Shown piece after piece: positions 1-64,000 of a stretch of 64,000 nucleotides of DNA. The notes beneath the pieces are model-generated. The model was not told the DNA's origin, ran no database searches, and worked only from the letters and a program-made list of their open reading frames with translations. Source of the DNA: Hyaloraphidium curvatum SAG 235-1 (Eukaryota; Fungi; Monoblepharomycota); the NCBI GenBank assembly GCA_025558095.1, contig JAIVFI010000005.1, positions 1-64,000 of the forward strand, written 5' to 3'. The position numbers were made by a program, and so were the translations under genes. Every line of letters starts with the position of its first letter. Positions within the stretch are counted from its first letter, which is position 1.

Positions 1-1903
1 ACAGCGGGTCGCCCTGGATGTTGCCCTCGTACATGGTGATCCGGAAAAGGAGCTCCGCCGAGCGCCGGTCGCGGAAGTAGGCGTGGGAAGGGCGCGAGTA
101 AACGAGGTTGTAGTACGGGATAAGCTGAGGCACCTGGCGGACCACCTCGCGCGCGAAGAGGCGGCGCAGCGTATTGAAGGCGTTCCTAGAGTCGACCTTC
201 ATGACGACGTGGTCGGGGAAGGCCGCCAGCCACGCGTTCACCGCGTGGGCGGTCGCCTCCGCGCCCCCGTCCACCCCGTGACCCAGGTCCTCCTGCTGTT
301 GGAGCTTCCTCAGAAGAGCCTTGTGCCGCACGGCCAGGTACGAGCCCGCGAGCCGCGTGATGCCCTCCATAATGCCAATCGGCCGGAGCCCCCCCTCCGG
401 CTTGAGCAGAGGGACGAGGATTTGATCCGTGAGGAGCGGCCGGAGCATGGGGGTGTCGAGTCGGCCAGTGCACACGCCGTGCACCATGGCCGCCAGCGGG
501 CGGAGCTTCCGTCGCGTCGCGTCGTTCTCGCAGTTGTGCACGATGAAAAGTTTGGCCATGCTGAAACCCGACATGCCGGCCCCCACGCCGTCCTTCTTCC
601 GGCGCAACCGGGCCCAGATGTCCTCCAGGAAAGCCGCGTCCGTGTAGGCAGGGCAGGGCGCGGGCGCGTTGGGGGGCAGAGACAGCCGACACAGCGGCTC
701 TCCCTCCCGCGGCCCCGGGTACAGCTCCTCCAGTTCCGCCTGCAGCGTGGGCGTGAAGCCAGCCGGAACGGCCTCCCCCGAGAGCGCCGCGGACGCAGCA
801 CCAGGAGCGCCCTTCAAGGCGGCAAGCACGATGGCCTTGAAGAGCTGGTAGTTGAGCGGCCGCAGCCCGTCCCGCCGCGCGCCCCGGTTGACCTGACGGG
901 CGGCGAAGTAGTTCTGCTCGTACATGTAGTCCCCCGACATGACGTAGCCGCCAAACGCAAGGTAGGCGGTGAGAGTGCGGTGCAGGTCGGTTTCCGGTGC
1001 CGCCGGGTCCTCGTAGGCCCGTTGGAAAGACTCGCTGGCCCGGAAGGCGAGCGTGCTCCAGGTGGTGGTCCGGTAGCGGTGCTTCAGCGGCTCCGGCGGC
1101 GGCGCCCCCGCGCCCCCGCCCGGCGGCGGATCAGGCCCGGGACCCCCGGGTGGACCACCGTCGCCTGGGTCGCCCGGATCACCGCCGTTGCCGTGCCCGC
1201 CAGCCGCGGCGTTGCCGCCCGGCGCGCCGTCGCCGCCTGGGGGATCACCGCCGTCCGGGGCGGCACGCGCCGCCGCCGCCGCCGCCGCCAGCGCCGCCCG
1301 TTGCGCCTGGACGTCCTGCGGGGCGTCGGCCGCAACCCGGGCGGCCGCAAGGGCCGCCATCAGCGCGGGCGCGGGTGGCGAAGCACGGGGAGATGCCGAC
1401 GATGCCGCCGGTGACGCCGGTCCCTCCGCGCGTCCCGTGGCAGCCGCCCGCTCGGCACGCACGCGGTCGAGGAACTCGACGAGATCGGGTGGAAGCGAAG
1501 CTAAAGAGACGCCGAGTGGCGGGTTAGCTGCGTCCGGGTTGCACGAGGTGTGCTGTCCAGAAACACCGGCACCAGAGGCGTTTGCGGCGTAGGGACGCCG
1601 GCAACCCCCGCACCGCGCGAGCCCCATGGCGCGCAACGCATCGGCAGACAGGCGCTGCATCGCCAACCAGTGCTCCGGGCTCCGTGTGACCCGAAGATGA
1701 CCGTCCCGTTTGTTTTTGTTTGGAGTTGGCTGGAAGCGGCAACCATCAACCGGGCACGCATGGAGGCCGGGTTCAGCAGGCGCCTCCGCCATCGGCACAT
1801 CGCCGTCGATGCAAGATTGGTGATGAAGAGATAGAGCTCCGATGTTGGCGAAAGCTGCCGCGCAGCGGTGGCAGCTGTAAGGCAGGAGCGGCGTGCGGCT
1901 CAT
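1..1903 (-). CDS. Non-LTR retrotransposon ZnF + reverse transcriptase ORF (3'-partial, >=634 aa; absent from the ORF track because no stop lies in the window)
   Basis: Manual translation from ATG 1903: MSRTPLLPYSCHRCAAAFANIGALSLHHQSC (Zn finger), CPVDGC..H, CGGC. RT motifs LVPLLKPEGGLRPIGIME, LGHGVDGGAEATAHA, VMKVDSRNAFN, GNIQGDPL. Confidence 0.9.
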   Translation of the reverse strand, partial: MSRTPLLPYSCHRCAAAFANIGALSLHHQSCIDGDVPMAEAPAEPGLHACPVDGCRFQPTPNKNKRDGHLRVTRSPEHWLAMQRLSADALRAMGLARCGGCRRPYAANASGAGVSGQHTSCNPDAANPPLGVSLASLPPDLVEFLDRVRAERAAATGRAEGPASPAASSASPRASPPAPALMAALAAARVAADAPQDVQAQRAALAAAAAAARAAPDGGDPPGGDGAPGGNAAAGGHGNGGDPGDPGDGGPPGGPGPDPPPGGGAGAPPPEPLKHRYRTTTWSTLAFRASESFQRAYEDPAAPETDLHRTLTAYLAFGGYVMSGDYMYEQNYFAARQVNRGARRDGLRPLNYQLFKAIVLAALKGAPGAASAALSGEAVPAGFTPTLQAELEELYPGPREGEPLCRLSLPPNAPAPCPAYTDAAFLEDIWARLRRKKDGVGAGMSGFSMAKLFIVHNCENDATRRKLRPLAAMVHGVCTGRLDTPMLRPLLTDQILVPLLKPEGGLRPIGIMEGITRLAGSYLAVRHKALLRKLQQQEDLGHGVDGGAEATAHAVNAWLAAFPDHVVMKVDSRNAFNTLRRLFAREVVRQVPQLIPYYNLVYSRPSHAYFRDRRSAELLFRITMYEGNIQGDPL

Positions 1904-2751
1904 GGCGAATACGGTGGCGGCGGCGATGCCGGTGTCCCGCCGCCAGGATCAGCTACCGCGGACGGTGCTTTGTCCGACGAGATATCCCAATCGTCGAGCG
2001 CATGTGTCCGCATCCAAACCTCCTGTGACTCGGTCAGGTCGCCCCCCGCCCTGTGCCAGGCCGCAAGCGCCGACCACGCGTCACCGATAGCATCACGGCC
2101 GCCGTCATCGAGGAGCTCGGAACCTGGCCATTCGAGGTGCGCCGGCGAACCGGGCTCCGTGTGAGCATACCAAGGAGGCAAGGTGCGCGTCGGAGTGGAT
2201 ACTTCCGAGGAGCTCTGCCCCCCCCCGGCCGTTGGTGCCGGCGGCGTGCCGGGGGTTGTGCGGGGCGGCGCAGGCGGCAGCTGCAAGCTCGGCACGGCGG
2301 TTGCAGCTGGGGTTTCCCACGGAGGATGGCCTGGGTGCGCCGGGAGCATGGAAGCGGCCGAAGCCGGGGCATCAGCGATCAAGATCGGCGATGACGAGGA
2401 GGGAGATACTTCCGAGCGTGCCGCCCCTTTCCCCCCCGCTGGTGCCGGCAAGCGGGAGGAGCCGCGGGGCGGCGTGGGCAGAGTGTGACCCTCGGCCAAG
2501 CTAGGCACGGCATTTGGCCGAGGGGCCCCGGGGGACGCGGGGTCAATGTCGGAAGTCTCCCCTGCTGCCGCGAACGGCCTCGGAACTCGGTGAGACGTTG
2601 TAGATAGTGGTAGTTGGCGTACCGGTGAAGACTGCAAAACAGCAAAAGATGGAGGGGCTGACCGCGCCCGGGAGGTATCCGGACGAGCTCGGCGCCGAGA
2701 AGAGCAGCCCACTACTCGGCGTTGCCACTTGCTTGGTGGTGTTTTAGGCAT
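1900..2751 (-). CDS. Retrotransposon middle ORF, Pro/Ser-rich, unknown function (283 aa)
   Basis: Fills the gap between ORF1 and the RT ORF exactly. Its ATG overlaps the ORF1 stop (ATGCCTAA) and its TGA overlaps the RT ATG (ATGA). Confidence 0.55.
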   Translation of the reverse strand: MPKTPPSKWQRRVVGCSSRRRARPDTSRARSAPPSFAVLQSSPVRQLPLSTTSHRVPRPFAAAGETSDIDPASPGAPRPNAVPSLAEGHTLPTPPRGSSRLPAPAGGKGAARSEVSPSSSSPILIADAPASAASMLPAHPGHPPWETPAATAVPSLQLPPAPPRTTPGTPPAPTAGGGQSSSEVSTPTRTLPPWYAHTEPGSPAHLEWPGSELLDDGGRDAIGDAWSALAAWHRAGGDLTESQEVWMRTHALDDWDISSDKAPSAVADPGGGTPASPPPPYSP

Positions 2752-4882
2752 TCAAGGACGGTGAGCCAGGAGCCGGCAGCAGGGATCCGGTTGACATGGA
2801 GGCGGCCTTGGCCTGGGGGGAGCCGGGCTTGCGAGCGGCCGCCTTGGCCTTCCGTTCCGCTTTGGCGGATTTGACGTCGATTTGCTGATACGGCTTGGCA
2901 ACCTTGTCCGGGTTTGTCCCTGCCACATCCTCCACGGGACGGCCCTTGCCTGCGTGCTTGGGGCCTGGGGCCATCGTAGGATCACCAACCGCGGATGCCC
3001 CAGCGGCCTCATCGGCCGTGTGCATGTCTTCGCTTGGTGCCTCCGAGTTCGAACCATCGCCCTCAGCAGAGGCTTCGGAGGCAGCGTCGTTTCCACCCGA
3101 GGCCTCAGAGCCGGTGGCATCCTCCTCCATCGCAGATTCCGTGCCCTCCATTGCGGGAGCAGCAAGCTCCAGATCCTCCAGCGCGGTATTGGCTGCAACC
3201 TGCTGTGCAGCACTGCTGATGGCGTTCTCAGCGGCCAGCTGGTCGGCACCACCCATGTCCTCGTCCCCATCCTTGTCAGCCGGCTCCAAAATGGGAAGAC
3301 CATGGAAATCCATCTTTTCGGCGGCGTCAGACTCCCCCCAATCGACCGAAGCACCGGCACTACCACCACCAAGTGCCGAAAACCGGTTGTGGGACGCCTT
3401 GGCCACTGGCTGGGCAAGAGCTGGGGGCGCAGAGCCTGCGCGCTTGCCGGACGGCCCAGCTGTAAGCCACTCGTCGGCCGCAGGGGCGGTGGGGGAAGCC
3501 AGATGCCGAGGAACGACCTCTTCCCTCAGGGGGGGCAGCCGTGGGGTCGTGGCGGGCTCCACCGTTGGGGGAGAGAGCCGTACGTTGGCCGGGTTGTGAA
3601 TGCAGTCCGCCTCGTGTGCACGGCGTGCTTGCGGGCTGGCAAAGGCGCCGGGATTCATGCGGTTGAGACCGTCTGGGCAGTAAGCACAGTTGGTGCACGT
3701 GGCATCGTCACCGACGTGGCCGCCCGTGCGCTTGCAGTGGCCGCACTGTCCGTTGCTACTGTCATAGCGGACAGCTGGGCGAAGGAGCTTGTGCTGGAGG
3801 AGCGTCCCCCACGAGTCAAGGAAGCAGTACGAGGGTGGGCCAATGCGTGCTGCGCGGTCAAAGAAGGCATCAACCCCGCACTGCGAGACGTCGAAAGTGA
3901 CCCGCCAGAAGGCGTTGCTGTCGGTGCCCGAGATGGGAGCCGCTTCAATGACTTGGCAAGGGGCCCCATAGTGGTTCTGGAAAGTCGCGTAGAGGCGGGC
4001 CCACCAGTCCGGGCACTCGTGCACCGAACCAGGGACGATCATGGGCCCGATCTTGAGCTCGGCGTGCGTGTCCTTGAAGACAGGGTGGATGCGCAGCCGA
4101 CGCGTCGGTCCGTTTGGGAACTTGACCTCCAGCACCCCCTGCTCCACCAAGGCGTTGATAGCGTCTGCCCCGTCGACAGCACCAACAACACAGAAGAGGT
4201 CCAGTCGCGAGTAACGCGGGTTGTAGCCTCGCGTCTCGGTCGTGAAGACGGTGGTGGGGAAGGTCGCCTTCGCCACGGCTTCGGCGACGACGCGCCGTCG
4301 GTCCTTTGGCACACCGTTGAGGTCGATGAGGCAGTGGGGGACAGGCCCAATGAAGGCCGGCGTGTAGCCCCGACCGTTGGCGTGCGGTTGCACCCGATCG
4401 ATGAGCTTGGCGTAGTTGGTGGGCGCCGAGAAAGGCATGGCAGAAGCCAGATGCTCCGCCATCGCGCCGTCCGTGACACGAACAATCGGGCGGTCGGGCG
4501 AGGTGCGCGACGTTGCTGCGGCGAAAGAGCGAGACCCCAGGCGCGTGGCGGGGGCGGTTGCTTTCGGGAGACGATTGTGCTGAGCCGGCTCCTCCCGGGC
4601 GCCGCCGTTGGCGGACGCGGGGCGGATTTCAGTGGTCGATTCAGCAGCGTCCTCCTTAGAACCTGTCAGCTGAGCCGTAGCACCAGCGGGGGCCGGCGCG
4701 GGCTCCTCTGCCGCGCCAGGGAGGCGAGGAGAGGCAGCGACGCCGGGAGCGTGGGAAGAGTGGACGGGATTCGCAAGCGCCTCCGAGGAGGCCGCGGCGA
4801 GCGCAGGGGAGACCTTGCCATCAGGCAGGACCACGGGAGCGGCCGCATCATTGGGCCCCTGCCCTGTGTCAGGGGGGTCCAT
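2744..4882 (-). CDS. Retrotransposon ORF1, gag-like nucleic-acid-binding protein (712 aa)
   Basis: Knuckle-like CGHCKRTGGHVGDDATC followed by CAYC...HEADC; low-complexity acidic tail; lies upstream of the RT in the same orientation. Confidence 0.7.
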   Translation of the reverse strand: MDPPDTGQGPNDAAAPVVLPDGKVSPALAAASSEALANPVHSSHAPGVAASPRLPGAAEEPAPAPAGATAQLTGSKEDAAESTTEIRPASANGGAREEPAQHNRLPKATAPATRLGSRSFAAATSRTSPDRPIVRVTDGAMAEHLASAMPFSAPTNYAKLIDRVQPHANGRGYTPAFIGPVPHCLIDLNGVPKDRRRVVAEAVAKATFPTTVFTTETRGYNPRYSRLDLFCVVGAVDGADAINALVEQGVLEVKFPNGPTRRLRIHPVFKDTHAELKIGPMIVPGSVHECPDWWARLYATFQNHYGAPCQVIEAAPISGTDSNAFWRVTFDVSQCGVDAFFDRAARIGPPSYCFLDSWGTLLQHKLLRPAVRYDSSNGQCGHCKRTGGHVGDDATCTNCAYCPDGLNRMNPGAFASPQARRAHEADCIHNPANVRLSPPTVEPATTPRLPPLREEVVPRHLASPTAPAADEWLTAGPSGKRAGSAPPALAQPVAKASHNRFSALGGGSAGASVDWGESDAAEKMDFHGLPILEPADKDGDEDMGGADQLAAENAISSAAQQVAANTALEDLELAAPAMEGTESAMEEDATGSEASGGNDAASEASAEGDGSNSEAPSEDMHTADEAAGASAVGDPTMAPGPKHAGKGRPVEDVAGTNPDKVAKPYQQIDVKSAKAERKAKAAARKPGSPQAKAASMSTGSLLPAPGSPSLNA

Positions 4883-4917
4883 ACTCTCGGGGCGGGGTGT
4901 TCGGGTCAGGGGGGTCC
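4868..4917. repeat. 13-bp direct repeat GTCAGGGGGGTCC (4868-4880, 4905-4917) at the retrotransposon 5' end
   Basis: Exact repeat seen in the sequence. Confidence 0.85.
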
Positions 4918-4932
4918 GGGAGGCATTAGCTA

Positions 4933-5100
4933 CACTCTCAGAAACTGCTACTGTGCCCCCTGTGCCGCAATCCTTTGCGGCCTAGCAGCAATGTTCATCA
5001 TCGAGCCTGCGAATAAAAGGCGGTCCCTGACGGACTCCACCTCGATCAAGCAAATGCAATGGCGCCCACGCGGTGCATGGCACGCCAACTTGTAACTGTT
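4933..5100 (-). ncRNA. Candidate Fanzor omegaRNA scaffold
   Basis: Position at the Fanzor 3' end/element end is typical of TnpB/Fanzor omegaRNAs. Nested stems CTGCTA(4945-50)/TAGCAG(4983-88), GCCGCAA(4964-70)/TTGCGGC(4975-81), and ATCGAG(5000-05)/CTCGAT(5041-46) enclosing GTCC/GGAC. Boundaries are inferred. Confidence 0.5.
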
Positions 5101-8100
5101 TCCGCGGCCAGGTCAGCTTGCCGGCTTGAGCTTCTTGACCGACCCATTCGCGGCGCTTGCGGCCGTACGCTTGCGGCCTGTGGCGGCACCTGGAGCTCCC
5201 GGATCAGCTCGGGATGACGCTCGGGATGACCGTCGCGAATGCGAGCGCGCTCACCCGCGGACTTGCGCGGCGCTGCACCAGTCCCAGCTCGGAGCTTGGG
5301 CTGCGGCTTCGGCTTCCTGGTGTCCGGCCTGAACGGCCAGGGGCGCTCCCCTCCGGTGATGAGGCCGAACCAGAAGAGGTGCTCCATGGAGTGCACACTG
5401 TTCACGTCGCGCATCCAGAAGCGGCGGCAGAGGGGACAGTATTTCACCCCGCGCACCTCGCCCTTGGAGCCGGGGTTCCGGATTCCGACGACATAGGTGG
5501 TCTTGCAGCTGGAAAGGACGTCAGGCGAGTCGGATGATCACGGCGGTTGCCGCACCAGCTGCACATTTGGGACGTGAGGTACTCGTTGACCAAGACCATG
5601 ATCCCGGCCTTGGCCAGCTCCGCCCTGAAGCGAACGATCCGGGAGGCCGGGCCGCCCTTGCTCGCATGGCCGAATCGCGCGGCGCCGTATGCGATGGTCG
5701 TCTGTGGATCGTACTTGCCCGAATACGGGTTGCGACACATGTCGCGACAGATCCAGCTGAGGACCTCGCGGCGCCGGCGAATCGTGCGCACACGATCCAG
5801 GCTGCAGGATGCGTGAGCGAAGTCGTTGCCACAGGGATTGGCTTGCCCACCTCCGTTCTCCGGAACAGTAGACGTCCAGGATGCGGTCGAGTTGTGGCAG
5901 CAGCGCCCTCGTGTAGTCCGAGAAGGCTGCACTGTTCGTTGTGCGTTGAGAGGGCAGGTCGCGCTCGAAATCGTGGAGAGACTTCTGCACAGGGTTGCCC
6001 TCGCAATCGTTGACGTCCAGCATGGTGGTCCGCTTGGTGGCATTCAGACGCGCGGCCGCCTTGTCGTAGCCGCACAGGCGGCGGTCGAGCTTGGCCGGAA
6101 CACCGAGGATGAGCTCCGGCAGCGCCGGGGTCCCCGCACGGCCGGCACCAGCGACCTCGCCCCACAGCTTGGCACCAAACTCGTCCGTGCAGCCGCCAGG
6201 GGTCGGGAACAGTTCGATGTTGCGCCGAGCGTGCTTCTCCGCCTTTGCAGCGTCGTTGGGGCGCGAATCGGGCGCCGGCGGCTTGAACTCCGAGATCTTG
6301 GGCTCCCAGAGCGGGTGGTGTCTGCACGCTCCAGCGGCAGGCGGCGACGGACCGAAAGACCTTGCGATCCGCTTAGTATCGGAGCAGGAGTGCTCTAGGT
6401 GGAAGCCGACGATCCTCCCGAAGCTGACGGAACCGTCGGCCTTGGACGGGTTCGCCCGCTTCGGCACGTAGTGCGACTTGGTGCCGTCGGCATTGGTCAC
6501 GGTGATGCGCTCCGTTGTCCCCGGCAGATGACTGTTGGCGAAGTCGTAGCGTCCGTTCGGCCCGGGGTTCAGGCTCTTGGCAACGAGCCGCACGTCGACG
6601 CGGCGGTTGGCAACAGCCAGAAACCAGCGATTCGGATCCACGTCGACGACCCCGCCCTCCACTGGCTCGCCGCGCTCGGCCCGCTCGAACATTTCCGCCT
6701 GCGTCGGCATGTGCAGGAGATTGGGTGCCAGCACGGACACATGGTCAGGGCGGCTGAGGTAGTAGACGGGAATGCCAGTCTTGAAGTCGACCGGGGGCCG
6801 CGGCAACGGCTCGGCAGAACGCGGCGGGAGCGGAACCGGGGTCGGGGCCAGCTGAGGAGGTACGGGGGCAGCGAACTTGCCCTCGACCGTTACCGTCGGC
6901 GGCGACGGTTCGACCGCGCAAACGACGACTTCGGGAGGGAAGCAAGAAAGGAAGGGGGAAGGAAGTGGCGGCGAGAAGTCGGGGAAAGGAAGGGCCGCGC
7001 ATGGATGCACAGAAGTCTCGGGCACCGAGTCACCGGGCGAGACAGTCGCGCAGGGAGGGTCGTTGTGCCCCGAGCTCAGGGGCGCGAACACGTTGGGCGC
7101 ACAGTCCACGGCCTTGCAGGCGGCATCTTGACAGCACGAGCACGGGTCGTGCACCCAATGCGGGGGCGGTTCCGGGGGAATGGAGGCAGGGAGAGAAGTC
7201 GAGGCTGGTGGTTCGACGAAGGAGTTAAAGGGCGGGGGTTCCGGCGGGACCGCGGCGGGGATGCCGCAGTCCGCCGGAGGCTCGGAAGGCATGGTGGTGA
7301 AGTTAAGGTTGCTGCTGGCACAATAAGAGGGCTCCCAATCCATCGGGACCGATTCGTCCCCTTGGGCCGTCGCCTGCAGGTAGTAGACCATGCCCCCATG
7401 CCAAATCCGATTCTGGCCTGGAAAAGTGAGGATCCGATCAGCCTCCGAACCCGTGCGTCACTGAGCAAAATGCCCACCATCGAAGACAGCCATGTCGCAC
7501 GGCGGGTCCGGATCGCCGTTTGGCAGCCATGGACCGGTGTAGAGCGGCGGGTAGGGATCCATCGGAACATCGCGAGGGAACGAAACATCCACTTCGAAAG
7601 CAGCAAGACCGGCGGGCACATGAGCTGCGGCGGGAACGGAGACGGTGGGCCGAGTTTGAACAGGAGGAGCCGGCGCGGCTGCTGGCGAATGCGCTGCGCG
7701 CTTTGGCGGCTCGACGTCCTGTGTCGTGTTTTGCCGCTCCTGCTGCTGCGACTGCTGGAACGAGACCTTTTCCACGAAGGAGACTTCTTCGTTAAGAATG
7801 CCCAGGGTGCTGCCGCAATGATAGATGCCCCGGACGCCGGAGTACCTCAGAACGTCCGCGGTGCGACGATAGATGGGCTGCGTGGCGGCGGCATGGCCCC
7901 TGGCCGAGACTTTGCCCTGCTGACGGAGGCGGAAGAGCCGGTCCTCGTTGACGAGTTGGTTGCCGCCGTTGAGCAGGTGGCCGAATAGGTAGTCCGAGTC
8001 AACGCGCGAGGTGTCGATGCCAGGCGCGACCTCCACGCCCAGCTTGGACAAAAACTCGGGCAGATCCGAGGCCGAGATGTAGACGGTCACGGGGGACAAG

Positions 8101-11100
8101 CTGATTTCGGCGACCGCAGCCCGAAGCTTCCGCCGCGCCCACGAGGCTGCCTTTTCCTTGCCGGTCTGGGCGGCGCCAAGCCCCGCCATCGCGGCGGCGG
8201 CGGCCGCCTTGCGCTCCCGCCGCTTCGTCTCCATGGTCTCCTTCTTGGCGAGTCCCTCGGGCCCCGGCTGCGGTCGGCGCTTACGGAAGCTCACGACGAA
8301 CCCGTGCCATCGCTTCGGGGAGCCATTCTTGCTGTAATGCCGCTTCTCGACGCGGTGCGGCCGCCACGTGTTGCGGGCCCTCCTGGTCTTGTTCGAAGCC
8401 TCCCTGTCCTTGACCGGAGCAGTTGAAATGGTTGGGAAAGTTGGGGTTGAATCGGGGTCCCTGGCGGTGCTCGTCCTCCGCGCCGTTCCAGGTTCCGGCA
8501 GTGCAGCAGCCGCGGACGCGGCCCTCTTCTTCAGCGCCTCGTCCTGCTTTTCGAGCTCGTGCAGGGCGATGAAGCACATCTGGAAGCCGAAGGCTTCGTC
8601 CGCGGGGTTCGTGGATGAACGACACTTGTCGAGGTCATACTCGCTCATCCGCGCCACCAGAAGCTTCTCGCTTTCCCAGTGGGGCCGGTTCTGCCCCACC
8701 AATGCCGCCGCCGCCGCCTCGTTCATGTCCTCGGCGTGCTCGGGGACCCAGAACTTGGGTTTCTGCTCTGTCGACCGAATCGTTGCCGTGGTCACGGCCG
8801 GGTAGCGGAAGGGGATGCTCCGAAGCTGTAGACGGTTTGCAACCACCCAGTCCCTCAGCTCCTGCAGCTCCACCTTTCGCAAGTCAGCCTTCTCCGCAGG
8901 TGAGGCCCGCGGCAGCGTCTCCCAAATGTTCTGGAGGTAGCTGCGCACCGCCTCCGTTTCCGCGTCGACCTTTCCGCGCGGCTTGCCCTTCGGCAGGTTC
9001 ACGGTTCGCACCGCGGCCGCCACGGGGTTGCCCGCCTGCTTGTCCTGCAGGACCCGAGCGATAACCCTCCGCTGCGAAACGGTTGCCGGCACCGGCGGCT
9101 TCTGTTTTGAATCCCGGAGGTCAACGATCCGGTTCAGCTGCAAGCCTCTGAACGGCCGGAGGAGCCTCCCCAGCCCGACCCTGAGCTCCGTGGCCTCGGC
9201 GAGACCACAGCCAAATGCGCTTTCGAACGGGAAATTGGAGAAGTCGTCGTCCCCATATCCGAGCTTTGCCAGAGCGTAGCTGAGGATTGGGCCAATCCGC
9301 CTCCGGCCGACGCCCGCGTTCACCTCCCCGCGTAGGAAGCGACGGATGAGAACCTTGAGCGCAGTCAGCAGCCGCTGCGGCACGCTTCGAGCTCGGTTGA
9401 AAGCGACCTGCTCGGCATAGCGGAGCAAAGGTCCCTGCACGAAAAGCGGCCTGAGCTTGTCGTACGTCTCGCCCACAAGTTCCCGCGCCTCTGCAAACGC
9501 AGCAACGGCCGCCTTGCGGACAAGCTTTGCCGCTGCGTTGTGCTCCGCGACGGTGAGAACGGACGGTGCGCCCTGATCAGCAACCTGCGAGAGATCGGGG
9601 GTGTCCTCAGCCGTAACCAAGTCCTCGTCCTCAATCTGATCCAGCTCGCCGTGCAAGAAGTCGGCCAAGATCTTGGCGCCGGCCTGGTCCTCGGCCATCG
9701 CGTCGTCATCGTCCTCGAAGTCAACGTCCTCGAGCACCTCGTCTCGATCGTCGTCGTTGGCTCCGAGGTCCGGACCGCCGTCCACAAGCTGCTCCACTCC
9801 TGGCGCCCCCGAATGGCCCGAGTATCTCGCCCCAGCACCGAGCCCGGCCGACTTCTGCTTTCCCGCGCGGCGGGTTCCAACAGCGGCGGACATCTGGCCG
9901 GCACCAAGCACGGCGTGGATGGCAATCTTTGCGACGTAAGACGGGGGAAAGCTGGCGAGCATGTCCTGCGTGACGGATCCGTCTTGGTCCGGGAGCTCTT
10001 TGTTGTGGATCTGCAACAAGATCTTGGTCCAGATGATCTTGAATAAGATGGCGGCGAGGGTGCAGGCCTTGGTGATGAGGGGCCCGACTTGCTCGTACGG
10101 GCCCCGCGCCCATGGGTGGCACACCTCGGCCGCCGGGAACCACTCGACGGCCAGCTCCGTCATCGTCTTGTATCGCTCGTGCTGGGGGTCGCCAAGTGCG
10201 AGGAAGCCGTTGAGCGCGACCCACCGCCGCTTCGGAGAGCACTCCTGCCGGTGCCTCCCGCCACCGGCGAAACAGAAAGGGCAGGACGAGCCGCCGAGGC
10301 CCGTAGGAATGTTGGCTTTGAGGTTTGTCGACGCGAACGGGACAATGTAGTGTGCGTTGGCAATGAACTGGCCGAACGACGTGGTGAGATTCCTTGGGGC
10401 GACCAAACTGTCCGCGGCGGCGGTCAGCTTCGCATCGGTCCCAGGCATGCATGGAAAGCGCGGTGCAACTCACGCCCCACGGTGGTTCTCCTCGACATGC
10501 TGCCGGAACTCACTCTCGAGGTCGAACTGATGTCCCTTCCCCGGGCACGCTCTGCAGGTGAGGTGCGCACCCTTGACGTGGTGGAGGAGCCGAAGCTCGG
10601 CGTCATAGACACGCTCCCGCGCAGCTCCGTCAGCCACCATCCCCGACGCCGCGACCTTGCGCCGCCGCCCAGCCTTCGCCGGGACTTCGCCTTCCACCTG
10701 CACACTGAAGGAACAGAGCGGACAATCCCGCTTCTGGATACGGCCGAAGTCCAGCAGTCCAACGGATTCCGCGAGGAAGTGGAGCTTGGCGTCGAGCGCG
10801 GTGCGCGCGGCCTCCTGCCGTGCTTCGGGGTTGCTACCGCGCACCAGCGCGGGCATACCGCACAAGTCCAGGGTAAAATCGCGCATCTTGGGCCCCGACT
10901 CCAGCAGCCGCAGCGTCACCATGGAAGAGTGTTCCCACCCGAGCTGCTCCGCCTTCAGGAACAGGGTTGCCAGCAGCTTATCGCCCTCTGCATCCAGTCC
11001 AGGTACGCCCGGGCTCATCTGGAAAAGGCCCGGGAACGAAAGCAGCTGCCGGGGCAAAAATCAGTTTGGGATTGCGGGGCTGCTCGACAGGAGATTGCAC

Positions 11101-13418
11101 ACCAGCACGGGAACGGAACCCGGATTCTCGATGGCGAGGGCCTCCTCGTTGGCCGCCATCGGGTTCCACACCGCCCAATCGAAGAATCTCTTGCGCCCTT
11201 CCGCATTGCGACTCGCCACACTATCCGGCAAACGCGCCGCCATGACTATCTTGCATCGCTGCGGGAGGGAGAGCGAAGCAAGGAAGTACTCCAGGCCGGG
11301 CGACGCATCAAAAAGCGAGCGGCCCTGCTGGTCCTTCTGCGTGCGGCACGCTTCCTCCAGTATCTGCCTAAGGTTCCTTGGCAGAGACTCGGTCGAAGCC
11401 GCGCGTTCGAGGTACTCCAACCGACAGACCTTCGAAATGGGCTGGTGAACATAATGCAGAGCACGACGTGCTGTCTCGGATGTTTCGAAGCTGTCCATGC
11501 GTGCCCTCCCGGCCGGGCCGAGCTGTCCCCAGAGAGAAACAGCGAGCGCACGTAGCCATTCTGGTCCACGACCGTTTCGTACAAGGCCCGATAGGAGGAT
11601 GGCGAACCTCTCGTCCAGCACGGTGTCGTTTGCAAGGGCTGAGAGCGGAAACAGCTGTTTCAACGCGGCGCGGCTGGCTTTCTTGAACGAGACGTTAAGT
11701 TCCGGTGGGACGTCGGCATAGCGGGCGAGGTTATCCAGCTGGGAGATGGAGACGTCGGGGGCTGACGGCGGTCCCAGATCCGCGCCATCGTCCGCGGGGC
11801 GGAAAAAGGGAGGTGCCGGTGCGTCTGGTCCGATCAGACTGGGGGCGACCCGGCGCCGCCGGGCGACGATGTTCCGGAGGCGCGCGACGAAAAGCTCGCG
11901 CTCCAGCTTGTACCCCCGACCCGATGCCACCCGCTGACAGATGAACTCAAAAGGAGCTTCACCGAGGTTGGAGAGGCCCCCGAGGACGTCCGCAGCGTCG
12001 AAGCCCGCGGTCCTTTGAGCGGAGTCCGTGAAGTCGTTCCACGGCCCAAAGAATTCCCTCGCCGAACCATCGACGTGGAGAACTTCCCTCAGGGTCAGCA
12101 AAGTGTGCTTTTGGTGCGGGTTGATGTGGGCGACGCCGAGGTTGCGAGCCTGCTCGGAGTGGGCGTTGTCGTGAGTCAGCGCGGTCTGCATGCCCGATGC
12201 GCAACCGTCATGGCAGTCCACCTCTTCAGCGAGCCGCTCGGCCGCGTTTGCTTCGGTCTGGGTCGCTGCTGCGCCCTCCATCGCGGAAGGGCACGTCTGA
12301 GGAGCCGGAGAAGCAAAGGCAGAGATCTGACCTTGTAGTGTGACCTTCCGCGCCACACATTTGCCGGCGGACGCGGATTCCGCGATGCGCACAAACTCAG
12401 CCTCGCTTAGCTTCAAGCAGTGCCGGAACGTCGCCATCAGATCGCCGTGGCCGACGATTTGAATGGCCCTCTCGATGGACCGGACGAGATCCGGCACCGT
12501 CCTGGGGCAGTCCCGCCTCACGAGGTTCTTGATCGTGGCAAACACGTACTCGGTCGGGTTAAATTCCGGCGATCTCGGTCGCAGGTAGATGAGGCTCAGA
12601 TTGTTGGCCTTTGCTACGGCCTGGACCGCAAGGAACGACTTGCCCGAGAGGTTCTTTATTATTGCCGTGCCGTCCGTGGTCTTCCTTGCCCGCAGAGGAG
12701 AGCCGTGGAAACCCGCATTGTCCAGGATAACGCCCAGGGACTCGGACCCACAAGCCCCGGCGCGAATAGTCTTGAGAAAAGCACAGAACCTCTCGGTGTT
12801 CATGTTGCCGCTGTAGATCTGGTACGAGATCACGTTTCCAGTGTGATTACCGGGTCGCGGAGTGGGTGAGATGGCGAGGCAAAGGGTCACCTTGGGGCCC
12901 CGGTTCCCTGGCAGGTATACGACGGCGGGAGTCCCCTTCTCCGAGTAGCCGAAGCGCCCCGGATCGTTGAGTTGGAATGAGGACTCGTCCAAGGCACCTA
13001 GGCGCCCCAAATCAAAGGAAGTGACCCTCTCGTGGAACATGCGGTGCCGCTCGGGTTGTTTCAGGGCTTCGGCGCTCTTAATGGTGAGCTTCTTCCTCGT
13101 GACCCTGTTGGCCTTCAGCAGCCGCGAGATATGCTGCTGCGACACCAAAACGCCAAACTTTTCCGCCAGGTCAGCAGCGAGCTCCCTTTGCGTCACGCGG
13201 ACGCGAGCTTTGGCCTCGTCAACTACGTGCCGGACCATTTCCTCGGACACCTTGCGGAAGGCCTTGCGGGGATGGTCCGGAACGGTCTGAGCCCCACATC
13301 GGCGGATCCAACGGAAATACGTCGTTCGGTGAATTGCGAGTACAGCAGCAATCTCGTCCGGGCCAAGCTTGCCGGTCTGCTTGAGCCGAACCGCGGTTTC
13401 TGGCCCGCTCAGAAGCAT
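5046..13418 (-). CDS. Predicted spliced IS630/Tc1 transposase-Fanzor fusion, ~2697 aa; exons 13418-11103, 11045-10474, 10407-7478, 7417-5851, 5801-5556, 5508-5046
   Basis: N-terminal HTH (EIAAVLAIHRTTYFRW) and DDE motifs LDESSF / ILDNAGFH / SPEFNPTE. C2H2-like fingers. RuvC-I VVDVDPN, IAYGAARF, RuvC-II VLVNEYLTSQMC, Zn ribbon CSCC...CPLC, RuvC-III FWMRDVNS, then RPWPFRP. Five GT..branch..CAG introns (57, 66, 60, 49, 47 nt) join all fragments in frame. Confidence 0.8.
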
Positions 13419-14127
13419 GTTTTGGCCGTGCCGTTCCCCGATGCGACGCAGGAGGCACCACGCGCCTTTTGCGATGGAGACTGTGCTCTAGCGGTTGCAA
13501 ATTCGCACGCGGCGACTCCGGCAAGCTCGAGTAGCGGGACCTGTGTGTGAAACGAATTCGATCGCCCGGCCTTGTGGTGATTCAGCCCCTCCCCAGCGGG
13601 CTGCGCAGGGCCGTTCTCGCAGCTGGCGAAACCGCGATCCCGCTGTATGCCGAGAATGCGAATGCGCCTTGACTAGTCGCTGTGAGAGGGAGGCGCGGCC
13701 GGTGCGGAAATCGCCAAGGGCAGGCCCGGGCGGCGGAACGCGCTGGGCCTTGGGCCCACACCAAGAACAGTTTCTATGGCGCGGCGAATGCAAATGGATC
13801 GATTCTAAAAGCCATCGTAGGCGCGCCCGAAAGGTCCAGGCACGCCTCAATGGTGGTAGCGTGGGGCGGAAAGCGATCGCCCCAACGCCTCCACACGCCC
13901 CCCCCGCCATCACGGTTGCAGTCGGGGAAGGGCGTCACTCGGATCATTTTCGAGGGCACTGCGTTTCGCGGGCAGAGGGCGGCTCGGTGGCGGGACGGTG
14001 CGGGATCGGCGTTGATCGGGAAGGGGGAGGGGACGGTTGACGCGGTCGGCGCGGGGTCTCGAATGTTCGCGATTGCGGGCTGATGTACGCGGTTCAAATA
14101 TGAGTCCCGAGGTCCCGTCGGGTTGCA

Positions 14128-15540
14128 TCAATCGAATCCCTGCACGCGCTGCAGGTCCACCCCCGACCCCTCCTCCTCCTCTTCCTCCTCCCCGTGGTCC
14201 GCAGCGCCGGCGCCGGCCTCGGCTTCGGGCGCGGCTTCCGCGGGCACCGCCCCCGATTTTGCCGGCACCAGCTCCTCCTCCTCGGCTTCCTTAGCCTCCT
14301 CCTCCTTCCTCGCCTCGTACGGCGGCAGCCCGCCCTGCTCCCCCAGCGGGAGGTACTCCTTCGCATCCGGCTTCTCCGGCACCGGCGGGGCCTCTTCGGA
14401 GGCGCCCGGGGCGCGGGGGGAGGAGAGCAGCGCGAGCGGGCGGAGGAGGCACGAGGAGATGGTGAGGAGGGCAAAGGCGGCGGACCCGACTGCCGGAACG
14501 GGAGGGTCGCGTCAGCGCGGAACCGGAGGCGGGGACGGCGGGAGGGAACCCACGCGCAAGGCCGGGCCCCGATGAGCGCGATTCGTACGACCACAGGTGC
14601 GCCGCCATGTCGTCGCCCATCCACGCCGCGACGGCAAACACGGGCAGGTAGGTGGCCAGCGCGGCGGCGCCGAGGACGAGGCCGACGACCGGGTCGCGCG
14701 CGACGAAGAGGCACGCGAGGGTGGCGAAGGCGAGGGTGCCGGAGATCACCTGGAAGGCGGCGAGGACGGCGAGGAGGGAGAGGGGGTAGGTTTTCTGTCG
14801 TCGGGCACGGGCGCACGGGGCATCAGCTTGACTCGCATCCGTGGAGACCTGGGGAGGGGAACTCACGGCCACGAAGGGGTCCTCCCCCGTGCCGTAGTAG
14901 AAGCACGAGGCACCGCCCCTGCTCCACTCGATCTTGGCGTTCACGGCCACCTGCACCTCGGTGGTCCTGTTGATGTTGGGCACCGGCCCGCCGTGCATGG
15001 GCATCCCCTTGGGCCTGCGGTCGTCGTCGTCGGCCCTCTGCCCCGCGGGGGGGTACATCCGCGGGTGGTTGGGCGACCGCGACGCGGCCATGCCGCCCTC
15101 GACGGGGGCGATCGAGACGCTGCCGAGGGGCTGCGCGACGCCGGGCCCGGGGCGGTTGTTGATCGCCGCGGGCCCGAACGTGGCGCGCATGCGGCCGACC
15201 TCTGTGCGGCACGAGCCGAAGATGCCGGTGGAGATGTTGAACCTGCGCGTCTCGTCGGCCGGCCGGGCCTGCATGGGGGCGATCCGCGGGTTGCCCTCCC
15301 ACGGCCCCATCTGCGCGCCGTTGTACCGCGTCCAGAAGATGCCCGGGATGAGCAGCGGGCCGGCGGCGGCGAGCGCCATCAGGATGAGGAACACTGCCGA
15401 TTATATGGAGGACAAGGTCAGGTTGGGTGCGGCGGGAACCCGGGCGGCCCACGGAGGTCAAACACCGCGGCGGCGGCGGTCAGACGCCCACGCCGCGTGG
15501 GCGCGAGCACGTTGTGGCGGAAGGTCGACTCGAGCGACAT
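14128..15540 (-). CDS. Multi-exon membrane protein, possibly SUR7/claudin-like 4-TM
   Basis: N-terminal hydrophobic helix, loop with GIFGSC motif, further TM helices, acidic tail with LPPY motif. Start and introns inferred. Confidence 0.45.
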
Positions 15541-15823
15541 GGCGAGGGCCGCGATTGGAGCGAGGCTACACTGTTCAGGTCGCGGGCGGTGTGGCGCGCG
15601 AAGGCGCTGGTGCTCCGAGGCCGCCCGTTAGACGGCCCGGGAGGGACAAAAGGATATAAAGCTCTGCGGGGAGAGCGCGCAAGAGCGTCCCGCAGCCCGC
15701 GATGGGTTCCTGCGACGCCGACTTGGGACGGGACGCGTAGGGACCTGAGGGATTTCCTGAACTCGGGGTCCCTAGACGATGTGTCACCGATCGCACGCCA
15801 TCGGCCGCCCTCGTTCGATTCGC

Positions 15824-17513
15824 TCACGGCCCAGGGCACACGCTCTGCACCGTCAGCACCACCCCACCCGCCCGCAGCACGCTCCACAGCCCGACCCCCA
15901 GCGTGAACAGGGTGACGAGCACCGTCCTCACGACTCCGAAATCGACCGCGAACCCGAGGAACCTGGCCCTCCGCCCCTCGACGTCCGCCAGCGAGCCCAG
16001 CAGCGATTCGTGCGCGAGGATGCCCGCCGGCGGGAAGGCACCGGGCGGCAGGGAGGCCAGCATCGCGCGGAGGTCCGCGCGCGCGAGGTGCAGGAGGCGG
16101 CCGATCGAGAGCACCTGGGCGTTGTGCTCCGCGAGGGTGACCAGGTTGGCGAGGAGCGTGGCCAGTTGGGTGGAGACGAAGAGCAGCTGCCATGCGGGGA
16201 TGCAGTTGCCCGTCGACTGTCGCGGGAGGGCGGTCAGACGGTCAGCTGGGCAGAGCACACAACAGCGCGGGAACCCACGACGTAGATGACGGCGACGACG
16301 AGCTGTCCCGCGAGGTTGAACGAGATGAAGACCTTGTCGTACAGGGAGGGTTCGACGGCGACGGCCCAGGAGGCCGCGAGCAGGCTGTGCAGCCGGAAGT
16401 GGAGCTCCGCGCGGGCGTCGGGCGCCTCTGTTCCTTCCTGAGGGGTCGTTAGCGCGCCGTCCTTGGCGCGGAACCGTAGCTCCGCCCCGCACCGCCCGAG
16501 GAACGACGAAAGCGCCAGCCGCATGGCGCGGTGCTGCACCCTCACCGCGAGCCCGACCGACGCGACGTTGGGCTCGACGTTGCAGAAGAAAAAGGGCGCG
16601 AAGTTCGCCGCCGTCACGCAGAACAGGGCGACCAGCGCGATGCCCCAAGCTGTGGCGGCGAGCTGCGGGCCGTAGTGCACCAGCGGCGTCCAGATGATGA
16701 AAACCTGCACGAGCGAGACGACCAGGGCGAGGGTGCCGCGGTAGCCGGCCTGGATCCACGCCGCAGAGCGCGGGAGCTTCCCCGCGCACTCCGGGAGCCC
16801 GCACGGGCAGCTCGGGTCGTCAGCGTCGTGGGCGACCAGTTGCGACGCGGTGCCAGCCTCGGCGTCCCCAGCGCGGGAAACGAGCTGCAGCCATCGCGCA
16901 ATGCCAGCCCAGGCATGCAAATCCAGGTCCGAGGGGTAGCCCATGCCGGTGCCGGGGGTGCGCGCGACGAGGAGGAGCGGCCCGAGGGCGCCGACCAGAT
17001 ACGTGAGGATGACGGCGACCGTCCCTGCCCCGACGGCCGTCAAACGGCGGCCTACCATCCGGCCAAGGCATCACGGGACCCACCTGCGACCATCTGTCGC
17101 CGCCCGAACGCGTCCCCTGTAACATCCCCGCCCCAGACCCACATGCTCCCCAGCAGCGCGTAGATCGCCACGATCTGCGCCGACCCCCGCAGCAGGCTCC
17201 TCCGCGTCCACGGCCGCGCAAACAGCTCGAACCTGAACACCGCCAGGGGCAGCGGGCGGCCGGCCAGGGACGCGGCGAGCGCGGCGGCGGTCAGCGGGTC
17301 CGCCTTGCGCGCGTCGGCCGCCGGGTCGGGCACGCGCCGGGCGGCGGGGTCCAACGGTCGGGATGCCGGGGCGCGGAAAGGAAGAATGGCCAGCCACTCT
17401 TCGGGGGAAAAGTCGAGCAGCGCAGGCGCGGGAGGGCGGGAGCTCGTTCCCGGGCTCACGGGCTCCATATGGAGCAGCGCGGGCTCCATATGGAGCAGCG
17501 CGTCGTCCGACAT
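15824..17513 (-). CDS. Multi-TM protein, gustatory-receptor-like/DUF3537-like, paralog 1 (multi-exon)
   Basis: Motifs DFSPEEWLA, HDADDPSCPC...CAG and C-terminal ARFLGFAVDFGVVRTVLVTLFTLGVGLWSVLR, shared with 29611-31143 and 31647-33358. Confidence 0.7.
17460..17501. repeat. 21-bp tandem duplication (ALLHMEP x2), each copy containing the 14-bp palindrome GCTCCATATGGAGC
   Basis: Seen directly. Confidence 0.9.
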
Positions 17514-17781
17514 CGGATCGCGGTCGGGCCGCCGGGAAAGCGCAGGAATCGGGTATTTGCAGCAAACTCGCAGCGTTCGCGCCGCAATGGGGAGACAATG
17601 GGCAGCGGGGAAGCAAATGCCGTCCGGGCGTCTCCCAAGGTCGACGCCGGTCCACCGTCGATCGTCGCTCCTCCCGAAGCTCTTGGCTTGCACCCGATAC
17701 GTCAGTACGGATCATCGTGTTCGCAACAGCTCTATGTACTCTTTACGATGTCGTACTCTAATGCGCCGCCCCCCCAGAGCC

Positions 17782-20436
17782 CTACAGCCTTGCCTCGCCC
17801 CCCCGCCCGGGCAGGTACTCGATCCGGAAGCCCGCGAGGTCGTTGCGCGCCACGTACTCGTAGATCTTTTCCCGGTAGAGGAGCGGGCCGCCCATGTAGG
17901 GGACGTTGCGGGACGGCCCGCCGAGCGCGCGCTTGGGCATCTTGCTGATGATGCCCTCGCCCTGGGGAAGGAGGCGGCGGTCAGCGATCGCGTCCGGATC
18001 CGCCGCAAGAACCACGAGGTCTCGAGTGAACATACGCACGTTGTAGTAGCCTGCACCGAAGGCGGAGAGTCAGAGACCGAATCCCACGCCCAACGCCGCT
18101 ACCCACCTGGCGTGCAGTTGACCGCGTACTCCGGGTTCCTCGGCACCGCCGCCGCGGCCCTCAGCACCTCCGCGACCCACTCCTCCTCCGCCTCCCTCGT
18201 CACCTCCACCGTCCTGATCCCCCTCCTCACGGCTTCCCCGACGACGTGCGCGATCCAGATGCCCATGTCGTTGAAGACGCTGGGGAAGTTGACGGACCCG
18301 GCGGCCTGCATGGAGCCGAAGTTGAAGTAGTTGGGGAAGCCCGAGGTGGCGATCCCAAAGACGGTGGCCATGCCGCCCTGCGAGGCCCACTTCTTGCGTG
18401 CGGGGATGCCGTCCCGGCCGAGCACGCGGTAGTCGTGGTAATCCGCCCCGGGGAGGGTGAATCCTGGCGGTACGAGACGCGCATCAGCGATCGCGCCACC
18501 CTTCCTCCAAACGCGCGCCCTACCGGTGCTCCATATGATAACGTCGACCTCGTACTCCTTGCCGCCGACGACTATGCCCTTGGGCGTGATCCGCTCGATG
18601 CCTTTGGACACGGAGGCGTCGACGAGGGTCACGTTTGGACGGTTGAAGGTCGGGAGGCTGGGGAGGCGAGAGGCGGTGAGCAGATCGTCGGGCAGGGCAC
18701 CGCGGAGCGACGCACTAGGTGTCCGAATAGACGGGCCGCTTGCAAAACAGATTGTACCACGGCTTGAGCAGCTCCGCGGTCCGCTTGTCCTTGACCACCT
18801 CGTCGCACCTCCGCCGGACTGTCCGACCGTCAGCCCCCCTTGTACCCGGCCCCGGGGAGGTCACCCACTCGACTCCATGATCTTAAAGTCCGCCAGCTGC
18901 CTCAGCTCCGCATCGCTGTACTTCTTCCCCTCCCCAAATTTGCGCTTCCTCTTGACCAGCTCCGCGAGCCCCGCCATGGACCGGGAGAACCCGTCGTCCA
19001 GCTCGATCTCGGCGTCCTCCCCCGCGGCGTTGGTCTGGAACGCCTTGTCCCTCTCGAGCTGCCACCCCGGCTTCAGGGAGGCCCACCACGCCGGGTCCGT
19101 GGGCCGGTTGTCGCGCACGTCGACGGCCGAGGGGGTGCGCTGGAAGACGTACAGGTGTCCGGCGGATTCGCCGAGGAAAGGGATCGCCTGGACGGCGGTG
19201 GCGCCGGTGCCGACGATGGCGACGCGCTTGTCCTTCAGCTTGGTCATGTTGAAGTCGAGCTTGAGCGGGTCGCCGCCCGACTTTTCGTAGTTCCAACGGC
19301 CTGCGGGATCCGGTCAGCCCCTGCCGGAAGGCGTCGCCCGGAGCGTGTCCCACAAGTGTGCCACTCATCCCCCTGGAACGTCTCGATCCCCTCCACGTCC
19401 GGCAGATGCGGGTGCGAGATGGGGCCGCCGCACGTGACAAGGAACCGCGCGGCGATCGTGTCCCCCCGGTCCGTCTGGCCGCGCCACACCTTGGCCACGT
19501 CGTCCCAGCGGAACTCCTTGGCAGAGGTCTGGAACAGCGTGTGGTCGTACAGGCCGAAGCGTCGGGCCATGCGCCAGCAGTGCTGCGCGATCTGGCGGGC
19601 GGGCGGCGGTGAGACCCGTGGTGGCGGCGCCCGAGACGGAGACTCACTTCAGTGCCGGTCACGTACTTCGACGTAGGCATGTATCCCATTTCCTCGAGCA
19701 GGGGGAGGTACCCGTAGGCCTCCGAGTCGCAAGACGCTCCGGGGTAGCGATTCCAGTCTGTCCTCGGCGCCAGTCATGGGATCAGCCGCAAGAAGGGAAG
19801 CGGCCGGCAAGGAACCTACACCACTAGACAGGGATCATGGGAGCAGGAAGGAGCGGGGTGGGCAGCGTGGCGGGAAGCGTGAAGGTCAGCGGAGTCAGAC
19901 GTCCGTGCCGCACGGGGCCCCACTGTGCCGCCAAAGTCACCCGCCCGGTCTGCCCTCCCGCGACGAATCGTCAGCTCCTCACTCGGTCGAACCACACGCA
20001 ACCGCTGCCCCACCCATGATCTTGAAGTCCGTCACGCCGTAGTTCTTGAGCTGCCTCCCGACCTGGATCCCCGAGAACCCGGCGCCGACCACCAGCACCG
20101 TGGTCTCGATGTTCATCGCCGGCCGCTCGATTCGCGGAGTCCAGGGGTCGTTGAGCCAGTCCGCGTACCTGCGGCGACGGCGGTCGGCCGACGGTGGGGC
20201 GGAACGGCCGCGGAGGGACCCACTTTGCCCCCTTGCCCTCGCCGACGGTCACATATTGCGCCAAAGTGTCGCTGCGAAGGCGCTTGTCCCTCTCCTCCCT
20301 GTAGATTTTGAGGAGCTGTCGCGGGAGGCCGTCGCCGTGAGCGGGCATCGGCGGGGGGGGGGGGGGCGCGGCGCACCGCCTGGGCATCGAAGTCGAAGCG
20401 CCACGGGTCGCTCGCAAGCGCAGCGTGAGTCGGCAT
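17782..20436 (-). CDS. Baeyer-Villiger monooxygenase (FAD/NADPH; cyclohexanone monooxygenase family), multi-exon
   Basis: Motifs [36 protein letters not shown] fingerprint region, [25 protein letters not shown]. Confidence 0.9.
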
Positions 20437-21030
20437 CGCGGGACGGGCCGAAGAGGGCGGGAAAGAGGGGTGGCCGTCGGAGATGTCGCCCAGGTTGTTG
20501 GCGCCGCAGGCCCGTGGCGAATGGCGCCGAAACCGTTCACCCGCATCCCGGACGCCAAGGGCAAAGTCGGTCCGAAGGAGGGCAGGAGTAAGCATTGACC
20601 TGATGACGAAACGTTCCTTTGAGCAGTAACGGCACTTATTGTGTCCTTGCGGCGGCCTCCGTGACTGGTGCAGTCGACCACAGGTTGCACCTTGGCCCGC
20701 CCACTCAGGAGACAAGTTTACAGAGCGACGCATAAAGTGGATTGTCAAGTGCCCAAATTGTCTCTGGAGGGATGCGTTAAGCCACAGCCTTGGCCAGATT
20801 GGGTGACAACAGGAACCGGCGAGTGAGGGAGGGCATGCTTTCCGCCCTGGCTGCTCTCCGATTCGCATTCTCTCGGCATCCGGACCAGTCCATGACGCAA
20901 TCCCAAATGCCGCCTCCGTAGAAGAACGGTTTCGGTGTGGAGAAGTACTCGGCGAAAAATGGTGACTCGACAAGGGTCATCCCCAAACCGCAGCACCGCC
21001 ACGCGCCTCAGGACCAAATCCAAACACGAA

Positions 21031-23616
21031 ATGATTCACGCGCAAACGAATAGCAGCTGCGGCGATTTCCGCCGCACCAATCGCAGAGCCCTGTGTGCGG
21101 CACTGGCGGCGGTGCTCGTGGCGGGCGCCGCCGCGGCGGAGCCGCAAGGGATCCGCGAGAGGACCTCGCCGACGTGCGTCTACTACTACTACCAGAACTT
21201 CACGGAGCCTGCCACCGGCGCCGCCGGCTGCCGGGTTTACCAGGGCGGATGCCAGTACCTTACCCCGACGGGTACCTGCCCCGGCGAGTCGTGGTACTGC
21301 CCCGAAAGTTGCGGGGACCCGGCCCGGCGGCTGCCCAACTCCTGCGAGGACCCCAACGGCAGGAAGACGTGCGGCATCCCTTCGAACGGCCTCGCGATTT
21401 CGACATGGACGGCCAACACCACCGTGGAGGAGGACGGCGGGAGGTGCTTCCTCAAGGAAGCGTGGAGCCTGTACCGGGGGCCTCCGTATTCGCGGAGCAT
21501 CGACTACAAATTGAACTGCAACTCGACGGCACCGTGCCGGTGGGACCTGCTCACCGCTTCGAGGAGGGTAACAGCGAAGCCCGGGACTTCTACGTGGGTC
21601 CTGGAAGCGTCGCACCTCCTGACGGACCCCAAGGTCTCGGACGCAAGCATGGCCGGCGCTGCTGCCTGCAGGGCCGCCATGGCGTGCCCCCCATTTTTGG
21701 CGGGCCTGCTCCGCTCGGCCGCGGAGGTGGACTACGGCGGCACCGGCTTCGTGTGCCTTCCCGGCGATGCCGGGTTCAAGGACGGCATCCTGGTCAAGCG
21801 CGACGCCATGGGCCGGGCTGCCTGCCTCGACGACGGCACCGGATCCTGCATGGTGCTCCCAGGACCCTGCTGCGATGTCCTCGGGCGGAGCACCGCGGCC
21901 GTGTACGGTCTGCGGCCCACGATGTGGCCCGCGGTCCCGTGTCCCGCCGGCGCATCCTGGTGCGCCCGCGCGCTGGCCGCCACCGCGGAACTCCCTGGCT
22001 TCAATCCGATGCTGGGGTTCAACTGCACGTTCAACGCCTTTCCCGGACCCAACCGCAACACCTTTGTCGAGACCGCGCACGACCGCTCGGCGGGCCCGTG
22101 GACGGCCGTGAGGTCGGACCACCACAACGTGGACCCGGACCGGGTTTCGAAATCGACCTACTCCTACCGCATCCTCCGTCGTACCGGTACGCGTGCCATA
22201 GCCTGCATGGGCTACAATTTTGCCGGACAATCAGGCACCTGCCTCGACGCCGCCATCACCGATCCCGGCTGCGCCGCCAACCTCGCCCGCACGGTGCCTT
22301 GGAACATATACTGGCAAGTGCTGGACCGGACGGAACCTGTCTACGCCGACCGGGACGCCCTGCGGCGCCTAGGCCTCGATCCCTCGCAGCCCGTTCCCGC
22401 CGTGGCCCCCGATCCCCCGCGCCCGCCGCCGCGCGGCCCATGGACCTGCGTGCAGCTCTGCGGCGAGGGCGGCGACCGCATTCTAGTGCGGTACCTCGGT
22501 TCCGGTGGGGGGGTGCAGTGCAAAGGCCCTGACGCCGGGAGGTGCTCCCTCTTCCGGGGAGCGGACTGCGCCTCGCTCGCGCCGAACGAGCCGGATCCGC
22601 ATGCCTCGGGCGAGGTCGGGTACATATGCAGCGAGGAGGACCAGAAGGTGGGGTGGTGTGCCCGCGCCGCCGCTGCGGTCGTGCCGTGGGGCAGCGGGGT
22701 CGCCGACTGCCCCGCCGCCGACATCAAACCGCCGTGCAACGGCACGTGCTCCCCGTCGGCTTCTTGCATCCGCGAAGGCACCCGTTCGTTCTGCTCGTGC
22801 AACGACGGCTTCTTCGGCGACGGTGCGACGTGCGCGCCCGATCCCTGCGCGGCAAACAACGGCGGCTGCCCCTCGGCCGCCATGTGCACGCCCACCGCCG
22901 GCGGGCCCGTCTGCACCTGCCTGATCGGCTACGTCGGGGACGGGAGGACGTGCCTGCCGGACCCGTGCGCCGGCAACGGCGGATGCTCCCCCCACGCCTC
23001 GTGCACGCGCACGGGCTGGAGCTCGAGGACATGCGCGTGCCTGGCCGGGTACGCCGGGAACGGCACGCACTGCAGGGAGGAGCCGTGCGCGGGGACGACC
23101 TGCGGGCCTCACGCCGCGTGCATGGTCAGCGCGGGCCTGCCGTACTGCATGTGCCTGGGCGGCTACACGGGCAACGGATACGATTGCAGGTCCAAGTGTT
23201 TGACCAGGAACGGCGGGTGCTCCGCCAACGCGGTGTGCTCCATCAAGCCCGGGGGCCGCGCCGTCGCGTGCACCTGCAAAGCGGCGTACTACGGGAACGG
23301 GGTAACGTGTAGGGCAAAGGGCGCCGTCAGGCTCTCGCTTTCGGTCCCCGCGAGCTCCCGCCGCGGGAGGGCGGTGGCACTGTCGGCGAAGGCCTTGAAC
23401 GCCGCGGGCAAGGCGGTGCCCAGCATCGTAATTTCCTTCCAGATCGGCTCTGGTGCGAGGGTCAACGCGACCACCAACGCCGGTGGGACGGCGTCGGTCA
23501 GATACTGGCTGCCGGCGAAGGCGGCCCTGGGCAGGACCGCCGTCGTCGCGCGCTTCCTGGGCACTGGAACTCTGCTGCAGACCTCGGCAACGAGTACGCT
23601 GACTGTAGTGAGGTAG
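21031..23616 (+). CDS. Secreted Cys-rich protein with ~5-6 EGF-like repeats and a C-terminal Ig-like beta domain
   Basis: Signal-like ALCAALAAVLVAGAAAA; repeats such as CSPHASC..C.C..GY.GNG..C; single long ORF. Confidence 0.8.
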   Translation: MIHAQTNSSCGDFRRTNRRALCAALAAVLVAGAAAAEPQGIRERTSPTCVYYYYQNFTEPATGAAGCRVYQGGCQYLTPTGTCPGESWYCPESCGDPARRLPNSCEDPNGRKTCGIPSNGLAISTWTANTTVEEDGGRCFLKEAWSLYRGPPYSRSIDYKLNCNSTAPCRWDLLTASRRVTAKPGTSTWVLEASHLLTDPKVSDASMAGAAACRAAMACPPFLAGLLRSAAEVDYGGTGFVCLPGDAGFKDGILVKRDAMGRAACLDDGTGSCMVLPGPCCDVLGRSTAAVYGLRPTMWPAVPCPAGASWCARALAATAELPGFNPMLGFNCTFNAFPGPNRNTFVETAHDRSAGPWTAVRSDHHNVDPDRVSKSTYSYRILRRTGTRAIACMGYNFAGQSGTCLDAAITDPGCAANLARTVPWNIYWQVLDRTEPVYADRDALRRLGLDPSQPVPAVAPDPPRPPPRGPWTCVQLCGEGGDRILVRYLGSGGGVQCKGPDAGRCSLFRGADCASLAPNEPDPHASGEVGYICSEEDQKVGWCARAAAAVVPWGSGVADCPAADIKPPCNGTCSPSASCIREGTRSFCSCNDGFFGDGATCAPDPCAANNGGCPSAAMCTPTAGGPVCTCLIGYVGDGRTCLPDPCAGNGGCSPHASCTRTGWSSRTCACLAGYAGNGTHCREEPCAGTTCGPHAACMVSAGLPYCMCLGGYTGNGYDCRSKCLTRNGGCSANAVCSIKPGGRAVACTCKAAYYGNGVTCRAKGAVRLSLSVPASSRRGRAVALSAKALNAAGKAVPSIVISFQIGSGARVNATTNAGGTASVRYWLPAKAALGRTAVVARFLGTGTLLQTSATSTLTVVR

Positions 23617-24035
23617 CGCTTTGCCCTTTCGGGCACATGTACAGCATGGGATTTCATCTTCTTCCTCCTGTCGCCGCGCAAGACCGCAGCGTTGACCCGC
23701 ACGGTTCCCAGTCCGCCGCCGCGCAGCACAATCCCCTCCTCAACCCACCAAGCGATCCATCTCGCCCCAGAGAACTGCTATAGATCGACCCTGGCCAGGC
23801 CGCGTGCCAACGGCGAAGGCGGTAGCTCGGAGCGTAGTGCCCCCGTGCTGCCCCATCGCGCGTCCCGTAATCCCGGCTGGTGGATGACGGGCTGCAGCAC
23901 TTCATCGTGCACGGGCTCTCGCAACGCTACAAATAGCGCTGGAGGAGGCGGGGCAGGGAGGGCAAGCTGGGCATCTGAACGGCACGGGAATCGGCGAGCT
24001 GCATCCACGGAACGCGTCGCGCGCTAGCTGTGCGG

Positions 24036-24789
24036 TCACGACGGCCCATCGCCGTCGTCCTCCGGATCCGAATCGCAGTTCGGCAGGCAATCCAGGTCCA
24101 ACACGAACCCGCCAGGGTCCACGAACAGGTGCTCCGCCGAGGGGTCCTCGCCGGGGCTCCTCAGGGGCCCGAAGGCGGGCAGCGCGCCCTCGGCGGCCAA
24201 TGCGTGCCGGCCCAGCAGCGCCGGCCTGTCCAACGACCCGTCCGAGGTGTACCGCGGCAAAGGAAAGCCGTTGGAGGTGTCCGACGGCGGCGACGGGTAG
24301 TCGTCCGCGAAGCGCACCGTCTTTCTCGCGTGGCCGTGGGCGGGGACCGACAGGTGCCCCGATCGGAGGCACGGCGGCCGCGCGGGGGCCGGGGAGGCAG
24401 CCAGTGCCGCCACGCACAAAAAGCAGTATCCCTCGCGGAGGGCCGCAAAGTCGCAGTGTTCGCAGGCGGCGCCGGCGAGCAGCGGCAGGGACGCTCGCCG
24501 CGGTACGGCCAACGGCGTGGGCGGCGGCCGGCAGGCAGGCAGCGGCGCCGGCCGCAGGTGCGCGCTTTCCATGACGTGCGGGGGGCAGCGAGCGGAGTTC
24601 GTTGTGCGCTATCGGGGGTTCAGGACGCGGCGGGGGAATGGGCGGTGAGCGGTTTCTGCCCGTTGGGACGGCCGACCAAGATCTTGGCGCACAGCACGGC
24701 CACGCACGGCCAAGCCAAACTGATTGCACCGTGATTCCGTACAAAGATGCGCGAAATGCCGTGGGTTCCTCCGCTTCAGATGCCTCCAT
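24036..24789 (-). CDS. Hypothetical protein with CxxC...CxxC motif
   Basis: CEHC...CFLC motif and acidic C-terminus; structure uncertain. Confidence 0.35.
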
Positions 24790-24904
24790 CGGCTGAATAC
24801 GTGGGATGCGACGCGGGACGAAGATATCTGCGGATGCACGTCCCACCCTGCGGCGGACCCGCGGTCTGGATCTCCCCCTTCTATTGCCGCCGATCCTATA
24901 TCGA

Positions 24905-26602
24905 TCATCGGCCACTCTCATTCAGGCGCCCGGCACCGGCACCTGGTAGGTCGCCCCGCCGACGGTGACGCTCCACTCCGAGGTCGCTGCGAAACACATC
25001 GTCAGCCCGCCCCACCATGCCACCGCCCGCCGCGCGCATGCACCCACCGGACCCAATCAAGCCGTTGCTCTGCCCCGTCTGCATGTAGAGGTACATCCCC
25101 GGCCCCCTGATCGACCCGCCTGGCGCCGCGCGGGCGTTCCAAGCGCCGGGATTGACCACGCACGTGGCGGTGCGGTTGTTGGCGGCCGACGGGTAGGCGA
25201 TGGAGTTGCAGTTCCAGATCCAGCCGCTGCCCGACTGGGTGCTAAAGTCAACCGGGTGCGCGGGACTGGGGAGCCGCGGGTCCCACCTGCCAGCCCTCGT
25301 TGACCTTCCAGCGAATCGTGTACCCGTTGATCGCCGTCGTGCCGAGGTTGTGCACGGCGACGTCGCCCGAAAGGCCGTGGGTGTCGAAGCCGCCGAGCGT
25401 CCAGCCGAGGCGGACGGGGGAGGAGCCGGGGGGAAGGGCGACGGTCGTGGTCGTCGGCGCGGGGGCGGGGGCGGTGGTGGTCAAGGCGGGGCGGGTGGTG
25501 GTGGGCCCCTGCTCCGTGGTGGTGCGGGTGCGGGTCGTCGTCGGCGGTGGGGCGGGAGCGACTGGATCGGGGAATGAGATGAGCTACGGCCGGTCCCGGC
25601 AACGAAAGACCAAGCCCACCTGTCGTGGTGACCTGCGGAGGCGCAACAGTGGTCGTCCGCCGTGCCGTCGTCGTCGCCGCGGGCGTTGTCGGAGGCACCG
25701 CTGTCAAGTCATTCGCTCGGGCGTCAGCATCCTTGTCCTCACGGCGGAGCTGACGAAGAGAACCCACCGGTCCCGGTCGGAACGACAAACTCCGTCGGAT
25801 CCGGCGCCGGTGCGCCGCTGCCCACCGTCGCGTCCCAGCAGGTGTAGTACACCAGGTCGGTGTGGAAGTGCCAGCGCCAGCGGAAGACGTACTCGCCCGG
25901 AGCGATGTCCGCGGGGAGGCGGAAGCACTGCGAGCAGAAAGCCGTGGCGGATTGGTCTCCAAGGGGGAACACGCGGCCTGGCGGGTTCACGGATGGTCAG
26001 GCATCTTCCGGGGATCGGAGAAGCGGAAGCAACCCACCGGTTCCGGATGGATCAAAGTTGGGGCAGTTCTGGAATCCCGGCCTCGGGAAAGCCGGGTTGA
26101 ACTCGAACCCCCTCGAGCTCCTCCCGAAATCCGCCGCGAGCGTCCAGTTCCCCCCCGCGAGCGGCTGCATCTCGACAATCACCCCGTTGTCCTCCTCCCA
26201 CCTCGAACCGCCGGGCAGGTCGCTGTTGACGTGGTTCTGAGCGGACCAGGCGAGGCAGGCCATCTGACCCGGGGCATAGCGTGCCACGGGGAAGGTGGGG
26301 TTGACGTCCTTGGGCCGGCACACGGGGGTTTGCAGCTGGTACCCCGTGTTGGCGCCGAAGGGCTGTCCGACGATGTACCAGGGTGCGGCCTCGCGGGGGT
26401 AGCCGTTGCACTTGGCGGGGTCCCAGAAGTACCCGTTCTGCGCGGAGGAAGGAAGGGGGTGAGATGGGCACGGGGCAACCGGGATGAAGCCGCAGACCTT
26501 CTCGCGATAGTCTGTGCAAGCGACCCAGGAGTGGGCTTCGGCACCGCGGAGCAGGGCCAGCGCAGCGACGGCGCAGATGGCGGCGACGGTGGTGGAGCGC
26601 AT
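24905..26602 (-). CDS. Secreted LPMO-like protein (mature His1) with Thr/Pro linker and CBM2-like domain, multi-exon
   Basis: Signal MRSTTVAAICAVAALALLRGAEA|HSWVAC; AWSAQNH; FRLPADIAPGEYVFRWRW...YYTCWDATV; tail GDVAVHNLGTTAINGYTIRW...AWN. Confidence 0.65.
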
Positions 26603-26981
26603 TGCGAGGTGTGCGGTGTCGTTCGTTGCTGAGTTCCCCGCGGTTTCCGGGGGCGCTTATATCCGGGAGCGGCACAGCCGGCACAGCCCGCGAAATGATC
26701 CGCCGGGATCGTCCCGCACTCACTCGCCCCGGTCCCGCACCCAAAAAAAAGGGGGAACCCAAGTTGAACCGCTCCTGACCCGCGTCAGAGCGCTTGCCCT
26801 AGCAAAGCGGCACAGCCAGGAGAATGGGAAAGGGCCGCAACGGAGGCCGAGACGCTTGGACACCACAGTCCGTCCGCGGACGGCGCTCCGAAAGCCGAAA
26901 CACGTTTCCCTGTATCCCAAAGACCCCGATGATAAGATGCTGCGGTCATCCGATCCCGCTCCCCTGCCCCGCACCCCCGCC

Positions 26982-28035
26982 TCACCCCGCCGTCCGCGCC
27001 ACCACCCCCGCGTAGAACGCGCACATCCTCGCTAGGTTGTCCACCGCGATCCGCTCGTCCCTCCCGTGGAACATGCCCACCTCGTGCATCCCCAGCTCGG
27101 TGGGGTTGTGCCTGTAGATGTCCTCGGCCAGGTTCCAGTACCACCGCGTGTCGGTGTTGCCGACCATGAGCGCCGGGGCGACGGCCAGGGGCCCGGCGAA
27201 CACGGCGCGCGACGAGGCGGCGAGCGCCGAGAAGGCCGGGGAGGAGGTGGAGGAGACGGGGGCGGGCTCGAGGGTCTGCATGGCGCGGGTGGTGACGGGC
27301 AGGCCGCGGAGGAGCTCGTCGTAGCGCTTCTGGACGAACGACACCGACTCGTCGGGGTGGATGCGGTGGTTGACGACGGCGGTGGCGAGGGGCGGGAGCA
27401 CGTTGGACTTGTACCCCGCGCGGGCGATGGTGACGGCCGTGGTGGTGCGGACCATGGCGTTGGTCGCCGGGGTCAGGCCGAGGAGGCGCTTGAGGAGCGG
27501 GCCGAACAGCCAGGTGTTGGAAAAGAGGTAGGCCAGGGCGGCGGGCATGTCGGGGATCAGCGCGTCGAACAGCCGGGCGGCGGCAGACAGGTGCGCCGGG
27601 AACGGGTTCTCCTCGATGATGCGCACGGCGCGGGCGAGGGTGCCGATGGAGGAGCTCTTTGGCGGGGCCGACGAGTGCCCCGCGGGCTGCCGCGCGACGA
27701 TCTCCATGTTGACGTGGCCCTTTTCGGCCACGCAGACGGCGGCGACGCGGGCGGCCATGCCGGGGATGAACCCCGAGAGGATGAACAGCCCCTCGTCGAG
27801 GACGAACGAAAGCGGCTTGGCGCCGTGCACGGCGGGCGGCACCAGCTCCGCGGCCTTTGCGGCGAGCGCCTTGGCGCCGTCGTACCCGCCGATTTCCTCG
27901 TCGTGCCCGAACAGCAGCAGCACGGGCACGGCGGGCTCGAAGCCCTTTGCGAGCAGCCCCTCGACGGCCTCGCAGATGGCCACGACGGCCTGCTTGTCGT
28001 CGATGGCGCCGCGGCCGTTGACGTAGCCGGTGCCC
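26982..28035 (-). pseudogene. M20 peptidase (carboxypeptidase S/PM20D1-like), 5'-truncated
   Basis: Motifs GRGAIDDK, FGHDEEIGG, LDEG, EKG, GHSSAPP, GNTDTRWY, HGRDERI. The N-terminal HxD region is absent. Confidence 0.75.
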
Positions 28036-28866
28036 GAGACCAAGGAGGGGGTGCAGCTGGAGGTCAAGACCGGGGGCTTGTTCGGGACGCTGGGTGTGAA
28101 GGTGGCCCCGTGCGACGGCGGGGAAGCCGATGCCGCGGCGGCGGCGAGGTGGCGGGCGGGCCTGGCGGACTTTTTCTTTGCGCACGCGGCGGGGCAGCTG
28201 GATGCCGCGGTGGAGGCGGTGATCGCGTGGGGGTTCTGGGACGTGGGCGCGATGGTGAAGGCGGCGCTGGAGCCGTGGAAGAACAAGGGGGCCAACGCGG
28301 TGGTGCGGACCTGGAAGCGGGTGGTCAGGGAAAAGTACCGCCAGGGGACACTCAAGCGGGCGGAGCCCGCCGATGCCGAGGCTGAGCGGCTCGAGGAGGC
28401 GCTCGAGGGGGCGCTGCAGACCCTGGACGGCGCCCTGGACGTGCTCTTTTCCTCTCTTTCGCCGGAACTGAGGCACTCGGTGCTCCTTCGTGTCTTCGAC
28501 GCCCTCTGCTGGCGCATCGCCGACCTTCCCGTTCCCCCCGTGGAGCCCATCCCCGGCTTCGCCTCGGACAAGCGCAACGCGTGGGAGGACGCCCGCGTCG
28601 AGGCGCTCGGAGGGGCGCTCGAGATCCTCCGGCTCTTCTTCCACGCCGACGGGGAGGGGATCCCGCTCGAGGTGCTGGATGCCGGGGAGGGGTTCCGAGG
28701 TGCGTCGGCGTTGCTGGCCGCTTACGGGATGGGGAAGAGGGAGCTGCGGGAGGCGCATGCAAGGGAGGGTCCGTCGCCGGAGAGGATCGCGGTGCTGCGG
28801 AGGCTGAGGTCCAGGGGCGAGGGCGAGGCCGTGGAAGAGGAGCTGCGGAGGTGGTGCGCCTTCTAG
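28036..28866 (+). pseudogene. C-terminal fragment of a fungal Munc13-homology (MHD2) protein, 5'-truncated
   Basis: Motifs LRLFFHADGEGIPLEVL and RIAVLRRLRSR resemble the fungal Munc13-like C-terminus; no upstream exons or ATG visible. Confidence 0.5.
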
Positions 28867-28924
28867 CGATCCTTGGTTGCAGGAGATGACAATAAAGTGC
28901 TTTGAAACGAACGTTCATTCAGCT

Positions 28925-29524
28925 TCACACACCATCCGAAACTGCGTACGCTTCGATGGACAGCCCCGAGATGCTGTAGGTCCGCCTCTCGACCTTCCAC
29001 CCCGGATCCGGCACCAGCCCCTCCATCGCCTTGGCCGTTACCAGTATCTCGTCCCGCTCCGCAACGTCCTCGCCCAGCTTGGACGCCACGTTCACCGCGT
29101 CGCCGAACATGTCTGTGCCCGGAACGAGCAGCACCCTCCCGACGTCAATCCCGATCGACACGTGTATGTCCCTCGCGTCGTCCGTGTCCTCGTTCAGCCG
29201 GCGGAACTCGGCGACGACGGCCAGCGCGGCCCCGACCGCGTCCTCCGCCCGCGGAAAGACGGCAAAGAGGTTGTCGGCCTCGTACTTGAGGTGCTCGCCC
29301 CCGAACCCCTGCACGATCGGCCTGGTGACTTTCTGCATCCTGCGGATCATAGCCAGGTAGTGCACTATGCCGAAGCGGCGGACCAGCCGCGAGAAGCCGG
29401 ACATGTCGAGGACGAACGCGGCGCGCTCCACGCCGAGCTCGTTCCATATTCGTGCTTCAGCGGCCGGCAGTTCCTCGGCGGGGGAAGAAATGTACGCGTC
29501 CAGGAGATCATATAGGTGGTCCAT
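28925..29524 (-). CDS. Stand-alone class III adenylate/guanylate cyclase (199 aa, intronless, bacterial-like)
   Basis: Motifs FVLDMSGFS, KYEADN, VSIGIDVG, DMFGDAVNVASKLGE. Confidence 0.9.
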   Translation of the reverse strand: MDHLYDLLDAYISSPAEELPAAEARIWNELGVERAAFVLDMSGFSRLVRRFGIVHYLAMIRRMQKVTRPIVQGFGGEHLKYEADNLFAVFPRAEDAVGAALAVVAEFRRLNEDTDDARDIHVSIGIDVGRVLLVPGTDMFGDAVNVASKLGEDVAERDEILVTAKAMEGLVPDPGWKVERRTYSISGLSIEAYAVSDGV

Positions 29525-29610
29525 CTGGGCTCGGACACCTCGGCAGGCTGTAGGAAGCGGAAGCGTCCCCGCACCGCAAGGGATTGTTTGTGTGTGTTCC
29601 AGTCTCCGAT

Positions 29611-31143
29611 ATGGACACACGCGGCGCCGACTTCTCGCCCGAGGAATGGGTTGCCCTCTTCCCGGGGCCGCTGCCCCCGCTCGGCTGCTTCAGCGACATC
29701 GAGGCGCGCAGCGGGCGCACCGACGACGACCCCGCAGCGCCAGCGCGGGAGAAACGCCCCCTGACACGCGACACGTTGCGGCGCGACCTATCCGGCACCC
29801 CGCTCGTGGCCGGGGCAGTCTTTTGTGCGCACAGGCTTTCCCTCTCCCCGCTCGGCTCGTTGCGAGCTTCCATCGTTTCTTACTGCTTCTCGGTTGCGCT
29901 GCTCGGATTGGCGGTGGCCTGGAGCGACGGCCTCTTCGGCACCGTGCAACTCGCGATGGGGATGCTGTTCAGAATTCTTTGGCTGGCGATAGGAGTCATT
30001 TTCGCGTTGTTCGTTCACCGGTCGGTAAGCGGCTGGACAGCCACTACCGTGGACTTCGAGCCATATGCGGGACTAGCAAGATGGCTCGAGCTGGAGGAGA
30101 GCCGCCGCCCGCGCCCAGCCGAGCTTCCCAAAGAGTCTTCGGGTCAACAACATTCGACTGGACTGCTCGACCACGATCCCACTGACAGCCTTTGCCCGTG
30201 CAGCGCGGCATCATGTGCCGGCACCGCGCCTCTGAAAGCGGGTGTCTTTGCGTGGTTGGACTACTCGTACTGGATTCTTTTCCAGATTTCGGCGGAGACT
30301 ATGGTCTGCTACTCCACATTCGTGACCTTTGGACCGCGTCTCTTCTCCTCCTGGTGGGGCTGCCTGCTGTTCGCTGGTTTCCTTGCCAGCACGTTGTTCT
30401 ACAGTCTTTTCATTGGACTCGCTAGGCTCGCAGTCTTCGGCAATGTGGGCTACTACGGGTTGGAGAAGCGTCTGCATCATCGAGCCATGCGCATTGCGCT
30501 GGGCCAGGCATTGGGTGCGGAATCGGCCCCCGTTGCAGCAGAAATCGATCCGTTGGCCAACAGTGGATCTCGTCCGACGTCGTACCTCTATGTGCGCCTC
30601 TATTACCTTTTGATGAGGCTTTGGAATCAACGTGGAGTGCTCGAAGCAAGTCTTGTCAGTCAAATCGTCATTCTCGTCTTCATTCCTGCTCTTCTGGTCT
30701 TCGGCGTGCTAGCTATGGTGGGTGCGCGGTAGTACACACTTGAGCCATTCTTTACCGCTTTCCTGCAGGCAACGGGCCGTTGCGTCCCCGCATGGATCCT
30801 CCTGCAGCTCGCCCTCTACAGCATCTACGTCATGATCAACATCGTCAACCTCGCCGCGCGCAACGCCGCCATTTCCTCCATTACAGCGCTCTTCCGCGAC
30901 GCCCTCCGCGAGATCCGCGTCAACGCCCGCGCGGCACCGGCGCTGAAAGAGCACGAGGCGACACTTGTCTCGTTCCTGGATGTCTCGGGCTTCGAGGGAC
31001 GCGTGTTCGGGTTCGCCGTGACGTACGGCTCCGCGCGGGCGCTCTTCGTCACGGTCGTCACGCTGTGCGTTGCCCTCTGGAGCGTGCTGAGGGGCCTCGG
31101 TGTCTTCATCACTCCGGAGAGCTTCTGTCCATACGTTGGATAA
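29611..31143 (+). CDS. Gustatory-receptor-like/DUF3537-like multi-TM protein, paralog 2
   Basis: Motifs DFSPEEWVA, HDPTDSLCPCSAASCAG, GRVFGFAVTYGSARALFVTVVTLCVALWSVLRG; intron at ~30722-30768. Confidence 0.75.
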
Positions 31144-31370
31144 CTGTGTAGTCTGATTGCTACGCGATTCCCGATCTTGTCCGCACGTCCGGCGGTCCTG
31201 CGGAAGAAGTCCACGCCACGGCTAGGTTCAAGAAAGACGCAAGGGTCACTCCATTCGCCGACTAGACGAGTGTCGTCGTTCAGGGCGCCAGCAAGTGCCA
31301 TCTCGAACAGCAGGTCCACGACTTCGCTCTCATGCTCGAAGCAATGGCGCTGTCCTGCTGGAGTTCCAAG

Positions 31371-31536
31371 CTGCGGATCATGACCAGGTAGTGCACAATG
31401 CCGAAGCGGCGGACCAGCTGCGAGAAGCCGGACATGTCGAGGACGAACGCGCGCTCCATATTCGTGCCTCGGCGGCCGGCAGTTCCTCGGCGGGAGAAGA
31501 AATGTACGCGTCCAGGAGATCATGTAGGCGTTCCAT
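31371..31536 (-). pseudogene. Truncated, deleted copy of the 5' part of the cyclase gene
   Basis: Near-identical to 29340-29524 but with a ~20-nt frameshifting deletion; homology stops at 31371. Confidence 0.85.
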
Positions 31537-31646
31537 CGCGGCTCGGAGACCTCCGGCAGGCTGAGAAGCGGAAGCGGAGTGGATCAGGACCTTTCGTCCC
31601 CCGCAAGGGACTGCTTGTGTCCCCAGCGGCAAGCGAGTGGCGTATT

Positions 31647-33358
31647 ATGGAGGACGCCGGGGAGCCGCTAGCGGCGGCAACGCCCTGTGAAGGACCGGAC
31701 TTCTCTGCTGCGGCGTGGTTGGCGCTTTTTCCGGCGGCTCCTCCGCGGCCGGGACCGTTCGCGGATGAGGCCGCAGAGTTCTCGGACCGGGCCGCCGAGG
31801 CGCGTCGAGCAGACCCGCTGACTTCTGAAATGGTGCTCCGGGAGGCGTATTACTCGATGCCGTTCTACTACCTCATGTTCGCCTACTTCCGGGTGAACCT
31901 GTACCTCGTTTTCGCTGGCCTCTTCAAGACAACCGTGACCCTCTTCGACGCCGGGGCCAACCTGATCTACACCGTCTGCGCCATGGTGCTCGCCGGCCTG
32001 GCCGCCTCCTTCAACGACGGCCGCTTCGGGCGGCAGCAGCTCTCCGCGGGCCTTGTCGCCGTGTTCCTGGGGACCTTCGTCGACGCGTTCATGCTTCAGG
32101 CTGTGCACGAGTTCCTGGACCGGCGCGAGCGGAAGAAGCGGAGGTTCTCACCAGATGAGCCGCCTTTCGCGGGGGTCGTGAGGTGGATCCAGCTGGTCCG
32201 GCACGAGTCGGAGAGGCGGGATGACGACCGGCTCAACGGAGGACTCGAGCACGACGAATCTGGCAAGCGCGACGAGTCCGGAACGAGCAATCCGGTCCCG
32301 TGGACCCTTCTGGAGCACGATCCCAACGACGAGTACTGCCCTTGCCCTGCGGACAGCTGCGCCGGGGGCATTCCCGACACCGTGGCGTGGTGCGCCGCGC
32401 TGGACGCGCTGACAAACGTGGTTCTCGTGGGCGCGATCCAGGTGCTGCTCAACTGGACCGCTTTCTTCACCTTTGGCGCGTCGCTTTGGTCGACTTGGTG
32501 GGGATGCCTCCTCGGAGCCATCACCAGTGAGTCTCGGCATGTCGGTCTCACGCACTCCGTGCTCACCTCTCCTTCAGTCATCGCAGGTCTGGGCTTTGCC
32601 GGCCAGGGTGTCTGGCGAATCGGCCTCGTCGGCATCATCCCCTACTCGGACCTCGAACTCCGCCTGCAGACCCGCGCCGTCACGCTTGCCCTGGGTTCCG
32701 TCGTCTCGCGCTACCGTTCCGCGCTGCGCGACAGGGCGGCTCCGCCCCCGCCGAAAGGGGCCGAGCTGTACGTGACGCTTCACGGGCAGCTTGCGGCCAA
32801 GTGGGCGCGGAGGATCGGAGGGGACCAGGACCTGCTTGGAAGGCTGTTCCTCGTCTTTGGCGTCGTCGTGAACCTCGTCATCCCCGTCATCACCATTGTG
32901 GGTGGCCAGTCCCCTGCTGGCCGAATTGAACTGACGCTGATCTCACTCTCCATCAGAGCACGGGCTCGTGTGTGCTGGCCTGGCAGCTCCTTTTTGTCTT
33001 TTTCTTCCTCTTGTGGTACACAATCGAGACCATCAACCTCGCCGCGCGCAACGCCCAGCTCGTGCACGTCTCGGAGCTGTATGCCGAAGCCCGCACCGAG
33101 CTGCGTTCCATGTCGCTCGCCGCCTCCGCCGACCCCGCGCTCGGCAACCTCACCACGCAGTTGAGGGCGCACGACGCGGAGCTGGCGGCGTTCGAGGAGG
33201 TCGAGCGGCACAGGGCGCGGATGCTGGGGTTCCCGATTTCCTACGGCGTCGTGAGGACGGTCGTGATAACTGCCTTCACCCTCGCGGTCGGGCTTTTCAG
33301 CGTGCTGAGGGGCGTGGGGGTGTTTGTGATGGTCGAGACGTTCTGCCCACTGCAGTAG
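31647..33358 (+). CDS. Gustatory-receptor-like/DUF3537-like multi-TM protein, paralog 3 (multi-exon)
   Basis: Motifs DFSAAAWLA, HDPNDEYCPCPADSCAG, ARMLGFPISYGVVRTVVITAFTLAVGLFSVLRG. Confidence 0.75.
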
Positions 33359-33409
33359 GAGGCCCTCTTCCCCTCTCTCTCTCTTTTTCGGCAAATACAT
33401 GTATCGATA

Positions 33410-35068
33410 TCACAAGCTTTGGTACCATGCGCTCCCCCTCACAAGCCTCAGATCACCCCTCTCCGCATTGGCAGACGCCAGCATCCGCCTGACCACCTCC
33501 TTATCCACCGCCGCGGCATCTAGCCGCTCCGCGACCCCGGCCGGCCACGTTCCCTTCTCCGCCCAGAGCTTCCATGCCCGCTCGCTGGACGTCGCCGAGG
33601 CCCAGGGGTGCGGCAGGCCGATGAGGATCAGGAGGAGGATGCCGAGGGAGAAGACGTCGGTCGCAACGGGGTCGTGCTCCTCGTCTGCGACGGGCCGGGG
33701 CGCCGGTCAGCAGGACGATCTGGGACCATGGGACTGTGCGGAGACCCACCAAGGAACAGCTCCGGCGCCATGCATGGGTTCGTCCCCACCCTGCCTCTGC
33801 AGGTCGCGACGCGCACGTCGGCGTTGGCTGGCCTCCAGGGCGGACACGCGTCGCACTCGGCCGCGGCGTGGCCAGGGTGACCCCGGCCGGAGCACCCGGC
33901 CGTGCCAAAGTCGATCACCTTGACGCGGCCCTCGTGGAGGACGAAGTTGTGTGGCTTGATGTCGCGGTGTGCAAAGCCCATCTCGTGCTGCAAACCACGG
34001 GGCGTCAGATACGAGAGGCCACCTGAGCCTGCCGTCAACCCACCATGTGCGCGATTCCCTCAACGGCCTCCTTCCACATCCGCAGCCTCTGCCTGAGGCA
34101 CTTTTCCCCGTCCCTGGCCAGCCAGTCGTGCGCGATTCCCTCAACGGCCTCCTTCCACATCCGCAGCCTCTGCCTGAGGCACTTTTCCCCGTCCCTGGCC
34201 AGCCAGTCGTGAAGGTTCCCCCCCGCCGCCAGATCCATGATGATCAGGTACCGCCCGCAGCGGTCGTCCAGTATCATCTCGTGGGAAGCGATCACGTTGG
34301 GGTGGCGAAGGGAGGAGGCGCAGAGCCATTCGCGGCGGCACCGCATGGAGTAGGCTGCGAAGCTGGGATGATGGTTGCTGGATCGTGAACAGGGTTAGCT
34401 TCGGCGCAATTGGAAGGACAGGTGCGCTGCCCACGGATGACGGCTGATCAGCTTCGCCGCGAGCAGCTTGGTCGGGTCTACGTCTGGGAGACAGTGGGTC
34501 GGCAGGAGACGGACGGCGAAGAGACGTCCCTGAGTGAAGTGCGGGTGAGCATCCCGACGTTGCGACATTCAATCCCCTTTCCGCTTACCTGAGCTCCCTT
34601 TTTCTGCACCTTGCCGCCGCAGGCGAGGTCGTACAGCTTCGCAAACACCCGGTCCGGGTCTACGGTAACCGCGCCTGCCGGATCCATCGTGGCCGAGGAT
34701 CCAATTCTGCGCTTGCCGGGGGCTTCGGGGGCGGCAGGAAAGTACGTAGAGCTCGGAGGCGGCTCCGAGGCCGAAGGAACCTCTGCGTCCCCCCTTTCCG
34801 CCGCCGGAGTCGAGGACTGGGCGCGGGGCCCAAAGTAGTCCTTCGTCGCCCCCGGCGAGTCGGCCCGCGGGGAGCCGAGCGCAGTCGGCGTAGGCACATA
34901 GCCTTCCGCGGGAGTGCCGCCCGGAGTGCGGCGGTCGCCGGGGCTCGGAGTTCCGTCCTGCCGGAGCGACGGGCGGCGGAAGGCGAGCGACCAGCCGGAG
35001 GGGAGCTTGAACGACGGACGGCGGCGGCCGGCGTCGCCAGTCTGCGGAGTAGACTCCATGACGGTCAT
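33410..35068 (-). CDS. Ser/Thr protein kinase, multi-exon
   Basis: Motifs LRHPNVI, MDLAAGGNL, HRDIKPHN, VIDFG, MAPE, DVFSLG. Confidence 0.8.
34047..34211. repeat. Perfect 81-bp tandem duplication inside the kinase (27 aa, in frame)
   Basis: HDWLARDGEKCLRQRLRMWKEAVEGIA occurs twice. Confidence 0.95.
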
Positions 35069-36025
35069 GATGGTGCCGCACGGGGTCGGAGAATGGCCGC
35101 AGGTTTGAAAGTGCGTCCCAGGGGTCACGGTCCCTTCGATCGTGCGTCCTGGCCCAGGCTTCAGGCGCCACGTCCCCTTCCACGACTATTGTTGGGCACT
35201 CTCGGCGAGACAAACTCCAGCAATTTCCCGTATCAACTTCGAGGTGTCCAACACATGAAGTCCCGAGAGTTTGGTAGCTGGGCAAGCACGCTACGGGATT
35301 CAGGAAGCACCTCAGGTTGGCCACGGCGGGACTGGCGGCGGCCGCTCGCCGCACCCCGCCGCACCCCAAACGGGGACCGCAATGAACCTAAAGGGAGTAA
35401 GGCATTAAATGGATGGAGCTACGTTATGCTCTAGGAAGGCCATCTGGCAACGCAACGGTCTAACGGAGCAGCGAAGACGATCCGGTTGTCCGCTACTCTG
35501 TGCGGCAAACCTGTGAGAGGCGCTGCTAGGCGGTGGATTGCGAGATTGCACCGCACTACATGTTTGAGGATGGCGGATCCCGGCGCAGGGCGAATCGCTG
35601 GTCCGAAGTGCCAACGCCGAGAGCATCTTGCCGACGTCCCATCCAGGCGGGGGGGGCAAGCATCAGAAGGCGGTGCCAGGCGGTGGACTGCGGCATCTCA
35701 CGACATTGCATGTGAGACGAAGAGAGCTACTAAACGGCGGTGCGGCGCGGATTGGAAGTTCCACCACCAATGGCGACCTCGATGACGTCCGAGGCGGGCC
35801 GGTATTTCCATCCCATCGGGCGGTGCCAGGAGGCGATTCACAGACCACGCAATTCTAAAGAATGCTCGGGAACTGACCGGGATGTGCCTGTCTGAAGCCA
35901 CGGGTGTGCATTCTTCGCCACAGCGCCAATCGGCTAAACCTCCTGATCTGATCCGCCGATCCCCGCTTTTCCAAACCACCTTCTCGCCGCCGCCTCCGTT
36001 CCCTCCGCGACCCGCGCCCTGCACT

Positions 36026-37318
36026 ATGCCGTTCACCGTCTCCGCGTGGGCCGCGCCCGCAGCCTCGGCGCCGCTCGCCGCGACCACCATCGAGCGTCGC
36101 GACCCGCGGCCGACCGACATCGTTATCGACATCCTCTTCGCGGGCATCTGCCACTCGGATATCCACCAAGTGGGCGAAAAATGGACGCCGTTTCGGCACC
36201 GCTGACCAGATGCTGTGCTCAGGTCCGCGACGAATGGGGCGGGTCCAAGTTCCCGATGGTCGGTTGGCGCACTCTTCCCCGGTGCCCTTTCTAACGCGCC
36301 CGAACAGGTCCCCGGGCATGAGATCGTCGGGCGCGTTGTCCGCGTTGGTTCCGAGGTCAAAAAGTTCAAGGCGGGGGACCTCGCCGGGATCGGCTGCCTG
36401 GTCGATTCGTGCCGGTCGTGCTCGCAGTGCAAGGGAGGCGACGAGCAGTTCGTGGGTTCTCGCTCTGGCCGACTCGAGTCGAGAACATCTTCTCACTGTT
36501 TTCATCCTGTCTCGCAGTGCGAGAAGGGCTCGGCCGGGACCTACAACTCGTTCGAAATGGACAAGAAGACGCCCACCGTGAGCACGTCTGCCCACGCCCG
36601 ACAAACGCACCCGCTGATCTGTTCCCATCTCCCCACATAGTACGGCGGCTACTCGACGCAGATCACCTGCGACGAGGCCTTCTGCCTCCGCGTCCCCGAG
36701 AACCTGGACCTCGCCGGCGCTGCCCCCCTCCTGTGCGCCGGGATCACGACCTACTCGCCTCTGAGGCAGTGGAACTGCAAGGCCGGCGACAAGGTCGGCG
36801 TGGTCGGCCTCGGTGGGCTGGGCCACATGGCCGTCAAGATCGCGGCAGCCATGGGCGCCGAGGTCACCATGTTCTCCACGACGCGCGCCAAGCAGGCCGA
36901 CGCGGAGCGCCTGGGGGCCAAGAGCTTCGTGGCGACCACCGAGAAGGGCGCCATGGACGGGCTGAAGGGCAAGTTCGACCTGATCATCGACACGGTGTCG
37001 GCCGAGCACGACTACGGGGCGTATCTCGCGCTGCTAAAGCCCAAGGGCACCATGATCCTCGTCGGGGCGCCACCCACCGCGGTGCCATTCCACGCCTTCA
37101 CGCTGATCCCGGGGAACCGCCGCCTGGTGGGCAGCATGATCGGGGGGCTCGCCGAGACGCAGGAGATGCTCGACTTTTGCGGCAAGCACGGCATCGTGTC
37201 GGACGTGGAGGTGATCCCGATCGAGAAGGTCAACGAGGCCTACGACCGCGTCGTCAAGAGCGACGTCCGGTACCGCTTCGTCATCGACATCTCGACCCTC
37301 AAGAAGGAGGAGGATTAG
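36026..37318 (+). CDS. NADP-dependent Zn alcohol dehydrogenase (cinnamyl-ADH/YahK-like), multi-exon
   Basis: Motifs [52 protein letters not shown]. Confidence 0.93.
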
Positions 37319-37429
37319 ATGGGTTGGGAAGGAGGCATAGACCAAGACTAGATCTTCTACGACAGGTTGCAACATAGAGCCCCATTGTGCAAAGAACAGC
37401 CTTCACAAAGAACAGCCTTCACAAGACTT

Positions 37430-38954
37430 TCACGGGCATTGATCCCTGGAGTGCCCCTTCAGGCGGCACCGACCGCACGCAGCCATCTCCTCGACCACCA
37501 CGCCGCGTCCTTCGCGCTCCAGTTCCTCGAGTTCGTCGAGGACCTGAAGACGATGGTCGGGCTCGCTCTGGTAGTGCCGCCACAAGCTCTTGAGCCGGGA
37601 GAAGGACATGTAAACGCGGTAAAGCCGGATCTCAACTAGGCCCTTGTTCTCGCCGCGGCTGGGCTCGACAATGAGCACGACGCGGAGGTGCTGGTCGAGG
37701 CCGACGACGTTCTGCGGCGGTGACATCCCAGTCAGGGCGCTTCGACGCAATGGCAGGCCCGCTCTCTCCCCACGGTGATGACTTGGTGCCTTGGGTTCCC
37801 TTTGCTGTCCCAGAGCAGCTTGCGCGGGAGCTCGAAGGTGGCCTTTGCGTCTGGACCCACGCGCATCGTCCGCCACGCTTCCTCGTAGGCAATGTCGAGG
37901 TTCAGCATCAGAGCCAGACGGATGCCGCCCTGCTTCAACGCCGCGGGACGGATGGCCACGCCCGGAAGGCTCTGGTAGAAAGACGGCCAGTCGTGATCCG
38001 AATTGAATTCGTCCGCGTCGTCGGAAGCCCCATCATCAGACCGAAAGGCATTGGGCAAGTCCGTTTCCGGATATCCCGCCAACTCGTACTCGTCCAACAG
38101 AGGGCCGTCGAAGGTCACGGCTGATCGACCATCGGACCTGCCGTCCTTGTCGAAGCGGTCCCTCGCCAATTCGCTCGAAGAAACAGAACTGGGTGTCGTC
38201 CAGCACGCGGGCCTCGTGGCTCGAGACGGTCTTGCCGTGGCGATCTCTGTGCAGCCACAGGTCAGCGTGACTGAGCTGCAGTTCCAAGGCGGAACGCAAA
38301 CATCCAGGGCAGATCGAGGACGAGAGATGCCGCCACTTCCAATCTGTTGTCGTCGAAATCTGCCACGAAATCCTCACGCCTTGCCTCGGCAATGCCGCGG
38401 ACCTGCTTCCCGAGTGCCGCCCATGCCCGGGAGCACGTGCTGGCAAGGCGGGCTAGCGATGTGTCGTCCAGGCGTTTTGAAAAGAGCAGGAGCAGCTCCA
38501 CCGGCAGCCCGGTGAGCGTGTTCCCCGGCCGCTCATGCACAATCGGGCACTTGTCGCCGTTGACGCACGATCCCCTGGCAAAGAACTTGCAGACCGGCGG
38601 CCCGTCCTTATACTGGCTTCGCGCAGGCCCCTGAACAGCGCCTCCGCGGGCGGAAGCGCTCGGTTTCGAGTGTCCGACCGCCCGCTCGACCGCTGAGGTG
38701 GCCCCGGCACGAGCCGTCGCCCGCTCCGGACCCCCGGCGGGGACCTCCGTCTTGGCGTGGTCGAAGCGGCATTGGTCTCCGAACTTGCAGCGGCCCTCGG
38801 CAAAGAACCTGCACGGCGGTTTGGCGGCCCGCCGGGGGTCACTCGGAGCAGAGGGCGGAGCGGGCGCGGCGACGTGCGGAAAACGGCACGCGTCGCCGGC
38901 CCGGCAGGTTCCTTGAGGAAAGAAGCGGCACGGCGGGCGCTGCGATGAGGACAT
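37430..38954 (-). CDS. 3x CCCH zinc finger + F-box + C-terminal CCHC knuckle protein, multi-exon
   Basis: Three C-x7-C-x5-C-x3-H fingers; LTGLPVELLLLF...LARLASTCS (F-box); CGRCRLKGHSRDQC. Confidence 0.7.
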
Positions 38955-39464
38955 GATGGGTCGCAGCTTGTCAGGGGGTCAGGAAGCGCGACGCGTTGTT
39001 GTGCGGTTCCAACGGCGATACCAACCCCGAGGCATTCGATGCCCTCGCCTCTTGTGAAACGCGAGCTCGGAGCTGAAGCTATTCCGAGCAATCTATGTCT
39101 TCAAATTCCCGGGCGGATTCGTCATGAGAGTTCAGATTATTCGAAGTTGCGCAGGACTCGCGGGGCACGACTCGATTGTCTCGTTGATTCGTTCCGGTGC
39201 CACTGCGGGGCAGATGATCAGGAACCTCTAGCTTCAGGGAACCACACTAAGCAGAACTCTCCAGAGGCCGGAGAAGCTTGCCGGGCTGGGACCTCGATCC
39301 GCAAGGGGCGAAAAGCACGTGCAAATCGATGAACTCCGCCGACGCTCCTTCCTGCCCACCCAAACAACGAACAACTAGACGCCGAAATGCCCGGCGCCGA
39401 CCCCGATCCCGCGTTCCGCCTCCGCCGCGCCAGCTCCGTCCGCCCGCCCATCCGCCCGCCCGGC

Positions 39465-40908
39465 ATGCTCGCGCTGCTCCCGCTCTCCGCGGCCGCGCTG
39501 ATTCCCGACCGGTTCGCGCCCGCCGTCTCGAAGGTGCTGGGCTACGTGGTGCCCGCGGCGGACCGGGTGGCGCACGCGCTGGCGCACGAGGTGCTTCCCG
39601 ATTTCGCGGGGGAGGAGACCGAGAGGGTGCCGCACGAGAGGGGCGAGGACGGACAGGAGTGGCCGACCGACCCGAGGGAGGTGCGGCCCCCGAGGGTCCC
39701 CTTGCCCGAATCCCCGGAGAAAGAGACGATGTTTGGGATGCCGGAGCCGTCGAGGCGCGTGGTGGAGCTCCCCATGGAGCGGGGGACGGTCGACGCCGAC
39801 ATGCTGGTCTGGGAAGGCCGCCCCGACAGGGGGCCGGTCACCGACGTCCTTATCATGATCTCCGGCAGTGGGTTACTCGCCTTCGGTTGCCCTTCCGGAA
39901 CTTGCTGACCGCGTTCTTTGCCCAGACCCCGGGATCCCCGACTTCTACACGCCCTTCCTCACGCACCTCCACAAGCTCCTGCACAAGCGGCCCGCCATCC
40001 TCTCCGTGGGCCACATCGGCCACACCACCGTGCTCCCCGCCCCCTCGCGCTCGGTGTTCTCGGGCTCGCTGGAGGAGCAGACGGCCGCCAAGGTTGCCCT
40101 GGTCAGGCTCGCGCTGGCGTGGTTCCCGGCCGCGAGGGTGTTCCTGGCGGGGCACTCGATCGGCGCGTGGATGGCGACGAAGGTAGTGACGGAGCTCGAG
40201 GCGGAGAAGAGGATCGCGGGGTGCTACCTGCTGTTCCCGACCCTGGAGGAGATCGCCGCGACGCCCAACGGCGTCATGTTGGCTGTGAGCCTGGCCGGCG
40301 CTGCTCCATCTTCTTGTCACTCACTCACGCTTGCGTCGCAGCCCGCTCTCCGGCTCCCATACCGCCACCTCCTCTCCCTCCTCGTCTCGGGCGTTCGCCT
40401 GGCGCTCCCCCAGCCGCACCTAACCTCCCTCGTCGCCCACGTCTCCTCCCAGGCCCGCGACACGGCCTCCCTCGTCGCCTCGCACCTGCTCACCTACTCC
40501 ACCTCCCTCGCCGCGCTCCGCCTCGCGGACGACGAGATGCGGCTGGTCCGCGACCTCGACTCGTCCTTCCTCTTCCGCAACGCCTCGCAGATCCGCGGGC
40601 TGTACTCCTCCCGGGACTTCTGGTGCCCCGTGTCGCACCTCCGCCGGGCGCGGGCGGCGATGCCCGAGGAACACCGCGGCCGCTTGGAGGCCGACGAGTG
40701 GCAGGTGCCGCACGCGTTCGTGCTCGAGGAGGGGGACGCGGAGTGGGTCGCGGGGTGCGTGGCGAGGTGGATGGCGGCGGATGGGGCCGAGGTTGGGGCA
40801 AGGAAGGAGAAAGAGGCGGTGGAGGAGGTGAAGGTCGTGGAGGCGGTGCAGGGAGACAAGGATGCGTGGGGATGGGACAGCTCGTTCGTGGGGTACACCA
40901 CGGCATAG
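39465..40908 (+). CDS. Lipid-droplet-associated hydrolase (LDAH/DUF2305-like alpha/beta hydrolase)
   Basis: Motifs PGIPDFY..FL, GHSIGAW, LLFPTLEEIAATPNG, DFWCP, PHAF. Confidence 0.8.
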
Positions 40909-41064
40909 GCAGTTGCTACGGGTGCGCCATACTGCTCCTGGGTTCCAGATGAACTACTGTTCCGCAAACTCTGTTTGATCGAGAAGACTGTTCCGCGAAT
41001 TCTGCTAGGTCGAGGGCGGTGCGCGTTGAGTCACACCAACCCGACCTGTGCAACCGACCCCACG

Positions 41065-41998
41065 ATGCTCGCATCTCTCGGGCCGCTGCTGGGCAAGGCA
41101 ACCTTAGCCTCGGTTCGCCCTCTTTGGCCTCGCACGGCGTCTGGCGCCGTGTCCGCCGTGCGCGGCGTCTTCCTGCCGGCGGCGTGGTCAAGGCCGCGCC
41201 AACTCAGCTTGCCGCTCGCCTCCGCTCGGGCCAAACCCTCCGGAATCTCCTTCTTCGCGACGGCCGTGAGTCAGAACAAGATCCCCAAGGACGCCGCGGA
41301 CGGGGATGGCAGCGTCTCGAGGGGACGACGCCGCGCGAAGCATCCCCGCGGCTGGAAGCCCAAGCCCCGCCTACCCTGGCCCGGCCGCGCCCGTCCCGCC
41401 CAATGGATCCACGCACCGCGCTTCTGGGTGCCTCCCGGGGACGACAACGCGCCGGGCGAAATCACCTTGTTCTCCGAATGGGTCTACGAGGGGTGCCGGA
41501 CGGCGCACGAGATGGTCAAGGGGACGGAAGCGCAGATCGCCTACCTTAGCCAGAAGCAGGGAGGGATACGTGGTGCACAGGGTGGCCAAGAAGTGGTGCA
41601 CGCTGGTGCCGAGGGACAGGGTGCGGTTCTACGACCAGAAAGGGCTCCATCTCGCCCGCGAACGGAAGCGCTGCAGCCGCAGCGACGAGAACCACGCCAT
41701 CGTCGAGACGTCCGAGGACGACTGGAACGCGCATATTACGGACGAGGAATGGGATGAGATCTACGGCGGGGACATCACGGTCCACGGCGCGTGGCTCCAC
41801 TCGTGCGACGACACCCTGGGTGCCATGATCCGCACCGTGCGCAGCGAGAAGGGCTACCTGGAGGGCCTCATCAGGCGGGGCTTTGAGCTTGAGGAGCCGG
41901 CATTTCCCGATACGTTCCATTTCACGCACAAGGTGCTCAAGGACGGGGCGGCGAAGCAAGAGGATGAGGGTGGGGCAGGAGGTGGAGACGGGACCTAA
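41065..41998 (+). CDS. Hypothetical protein with mitochondrial-presequence-like N-terminus; apparent frameshift near 41550
   Basis: Two overlapping ORFs with coding-like composition; no clear intron reconciles them. Confidence 0.35.
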
Positions 41999-42476
41999 GC
42001 GACGGAAACGTCGTGTTCAGGGACCCGGCGGGGATGGTCTGTGGCTGCCGATCACACGTTGTTGTGCGACGAGCGCGGATCGAGCGGCGGAGGCGGTAAC
42101 CTTTCGGGAACAATCGATCCAAGCTTCCAAATCCGGGAGGTGGGAAAGAGGGGCCGGAAGATGATAGCAATTTCCGCAACCGGCCAGCGCGGTGGATACT
42201 GGTATAGGCGTTCGTTGATGAGAGAAGAAGTAGGCGTGACTCGTTGGCAACGACGAATCTCAGTTTCCTAATCCGAAATCGATGGGAATTCAGGGCTCGA
42301 TGCGCAATCCGGTCGGATTGATGCCGGATCGGCGCGTAGAACGGTGCTGGGCAGTGCAGACTTCGAGGAGCGCTGGCATGACGCCGCCAGCGTTGCAGCC
42401 CCACGTAAACAAACGCGTCATGCTAGCTGCCAAGGCCGTCAGTGGTGCCGCCCGGCCCTCGGCAGCATTACCAAAT

Positions 42477-43571
42477 ATGTTTCTCGCGGATTTGCTCGGC
42501 CCCGCGGCGGCAGCGTCGCTCAGAGCCATGCTGGCCGGACCTGCTCCACGTGGCGCCTTCGCCTCCCGCCGGGCATTCCCGGCTCTGCGGGGGCCTTCGG
42601 ACGCGTTTCCCACACGGAGCTCCCTTAGCAGCCTTAGCAGGACGGCTGCATTGTCCTCTGAGTCAGTGTGCCTTGTTCCGCAGTCGCGGTCGTACCCGAC
42701 GTCGCGGAAGCCCAATGCGGACATGGCGGTGCTGAAGAGCCCCGCCGAGATGGCCGAGTGGGCCCGCAAGCAGCGACAGCGCGGCTTGACGCTCGGTCTC
42801 GTGCCGACGATGGGCGCACTGCACGGCGGCCACCTCGCCCTGTGCCGCGAGGCGCGGCGCCACGCGGACCTCGTCGTCGTCTCCGTGTTCGTCAACCCGC
42901 TGCAGTTCAACTCGGCCGCGGACTTTTCCGCGTACCCGCGGCCGATCGACGACGACGTGGCCATGTGCCGCGCAGAGGGCGTCGACGCCGTGTACGCGCC
43001 CACCGCCGCCGCCATGTACCCCCCCGGCTTCCAGACCCACGTCGAGCCCGGCGCGCTGGCCGCCAAGCTCGAGGGCGAGCACAGGCCGGGGCACTTCAAG
43101 GGCGTCGCGACGGTGGTCACCAAGCTCCTGTGCGCGGTCGGACCCGACGCCGCGGTGTTCGGGGAGAAGGACTTCCAGCAGCTGGCCATCATCAGACGGA
43201 TGGCGCGGGACCTGGACCTCGGGGTGGAGATCGTGGGGATGCCGACGGTGCGGGAGCCGGACGGGCTGGCGATGAGCAGCAGGAACAGGAGGCTGAGCCC
43301 CGAGCAGCGCGCGGCCGCCGTCTGCATCAGCAAGGGGCTGCTGGCGGCCAAGAGTGCGCTCGCGGAGGGCGAGCTGGATGCCAAGAAGCTCGCGGACACC
43401 GTGGCTGCGGTGATCAACGCCGAGCCGCTGGCCAGGCTCGAGTACGTCGAGGTGGTGGACCCGGACTCGCTCGAGCACGTGGACGCCGTCGACACCAAGG
43501 CCTGCGTGCTCGTCGCGGCGTGGTTCGGCGAGGTCCGGCTGATCGACAACATGGTCATCTCGAGGGCGTGA
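42477..43571 (+). CDS. panC: Pantoate-beta-alanine ligase with N-terminal targeting-like extension (core starts at 42723)
   Basis: Motifs VPTMGALHGGH, SVFVNPLQF, RPGHFKGV, FGEKDFQQL, REPDGLAMSSRN, RLIDN. Confidence 0.95.
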   Translation: MFLADLLGPAAAASLRAMLAGPAPRGAFASRRAFPALRGPSDAFPTRSSLSSLSRTAALSSESVCLVPQSRSYPTSRKPNADMAVLKSPAEMAEWARKQRQRGLTLGLVPTMGALHGGHLALCREARRHADLVVVSVFVNPLQFNSAADFSAYPRPIDDDVAMCRAEGVDAVYAPTAAAMYPPGFQTHVEPGALAAKLEGEHRPGHFKGVATVVTKLLCAVGPDAAVFGEKDFQQLAIIRRMARDLDLGVEIVGMPTVREPDGLAMSSRNRRLSPEQRAAAVCISKGLLAAKSALAEGELDAKKLADTVAAVINAEPLARLEYVEVVDPDSLEHVDAVDTKACVLVAAWFGEVRLIDNMVISRA

Positions 43572-43632
43572 CATTCCTGGGCACAGAACCAGCGTTTCCA
43601 TGTGCATTTGGCAGAATCCATCCCCTTCCATC

Positions 43633-44709
43633 CTAAAGCTTCCCGGCCTGCTTCTTCTTGGCCTCCAGCTCCGCCTGCCGCTTGGCGAACCCGTTGCTCG
43701 TGTCCGACCCCGCCGTGACGGTCCGCGCCACCTGCCAGTAGGTCTCGTCGATGATGGCCGTGCGGAGCGCGTTGCGGACCGGGTTGCTGGTCCGCCATGT
43801 CAGCTGCCGTCTTCTCCCTGCCCGCAGTCGGTGCAGACCCACCGGATGAGCGACTTGGCCTCCAGCATGGTCGAGTGGTTGAACGTCTCCACCATCTGGT
43901 CGAGCATCTTCTTCGCCTCGTCGCGGAACACGGCGTCGGGCCACAGGCGCTGCACGCCGCCGACGGTGTGGAGCTCCTTGGCCGTGACCTTGCGCCCGGT
44001 GAGCGCCATGTCGAGGGTGAGGCCGGCCCCGATGCGCCACTGCCTGTGCGTGCCGAGTTGGGAAAGATCGGTAAGCAACCAAGATGCCGACCGAGTCCCC
44101 GCCGCGAACGCACCACGCCATGCTCGCCCCCGCCTCCAGCATCGCCCCCAGCGTCACGAACGGCATGTACACGTAGCAGCTCTCCGCGGCCAGCAGCAGG
44201 TCCCCCGACGCGATCCAGCACGCCGGCCAGCCGATCGCGGGCCCGTTGAGCTCCATGATGGTGATCTTGGTGTGCTCCACCAGGGCGAGGGCGGCGCCGC
44301 CGGGGCCGGACCACAGCATGCGGTGCTGCTCCTCCTGCGCGTCGTAGCGGGAGGTGAAGCCGCGGTTGCGGGGGCTGCTTTCGGCGATGTCCTTGAGGTC
44401 TGCCACGAGCGGGTCAACGGGTGCCCATGTCGCGCCCCGGGGAGTCGGGGACCCACCCTGCCCGGCCGAGAAGAACCTCCCTTCTCCAGTGATACGCGTG
44501 AACACCACCACCGGCAGGGTATCGATGAACCGCAGCGCCTTGATCAGCTCCGGGTAGCTCCCGTACTGCGTCAGCGAGTTGAGGCTCTTGGGCCGGTTCA
44601 GGACCAGGTTCGCCACTTTCCCGCCGTGGGAGACAGAGACGACGATGTCCTTGAACTGGGGCATCTCCTTGAGGAGCTCGGTCTGGAGGGCGGCTTTGGC
44701 GGCGTCCAT
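43633..44709 (-). CDS. Enoyl-CoA hydratase/isomerase (crotonase family), multi-exon, ends -GKL
   Basis: Motifs LNRPKSLNSL, TGEGRFFSAG, LNGPAIG, PFVTLG..LEAGAS. Confidence 0.85.
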   Translation of the reverse strand: MDAAKAALQTELLKEMPQFKDIVVSVSHGGKVANLVLNRPKSLNSLTQYGSYPELIKALRFIDTLPVVVFTRITGEGRFFSAGQGGSPTPRGATWAPVDPLVADLKDIAESSPRNRGFTSRYDAQEEQHRMLWSGPGGAALALVEHTKITIMELNGPAIGWPACWIASGDLLLAAESCYVYMPFVTLGAMLEAGASMAWCVRGGDSVGILVAYRSFPTRHAQAVAHRGRPHPRHGAHRAQGHGQGAPHRRRRAAPVARRRVPRRGEEDARPDGGDVQPLDHAGGQVAHPVGLHRLRAGRRRQLTWRTSNPVRNALRTAIIDETYWQVARTVTAGSDTSNGFAKRQAELEAKKKQAGKL

Positions 44710-44862
44710 GGCGGGCGGAACGGGATTCGGAGGGGCGGAACGCGCCTTTGGTGGGCGGCGCCGCGAGATGCCGGAACTGGCGTCGCTTCCAAGCCCTTGT
44801 GCTCTGTTTACCCTCCCCTCCGACGCGTCTTCTGCAGTTCGCTGCTCGATCCCGGCCCAGCA

Positions 44863-45881
44863 ATGTCCCGCCTTGCGTATCTCGGCCCACCGGGCACGCA
44901 CTCCCACGCCGCCGCCCTCGCCTCCTTCCCCTCGGCCACCTTTGTCCCCGCGCCCTCGATCCCCGGCCTGTTCGACGCCCTCCGCGCCGGCGACGCCGAG
45001 TACGCCCTCGTCCCGCTGCAGAACTCGCGCAGCGGCGGGGTGGCGCTGTCGCTGGACGCGATTGTGGCGTCGGTCCGCCGGGGGGGTGTGAGGGCGTGGG
45101 CGGACGCGTTCGTGGAGGTGCACCACTGCCTTCTCGCCAACGGACCGGACGGGCAGCCGCCGGACCTTTCGAAAATCAGGAAGGTGTACTCGCACAACGA
45201 GGCGCTGGCGCAGTGCGCCGGGTTTCTGGCGAGGAGGTGCCCGGGGGCGGAGCTGGTCCGGGTGGACTCGACGGCGCGGGCCGCGGAGGTGGCGGCGAAG
45301 GAGGAGGGAAGCGCGGCGATCGCGTCGGGGACGTGCTCGGATATCTATGGGATAGATGTGATGGAGAGGGACATCGAGGACGCACATGGTGGGTCCATGC
45401 ATTGCCGAACGGTTTCACGGTCCTCGGTGCTGACCCGTCCGACACGTCTCCATCAGACAACACGACGCGTTTTGTCGTCATTTCCTTGCCGTCGGCACCA
45501 CCACCACCCTTCCTCCCCTCCCAATCGCCATCTAGCCCTCCCTCCTCCCCCCAAACAGCCCTCCTCCTCCTCCTCCCCATCCAACCCCACGCCGCCACCT
45601 TTGACCCCCGCACCGCCATCGCCGGCACCACCAACTACGCCCTCAACCTCGGCGCCACCGAATCGCTCGCCTCGATCGTGGAGGCGCGCGCCGCCGTGCG
45701 CAACATGTGGAGCCGGCCGCACGTGGCGCCCGGGGGGACGGGGGCGGGGAGGTTCAGGGAGTGGTGGGTGGTGGAGTGCTGGCTGCCGCCGGGATGGACG
45801 GCGGAGAGGTTGGGGGAGGAGATTGAGGGGAGGGGAGGGTGCGAGGAGGTCGTGGTGCTGGGTTCGTGGGCGGCGGAGTGA
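44863..45881 (+). CDS. Prephenate dehydratase (PHA2/pheA-like)
   Basis: Motifs AYLGPPGTHS, VPLQNSRSG, VYSHNEALAQC, DSTARAA, NTTRFVVI. Confidence 0.9.
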
Positions 45882-46068
45882 GGCGGCGCGGCGGATGGAG
45901 ACGACGTTGCTTGGACCTGGACGATGAGCAACGTAGTACTAATCAACTAGATGAACTCAGAGTTAGTTTTGAAGTAAGAGGCGGGAAAACCTAGAGAGGG
46001 GACGGCGGTGGCGAAGCACCTCCGACTTTTGTTTCCGCCCTCAAAGACTGCCTGTTCTTCTCGCGAAG

Positions 46069-47286
46069 ATGGGCGGCCTCGTGGTCGGAAAAGCGCCACC
46101 CGAGAACTTCCTCGACGACCTGTCGTGGCTCGTGGAGCACCTCAACGCGCAGTCCGCGGCGGGTGCCCGCGCCACCGCGGCGTCGCTCGCCGACTTCAGC
46201 GGGCAGGGCGGGCTCAACGCGCAGATGCGCAAGCTGACGGTGGCGTACGACGACGGCACCGACAAGAAGTTCGTCCTCAAGACGATGCTCGAGGCCGAGC
46301 TCGGGCGGTCCAAGGCGCTCGGGCTCGCGCGCGAGTGCTTCTTCTACGCGCAGCTCGCGCCCGAGCTGCGCAAGCACGGCGTCGGCATCGCCGAGTGCGT
46401 GTACGTCTACGGCGACATCTCCAGCGGGAAAAAGACGATCGTGCTCGAGGACATCTCGGAGCGGTCGACGCAGTCGGGCTACTTCTTCGGCCCCGGCTCG
46501 CCGCACAACTGGGGCAAGGACCTCGCCGCGCTCACGGCCCCCAAAAACGGCGGGCCCGCCGCCACCGTGCTCGACGTGGCGCGGGACGCCTTCAAGACCG
46601 CCGCCAGGGTGCACGGCACCTACTGGATGGACAAGGACGCGCTGCTTGCCGAGGGCCGCGAATGGCTCCGCGGCGCGCGCCTGTACCGCCCCGGGGGCGG
46701 CGGCGAGGACGCCTGGACGGCGGCGCAGAAGACCGCCTCGGACATGTGGGCGGCGTACAAGGCCCAGCCCGGCGAACAGACCGCCAAGTTCGACCCGAAG
46801 CTGGTGGAGCTGATCGACGCGGCCATGGCCAAGGTCTCCTACCCGTCCTTCCTCGCCGAGCTCGAGACGCTGCAGTGGACCATGGGACACGGCGACTTCC
46901 ACCCCGCCAACGCGCTGTGGTGCTTCCCCGGCACCGTGCTCGTGGACTGGGAAATGGTCGGCGTCGGGTCCGGGCCGCAGGACCTGGCGCAGTACCTCAT
47001 CTCGCACATGGACCCCGCCGTCAGGCGCGAGAACGAGCGGGAGCTCCTGGAAGGCTACTACAAGGAGCTCCTCGCGGCGTCGGACGGGCGGATCACGGCC
47101 GAGTCGTACCCGTTCGAGGCATGCATGCGGGACTACGTCCAGGGCGGGGTCGCGAGGTGGGTCTGGATGCTGCCCATGTGCACGCGGCTGCCGGCGCCGC
47201 TGGTGCAGTACTTCCAGGACCAGCTGGCGGCGTTTGCGTTCGACCACGGCGTGACGCCCGAGAACGTGCCGATGCCGAGGTTCTAA
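46069..47286 (+). CDS. Ecdysteroid-kinase-like/APH-family phosphotransferase (intronless)
   Basis: Motifs RECFFY, VLEDI, HGDFHPAN, LVDWE, GPQDLAQY. Confidence 0.85.
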   Translation: MGGLVVGKAPPENFLDDLSWLVEHLNAQSAAGARATAASLADFSGQGGLNAQMRKLTVAYDDGTDKKFVLKTMLEAELGRSKALGLARECFFYAQLAPELRKHGVGIAECVYVYGDISSGKKTIVLEDISERSTQSGYFFGPGSPHNWGKDLAALTAPKNGGPAATVLDVARDAFKTAARVHGTYWMDKDALLAEGREWLRGARLYRPGGGGEDAWTAAQKTASDMWAAYKAQPGEQTAKFDPKLVELIDAAMAKVSYPSFLAELETLQWTMGHGDFHPANALWCFPGTVLVDWEMVGVGSGPQDLAQYLISHMDPAVRRENERELLEGYYKELLAASDGRITAESYPFEACMRDYVQGGVARWVWMLPMCTRLPAPLVQYFQDQLAAFAFDHGVTPENVPMPRF

Positions 47287-47454
47287 GCGGGCGTACGAAT
47301 GCCCGGGTTCCGGGGCGAGCTTGTCTGTAGCACGTAGCGCGCGCGGAATGGATTGCTTCGGAACCAACTGCCGACCGACGTCCACGTCTATGTTCAGCTC
47401 CAATGCAGATCTCGCTATGTACATGGCCGCATGGCCAGCACGCTCCACCCGGCA

Positions 47455-49461
47455 TCACTTCCGGCACGCCGGCGTCGCCGTCTCCGTCACCGTGACGAAC
47501 TCGCGCACCGTCACGGTCGCGGCGGGGATCTCCAGGTCGTCCCACGCCCTCCGCTTGAGCGCACAGGGCACCACCGTCGCCCGGGTGCACATCTTGCGGC
47601 TCGTCGTCTTCCTCCTCTTGGTGGTCGTCTTCCTTTTCTTGGTCGTCGCGGCGACGAGCTTCTTGGTAGTCGGGACGACGGCCCGAGCGGTGGTGGCCGG
47701 CGGCGGCGGGGGCGGAGGGGGCGGCGGCACCCCGCCCGGCACGACCATCGCGTTCGACGTCGCGCCCGCCTGGAACAGCCCCATCACCCCCCCCGTCCAG
47801 GCCGGAAAGTCGGGCACCGGCACCACCAGCACCGCCGTTTCCCCGGCGTTGATCGCGTTGTCCCTCAGCAGCTGCGCCTCGTTGCACGTCGGATTGCTGT
47901 TCGGGCACCCATCCCCGATACCGAGCGGCATGTCCGACCCGCCGTTCTGCACGAGGTTGCCCCGTATCACCAGCCCGTCGTCCGAGAGCGCGGGGTTCGG
48001 CACCCCCGTCACCCCCGTCACGGGCGTGCTCGGCCCGCGCACGGCAAAGTGCTGCCACTGCGACCTGAACGGCGCCGGGTTGACGATCCTGTTGTTGACC
48101 ACGTAGACGTTCAGGTTGGGCACGAACTCGCCGCCGTCGTTGGGCCCCGCCCATCCGCCCGAGGGCGGGCCCCACCCGCCGAGGGCGCGGTTGGCGGTGC
48201 ATTTGGCCGAGTCGCCGTCGCAGGAGCGGGAGCCGGGGACGAACTCGAGGGTGTGCGAGCGGGAGCCCACGCGGGTGCAGTTGTTGTAGGCGAAGAGGGT
48301 GTAGGCGCAGCCGTTGCATCCGAAGCAGGCTCCGACTGTTCCAGAGGCGGGAACCGACGATCAGACGGGGCGAAAGAAGCCCGCGACGAAAACCCACCGG
48401 TGTCGTGGATGACGTTGTTGGTGAACTTGATGTCGACCGCCTCGTAGAAGAGCCACGGCGCGACCATGTACTCGAACCCGGTCCCCTGTCCGGCCGTGAA
48501 CCCCCCGGTCCCGCAGTTGTAGAACTCGTTCCCGTGCACGCGGAAGTAGGCCGATCCGCCCTTGAGATAGGCGCACCAGTCATCCGCATCGAAGAATTTC
48601 GAGTTGATGATGTGCCCGCTGTGCACGGCGACGTAGTCCAGCGCGTTCTCGTACGACCCCGAGAGCTGGCACGATTCGACAAAGACCATGGAGCACTGGT
48701 TGGCCTTGAGCGTCTCGTGTGCCGCCCCGCGGCCGTTGGCGCGCAGGTTGCGCATGAGCAGGTAGTGGCACTGCTCGAAGTGGAGGCAGTCGCCGGCCAC
48801 GTCGATGGCGAAGTCGAGGAGGTAGAGGTAGCGGCAGTTGAAGACGTTGAGGTCGCCGTTGAGGGTGACGGTGCCGGGGGTGACGGCCTGGATGACGGTG
48901 GGGTATTGGTACGTGCCCACGGCGTTCTCCATCTGTGGTGCAGGTAGAGGTTACTACGGCGTTCCAACAAGCAACCCTGGCGGCCGAGAAACCCACGTAG
49001 TTGGGAAGCTGGCTCTCCGGGTACGTCCCCGGCATCAGGTAGACCCTGTATCCGGTCGTGCGGGTGGCGTTGCTGCCCGTGCGGTGGACGAGGTCCCGCC
49101 AGGCGCGGGCAAAGGTGGTCGGGGTCGAGGGCGAGGCGCCGTCGGCGGCCTCGGAGCCGGAGGGCGAGCAGTAGATGTCGCGGAGGACGGGAGAGCCCAT
49201 GTCGTAGGGGAGGGTGTTTGTCGACATGCTGTTTTTCGAGTGGTTAGGCGGAAGAAGTCAGGGGAGGCAGCGGTTTTCCCACAGGTTGGGAGCAAGGTGC
49301 GGCGGCGCCAGCTGGGCGTTCGCAGCGGCGAACAGCGCCAGCGCTGAGAGACAAAAGGCGAGGGCGGGGAGGCGGCGCGGGCCGCGGGGGGCGCGGAGGC
49401 CAGCGCGGTGCGCGGCGGGCATCGCGGGTGTCCGGCGGGGCAAAGCGGGTGCGGCGGTCAT
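47455..49461 (-). CDS. Secreted right-handed beta-helix (pectin-lyase-like) protein with Pro/Thr/Lys tail, multi-exon
   Basis: Signal peptide; motifs IYCSPSGS..ADG, LMPGTY, ETLKANQC, DWCAYLKGGS, GGFTAGQGTG, NNVIHDT. Confidence 0.7.
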
Positions 49462-49938
49462 CGTTGCCGGCTCCGGGGGATCACCGGCGTTTTATCTCCG
49501 AGCAAAGGCACAGCGGGGCCCCTCAGCATGGTCCCCTGGGGTCGATGACGTTCGGAGCTGTGCAAGGGGGTGCGGCAACGTCCCAAACTCAGCTTTTCGC
49601 CACACGACCAAACGGGCAGCGCGGGCTTCAGGTGACCTTGCCACCGAACAAGAAAGCTCGATTAGTCTACAGTGCTGACGGTATGTGGTCGTTGGACGGG
49701 ATTCGCCCGCTCCGGCCGGGATCGCATCCGACAGTCATCCTCCCTGGCTGTGTCGGGTGAGGCAGCCGACCTCCGACCGCGGCCGGCCCAGCATCCCAGC
49801 ATCCGCACAGCCAATAAGTCCGACCTGCAGTTTACTGTGTCTAGATGGATATGTACACGGCATCCGTCCAAGAAGCGAAACCGGAATCCCCGTTAGCGAC
49901 GCCGCCGGAATAGCACCCGCTGCTGCTCCACGACCACC

Positions 49939-50480
49939 TCAGATCATTCCGAACGCGCGCATGATCATCAGCGTGTCCATCAGGTCCCCTCCCCGGCCCT
50001 TGCCGCCCCTCCCGCCCCTGCCGCCCCGCCCGCCGCGCTTGCCGAAGCCTCCAAAGAGGCCGCCGAGGGAGCCGCGGGACCAGCGTTTCTCGCACTTGGG
50101 GCACTCGAAGGTGCTTGCGGTGCCGGCAAAGTAGTGCCCGCCGCAGGCGGTGCAGTGCGTGTTGCGGACGTCGCCTGCCCGTGCCGGAACCGCCACGCCC
50201 GGTGATCAAGCCACCGTGCGGCAACCCACCGATGCAGGTCCCGTGCCCGGGGCACTCCCCGCAGTGATTGTGCCATTTGCCGCTCGAAATGCGCGGGCGC
50301 CCGGTGCAGCGGTCCGTCACGTAGTTGCCGCAGCCGCAGCCCTCGGCCTCCTCGTCGTCGGGGTCGCCGCCGCAGGGGGCTCCGCCGGTCTCGTCGCCGA
50401 AAGTGCCTCAGAAAAACGAACTGCTCCCTGCCGAATCACGATCCGACGTGTGCGTGGCCCGCTCCGTGGTCCCATCTCCA
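49939..50480 (-). CDS. Small Cys/His-rich putative zinc-binding protein with RGG tail
   Basis: HNHCGECPGHGTCIG|DVRNTHCTACGGHY...CPKC; GGRGGRGG. Confidence 0.45.
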
Positions 50481-50643
50481 TCATCCTCCCCCCGTCTCCT
50501 TTGGTGTGACGGAGCGCCCGACGCGCGGAGCGAGGCCGGTGCCAAAAGTATCGATTCACCAGTACAGAAACTCCGAGCCGCATCTCGGATCCAAAACCCC
50601 ACTACTCGTCCAAATACTCTCGCTTCCAATCCGGGCCAGGAGC

Positions 50644-51440
50644 CTACCTCCTGCCGACCTTGGTCGACGTGACCGTGACGGTCGCGACGCCCACGTGGTG
50701 CGCGTCTTGGTCAGCGTTGGGATCCACACTGTCGTCCCCTTGCCAGAGAGGATCACTTTGGTCGAGGTCGTCGTGAACGAGATGGTGGTGGCCTTGGTGG
50801 CAGCCGGCACAGTCGTCGTCGTCGAAACAGTCTTGACGCGGAACGTGGTGGAGAGGCCCCTGAGGAGCGTGCTGGTCGTGGTTCCCAAAGACTTGGTCAC
50901 CACGCTGGTGACGGAGATGGTGCCCAGGGTCTGCCACCGGCGCCGGTTAAGCTTGTCAGAGCTGGCGTGGAGGCGCCTGCTCACCTTGACGCTCCCCACG
51001 TTCGTCGTCGAAAGGGCAGTCGACGTCACAGTGATCGTGGTGGTCGTCGGCACCAGGACGGTGGACAGCAGGGTCGTCGTCGCCGTGACGGTTGTGAACT
51101 CGTTCGCGGTCACCTGGACCTGGAGACGGGGATCGCGATCAGTCGCGTCCGGGAGCGCAGGGCGGCGATCCCACCCCCGTAACGGTGATCGTGGTGCTGA
51201 GCGATGTCGTGGTGGAAACCGTCGTGGTCGAGGTGACGGTTTTCGTCACCGTGGGGGTTGTCTGGCGCCGGCCGAGGACGTGGAAGGCTGGGCGGACGTC
51301 GCGGGGGTTCGGCACCCGTGCCCCGTTCCCGGACCGAGCGGCACACTCACGTCCGGGCGAGAAGATGTCGCCTGCCAGGGCCCGCCGGGGGCCCGATGCC
51401 TGATCCCCCCATGCGGGACCGGCCAGCGCGCTCGCCCGGC
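50644..51440 (-). pseudogene. Thr-rich secreted-type protein, apparently 5'-truncated and frameshifted
   Basis: TVT-rich exons with clear introns; no ATG or complete signal peptide; frameshift near 50690. Confidence 0.45.
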
Positions 51441-51449
51441 CATCGCCGG

Positions 51450-52721
51450 TTCTTGAGTCTGATTGAGACTGCGGTCCAGTTTCTACAGCGTCTCTGAGAA
51501 CAAGGCGTTTGCGAAAGGTGCGCTCGGCGGCAGGACCGCCATTCCGGAGTTGCCTGATCACCTTCGACGGCAGCCTGGATCCAGGCCTTTACCTGGGCCC
51601 TGTTCAACCCTCTTTTGGGCCGACCTGGTTACATCTACGTGCTCGAAGACCGCGACAGGTGCCCCGCCTGCGCCGTCACCCCGGCAGTCAGCTGACGTAC
51701 GAAACAGCTTTGTCTCGTTCGACGACCTGAACCAGACCTCCTTCCTGCCCAAGGCCGGCGCGACCATCAGGAGCATGAGCACAGACACCCCGCTTAATGA
51801 CGCCACACACTCCCTGGTGGGTTTCGTTGGGGTCGCTCTGGAGGATGACGGCCCCGTGACGCTCCCCGACGCAAAGAACACCGTGCCGGGCTCCGTCCAG
51901 AATTTCTACCCGGACTTCATCAGGAACTGCACCTTCATATCCGGACCCACGATCGTCTGCACGATGCTCAGGCTGCTGGGCACGGAAGCCTCCGACGCAG
52001 TGTGGGTGGAAGCCCGGCACCGTCTTGCGAGCTCACTCTGACCCAAATCGATTCGATTGTTCCAGGTGGAGCCGCATCTGGAGGTACCCAGTTGACGGCG
52101 ATTGGACCCGGATAAACGCGGCCTCCTACAACCCGACGCTGAAGCAGATGACCTTCACGCTCGCCGGGAACGCCCGCCCGGGGACGTGGGAGATCTACCT
52201 CACGGGCATCGGCACCGGCGCGCGGTTCGACGTTCCCGGCGCGACCGTCACGGTCACCTCGACGCAGGCTGCGACGGCCACGGTGGTCAAGACGCTCACG
52301 CAGGCCAGCACGACGACGTCGGTCCCGCCTGCCATCACCACAACACACGTCGACGAGCTTCAGCACGGCGTCGTCGGTCACCACCGTGCCCTCGGTCGCG
52401 ACCATCATCCGCTCCGCGACGACCACCTCGGTCTCCACCATCTCGCAGGACGCCTTCACCCTCGCGACCAAGTCGCTGGTGTCCACCGTGTCCGTCTACA
52501 AGGCCACCAAGACGACGCTCAAGGTCGTCAAGCTGCAGACGGTCAGCAAGACGGTCAGCGAGACCAAGACGGTCAAGTCGGGGACGAAGTCGACCACGAC
52601 GACGCTCTCGTTCGTGAGCACGGTCAAGAGCACCAGCTTCCGGACGACGGTGGTCAAGTACAAGAAGACTACGACCAAGACCGTGCTGGCAACGACGGTC
52701 ACCGCAACCGTGTTTGTTTGA
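51450..52721 (+). pseudogene. Protein with Thr-rich tail, apparently 5'-truncated and frameshifted
   Basis: Exon chain FYSVSENKAFAK|AWIQAFTW...|SFVSFDDL...|WSRIW begins inside an intron remnant; frameshift near 52345. Confidence 0.45.
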
Positions 52722-52963
52722 TCGCCCGTCCCCGAGGGAGAAGCGCGGCGCGGCGATCGGTTGCGGATGGGCGGCGGAGCGATCGGACGGGAAGCACCGA
52801 GATCGATTTGGACACTCTTTCACGCGTGTATGGTCGAACAATTCCTCATCGAATTTTGGGTAATGAGGAGCTGTCAATCCCATCGTACGGCCGCGTCGGT
52901 GCACAGCTGAAGCCAGTGTCGGAGCCGGGCCGCGACGCCAAGAAGCCAGGCATCATCGTCCCC

Positions 52964-54664
52964 TCATCCCTCGGGCCTCTGCAGCCCCTCGGCCTCGACG
53001 ATCGCCCGCAGCCTCTCCGGCAGCTCCTCGCTGGACGGCCGCTTGGCCGGATCCGAGTCCCAGCACGCCTCGATCAGCCCCCACAGCGCGTCGGGGGTGC
53101 CCTCCTGCCGGGCCGGCCGCTCCCCCGCGGAGAGCGTGTCGAAGATCTGCGCGCAAAGTAAGGCGGGCGGTGAGCCTCCCCCGCATGCGCGACAGCCGGC
53201 CGGGTTCCCACCTCGCTGCTCCTGACCCGATCCACCGTCCCCGCCGCGCGGAACGGCTGCCTGCCCCCCGCGGTCACCTGGTACAGCATCACCCCCCATG
53301 CGTACACGTCCGCGCTCGGCGCCTTGCGGTACGGCGCTCCCGCATTCCCCATCTCGAAGACCTCGGGCGGCTGATACATGGCGGTCGCCCTGCCGTAGCT
53401 GTTTCTCGAGGAGGACCCGCGGAGGGAGCGGAAGCGGGCCATGCCAAAGTCCGTGATCTTTGCGCGGTGCGAAGAGATGAGGACGTTGCTGGGGGTGAGG
53501 TCGCCGTGGATGATGCCGCTGCGGTGGGCGTGGCGCAGGCCGAGGGAGACGTCGTGGAGGAGGTGCAGGCCGCAGGCGAGGAATTCCTTTTTTAGAGAGG
53601 GTGAGGTTCCTCCGGCAGGTCTGTTTGAAGAGGTAGGCGACGAGGTCGCCGCCGTCGGCGATCTCCGAGGCCATCAGGCACGGGTCGAGCGAGAAGGCGA
53701 GCAGCCTGTGGATGTTTTTGTGCTCCAAGGCCGCCCAGATGCGGACCTCGCGGAGGAAAAGCCGCTCCAGCTCGGGCGACTGGTGCTCGATCATGACCTT
53801 GACCGCCGCCGGGGTCCGCGACACGCCGTCGGGGCCCACGAGGTGGCCGCGGTAGACGTACCCGAACCCGCCTTCGCCGAGGAAGGTCGAGTCGTCCCTC
53901 CAGTTGTACACGATCCGGGTGGCGTCGACCTTGAGCCTGTTGAACCCCTGCGCGACGACCTCCTCGAGCAGCACCGCCCGCAGCACCCCGCTGCACGCGT
54001 CTCGGGGGGGCACCCCGCGCGCGTCGGGTTTGTTGACCTCGACGCGGTCCTGGTGGTTCAGCATCAGCCTGACCACGGCCTCGGAGCCGGACGCGCAGGC
54101 GTGCCAGAAGGCCGTGCGGCCTTCATTGTCCGTCGCGTTCAGGTCGACGGGGTGCTCGGGGCTCAGGAGCTCCTGGACGATCTCGAGGAGGTTCAGCCTG
54201 CACGCGTGCATGAGCGCCGTCGTCCCGCCGCGGTCCTTCTTGTTGACCTGGTCCGGCGTGATCCGCTTCGGGTGCTCCAGCAGGATCCGCAGGGTCTCGT
54301 ACTGGTTGTTGATGCACGCCGCCATGAAGGCGTTTGAACCGTCCGCCGCCTCGAGTCCGTAGCCCACGGCGCCTTCGCGGGGAGGCCGCGCGACGAGCTG
54401 CCTCACCACGGCCTCGCGCCCCTCCCTGCAGGCCAGGTCGAACCCCGACTCCCCCGCGGCATTGCGCGCGTCGGCGTCCGCGCCGCGCTCGAGCAGCATC
54501 GCCGCGAGGAACAGCCCGCCGCGGGCGCACGCGGCCGCGAAGCACCGGTCGCCCTGCGCGTCGGGCGCGTCCAGGCGCGATGCGTGGGCCGCGATGAACC
54601 GCCCTACCAAGCGAGGGTCGTCGCTGGCGCAGGCGGCATCGAAGGCGCGCTCGTAGTCCGCCAT
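52964..54664 (-). CDS. Ankyrin-repeat + tyrosine-kinase-like (TKL) protein kinase, multi-exon
   Basis: About 5 ankyrin repeats (GTTALMHAC, GRTAFWHAC); kinase motifs LGEGGFGYVY, AAVK, HGDLTPSN, DFG, CWDSDPAKRPS. Confidence 0.9.
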   Translation of the reverse strand: MADYERAFDAACASDDPRLVGRFIAAHASRLDAPDAQGDRCFAAACARGGLFLAAMLLERGADADARNAAGESGFDLACREGREAVVRQLVARPPREGAVGYGLEAADGSNAFMAACINNQYETLRILLEHPKRITPDQVNKKDRGGTTALMHACRLNLLEIVQELLSPEHPVDLNATDNEGRTAFWHACASGSEAVVRLMLNHQDRVEVNKPDARGVPPRDACSGVLRAVLLEEVVAQGFNRLKVDATRIVYNWRDDSTFLGEGGFGYVYRGHLVGPDGVSRTPAAVKVMIEHQSPELERLFLREVRIWAALEHKNIHRLLAFSLDPCLMASEIADGGDLVAYLFKQTCRRNLTLSKKGIPRLRPAPPPRRLPRPAPRPPQRHHPRRPHPQQRPHLFAPRKDHGLWHGPLPLPPRVLLEKQLRQGDRHVSAARGLRDGECGSAVPQGAERGRVRMGGDAVPGDRGGQAAVPRGGDGGSGQEQRGGNPAGCRACGGGSPPALLCAQIFDTLSAGERPARQEGTPDALWGLIEACWDSDPAKRPSSEELPERLRAIVEAEGLQRPEG

Positions 54665-55139
54665 GGCCGCGATTCCTTGTGCGTCGGTGATTCCGCCTCA
54701 GTTCGCGGGATGGCGTTCCAATCAGTTCCGAACTGATTAGAATCCAGGGATGGCAGGTCGCATGACCGAGCAGCCCTGCAATGGGTCTCGGATGGGACCA
54801 AATTCCATCTGAATCCATTGATATCTTCCGCCTAGGCTCGCGGTTGGGAGCTAGGAGCGCCGGCGGCATTGCGCACCATCGTGCCTTGTTGACGGCTGGA
54901 GCGGCGCTCCGCCTCACAGTGCTGAGGAGACGACGCGGGGTCAGCAAACGGCCCTGCGACCGCGCAGGCTCGCCTTAGGAGATCTCATTGTCTCCTCAGA
55001 GCGCCGCTGACGGGATTCGCCGCGGAACCCGCGATTTCCGGCACGCGCCGACGGCACAGCTTGTTGTGCCCATCAGATCTGAGCCCGCGTTTCGACGCCC
55101 GCGGCATTGAATCCCGCCTTTCGGCCCCCGCGGACAACA

Positions 55140-57544
55140 ATGTCGTCGTCGACAAACAAGCGGCCGCCGCCGCCGCCCCCTCCCAAGCCGCCCACGGCGG
55201 GCGGCGGGTCGCCCACTGGAAAGCGGAACCCGCCTCCTCCTCCGCCCGGGCCGAGACCGACCTACGTGCCGATGGACACGATGGCCTCATCGCCGACCTC
55301 GTCCTCTGACGAACCTATCCTGTACCCCGGGGAGGAGCCCGTGGTGACGGCGCCCGCAGTGACGGCACCTCCGGTCACCAAGCGCCCGCCTCCTCCTCCC
55401 CCGCCCGTGGCCAACCCCGTGGTTGCCTCCTCTCCCGCCTCCTACACACCGACGACCGCGTACGGCTCGTACGGCTCCACCGGGACCACCCCCCTGGCCC
55501 CGGCCGCCGACACCGCGCTGGCCTACTCTTCATCCAACGCCTCGCGCACCACCACCGCCTCGACCGCCGCCACTTTGGTCTCCACCGCGGAACCCAAGGA
55601 CCCCTACAAATCCGCGTACATCGACCTCGAGGGCCCCACCGACCCGCTCAGCTCCGGCACGGGCAAGCCCAAGAAGCAGCAAAAGAAGTGGCTCGGCCTG
55701 TACTGGTGGATCTGGCTCATCATCGGCTCCGTGGCGGCGCTGGCGCTGGCGATCGGGATTGCCGTGGCCGTGGTGAACAGCAAGAACGCACAGCAGTCGG
55801 CTGCGGCCGGCGTCGGGAGCGGGGCGGGGGCGACGACAGGGATCGTGCAAGCGACCACGGATGCGGCGGCGTCGAGCAGCGCCGTCGCAGCGACGACCAC
55901 CCGCGCGACGAGCGCAGCGTCGCCCGTGGCAACCTCGCCGGCGGTGAGCTCGGCGGCGGCGACTTCGGCGGCCCCCTCGCGGACCACGGCCCTGGCGACC
56001 ACCCCGCTCGCCGTCACCTCCGCCTCGCGCACCGCGCTGGGAACCACCTCGGCCCTCGCGACCGGCACCACCTCGGCCCTCGCGACCGGCACCACCTCGG
56101 CCCTCGCTACCGGCACCCGCGCTCTTGCCCCCCCGACCATCGCCACCGTGACCCCGACGGACTTTGTCGCACCCCTCGTGCTGGGACCGCGTGCGTTCCC
56201 CACGGCGAGGGCCGTCGCGGACGACGGGACCAAGTGGACCGTGGAGGTCGGGGAGTACGGCCTCGTTCCGAACAACTTCGGGGAGCTGGACGACTTTTTG
56301 CACACCGTGCCGGATTCCTTCGTGGGTTGCTGGAACGTGCCGGTGTTTTGCATTCTCTGACCCGCATGCAGACCCCCGCGCTTCCCTCGAGCAACCCCCA
56401 ACCCGGCCAATCCCACTTCTTCATCTACTCCGAGTCCTCCAACCACCGCTCCGTCGGCACCGGCCCCTTCCCCGAGAACCAGACCCTGTTCGCGCCCTCG
56501 CGCCCCGGGGGCTGGTCGCAGATCATCTTCGGCGGGCGGAACGAGAGCTCGCCGCTGCCGACCAACGGGGGCGCGTGGCTGATGGCCGTCGCGAGGCATC
56601 CAATCAAGGGGGGTTCGAACCTGGTCGGATTCTACCACGCGCAGGGTTCGTCTTCCCCGTTACGGGTCGCAGGCGCCCGCTCACCGTTCCCGTTCGGCAG
56701 ACCACATCTTCGGGGACCCGGCCAGGGGCAACGCGACCATCACCGACGCCGCCGGCGAGGCGTGGAAGTTCGTCGGCGTGGCGTATTCCCCCGACGACGG
56801 CGTCACCTGGACCGACGGCGGCATCATCCTCTCCTCGGTCGTCCCCAAGCCTTCCGTGCCCACCTGGGGAGGATTGGGAGACTTTGGCGCCGTTTGGGAT
56901 TGGAGGGCGCAGCACTGGAAGATCTACTTCAAGGAACAGCAGAAGATCGGCGTCGCGATTTCGACGGACCCGGATGCCCGCAACGGGACGTGGTACAAGT
57001 GGCGCTGGATGGGTTCCAACCTCGCCGAGCCCGACGTCTCGGACTGGCCGCTGGGGCAGAAGGAACCCCCGGGCCCCGAATGGAACAGCCCCGGCCTCGG
57101 CGGGGTGTACACGGGCCTTCCGGGGATGACCGACGTGCCCGGTGCCAACCCCGGCTGCCACTGGAACACCTACCTCGAGTCGTGGGTGTGCATATGGAAC
57201 AGCTGGGACACGACGGAGCCGGGGATCGTGCCGCGGTCGCTGTACATCGCGTCGTCGCTGGACGGGCTGCACTGGTCCGAGCCCAGGCTGCTGGTGGGGC
57301 CCAAGTGCCCGACGAGCAAGGCGTGGCATGCGACGGTGATCAGCGAGGAGGGGGGCAGCGAGTTCGCGGGGAAGAGGGCGAGGCTGTACCACTCGGATTG
57401 CTGTGAGTTGCCGGTCGGGTGCGGTGGCTTCGCCGGTGCTGACTTGGTTTTCGATCAGGGGTCGCCGATACCGGGGTCGGCCGCTTCAGGGACGGCCGCG
57501 AGTGGGTGGCCAGGGATATCGAGTTCACTAGGACGGACGAGTAG
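55140..57544 (+). CDS. Type II membrane protein: Pro-rich N-terminus, TM, Ser/Thr stalk, beta-propeller glycosidase-like domain
   Basis: TM WWIWLIIGSVAALALAIGIAVAV; Asp-box-like AYSPDDGVTW and SSLDGLHWSEP; LVGFYHA. Confidence 0.65.
56040..56118. repeat. 24-bp coding tandem repeat (GTTSALAT x3)
   Basis: GGCACCACCTCGGCCCTCGCGACC units seen directly. Confidence 0.9.
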
Positions 57545-57760
57545 GCGGCCGCCGGGACGCGGTCGGGCTGTTTATCGCTAGTGTATGCCGTGCTGTTGGA
57601 ATGCGTGATTGGCTATGAAGCTTCGAGAGCGATGGAGTCTTTGGGTGGTGTGGACAACAGCGGCTGGCGCGGACCATCGCGGGCGACAGTTTGCCCCGCC
57701 GAACAACTGCTCGGAGCGTCTCGAGCAGCGAATCGCGCCCTCCGACGCGCGTTTCCCGCC

Positions 57761-60376
57761 ATGGACGGTCTCATGAGCAACGTTCCCTCGCTGCTCGGCG
57801 GCATCCTGACCTCCCGGGCGGCCACACTCGGGGTCGGCGGCCTCCTCGGTGCAGCATACATCGACGCCCGGCTCGGCATCTCGCAGGATGTTCGGACCGT
57901 CGTGCGCGGCGCCAAGGTCGCCAAGATGCTCGAGGCCATCGCCAAGTCGGGCCGGTGGAACCCGTCGTACCGCTGGTCCGAGTCGGTCGCGCAGTGGCCA
58001 GACCGCCCCGCCTTCCGGACGCCGGCGATCGAGGAGGGCGACCCGGGAAGGACGTGGACCTACGCCGAGGCGGACGCCGCCATCGACAAGTACGCAAAAT
58101 ACCTTAAGGAGGAGGTCGGGGTCAAGTTCGGGGACCGCGTCGGACTCGTGTTCGAGGTGGGACTCCCGGCGCGGTCTGCCGAGTGTCTCCCCAACGGTTG
58201 CCCCGCAGAACACGGTCCAGTACCTCATGCTGCTGCTAGCCATTCAGAAGCTCGGCGCGATCCACGCGCCTCAGGTGCGCTTGCCGTCGTGGACTGGGCT
58301 GGACCGGAAACTGACCCGACTCCGGATCACGCGAACTTGACCTTCTGCCACATCAACGCGACTTCCGTCGCCCAGAACTTCTCCCTTCGCGGCAACGGCT
58401 TCATCCACTGCGTCTCGATCGTCTCGGCCTCGGCCGTCATCTTTGAGGACAAGTTCTCGGTGATCTTCGACGACGAGGTCGTCTCTGCGCTCAAAAGCAA
58501 GAATGTCCGGCTCTACTGCTTCGACTTTAGCGGCGGGCGGAGCAAGGTCGGCGTGCCGGTGGACGGCACGTTCAGCGAAGCGGAGCTCGAGCGGCGCTAC
58601 CCCGGCCGCGTGGAACCACCGAACGAGGAGGAGGGCAGGAAGCTCACGCAGGCGGACAGCACGTGCCAGATCCTGTACACTTCAGGGACCACGGGGCTGC
58701 CCAGCGGGTGTTGCAGCTCTCATGTGCGATGGTTCTGGCGCCCTGACGGAGCTCCGCTTCCCAGAGGGTGCCAGGCACCAGGCTTTCTACCTCGACCGGA
58801 TCTGCTACTCGTTCGCCGAGATTTTCCAATGCTTCAACACCCCGGAGGAAGTCACCATCTGCGTGCTGCCGCTGGTTGGTCGCTCGCTTGTGCCGCACAG
58901 TGGCGGGCTCCGGCTGACGTCCCGCCAGTACCACGCCCAGGGGCTCGGGTCGTTCTACAACACCATGACCCACGGCGGCTGCTTCATCGTACGTATCCTT
59001 CCCGGGTGTTGAGAGGACGATCTGGCTCACACTACTTCGTCGAAAGCCGGTTCGCAAGTTCTCGGCCCGCCGCTTCTGGTCCGACTGCGTCCGCCTGGAC
59101 GTCACCGCGTTCATATACCTCGGTAGGGACCCACGGCAGCCGGTGTTTCGGCTGCACCTCACCGTCACGTACCCGCAGGCGAGATCATCCGCTACCTCAT
59201 GGCCGTGCCCCCTTCCCCCGAGGAGAAGCGGCACAAGGTCCGCCGCATCGTCGGCGCCGGCATCCGCGGAGACATCTTCGCGCAGGTCAAGGAGCGTTTC
59301 AACCTGGACCGCATCTCCGAGTTCTACGCGGCCTCGGACGGCACCGCCTTCACGGGATTTACGTGGTGGGGCGGGCAGGACGGCGTCGGTGCCGTGGGTC
59401 AGAGCGGCTGGCTGGTTGAGAAGCTAGGGGCGACGCCAGTGATCGTCAAGTACGATCCGATCAAGGAGGAGCTGGTGAGGGATCCGGCGACGGGGCTGTG
59501 CATCAAGTGCAAGAGGGGCGAGATCGGGGAGGTCATCGGACAGTGTTAGTCACTACCGAGGGCGTCCGCTCACGTTCCTCGGTGACTTCTTGTTCGATTG
59601 CGATTGCAGACGATCCTTCGCTCCCCGGGCAACCGCACTACTGGGCGAATCCCGAGGCGGTGGAGAAGAAGGTGTGACAGTCTGTTCGTTGGCCTTCGCT
59701 GGCCTGACGCGCAATGCTCTTCCAGATCTACCGCGACGTGCTCAAGAAGGGCGACATGTGGTGGCGATCCGGTGACCTGATGATGCAGGACGAGAACGGG
59801 TATTACTACGTGGGTCCTCCCGCCTTCCGCCGTCCCCAGCGCTTTGCTGACTTCATGACGCTTGATGGCAGTTCATGGACCGGATCGGCGACACCTTCCG
59901 CTGGCGCGGCGAGAACGTCAGCACGTTCGAGGTCGGCAACGCCATGACCGAGTTCCAGCCGCTGCAGGAGGCCAACGTCTACGGGGTCAAGGTTCCTGGC
60001 GCCGAGGACGGGCGCGCGGGGATGGCCATGGTCACCCTGCGCGACGAGTACAAGGGCGCCGACGTGGAGGCGCTGATGCGCGAGCTTGGGAGGCACACGG
60101 CGAAGAAGCTGCCGCGGTACGCGGTGCCGATCTTCATCCGGCTGGCGGACGAGATGGAGATCACAGGTCGGCGTGGTCGTCCTTTGCCGCGGGCTTGGCT
60201 TTACCGAGACTCCCTCAGGAACCTTCAAGCACCGCAAGGTCGAGTACCAGAAGGAGGGCATGGACCCCTCAGTCATCAAGGAGCGGCTTTTTTGGATGCC
60301 GCCGGGCAGGGACGAGTACGTGCCGTTCGGCAAAACGGAGTACGCCTCGCTTTCGAGCCTCAAGGGCAAGTTGTAA
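57761..60376 (+). CDS. FAT1: Very-long-chain acyl-CoA synthetase / fatty acid transport protein, multi-exon, ends -GKL
   Basis: Motifs LYTSGTTGLP, EFYAASDG, RDPATGLCIKC, GDMWWRSGDL, DRIGDTFRWRGENVST, GRAGMA, TFKHRK. Confidence 0.9.
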
Positions 60377-60534
60377 CGCGCTCGCGAACCAATTGTGTAT
60401 CGCATTGGCTTATGGATACATTTGACTCCCCGCCGGTCAAGATCCATCTTCTTCGTTTATCGCACGGTGACGCAGGTGGCGCGGCAACCACGGGGAAAAC
60501 TCCGGCTGCCTCCCATCGCTTGCCACAAACAAAC

Positions 60535-61596
60535 ATGTCCACCGGGAAACGGCTCTCGAAGCGCACGCAGTCCATTGAAGGCAGAGTGGCCTTGGTCACG
60601 GGCGGTGCCAGCGGGTGGGAGTCGCCGGAATGCGTCGCGAGAAGCTCGAAAGACTGACCCGTCTCGCTCCGCCGTCCGGGGTGTTTCAACGCGTCTAGCA
60701 TCGGCCGCGCGGTCTGCCACGTTCTCTCTGACTACGGAGCCAAGATTGCAGTCGTCGACTTGGGCCAGGAACGGTGCGACGTGGTCGTCAAGGAAATCAA
60801 CGACTGCCACGGAGCCGGACGCGCCAGAGGCTGGCACTGCGACGTGCGCAGCACGGCCGAAGTGCAGAAAGTCACGGACGAGGTCGCCTCCGCCTTTTCC
60901 CGCATCGATTTCCTGATCAACTGCGCGGGCATCGGCGGACAGCGTGCCAGTCTCGAAAAGAGCTCGCTGGACGAATTCCTCAAGTCGCTCGAAGTCACCG
61001 TGGACGTAAACCTGACTGGCACGTGCCGTTTCATCGCGACTTGCACGCCGTACCTCGTCAAGGCCGCTGCCGAGAGGCCCGAGGGCGTCGGACCGGCTCC
61101 GGATGGCACGTCTCGGATCATCAATATCGCCTCTGTTGCCGGTCTCTTCACGACGGGCGGATACGGCTACGATGCCAGCAAGCACGCCGTCGTCGGAATC
61201 ACCAAGACCGCATGCGCCGAGCTCGGCCCGAAGGGCATCACGACAAACTGCATCTGCCCGGGCCTGGTCAAGACGGGAATGACGGCCGGCGCCCACGACC
61301 TGTTTGACGACATGGGCAAGCTGACCCCGGCCATGCGTGCTGCGGATCCCGAGGACATTGCCCAGGTTATCTACCACCTGTGCACTCCGGCTAGCGGGTT
61401 CGTCAACGGCGTGAGTTGGAGTGCCTCCCGCGTTCTGCTTCGGCTGATCGAAGTGGCGCAACAGGAATGGATCTGCGTCGACGGAGGGTGGACCAAGATC
61501 TTTGCGGCGAACTGGCCCTATGTCAATATCAACGGGACGTGGGAGGAGAGAGGAGCCTCGTTCGTCAACCGCGGAGGTGCTACCGGTTCGTCTTGA
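60535..61596 (+). CDS. Short-chain dehydrogenase/reductase
   Basis: Motifs VTGGASGIG, LINCAGI, IINIASVAG, YDASKHA, ICPG, VDGG. Confidence 0.9.
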
Positions 61597-61765
61597 GCTC
61601 GGCAAGGCGGAGTACGGCCGACACCGGCCGCCTGGGCACGGCCACGAGCGCCGCTCGCGAGCCTCAAGGGCAAGTTGTGACGCTTACCCGATCGAACCGT
61701 GTATCGTACTGCTCATGACTACATCCGTGACCTCGTAAGAGCCTTGGCTGAAGACCGCGTCCTCG

Positions 61766-62803
61766 CTAGGCCGCCTCCGCGGGCCTGCCCTTCCTCGCCT
61801 CCGCCAACTTTCGGCAGATCTCCTTGTGCTCCGGCCAATCCCGCTTCTGGCATTCTTTCGAGCAGTACCTCGCCATGCGGCACGCAGAGCACCGCATCAG
61901 GCCTTCCTTCTCGTCGGCAGCCGCGACCTTGCACCGCCAGCACTCGCCGGGCTTCTCCGTGCGCCCTCGCATCGAATTGGTTCGGGCAATCGCGGCTCGT
62001 ATACGGGCCTCAGCTCCGCAAGGCTCGATCATCGGGTCTCCGCAGATCGGATACAGCTCCGCCGTGAGCATGGCAACGGAAATGTCAGCGTCCTCGAAGT
62101 TCGTAGCTGCACTGCCGCTACCGGCTCGGATGCCGATGCCTCCTGCGTAGACGAACTCCTTGGCAATCTTGGAGCAGGCGAAGCATTTGAAGGATCCGGC
62201 GCGGAAGAAGCGATCGACGGCGACGAACATGTCCGGATCGGCCAACTGCGTGAGGATCTCCAAGTGCACGGGCGGCTGCAGCGCCATGGCGCTGACCATG
62301 ACCGGGACGTAGGAGATTTCGTTTGAAGGTATCACGGTGATTTGGAGGGGCATCTCCTGCTTCTCCATGGCCTTGCCGGTCGCTTCCGGCCCGAGTTTCA
62401 AGCTCATGTTGGCAGCAATCTTCGTCTGCTTCACTGCCGTCTCCAGGCACTCTTCTCTTTCCTGGCAGTAAGGATGCGAGACAACTTGGAGAAAGAACTG
62501 GTCGGTCTTCCCGCGGCCGGTCGGATCGCCGAGTCCCATAGCGATGATGTCCGCCGAAAAGGCGGTAGGCCTGCGGCAGCCCGCGCGGCAGCACAACGCC
62601 TTCCCCGTATTGGCGACTGATTTCTTCCAAGCCTCCACTTCGGGCAGGTAGTCGAAGAGCCTCCCCTTCCCCGTCGACCCGGCTTCGTGGGCGGCTGCGG
62701 CGGCAGCCCTGGGCACCCGGAAGAGGCGCTCCGCGACCGTGGGAGCCCCGGAGCCATCGGGAGAGTTGCCGGCGACGATGACGCGGGCCAGGAGGTCCTC
62801 CAT
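61766..62803 (-). CDS. MYND zinc-finger protein
   Basis: CWRC...CSACRMARYCSKECQKRDWPEHKEIC. Confidence 0.85.
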   Translation of the reverse strand: MEDLLARVIVAGNSPDGSGAPTVAERLFRVPRAAAAAAHEAGSTGKGRLFDYLPEVEAWKKSVANTGKALCCRAGCRRPTAFSADIIAMGLGDPTGRGKTDQFFLQVVSHPYCQEREECLETAVKQTKIAANMSLKLGPEATGKAMEKQEMPLQITVIPSNEISYVPVMVSAMALQPPVHLEILTQLADPDMFVAVDRFFRAGSFKCFACSKIAKEFVYAGGIGIRAGSGSAATNFEDADISVAMLTAELYPICGDPMIEPCGAEARIRAAIARTNSMRGRTEKPGECWRCKVAAADEKEGLMRCSACRMARYCSKECQKRDWPEHKEICRKLAEARKGRPAEAA

Positions 62804-62896
62804 TGGGCAAGTTGGACCGCCACGTCGTCGCACGAAAGCCTTTTGGATATGGCGCGCGGCCGGCTGCGTCGATCCGCGGGAGTTGAGCCGCACCTT

Positions 62897-64000
62897 ATGA
62901 AACAGGCTCACATCGCGCTCGAATCGCTCCGAATCGCGACTGCTGCCAGCGGCTCTCGTCTCTCCACTTCGTTCTCTTCAGCTCGCGGGCCCTTCCGTCC
63001 GCTCCCCCGCGTTCCGCGTCGCCCCGCGGCCCCGGCCACCTCGCGCTTTTTCGGATCTTCCCGGCACCTCCTATCCAACGACCAGCCCTCCGACAAACCC
63101 TCGAGCGACGAAATGGCCTCCAACCAGTGGATCCCGCCGCCCAAGATCGAGGACCTCTACGCCGCGACCGCCGGTGGGCCTGCCGCCCGCAACGTCTCCC
63201 ACGCCAATTACTCACCCGTTTATTGCCCTCCAACCTGGCCGTTTCCCTTCTGGTCACTGCCATTGCCAACGGCTTTCGTCGCCCCGCCCGATTCCCTCGC
63301 AGGCAACAACTTCAGCGCCATAAACGCGCCCACAGCCGGCTCCCGCGTCGAGCAGGAGCTCCCCCGCGGCGCCGCGCCGTTCCAGCTGTACTCGCTGAGC
63401 ACGCCCAACGGGCAAAAGGTCGGGATCATGCTGGAGGAGCTGGGGATCGACTACGACGCCCACGGTGGGATCTCTGCGCCGATGTGTCGCGGTTCGGGCT
63501 GACGATGGCCGGCAGTGATCAACATCGGCAAGGGCGACCAGTTCCAGTCGGGCTTCGTCTCCCTGAACCCGAACTCGAAGATCCCGACTGCTGTCGACTA
63601 CGCGCCCAAATCCGGCGGCGACCCAATCCGCCTGTTCGAGAGCGGCTCCATCGTGATGTACCTCGCCGAGAAGTACGGGAAGTTCCTGCCCAAGGACGAG
63701 CACTTGAGGGCGGAAATTTTCAACTTTGTCTTCTGGCAGATGGGCAGCCAGGGCCCGATGTCTGGTGGGCCGACTCCCCGTTTCATCTTGCCCCCATTGC
63801 TGACGACCCTTCCCATTCCAGGCCAGTTCGGCCACTTCTTCGTCTACGCCCCTCCGGAGAAGCACGAAACCCGTGCCTACGGCTCGGCGCGCTACGGCAT
63901 GGAGGTCCAGCGGCTGTGCGATATGCTCGACAAGCACCTCTCCGGCTCGCTCCCCGGCTCCAAGGGCCCGCGGAAGTACCTCGTCGGCGAAGAGTACACG
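62897..64000 (+). CDS. YghU/YfcG-like (Nu-class) glutathione transferase / disulfide oxidoreductase, 3'-partial; second ATG at 63113
   Basis: Motifs INAPTAG, QLYSLSTPNGQKV, NPNSKIP, LFESGSIVMYLAEKY, FWQMG, FGHFFVYAP, YLVGEEY. Confidence 0.9.

Follow-up and report, generated by a model that had tools for sequence, protein, structure and literature searches.

A predicted single reading frame for a DDE transposase and a Fanzor nuclease in a transposon of Hyaloraphidium curvatum

In the window analysed here (64,000 nucleotides of contig JAIVFI010000005.1 of Hyaloraphidium curvatum), a transposase and a Fanzor-type nuclease appear to be read in one frame, which raises the question of whether both could act as one protein, and what that protein would do. 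We favour, at a probability of roughly 55%, a recently active transposon of a new IS630-like family, in which HTH-DDE transposase, linker, zinc fingers and an enlarged Fanzor form one 2,697-aa protein, insertion is placed by a target motif and the Fanzor recuts. If so, the locus is a candidate for a natural system of targeted insertion in a eukaryotic host, a freshwater fungus.

Reading frame and its conservation

The five predicted introns, each of the form GT..branch point..CAG, all lie where the original prediction had placed them (Table 1), and their removal joins six exons into a putative frame of 8,094 nt, or 2,697 codons, with a stop only at its end. A sister family (B; the family of the window is A), with five copies, 33-45% amino acid identity to A and a length of 2,630 aa, has all five introns at the same positions and in the same phases, with lengths of 59, 54, 52, 60 and 58 nt. 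Because places and phases agree at such low identity, the five introns are more than a product of chance. Introns 1, 2 and 4 also share position and phase with the metagenomic family C and the relative L044, and intron-free relatives read continuously over joints 4 and 5. In family C, a single frame of 3,159 aa runs from DDE to RuvC. Across the copies looked up, the transposase-Fanzor frame stays open in most: 7 of 10 in A, 4 of 5 in B and 15 of 17 complete contigs in C. A decayed pseudogene with chance GT-AG pairs was ruled out by the conserved introns and the open copies.

Between A and B, pN is 0.12-0.5 against a saturated pS of 0.6-0.7 in every segment, linker included; as judged from these substitutions, the linker and exon 3 are under purifying selection relative to family B. 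Domain and homologue searches, run exon by exon, found no homologues of the linker or exon 3, and metagenome and viral scans were empty. A single DDE-to-Fanzor reading frame, predicted in three families from two organisms, is strongly supported.

Table 1 Features of the family A element in the window (aa, amino acids)
Feature	Position	Strand	Description
Whole transposon, family A	4927..13555	(-)	8,629 bp
2-bp target duplication, left	13556..13557	(-)	AT in window copy
2-bp target duplication, right	4925..4926	(-)	AT in window copy
Left terminal inverted repeat	13530..13555	(-)	26 bp, imperfect; start T(C/A)GTTTCACAC; inner box GCTACT
Right terminal inverted repeat	4927..4952	(-)	end GTGTAGCTA
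Upstream target motif, best match in window copy	13582..13593	(-)	family consensus AAGGGRYTK; weak
Internal match to family A target motif	4967..4978	(-)	in right-end hairpin; no equivalent in B
Exon 1	11103..13418	(-)	aa 1-772: HTH, DDE domain (D144, D233, E290), then 420-aa extension
Intron 1	11046..11102	(-)	57 nt, phase 0; same position in B, C and L044
Exon 2	10474..11045	(-)	helical part and two C2H2-like zinc fingers (about 10724-10482)
Intron 2	10408..10473	(-)	66 nt, phase 2; position kept in B, C, L044
Exon 3	7478..10407	(-)	976 aa, without known domain
Intron 3	7418..7477	(-)	60 nt, phase 1; kept in B
Exon 4	5851..7417	(-)	proline-rich linker, RuvC-I (D at 6638, motif DPN), helical part
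Intron 4	5802..5850	(-)	49 nt, phase 2; kept in B, C, L044; absent in L043
Exon 5	5556..5801	(-)	RuvC-II; E at 5584; 84% identical to family B
Intron 5	5509..5555	(-)	47 nt, phase 2, within first CxxC; kept in B; absent in C, L043, L044
Exon 6	5046..5508	(-)	zinc ribbon, RuvC-III (D at 5408), basic tail, stop
Candidate omegaRNA	4912..5050	(-)	hairpin 5043-5017, followed by the right end; guide would be about 15 nt of flank; limits inferred

The original prediction of transposase and guided nuclease in one polypeptide is thus well supported for the frame; the fused polypeptide as the main product is a prediction, since a retained intron 1 carries an in-frame stop in all families. An unlikely alternative deserves some weight here: a transcript that keeps intron 1 would encode a 785-aa transposase, with a C-terminal extension as motif reader, an internal start at Met754 (codon at 11159) would give a Fanzor of about 1,940 aa, and the full fusion would be a minor isoform. 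In A, B, C and L044, reading into the unspliced intron meets a stop 13-18 codons on, the read-through peptides of A and B are as similar as the neighbouring exon (46% identical), a Met precedes the intron 1 donor by 19 codons in A and B and by 22 in C, and homology between A/B and C breaks between DDE and exon 2. However, this stop coincides with the branch-point TGA, whose conservation can be explained without a coding role; the read-through amounts to 13 codons only, and just 15-19 nt separate the stop from the acceptor. Moreover, a transposase transcript that splices the canonical intron 1 would yield the fusion, and family C joins DDE onward by an additional, frame-restoring intron. The separate start at MEGAAATQ considered in the original prediction was rejected, as this site is not conserved in family B. 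We infer the fused 2,697-aa protein from the sequence.

Transposase and nuclease halves

Exon 1 matches the IS630/Tc1 DDE transposases, as anticipated (DDE_3, E=5.5e-15, plus HTH matches), and carries the expected catalytic codons, D 12989, D 12722 and E 12551; the fold of its extension was not recognised, and this part is conserved in family B. The N-terminal HTH followed by a DDE_3 catalytic domain is typical of IS630/Tc1/mariner elements, as are the 26-bp imperfect terminal repeats, which in this group measure about 20-30 bp. Spacing in the group is of the DD34E type, with variants; here 56 residues lie between D233 and E290, outside that type. Target duplication is strictly TA in IS630/Tc1/mariner (PMC13565253), whereas here it varies in sequence. 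Assignment to a new IS630-like family is part of the favoured reading and shares its probability.

In the nuclease half, the RuvC triad is intact at the codons predicted for it, and, as in the TnpB superfamily, the split RuvC D-E-D is present together with the TNB zinc ribbon, whose first CxxC is interrupted by intron 5. All three acidic residues are retained in every family, and conservation between A and B peaks in the RuvC-II and RuvC-III exons (84% and 67%). The RuvC-II glutamate lies seven residues ahead of the first zinc-ribbon Cys, in keeping with the Fanzor pattern, in which the rearranged glutamate precedes the zinc finger by about six residues (PMC13565253). PF07282 scored above cut-off in the intron-free relatives L043, L044 and L055 and was not detected in the window's exons searched separately. 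For a Fanzor fold across WED, REC and RuvC, a structure search ranked SpuFz first, a weak match (E=0.85; model pLDDT 59). The Cys/His residues of the exon 2 zinc fingers are invariant in four lineages, their structure matches being weak (E above 1), and this exon is a candidate reader of the target motif.

Fanzors have a TAM that directly adjoins the left end and takes in the 5' target duplication. Beside the left end here no bases are conserved at positions -3 to -20; therefore, an ordinary adjacent TAM is missing. The hairpin of the candidate omegaRNA is kept in family B with a different loop, the RNA folds no better than shuffled sequences (z -0.4 and -1.4), and Rfam gave no match to it. 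The lack of an adjacent TAM, this folding and a Fanzor half three times as long as the solved Fanzors, which measure about 600 aa, would suit a module that no longer cuts for homing and serves DNA binding or regulation only, the motif being a preference of the transposase alone. Such a loss of cutting is nevertheless highly improbable in our view, given the conservation of the RuvC-II/III exons and of the acidic residues.

Transposon ends and target sites

Family A, with 10 copies in H. curvatum that are about 99.8% identical, is a cut-and-paste transposon that was active recently. Its target duplication is 2 bp long and variable in sequence (seen in 9/10 A copies and 3/5 B copies). The terminal dinucleotide at the left end tracks the SNP haplotype of each copy and is therefore part of the element, which rules out a TA target duplication. 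A composite with the neighbouring retrotransposon was also rejected, as the latter has a target preference of its own.

Copies insert in a single orientation, with the left junction about 21 bp (A) or 17 bp (B) downstream of a 10-bp motif (p about 2e-4 for A and 6e-4 for B). This motif is specific to each family, and the proteins of the two families differ as well. In leave-one-out analysis the motif ranked 1-2 among 291 positions in 8 of 10 A copies, and it was absent at the mirrored right-flank position. An artefact of related flanks was ruled out, since the motif holds without L029 and in both haplotypes. Two A copies of the ten, that of the window included, are without the motif at the standard distance; compared with 8 of the 9 others, the window's match lies 4 nt farther from the element. 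In family C, whose contigs are collapsed metagenome sequences, no distal motif reached significance (p 0.2-0.4).

Right flanks, taken as guides, matched any left flank over at most 4-5 nt, which is the chance level, and flank-guided insertion was rejected. The RNA-guided transposition originally proposed is thus unsupported by this test; what the sites have in common instead is the motif of their family, always equally far from the junction apart from the exceptions above, a feature absent from the original prediction. A CAST-like mode, in which the Fanzor half pairs with the target via an element-encoded RNA and the fused DDE domain inserts at a fixed distance, would explain this distance and the one orientation. 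The 12-nt internal motif match of A sits inside the candidate omegaRNA, is the best in the whole element and beats all 110,578 background positions. Moreover, some of the target deviations are A-to-G changes, and these would still allow G:U pairing. Against this mode, besides the failure of the flank guides, family B has no copy of its own motif in the element, two positions of the internal site deviate from the A consensus, and the RuvC triad is intact, unlike that of nuclease-dead CAST effectors; we regard this mode as improbable.

For the favoured single-protein reading, the following course may be proposed. One pre-mRNA would be spliced to encode the complete 2,697-aa protein. Its DNA-binding part, either the zinc-finger exon or the TAM-reading lobe of the Fanzor, would bind the motif and position the DDE domain for integration about two helical turns downstream. 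By analogy with known Fanzors, an omegaRNA from the right end would use the right flank as a guide, and RuvC would cut the donor site again once it is empty, allowing the element to be copied back from the sister chromatid. The distal motif probably substitutes for the adjacent TAM, and fusion would let the same reader choose the target and license cleavage. In favour of this reading, SpuFz1 cuts at a distance of 16-21 nt (PMC10432273), and four of the six indels of A begin that far inside the left end; against it, indels near the left end of B begin no earlier than +34 and thus outside +16-21. It is a tentative and less probable idea that the Fanzor half itself (its TAM-reading lobe, or together with RNA) decides where the fused transposase integrates, about 20 bp away, as a natural single-protein system of eukaryotes; if true, insertion could be redirected by altering the Fanzor module or its RNA.

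Relation to known systems

Mariner/IS630 elements with Fanzor1 (PGv-1 and PUl-1; Bao and Jurka 2013, PMC3627910) and the IS630-linked TnpB of the DDE-6 branch (PMC10691335) likewise combine a DDE transposase and a TnpB/Fanzor gene within one inverted-repeat element, but as separate proteins and with TA duplications. The window element has one predicted spliced frame and differs from both groups in its variable 2-bp duplication, TA/CA fixed as element ends and distal target motif. Published Fanzor transposons keep the transposase apart from the nuclease, and we found no transposase-Fanzor fusion of such kind in the searchable literature. With SpuFz1-type Fanzor1 (PMC10432273, PMC13565253) the element shares RuvC D-E-D, the glutamate just before the zinc ribbon, introns and a conserved non-coding right end, but from exon 2 onward it measures about 1,900 aa compared with about 600 aa, has additional zinc fingers and is without a conserved adjacent TAM or fixed target duplication.

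Tn7-like TnsD, CAST (Cas12k) and engineered TniQ-TldR fusions (10.1101/2025.08.27.672191) also insert in one orientation and a set distance away from the site they recognise, as found here in A and B. Unlike these systems, the window element has a predicted single polypeptide, an IS630-type transposase, an apparently active-type RuvC rather than a nuclease-dead effector, and a eukaryotic host; the exon-wise domain search found no TnsC/TniQ domains in it. In nature, no closer eukaryotic counterpart exists to the fusions now engineered for targeted integration, among which those with dead Fanzor2 and TnpB failed (10.1101/2025.08.27.672191). A 2026 review (PMC13565253) asks why DDE transposons retain an OMEGA nuclease and how TAM and variable duplications coexist; the window family offers a testable answer, one protein with a distal motif replacing the adjacent TAM. 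A and B are both young, differ in motif and live in the same cultured, harmless fungus, which would allow direct mapping of the targeting module by domain swaps. Further DDE families occur in the H. curvatum genome on C2, C5, C13, C23 and C27, and that on C2 has an open frame of 2,066 codons between DDE and RuvC.

Reading frame of the window's gene and its conservation

All five introns of the original prediction lie at the coordinates given there; once they are taken out, the coding sequence is 8,094 nt long and encodes 2,697 amino acids, the terminal stop being the only one. The six catalytic codons likewise occupy the predicted positions; a Fanzor half that does not cut appears highly improbable to us. 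An exon-by-exon domain search placed HTH and DDE_3 domains in exon 1. The C-terminal part carries, in order, RuvC-I, RuvC-II with the Fanzor-type glutamate, the zinc ribbon and RuvC-III; SpuFz ranked first, weakly, for the model of the RuvC-I region. One exon encodes a pair of C2H2-like fingers with Cys and His residues that do not vary among four lineages; its fold matches were all zinc-finger DNA complexes, but with E above 1. No known relatives were found for the segment of ~1,200 aa that follows it. Among the 10 copies of this family (family A, ~99.8% identity), the frame is open in seven, and one further copy has only an in-frame deletion. The NCBI protein KAI9033139.1, labelled Hyaloraphidium curvatum, matches a site in the host genome at 100% identity and so identifies the host.

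Splicing was judged by comparison among related families. Family B, a sister family of five 8.66-kb copies, is collinear with family A across the six exons. Its introns match those of A in all five positions and phases but not in length, and two further introns are its own; the predicted protein has 2,630 aa, with an open frame in 4/5 copies. Outside the catalytic cores the two families share 33–45% identity. In each 100-codon block, the linker included, they differ less at non-synonymous than at synonymous sites. Intron 5 is absent in two relatives from other samples, and intron 4 in one; both relatives continue without interruption through the predicted joints, and their PF07282 scores exceed the cut-off. 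Family C, from ENA metagenomes, is a 10.4-kb element with the same DDE at one end, the RuvC at the other, and the same ends as family A (TAG...TAGCCA). Five canonical introns give it a frame of 3,159 aa, and 15 of the 17 complete contigs, which are not independent and represent collapsed copies, keep this frame open; its polymorphic indels are located within introns. Taken as sequence evidence, families B and C and the two intron-lacking relatives indicate that the one-frame architecture is old and maintained.

When intron 1 is left unspliced, an in-frame stop follows after 13–18 codons in all four lineages (A, B, C and the relative L044), and the read-through peptides are similar among them. 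Real possibilities are a transposase isoform of 785 aa and, starting from Met754, a Fanzor isoform; that two separate proteins are the main products of this frame is conceivable, if doubtful. The conserved stop may be incidental, since it is part of the branch-point motif.

Element ends and the distal motif

The left dinucleotide (TC or TA) tracks the internal SNP haplotype and the right one is invariant, hence the element includes both. A 2-bp duplication of variable sequence flanks them in 9/10 A copies and 3/5 B copies, unlike the duplication in IS630 and Mariner, which is strictly TA (PMC13565253). No conservation is seen in the bases adjoining the left end. In family A, the motif AAGGGRYTK ends 21 nt before the duplication, its T being invariant in all 10 copies; in family B, GCGYCGATCA ends 17 nt before it, exact in three copies and shortened in the other two, whose junctions are also without the duplication. 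In best-window tests the p values were 2e-4 (A) and 6e-4 (B), and with leave-one-out scoring the true position came first or second among 291 in 8 of the 10 A copies. The motif was absent from the mirrored right-flank position, and family C had no significant distal motif. About half of the family C left flanks (L045, L048, L051, L055, L064, L065) end in TACWG right at the junction, three of them within copies of one repeat; several family C left junctions have small insertions or lost terminal bases.

The right flank, the sequence expected to serve as Fanzor guide, matches left flanks no better than chance. RNA-guided integration seems unlikely. A hairpin 3' of the stop, kept in A and B with differing loops, is a candidate omegaRNA scaffold; in family A only, a second hairpin, 50 nt from the right end, also contains the distal motif. 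Of the six A indels, four begin 16–21 nt inside the left end, matching the SpuFz1 cut distance (PMC10432273), and those of B begin later; the A indels could alternatively reflect incomplete gap repair.

Proposed mechanism and known systems

We favour, with a probability of about 0.55, a mechanism in which the fused protein binds the distal motif, integrates one-way and later recuts the donor via omegaRNA. A putative motif-reading domain would make protein contacts with the motif, and integration would occur two helical turns away in a single orientation; the putative omegaRNA, guided by the right flank, would then allow the empty donor to be recut for restorative homing, the distal motif substituting for the missing adjacent TAM. 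Of this scheme, the sequences show the reading frame, the element ends, the duplication and the motif; motif reading by a domain, the RNA and cleavage are inferred. The mode of working would resemble that of an OMEGA-bearing DDE transposon, and the placement of insertions resembles that of Tn7. The element differs from canonical IS630/mariner in having no TA duplication, from canonical Fanzor loci in size and in lacking an adjacent TAM, and from CAST, which has a dead effector. In the known Fanzor- or TnpB-bearing Mariner and IS630 elements, the proteins are separate and the duplications are TA (PMC3627910, PMC10691335, PMC10530073, PMC10711439). Searches of the open-access literature found neither a natural transposase-Fanzor fusion nor any mention of Hyaloraphidium curvatum. 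If the Fanzor half steers integration, the element would come close to a new class.

Neighbouring and related elements

Location of features in the window, the host genome (G000) and individual loci (L)
Feature	Location	Strand or frame	Remarks
Element	window 13555 to 4927	minus	8,629 bp, filled by gene
HTH-DDE	aa 1-345		56 residues between second D and E
Extension after DDE			420 aa; common to A and B, replaced in C
Non-LTR retrotransposon	window 2744-4899; L011-L020	minus (window)	young, ~20 copies
Upstream motif of retrotransposon	window 4941-4936		within transposon right end
Divergent DDE-to-RuvC elements	G000:C2:397656-406415; C2:426757-435543
Related DDE genes	G000:C5:421650; C23:314189; C13:321470; C27:349503; C15:359140		open frames up to 913 codons
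Family A copy	L022 / G000:C15:545136		inside a different but related transposase gene, at its 5' end
Family C linker	L055:3383-5449		two apparent tandem tryptophan-rich helical units, unrelated to A/B linker
Insertion in L044	L044:3132-3860	+ frame	1,209-aa ORF; DGDC motif, OTU-type protease-like by eye; no Pfam match

The retrotransposon starts a few bases beyond the element's right end, and its insertion replaced most of the window copy's presumed guide. A YCTGAGA-like motif lies 15–30 nt upstream of most of its copies; in the window the transposon supplies it. No RuvC match was found near the five related DDE genes, which are possibly Fanzor-less relatives. The first of the two divergent elements on C2 has an open frame of 2,066 codons between DDE and RuvC and seems to be without intron 4.
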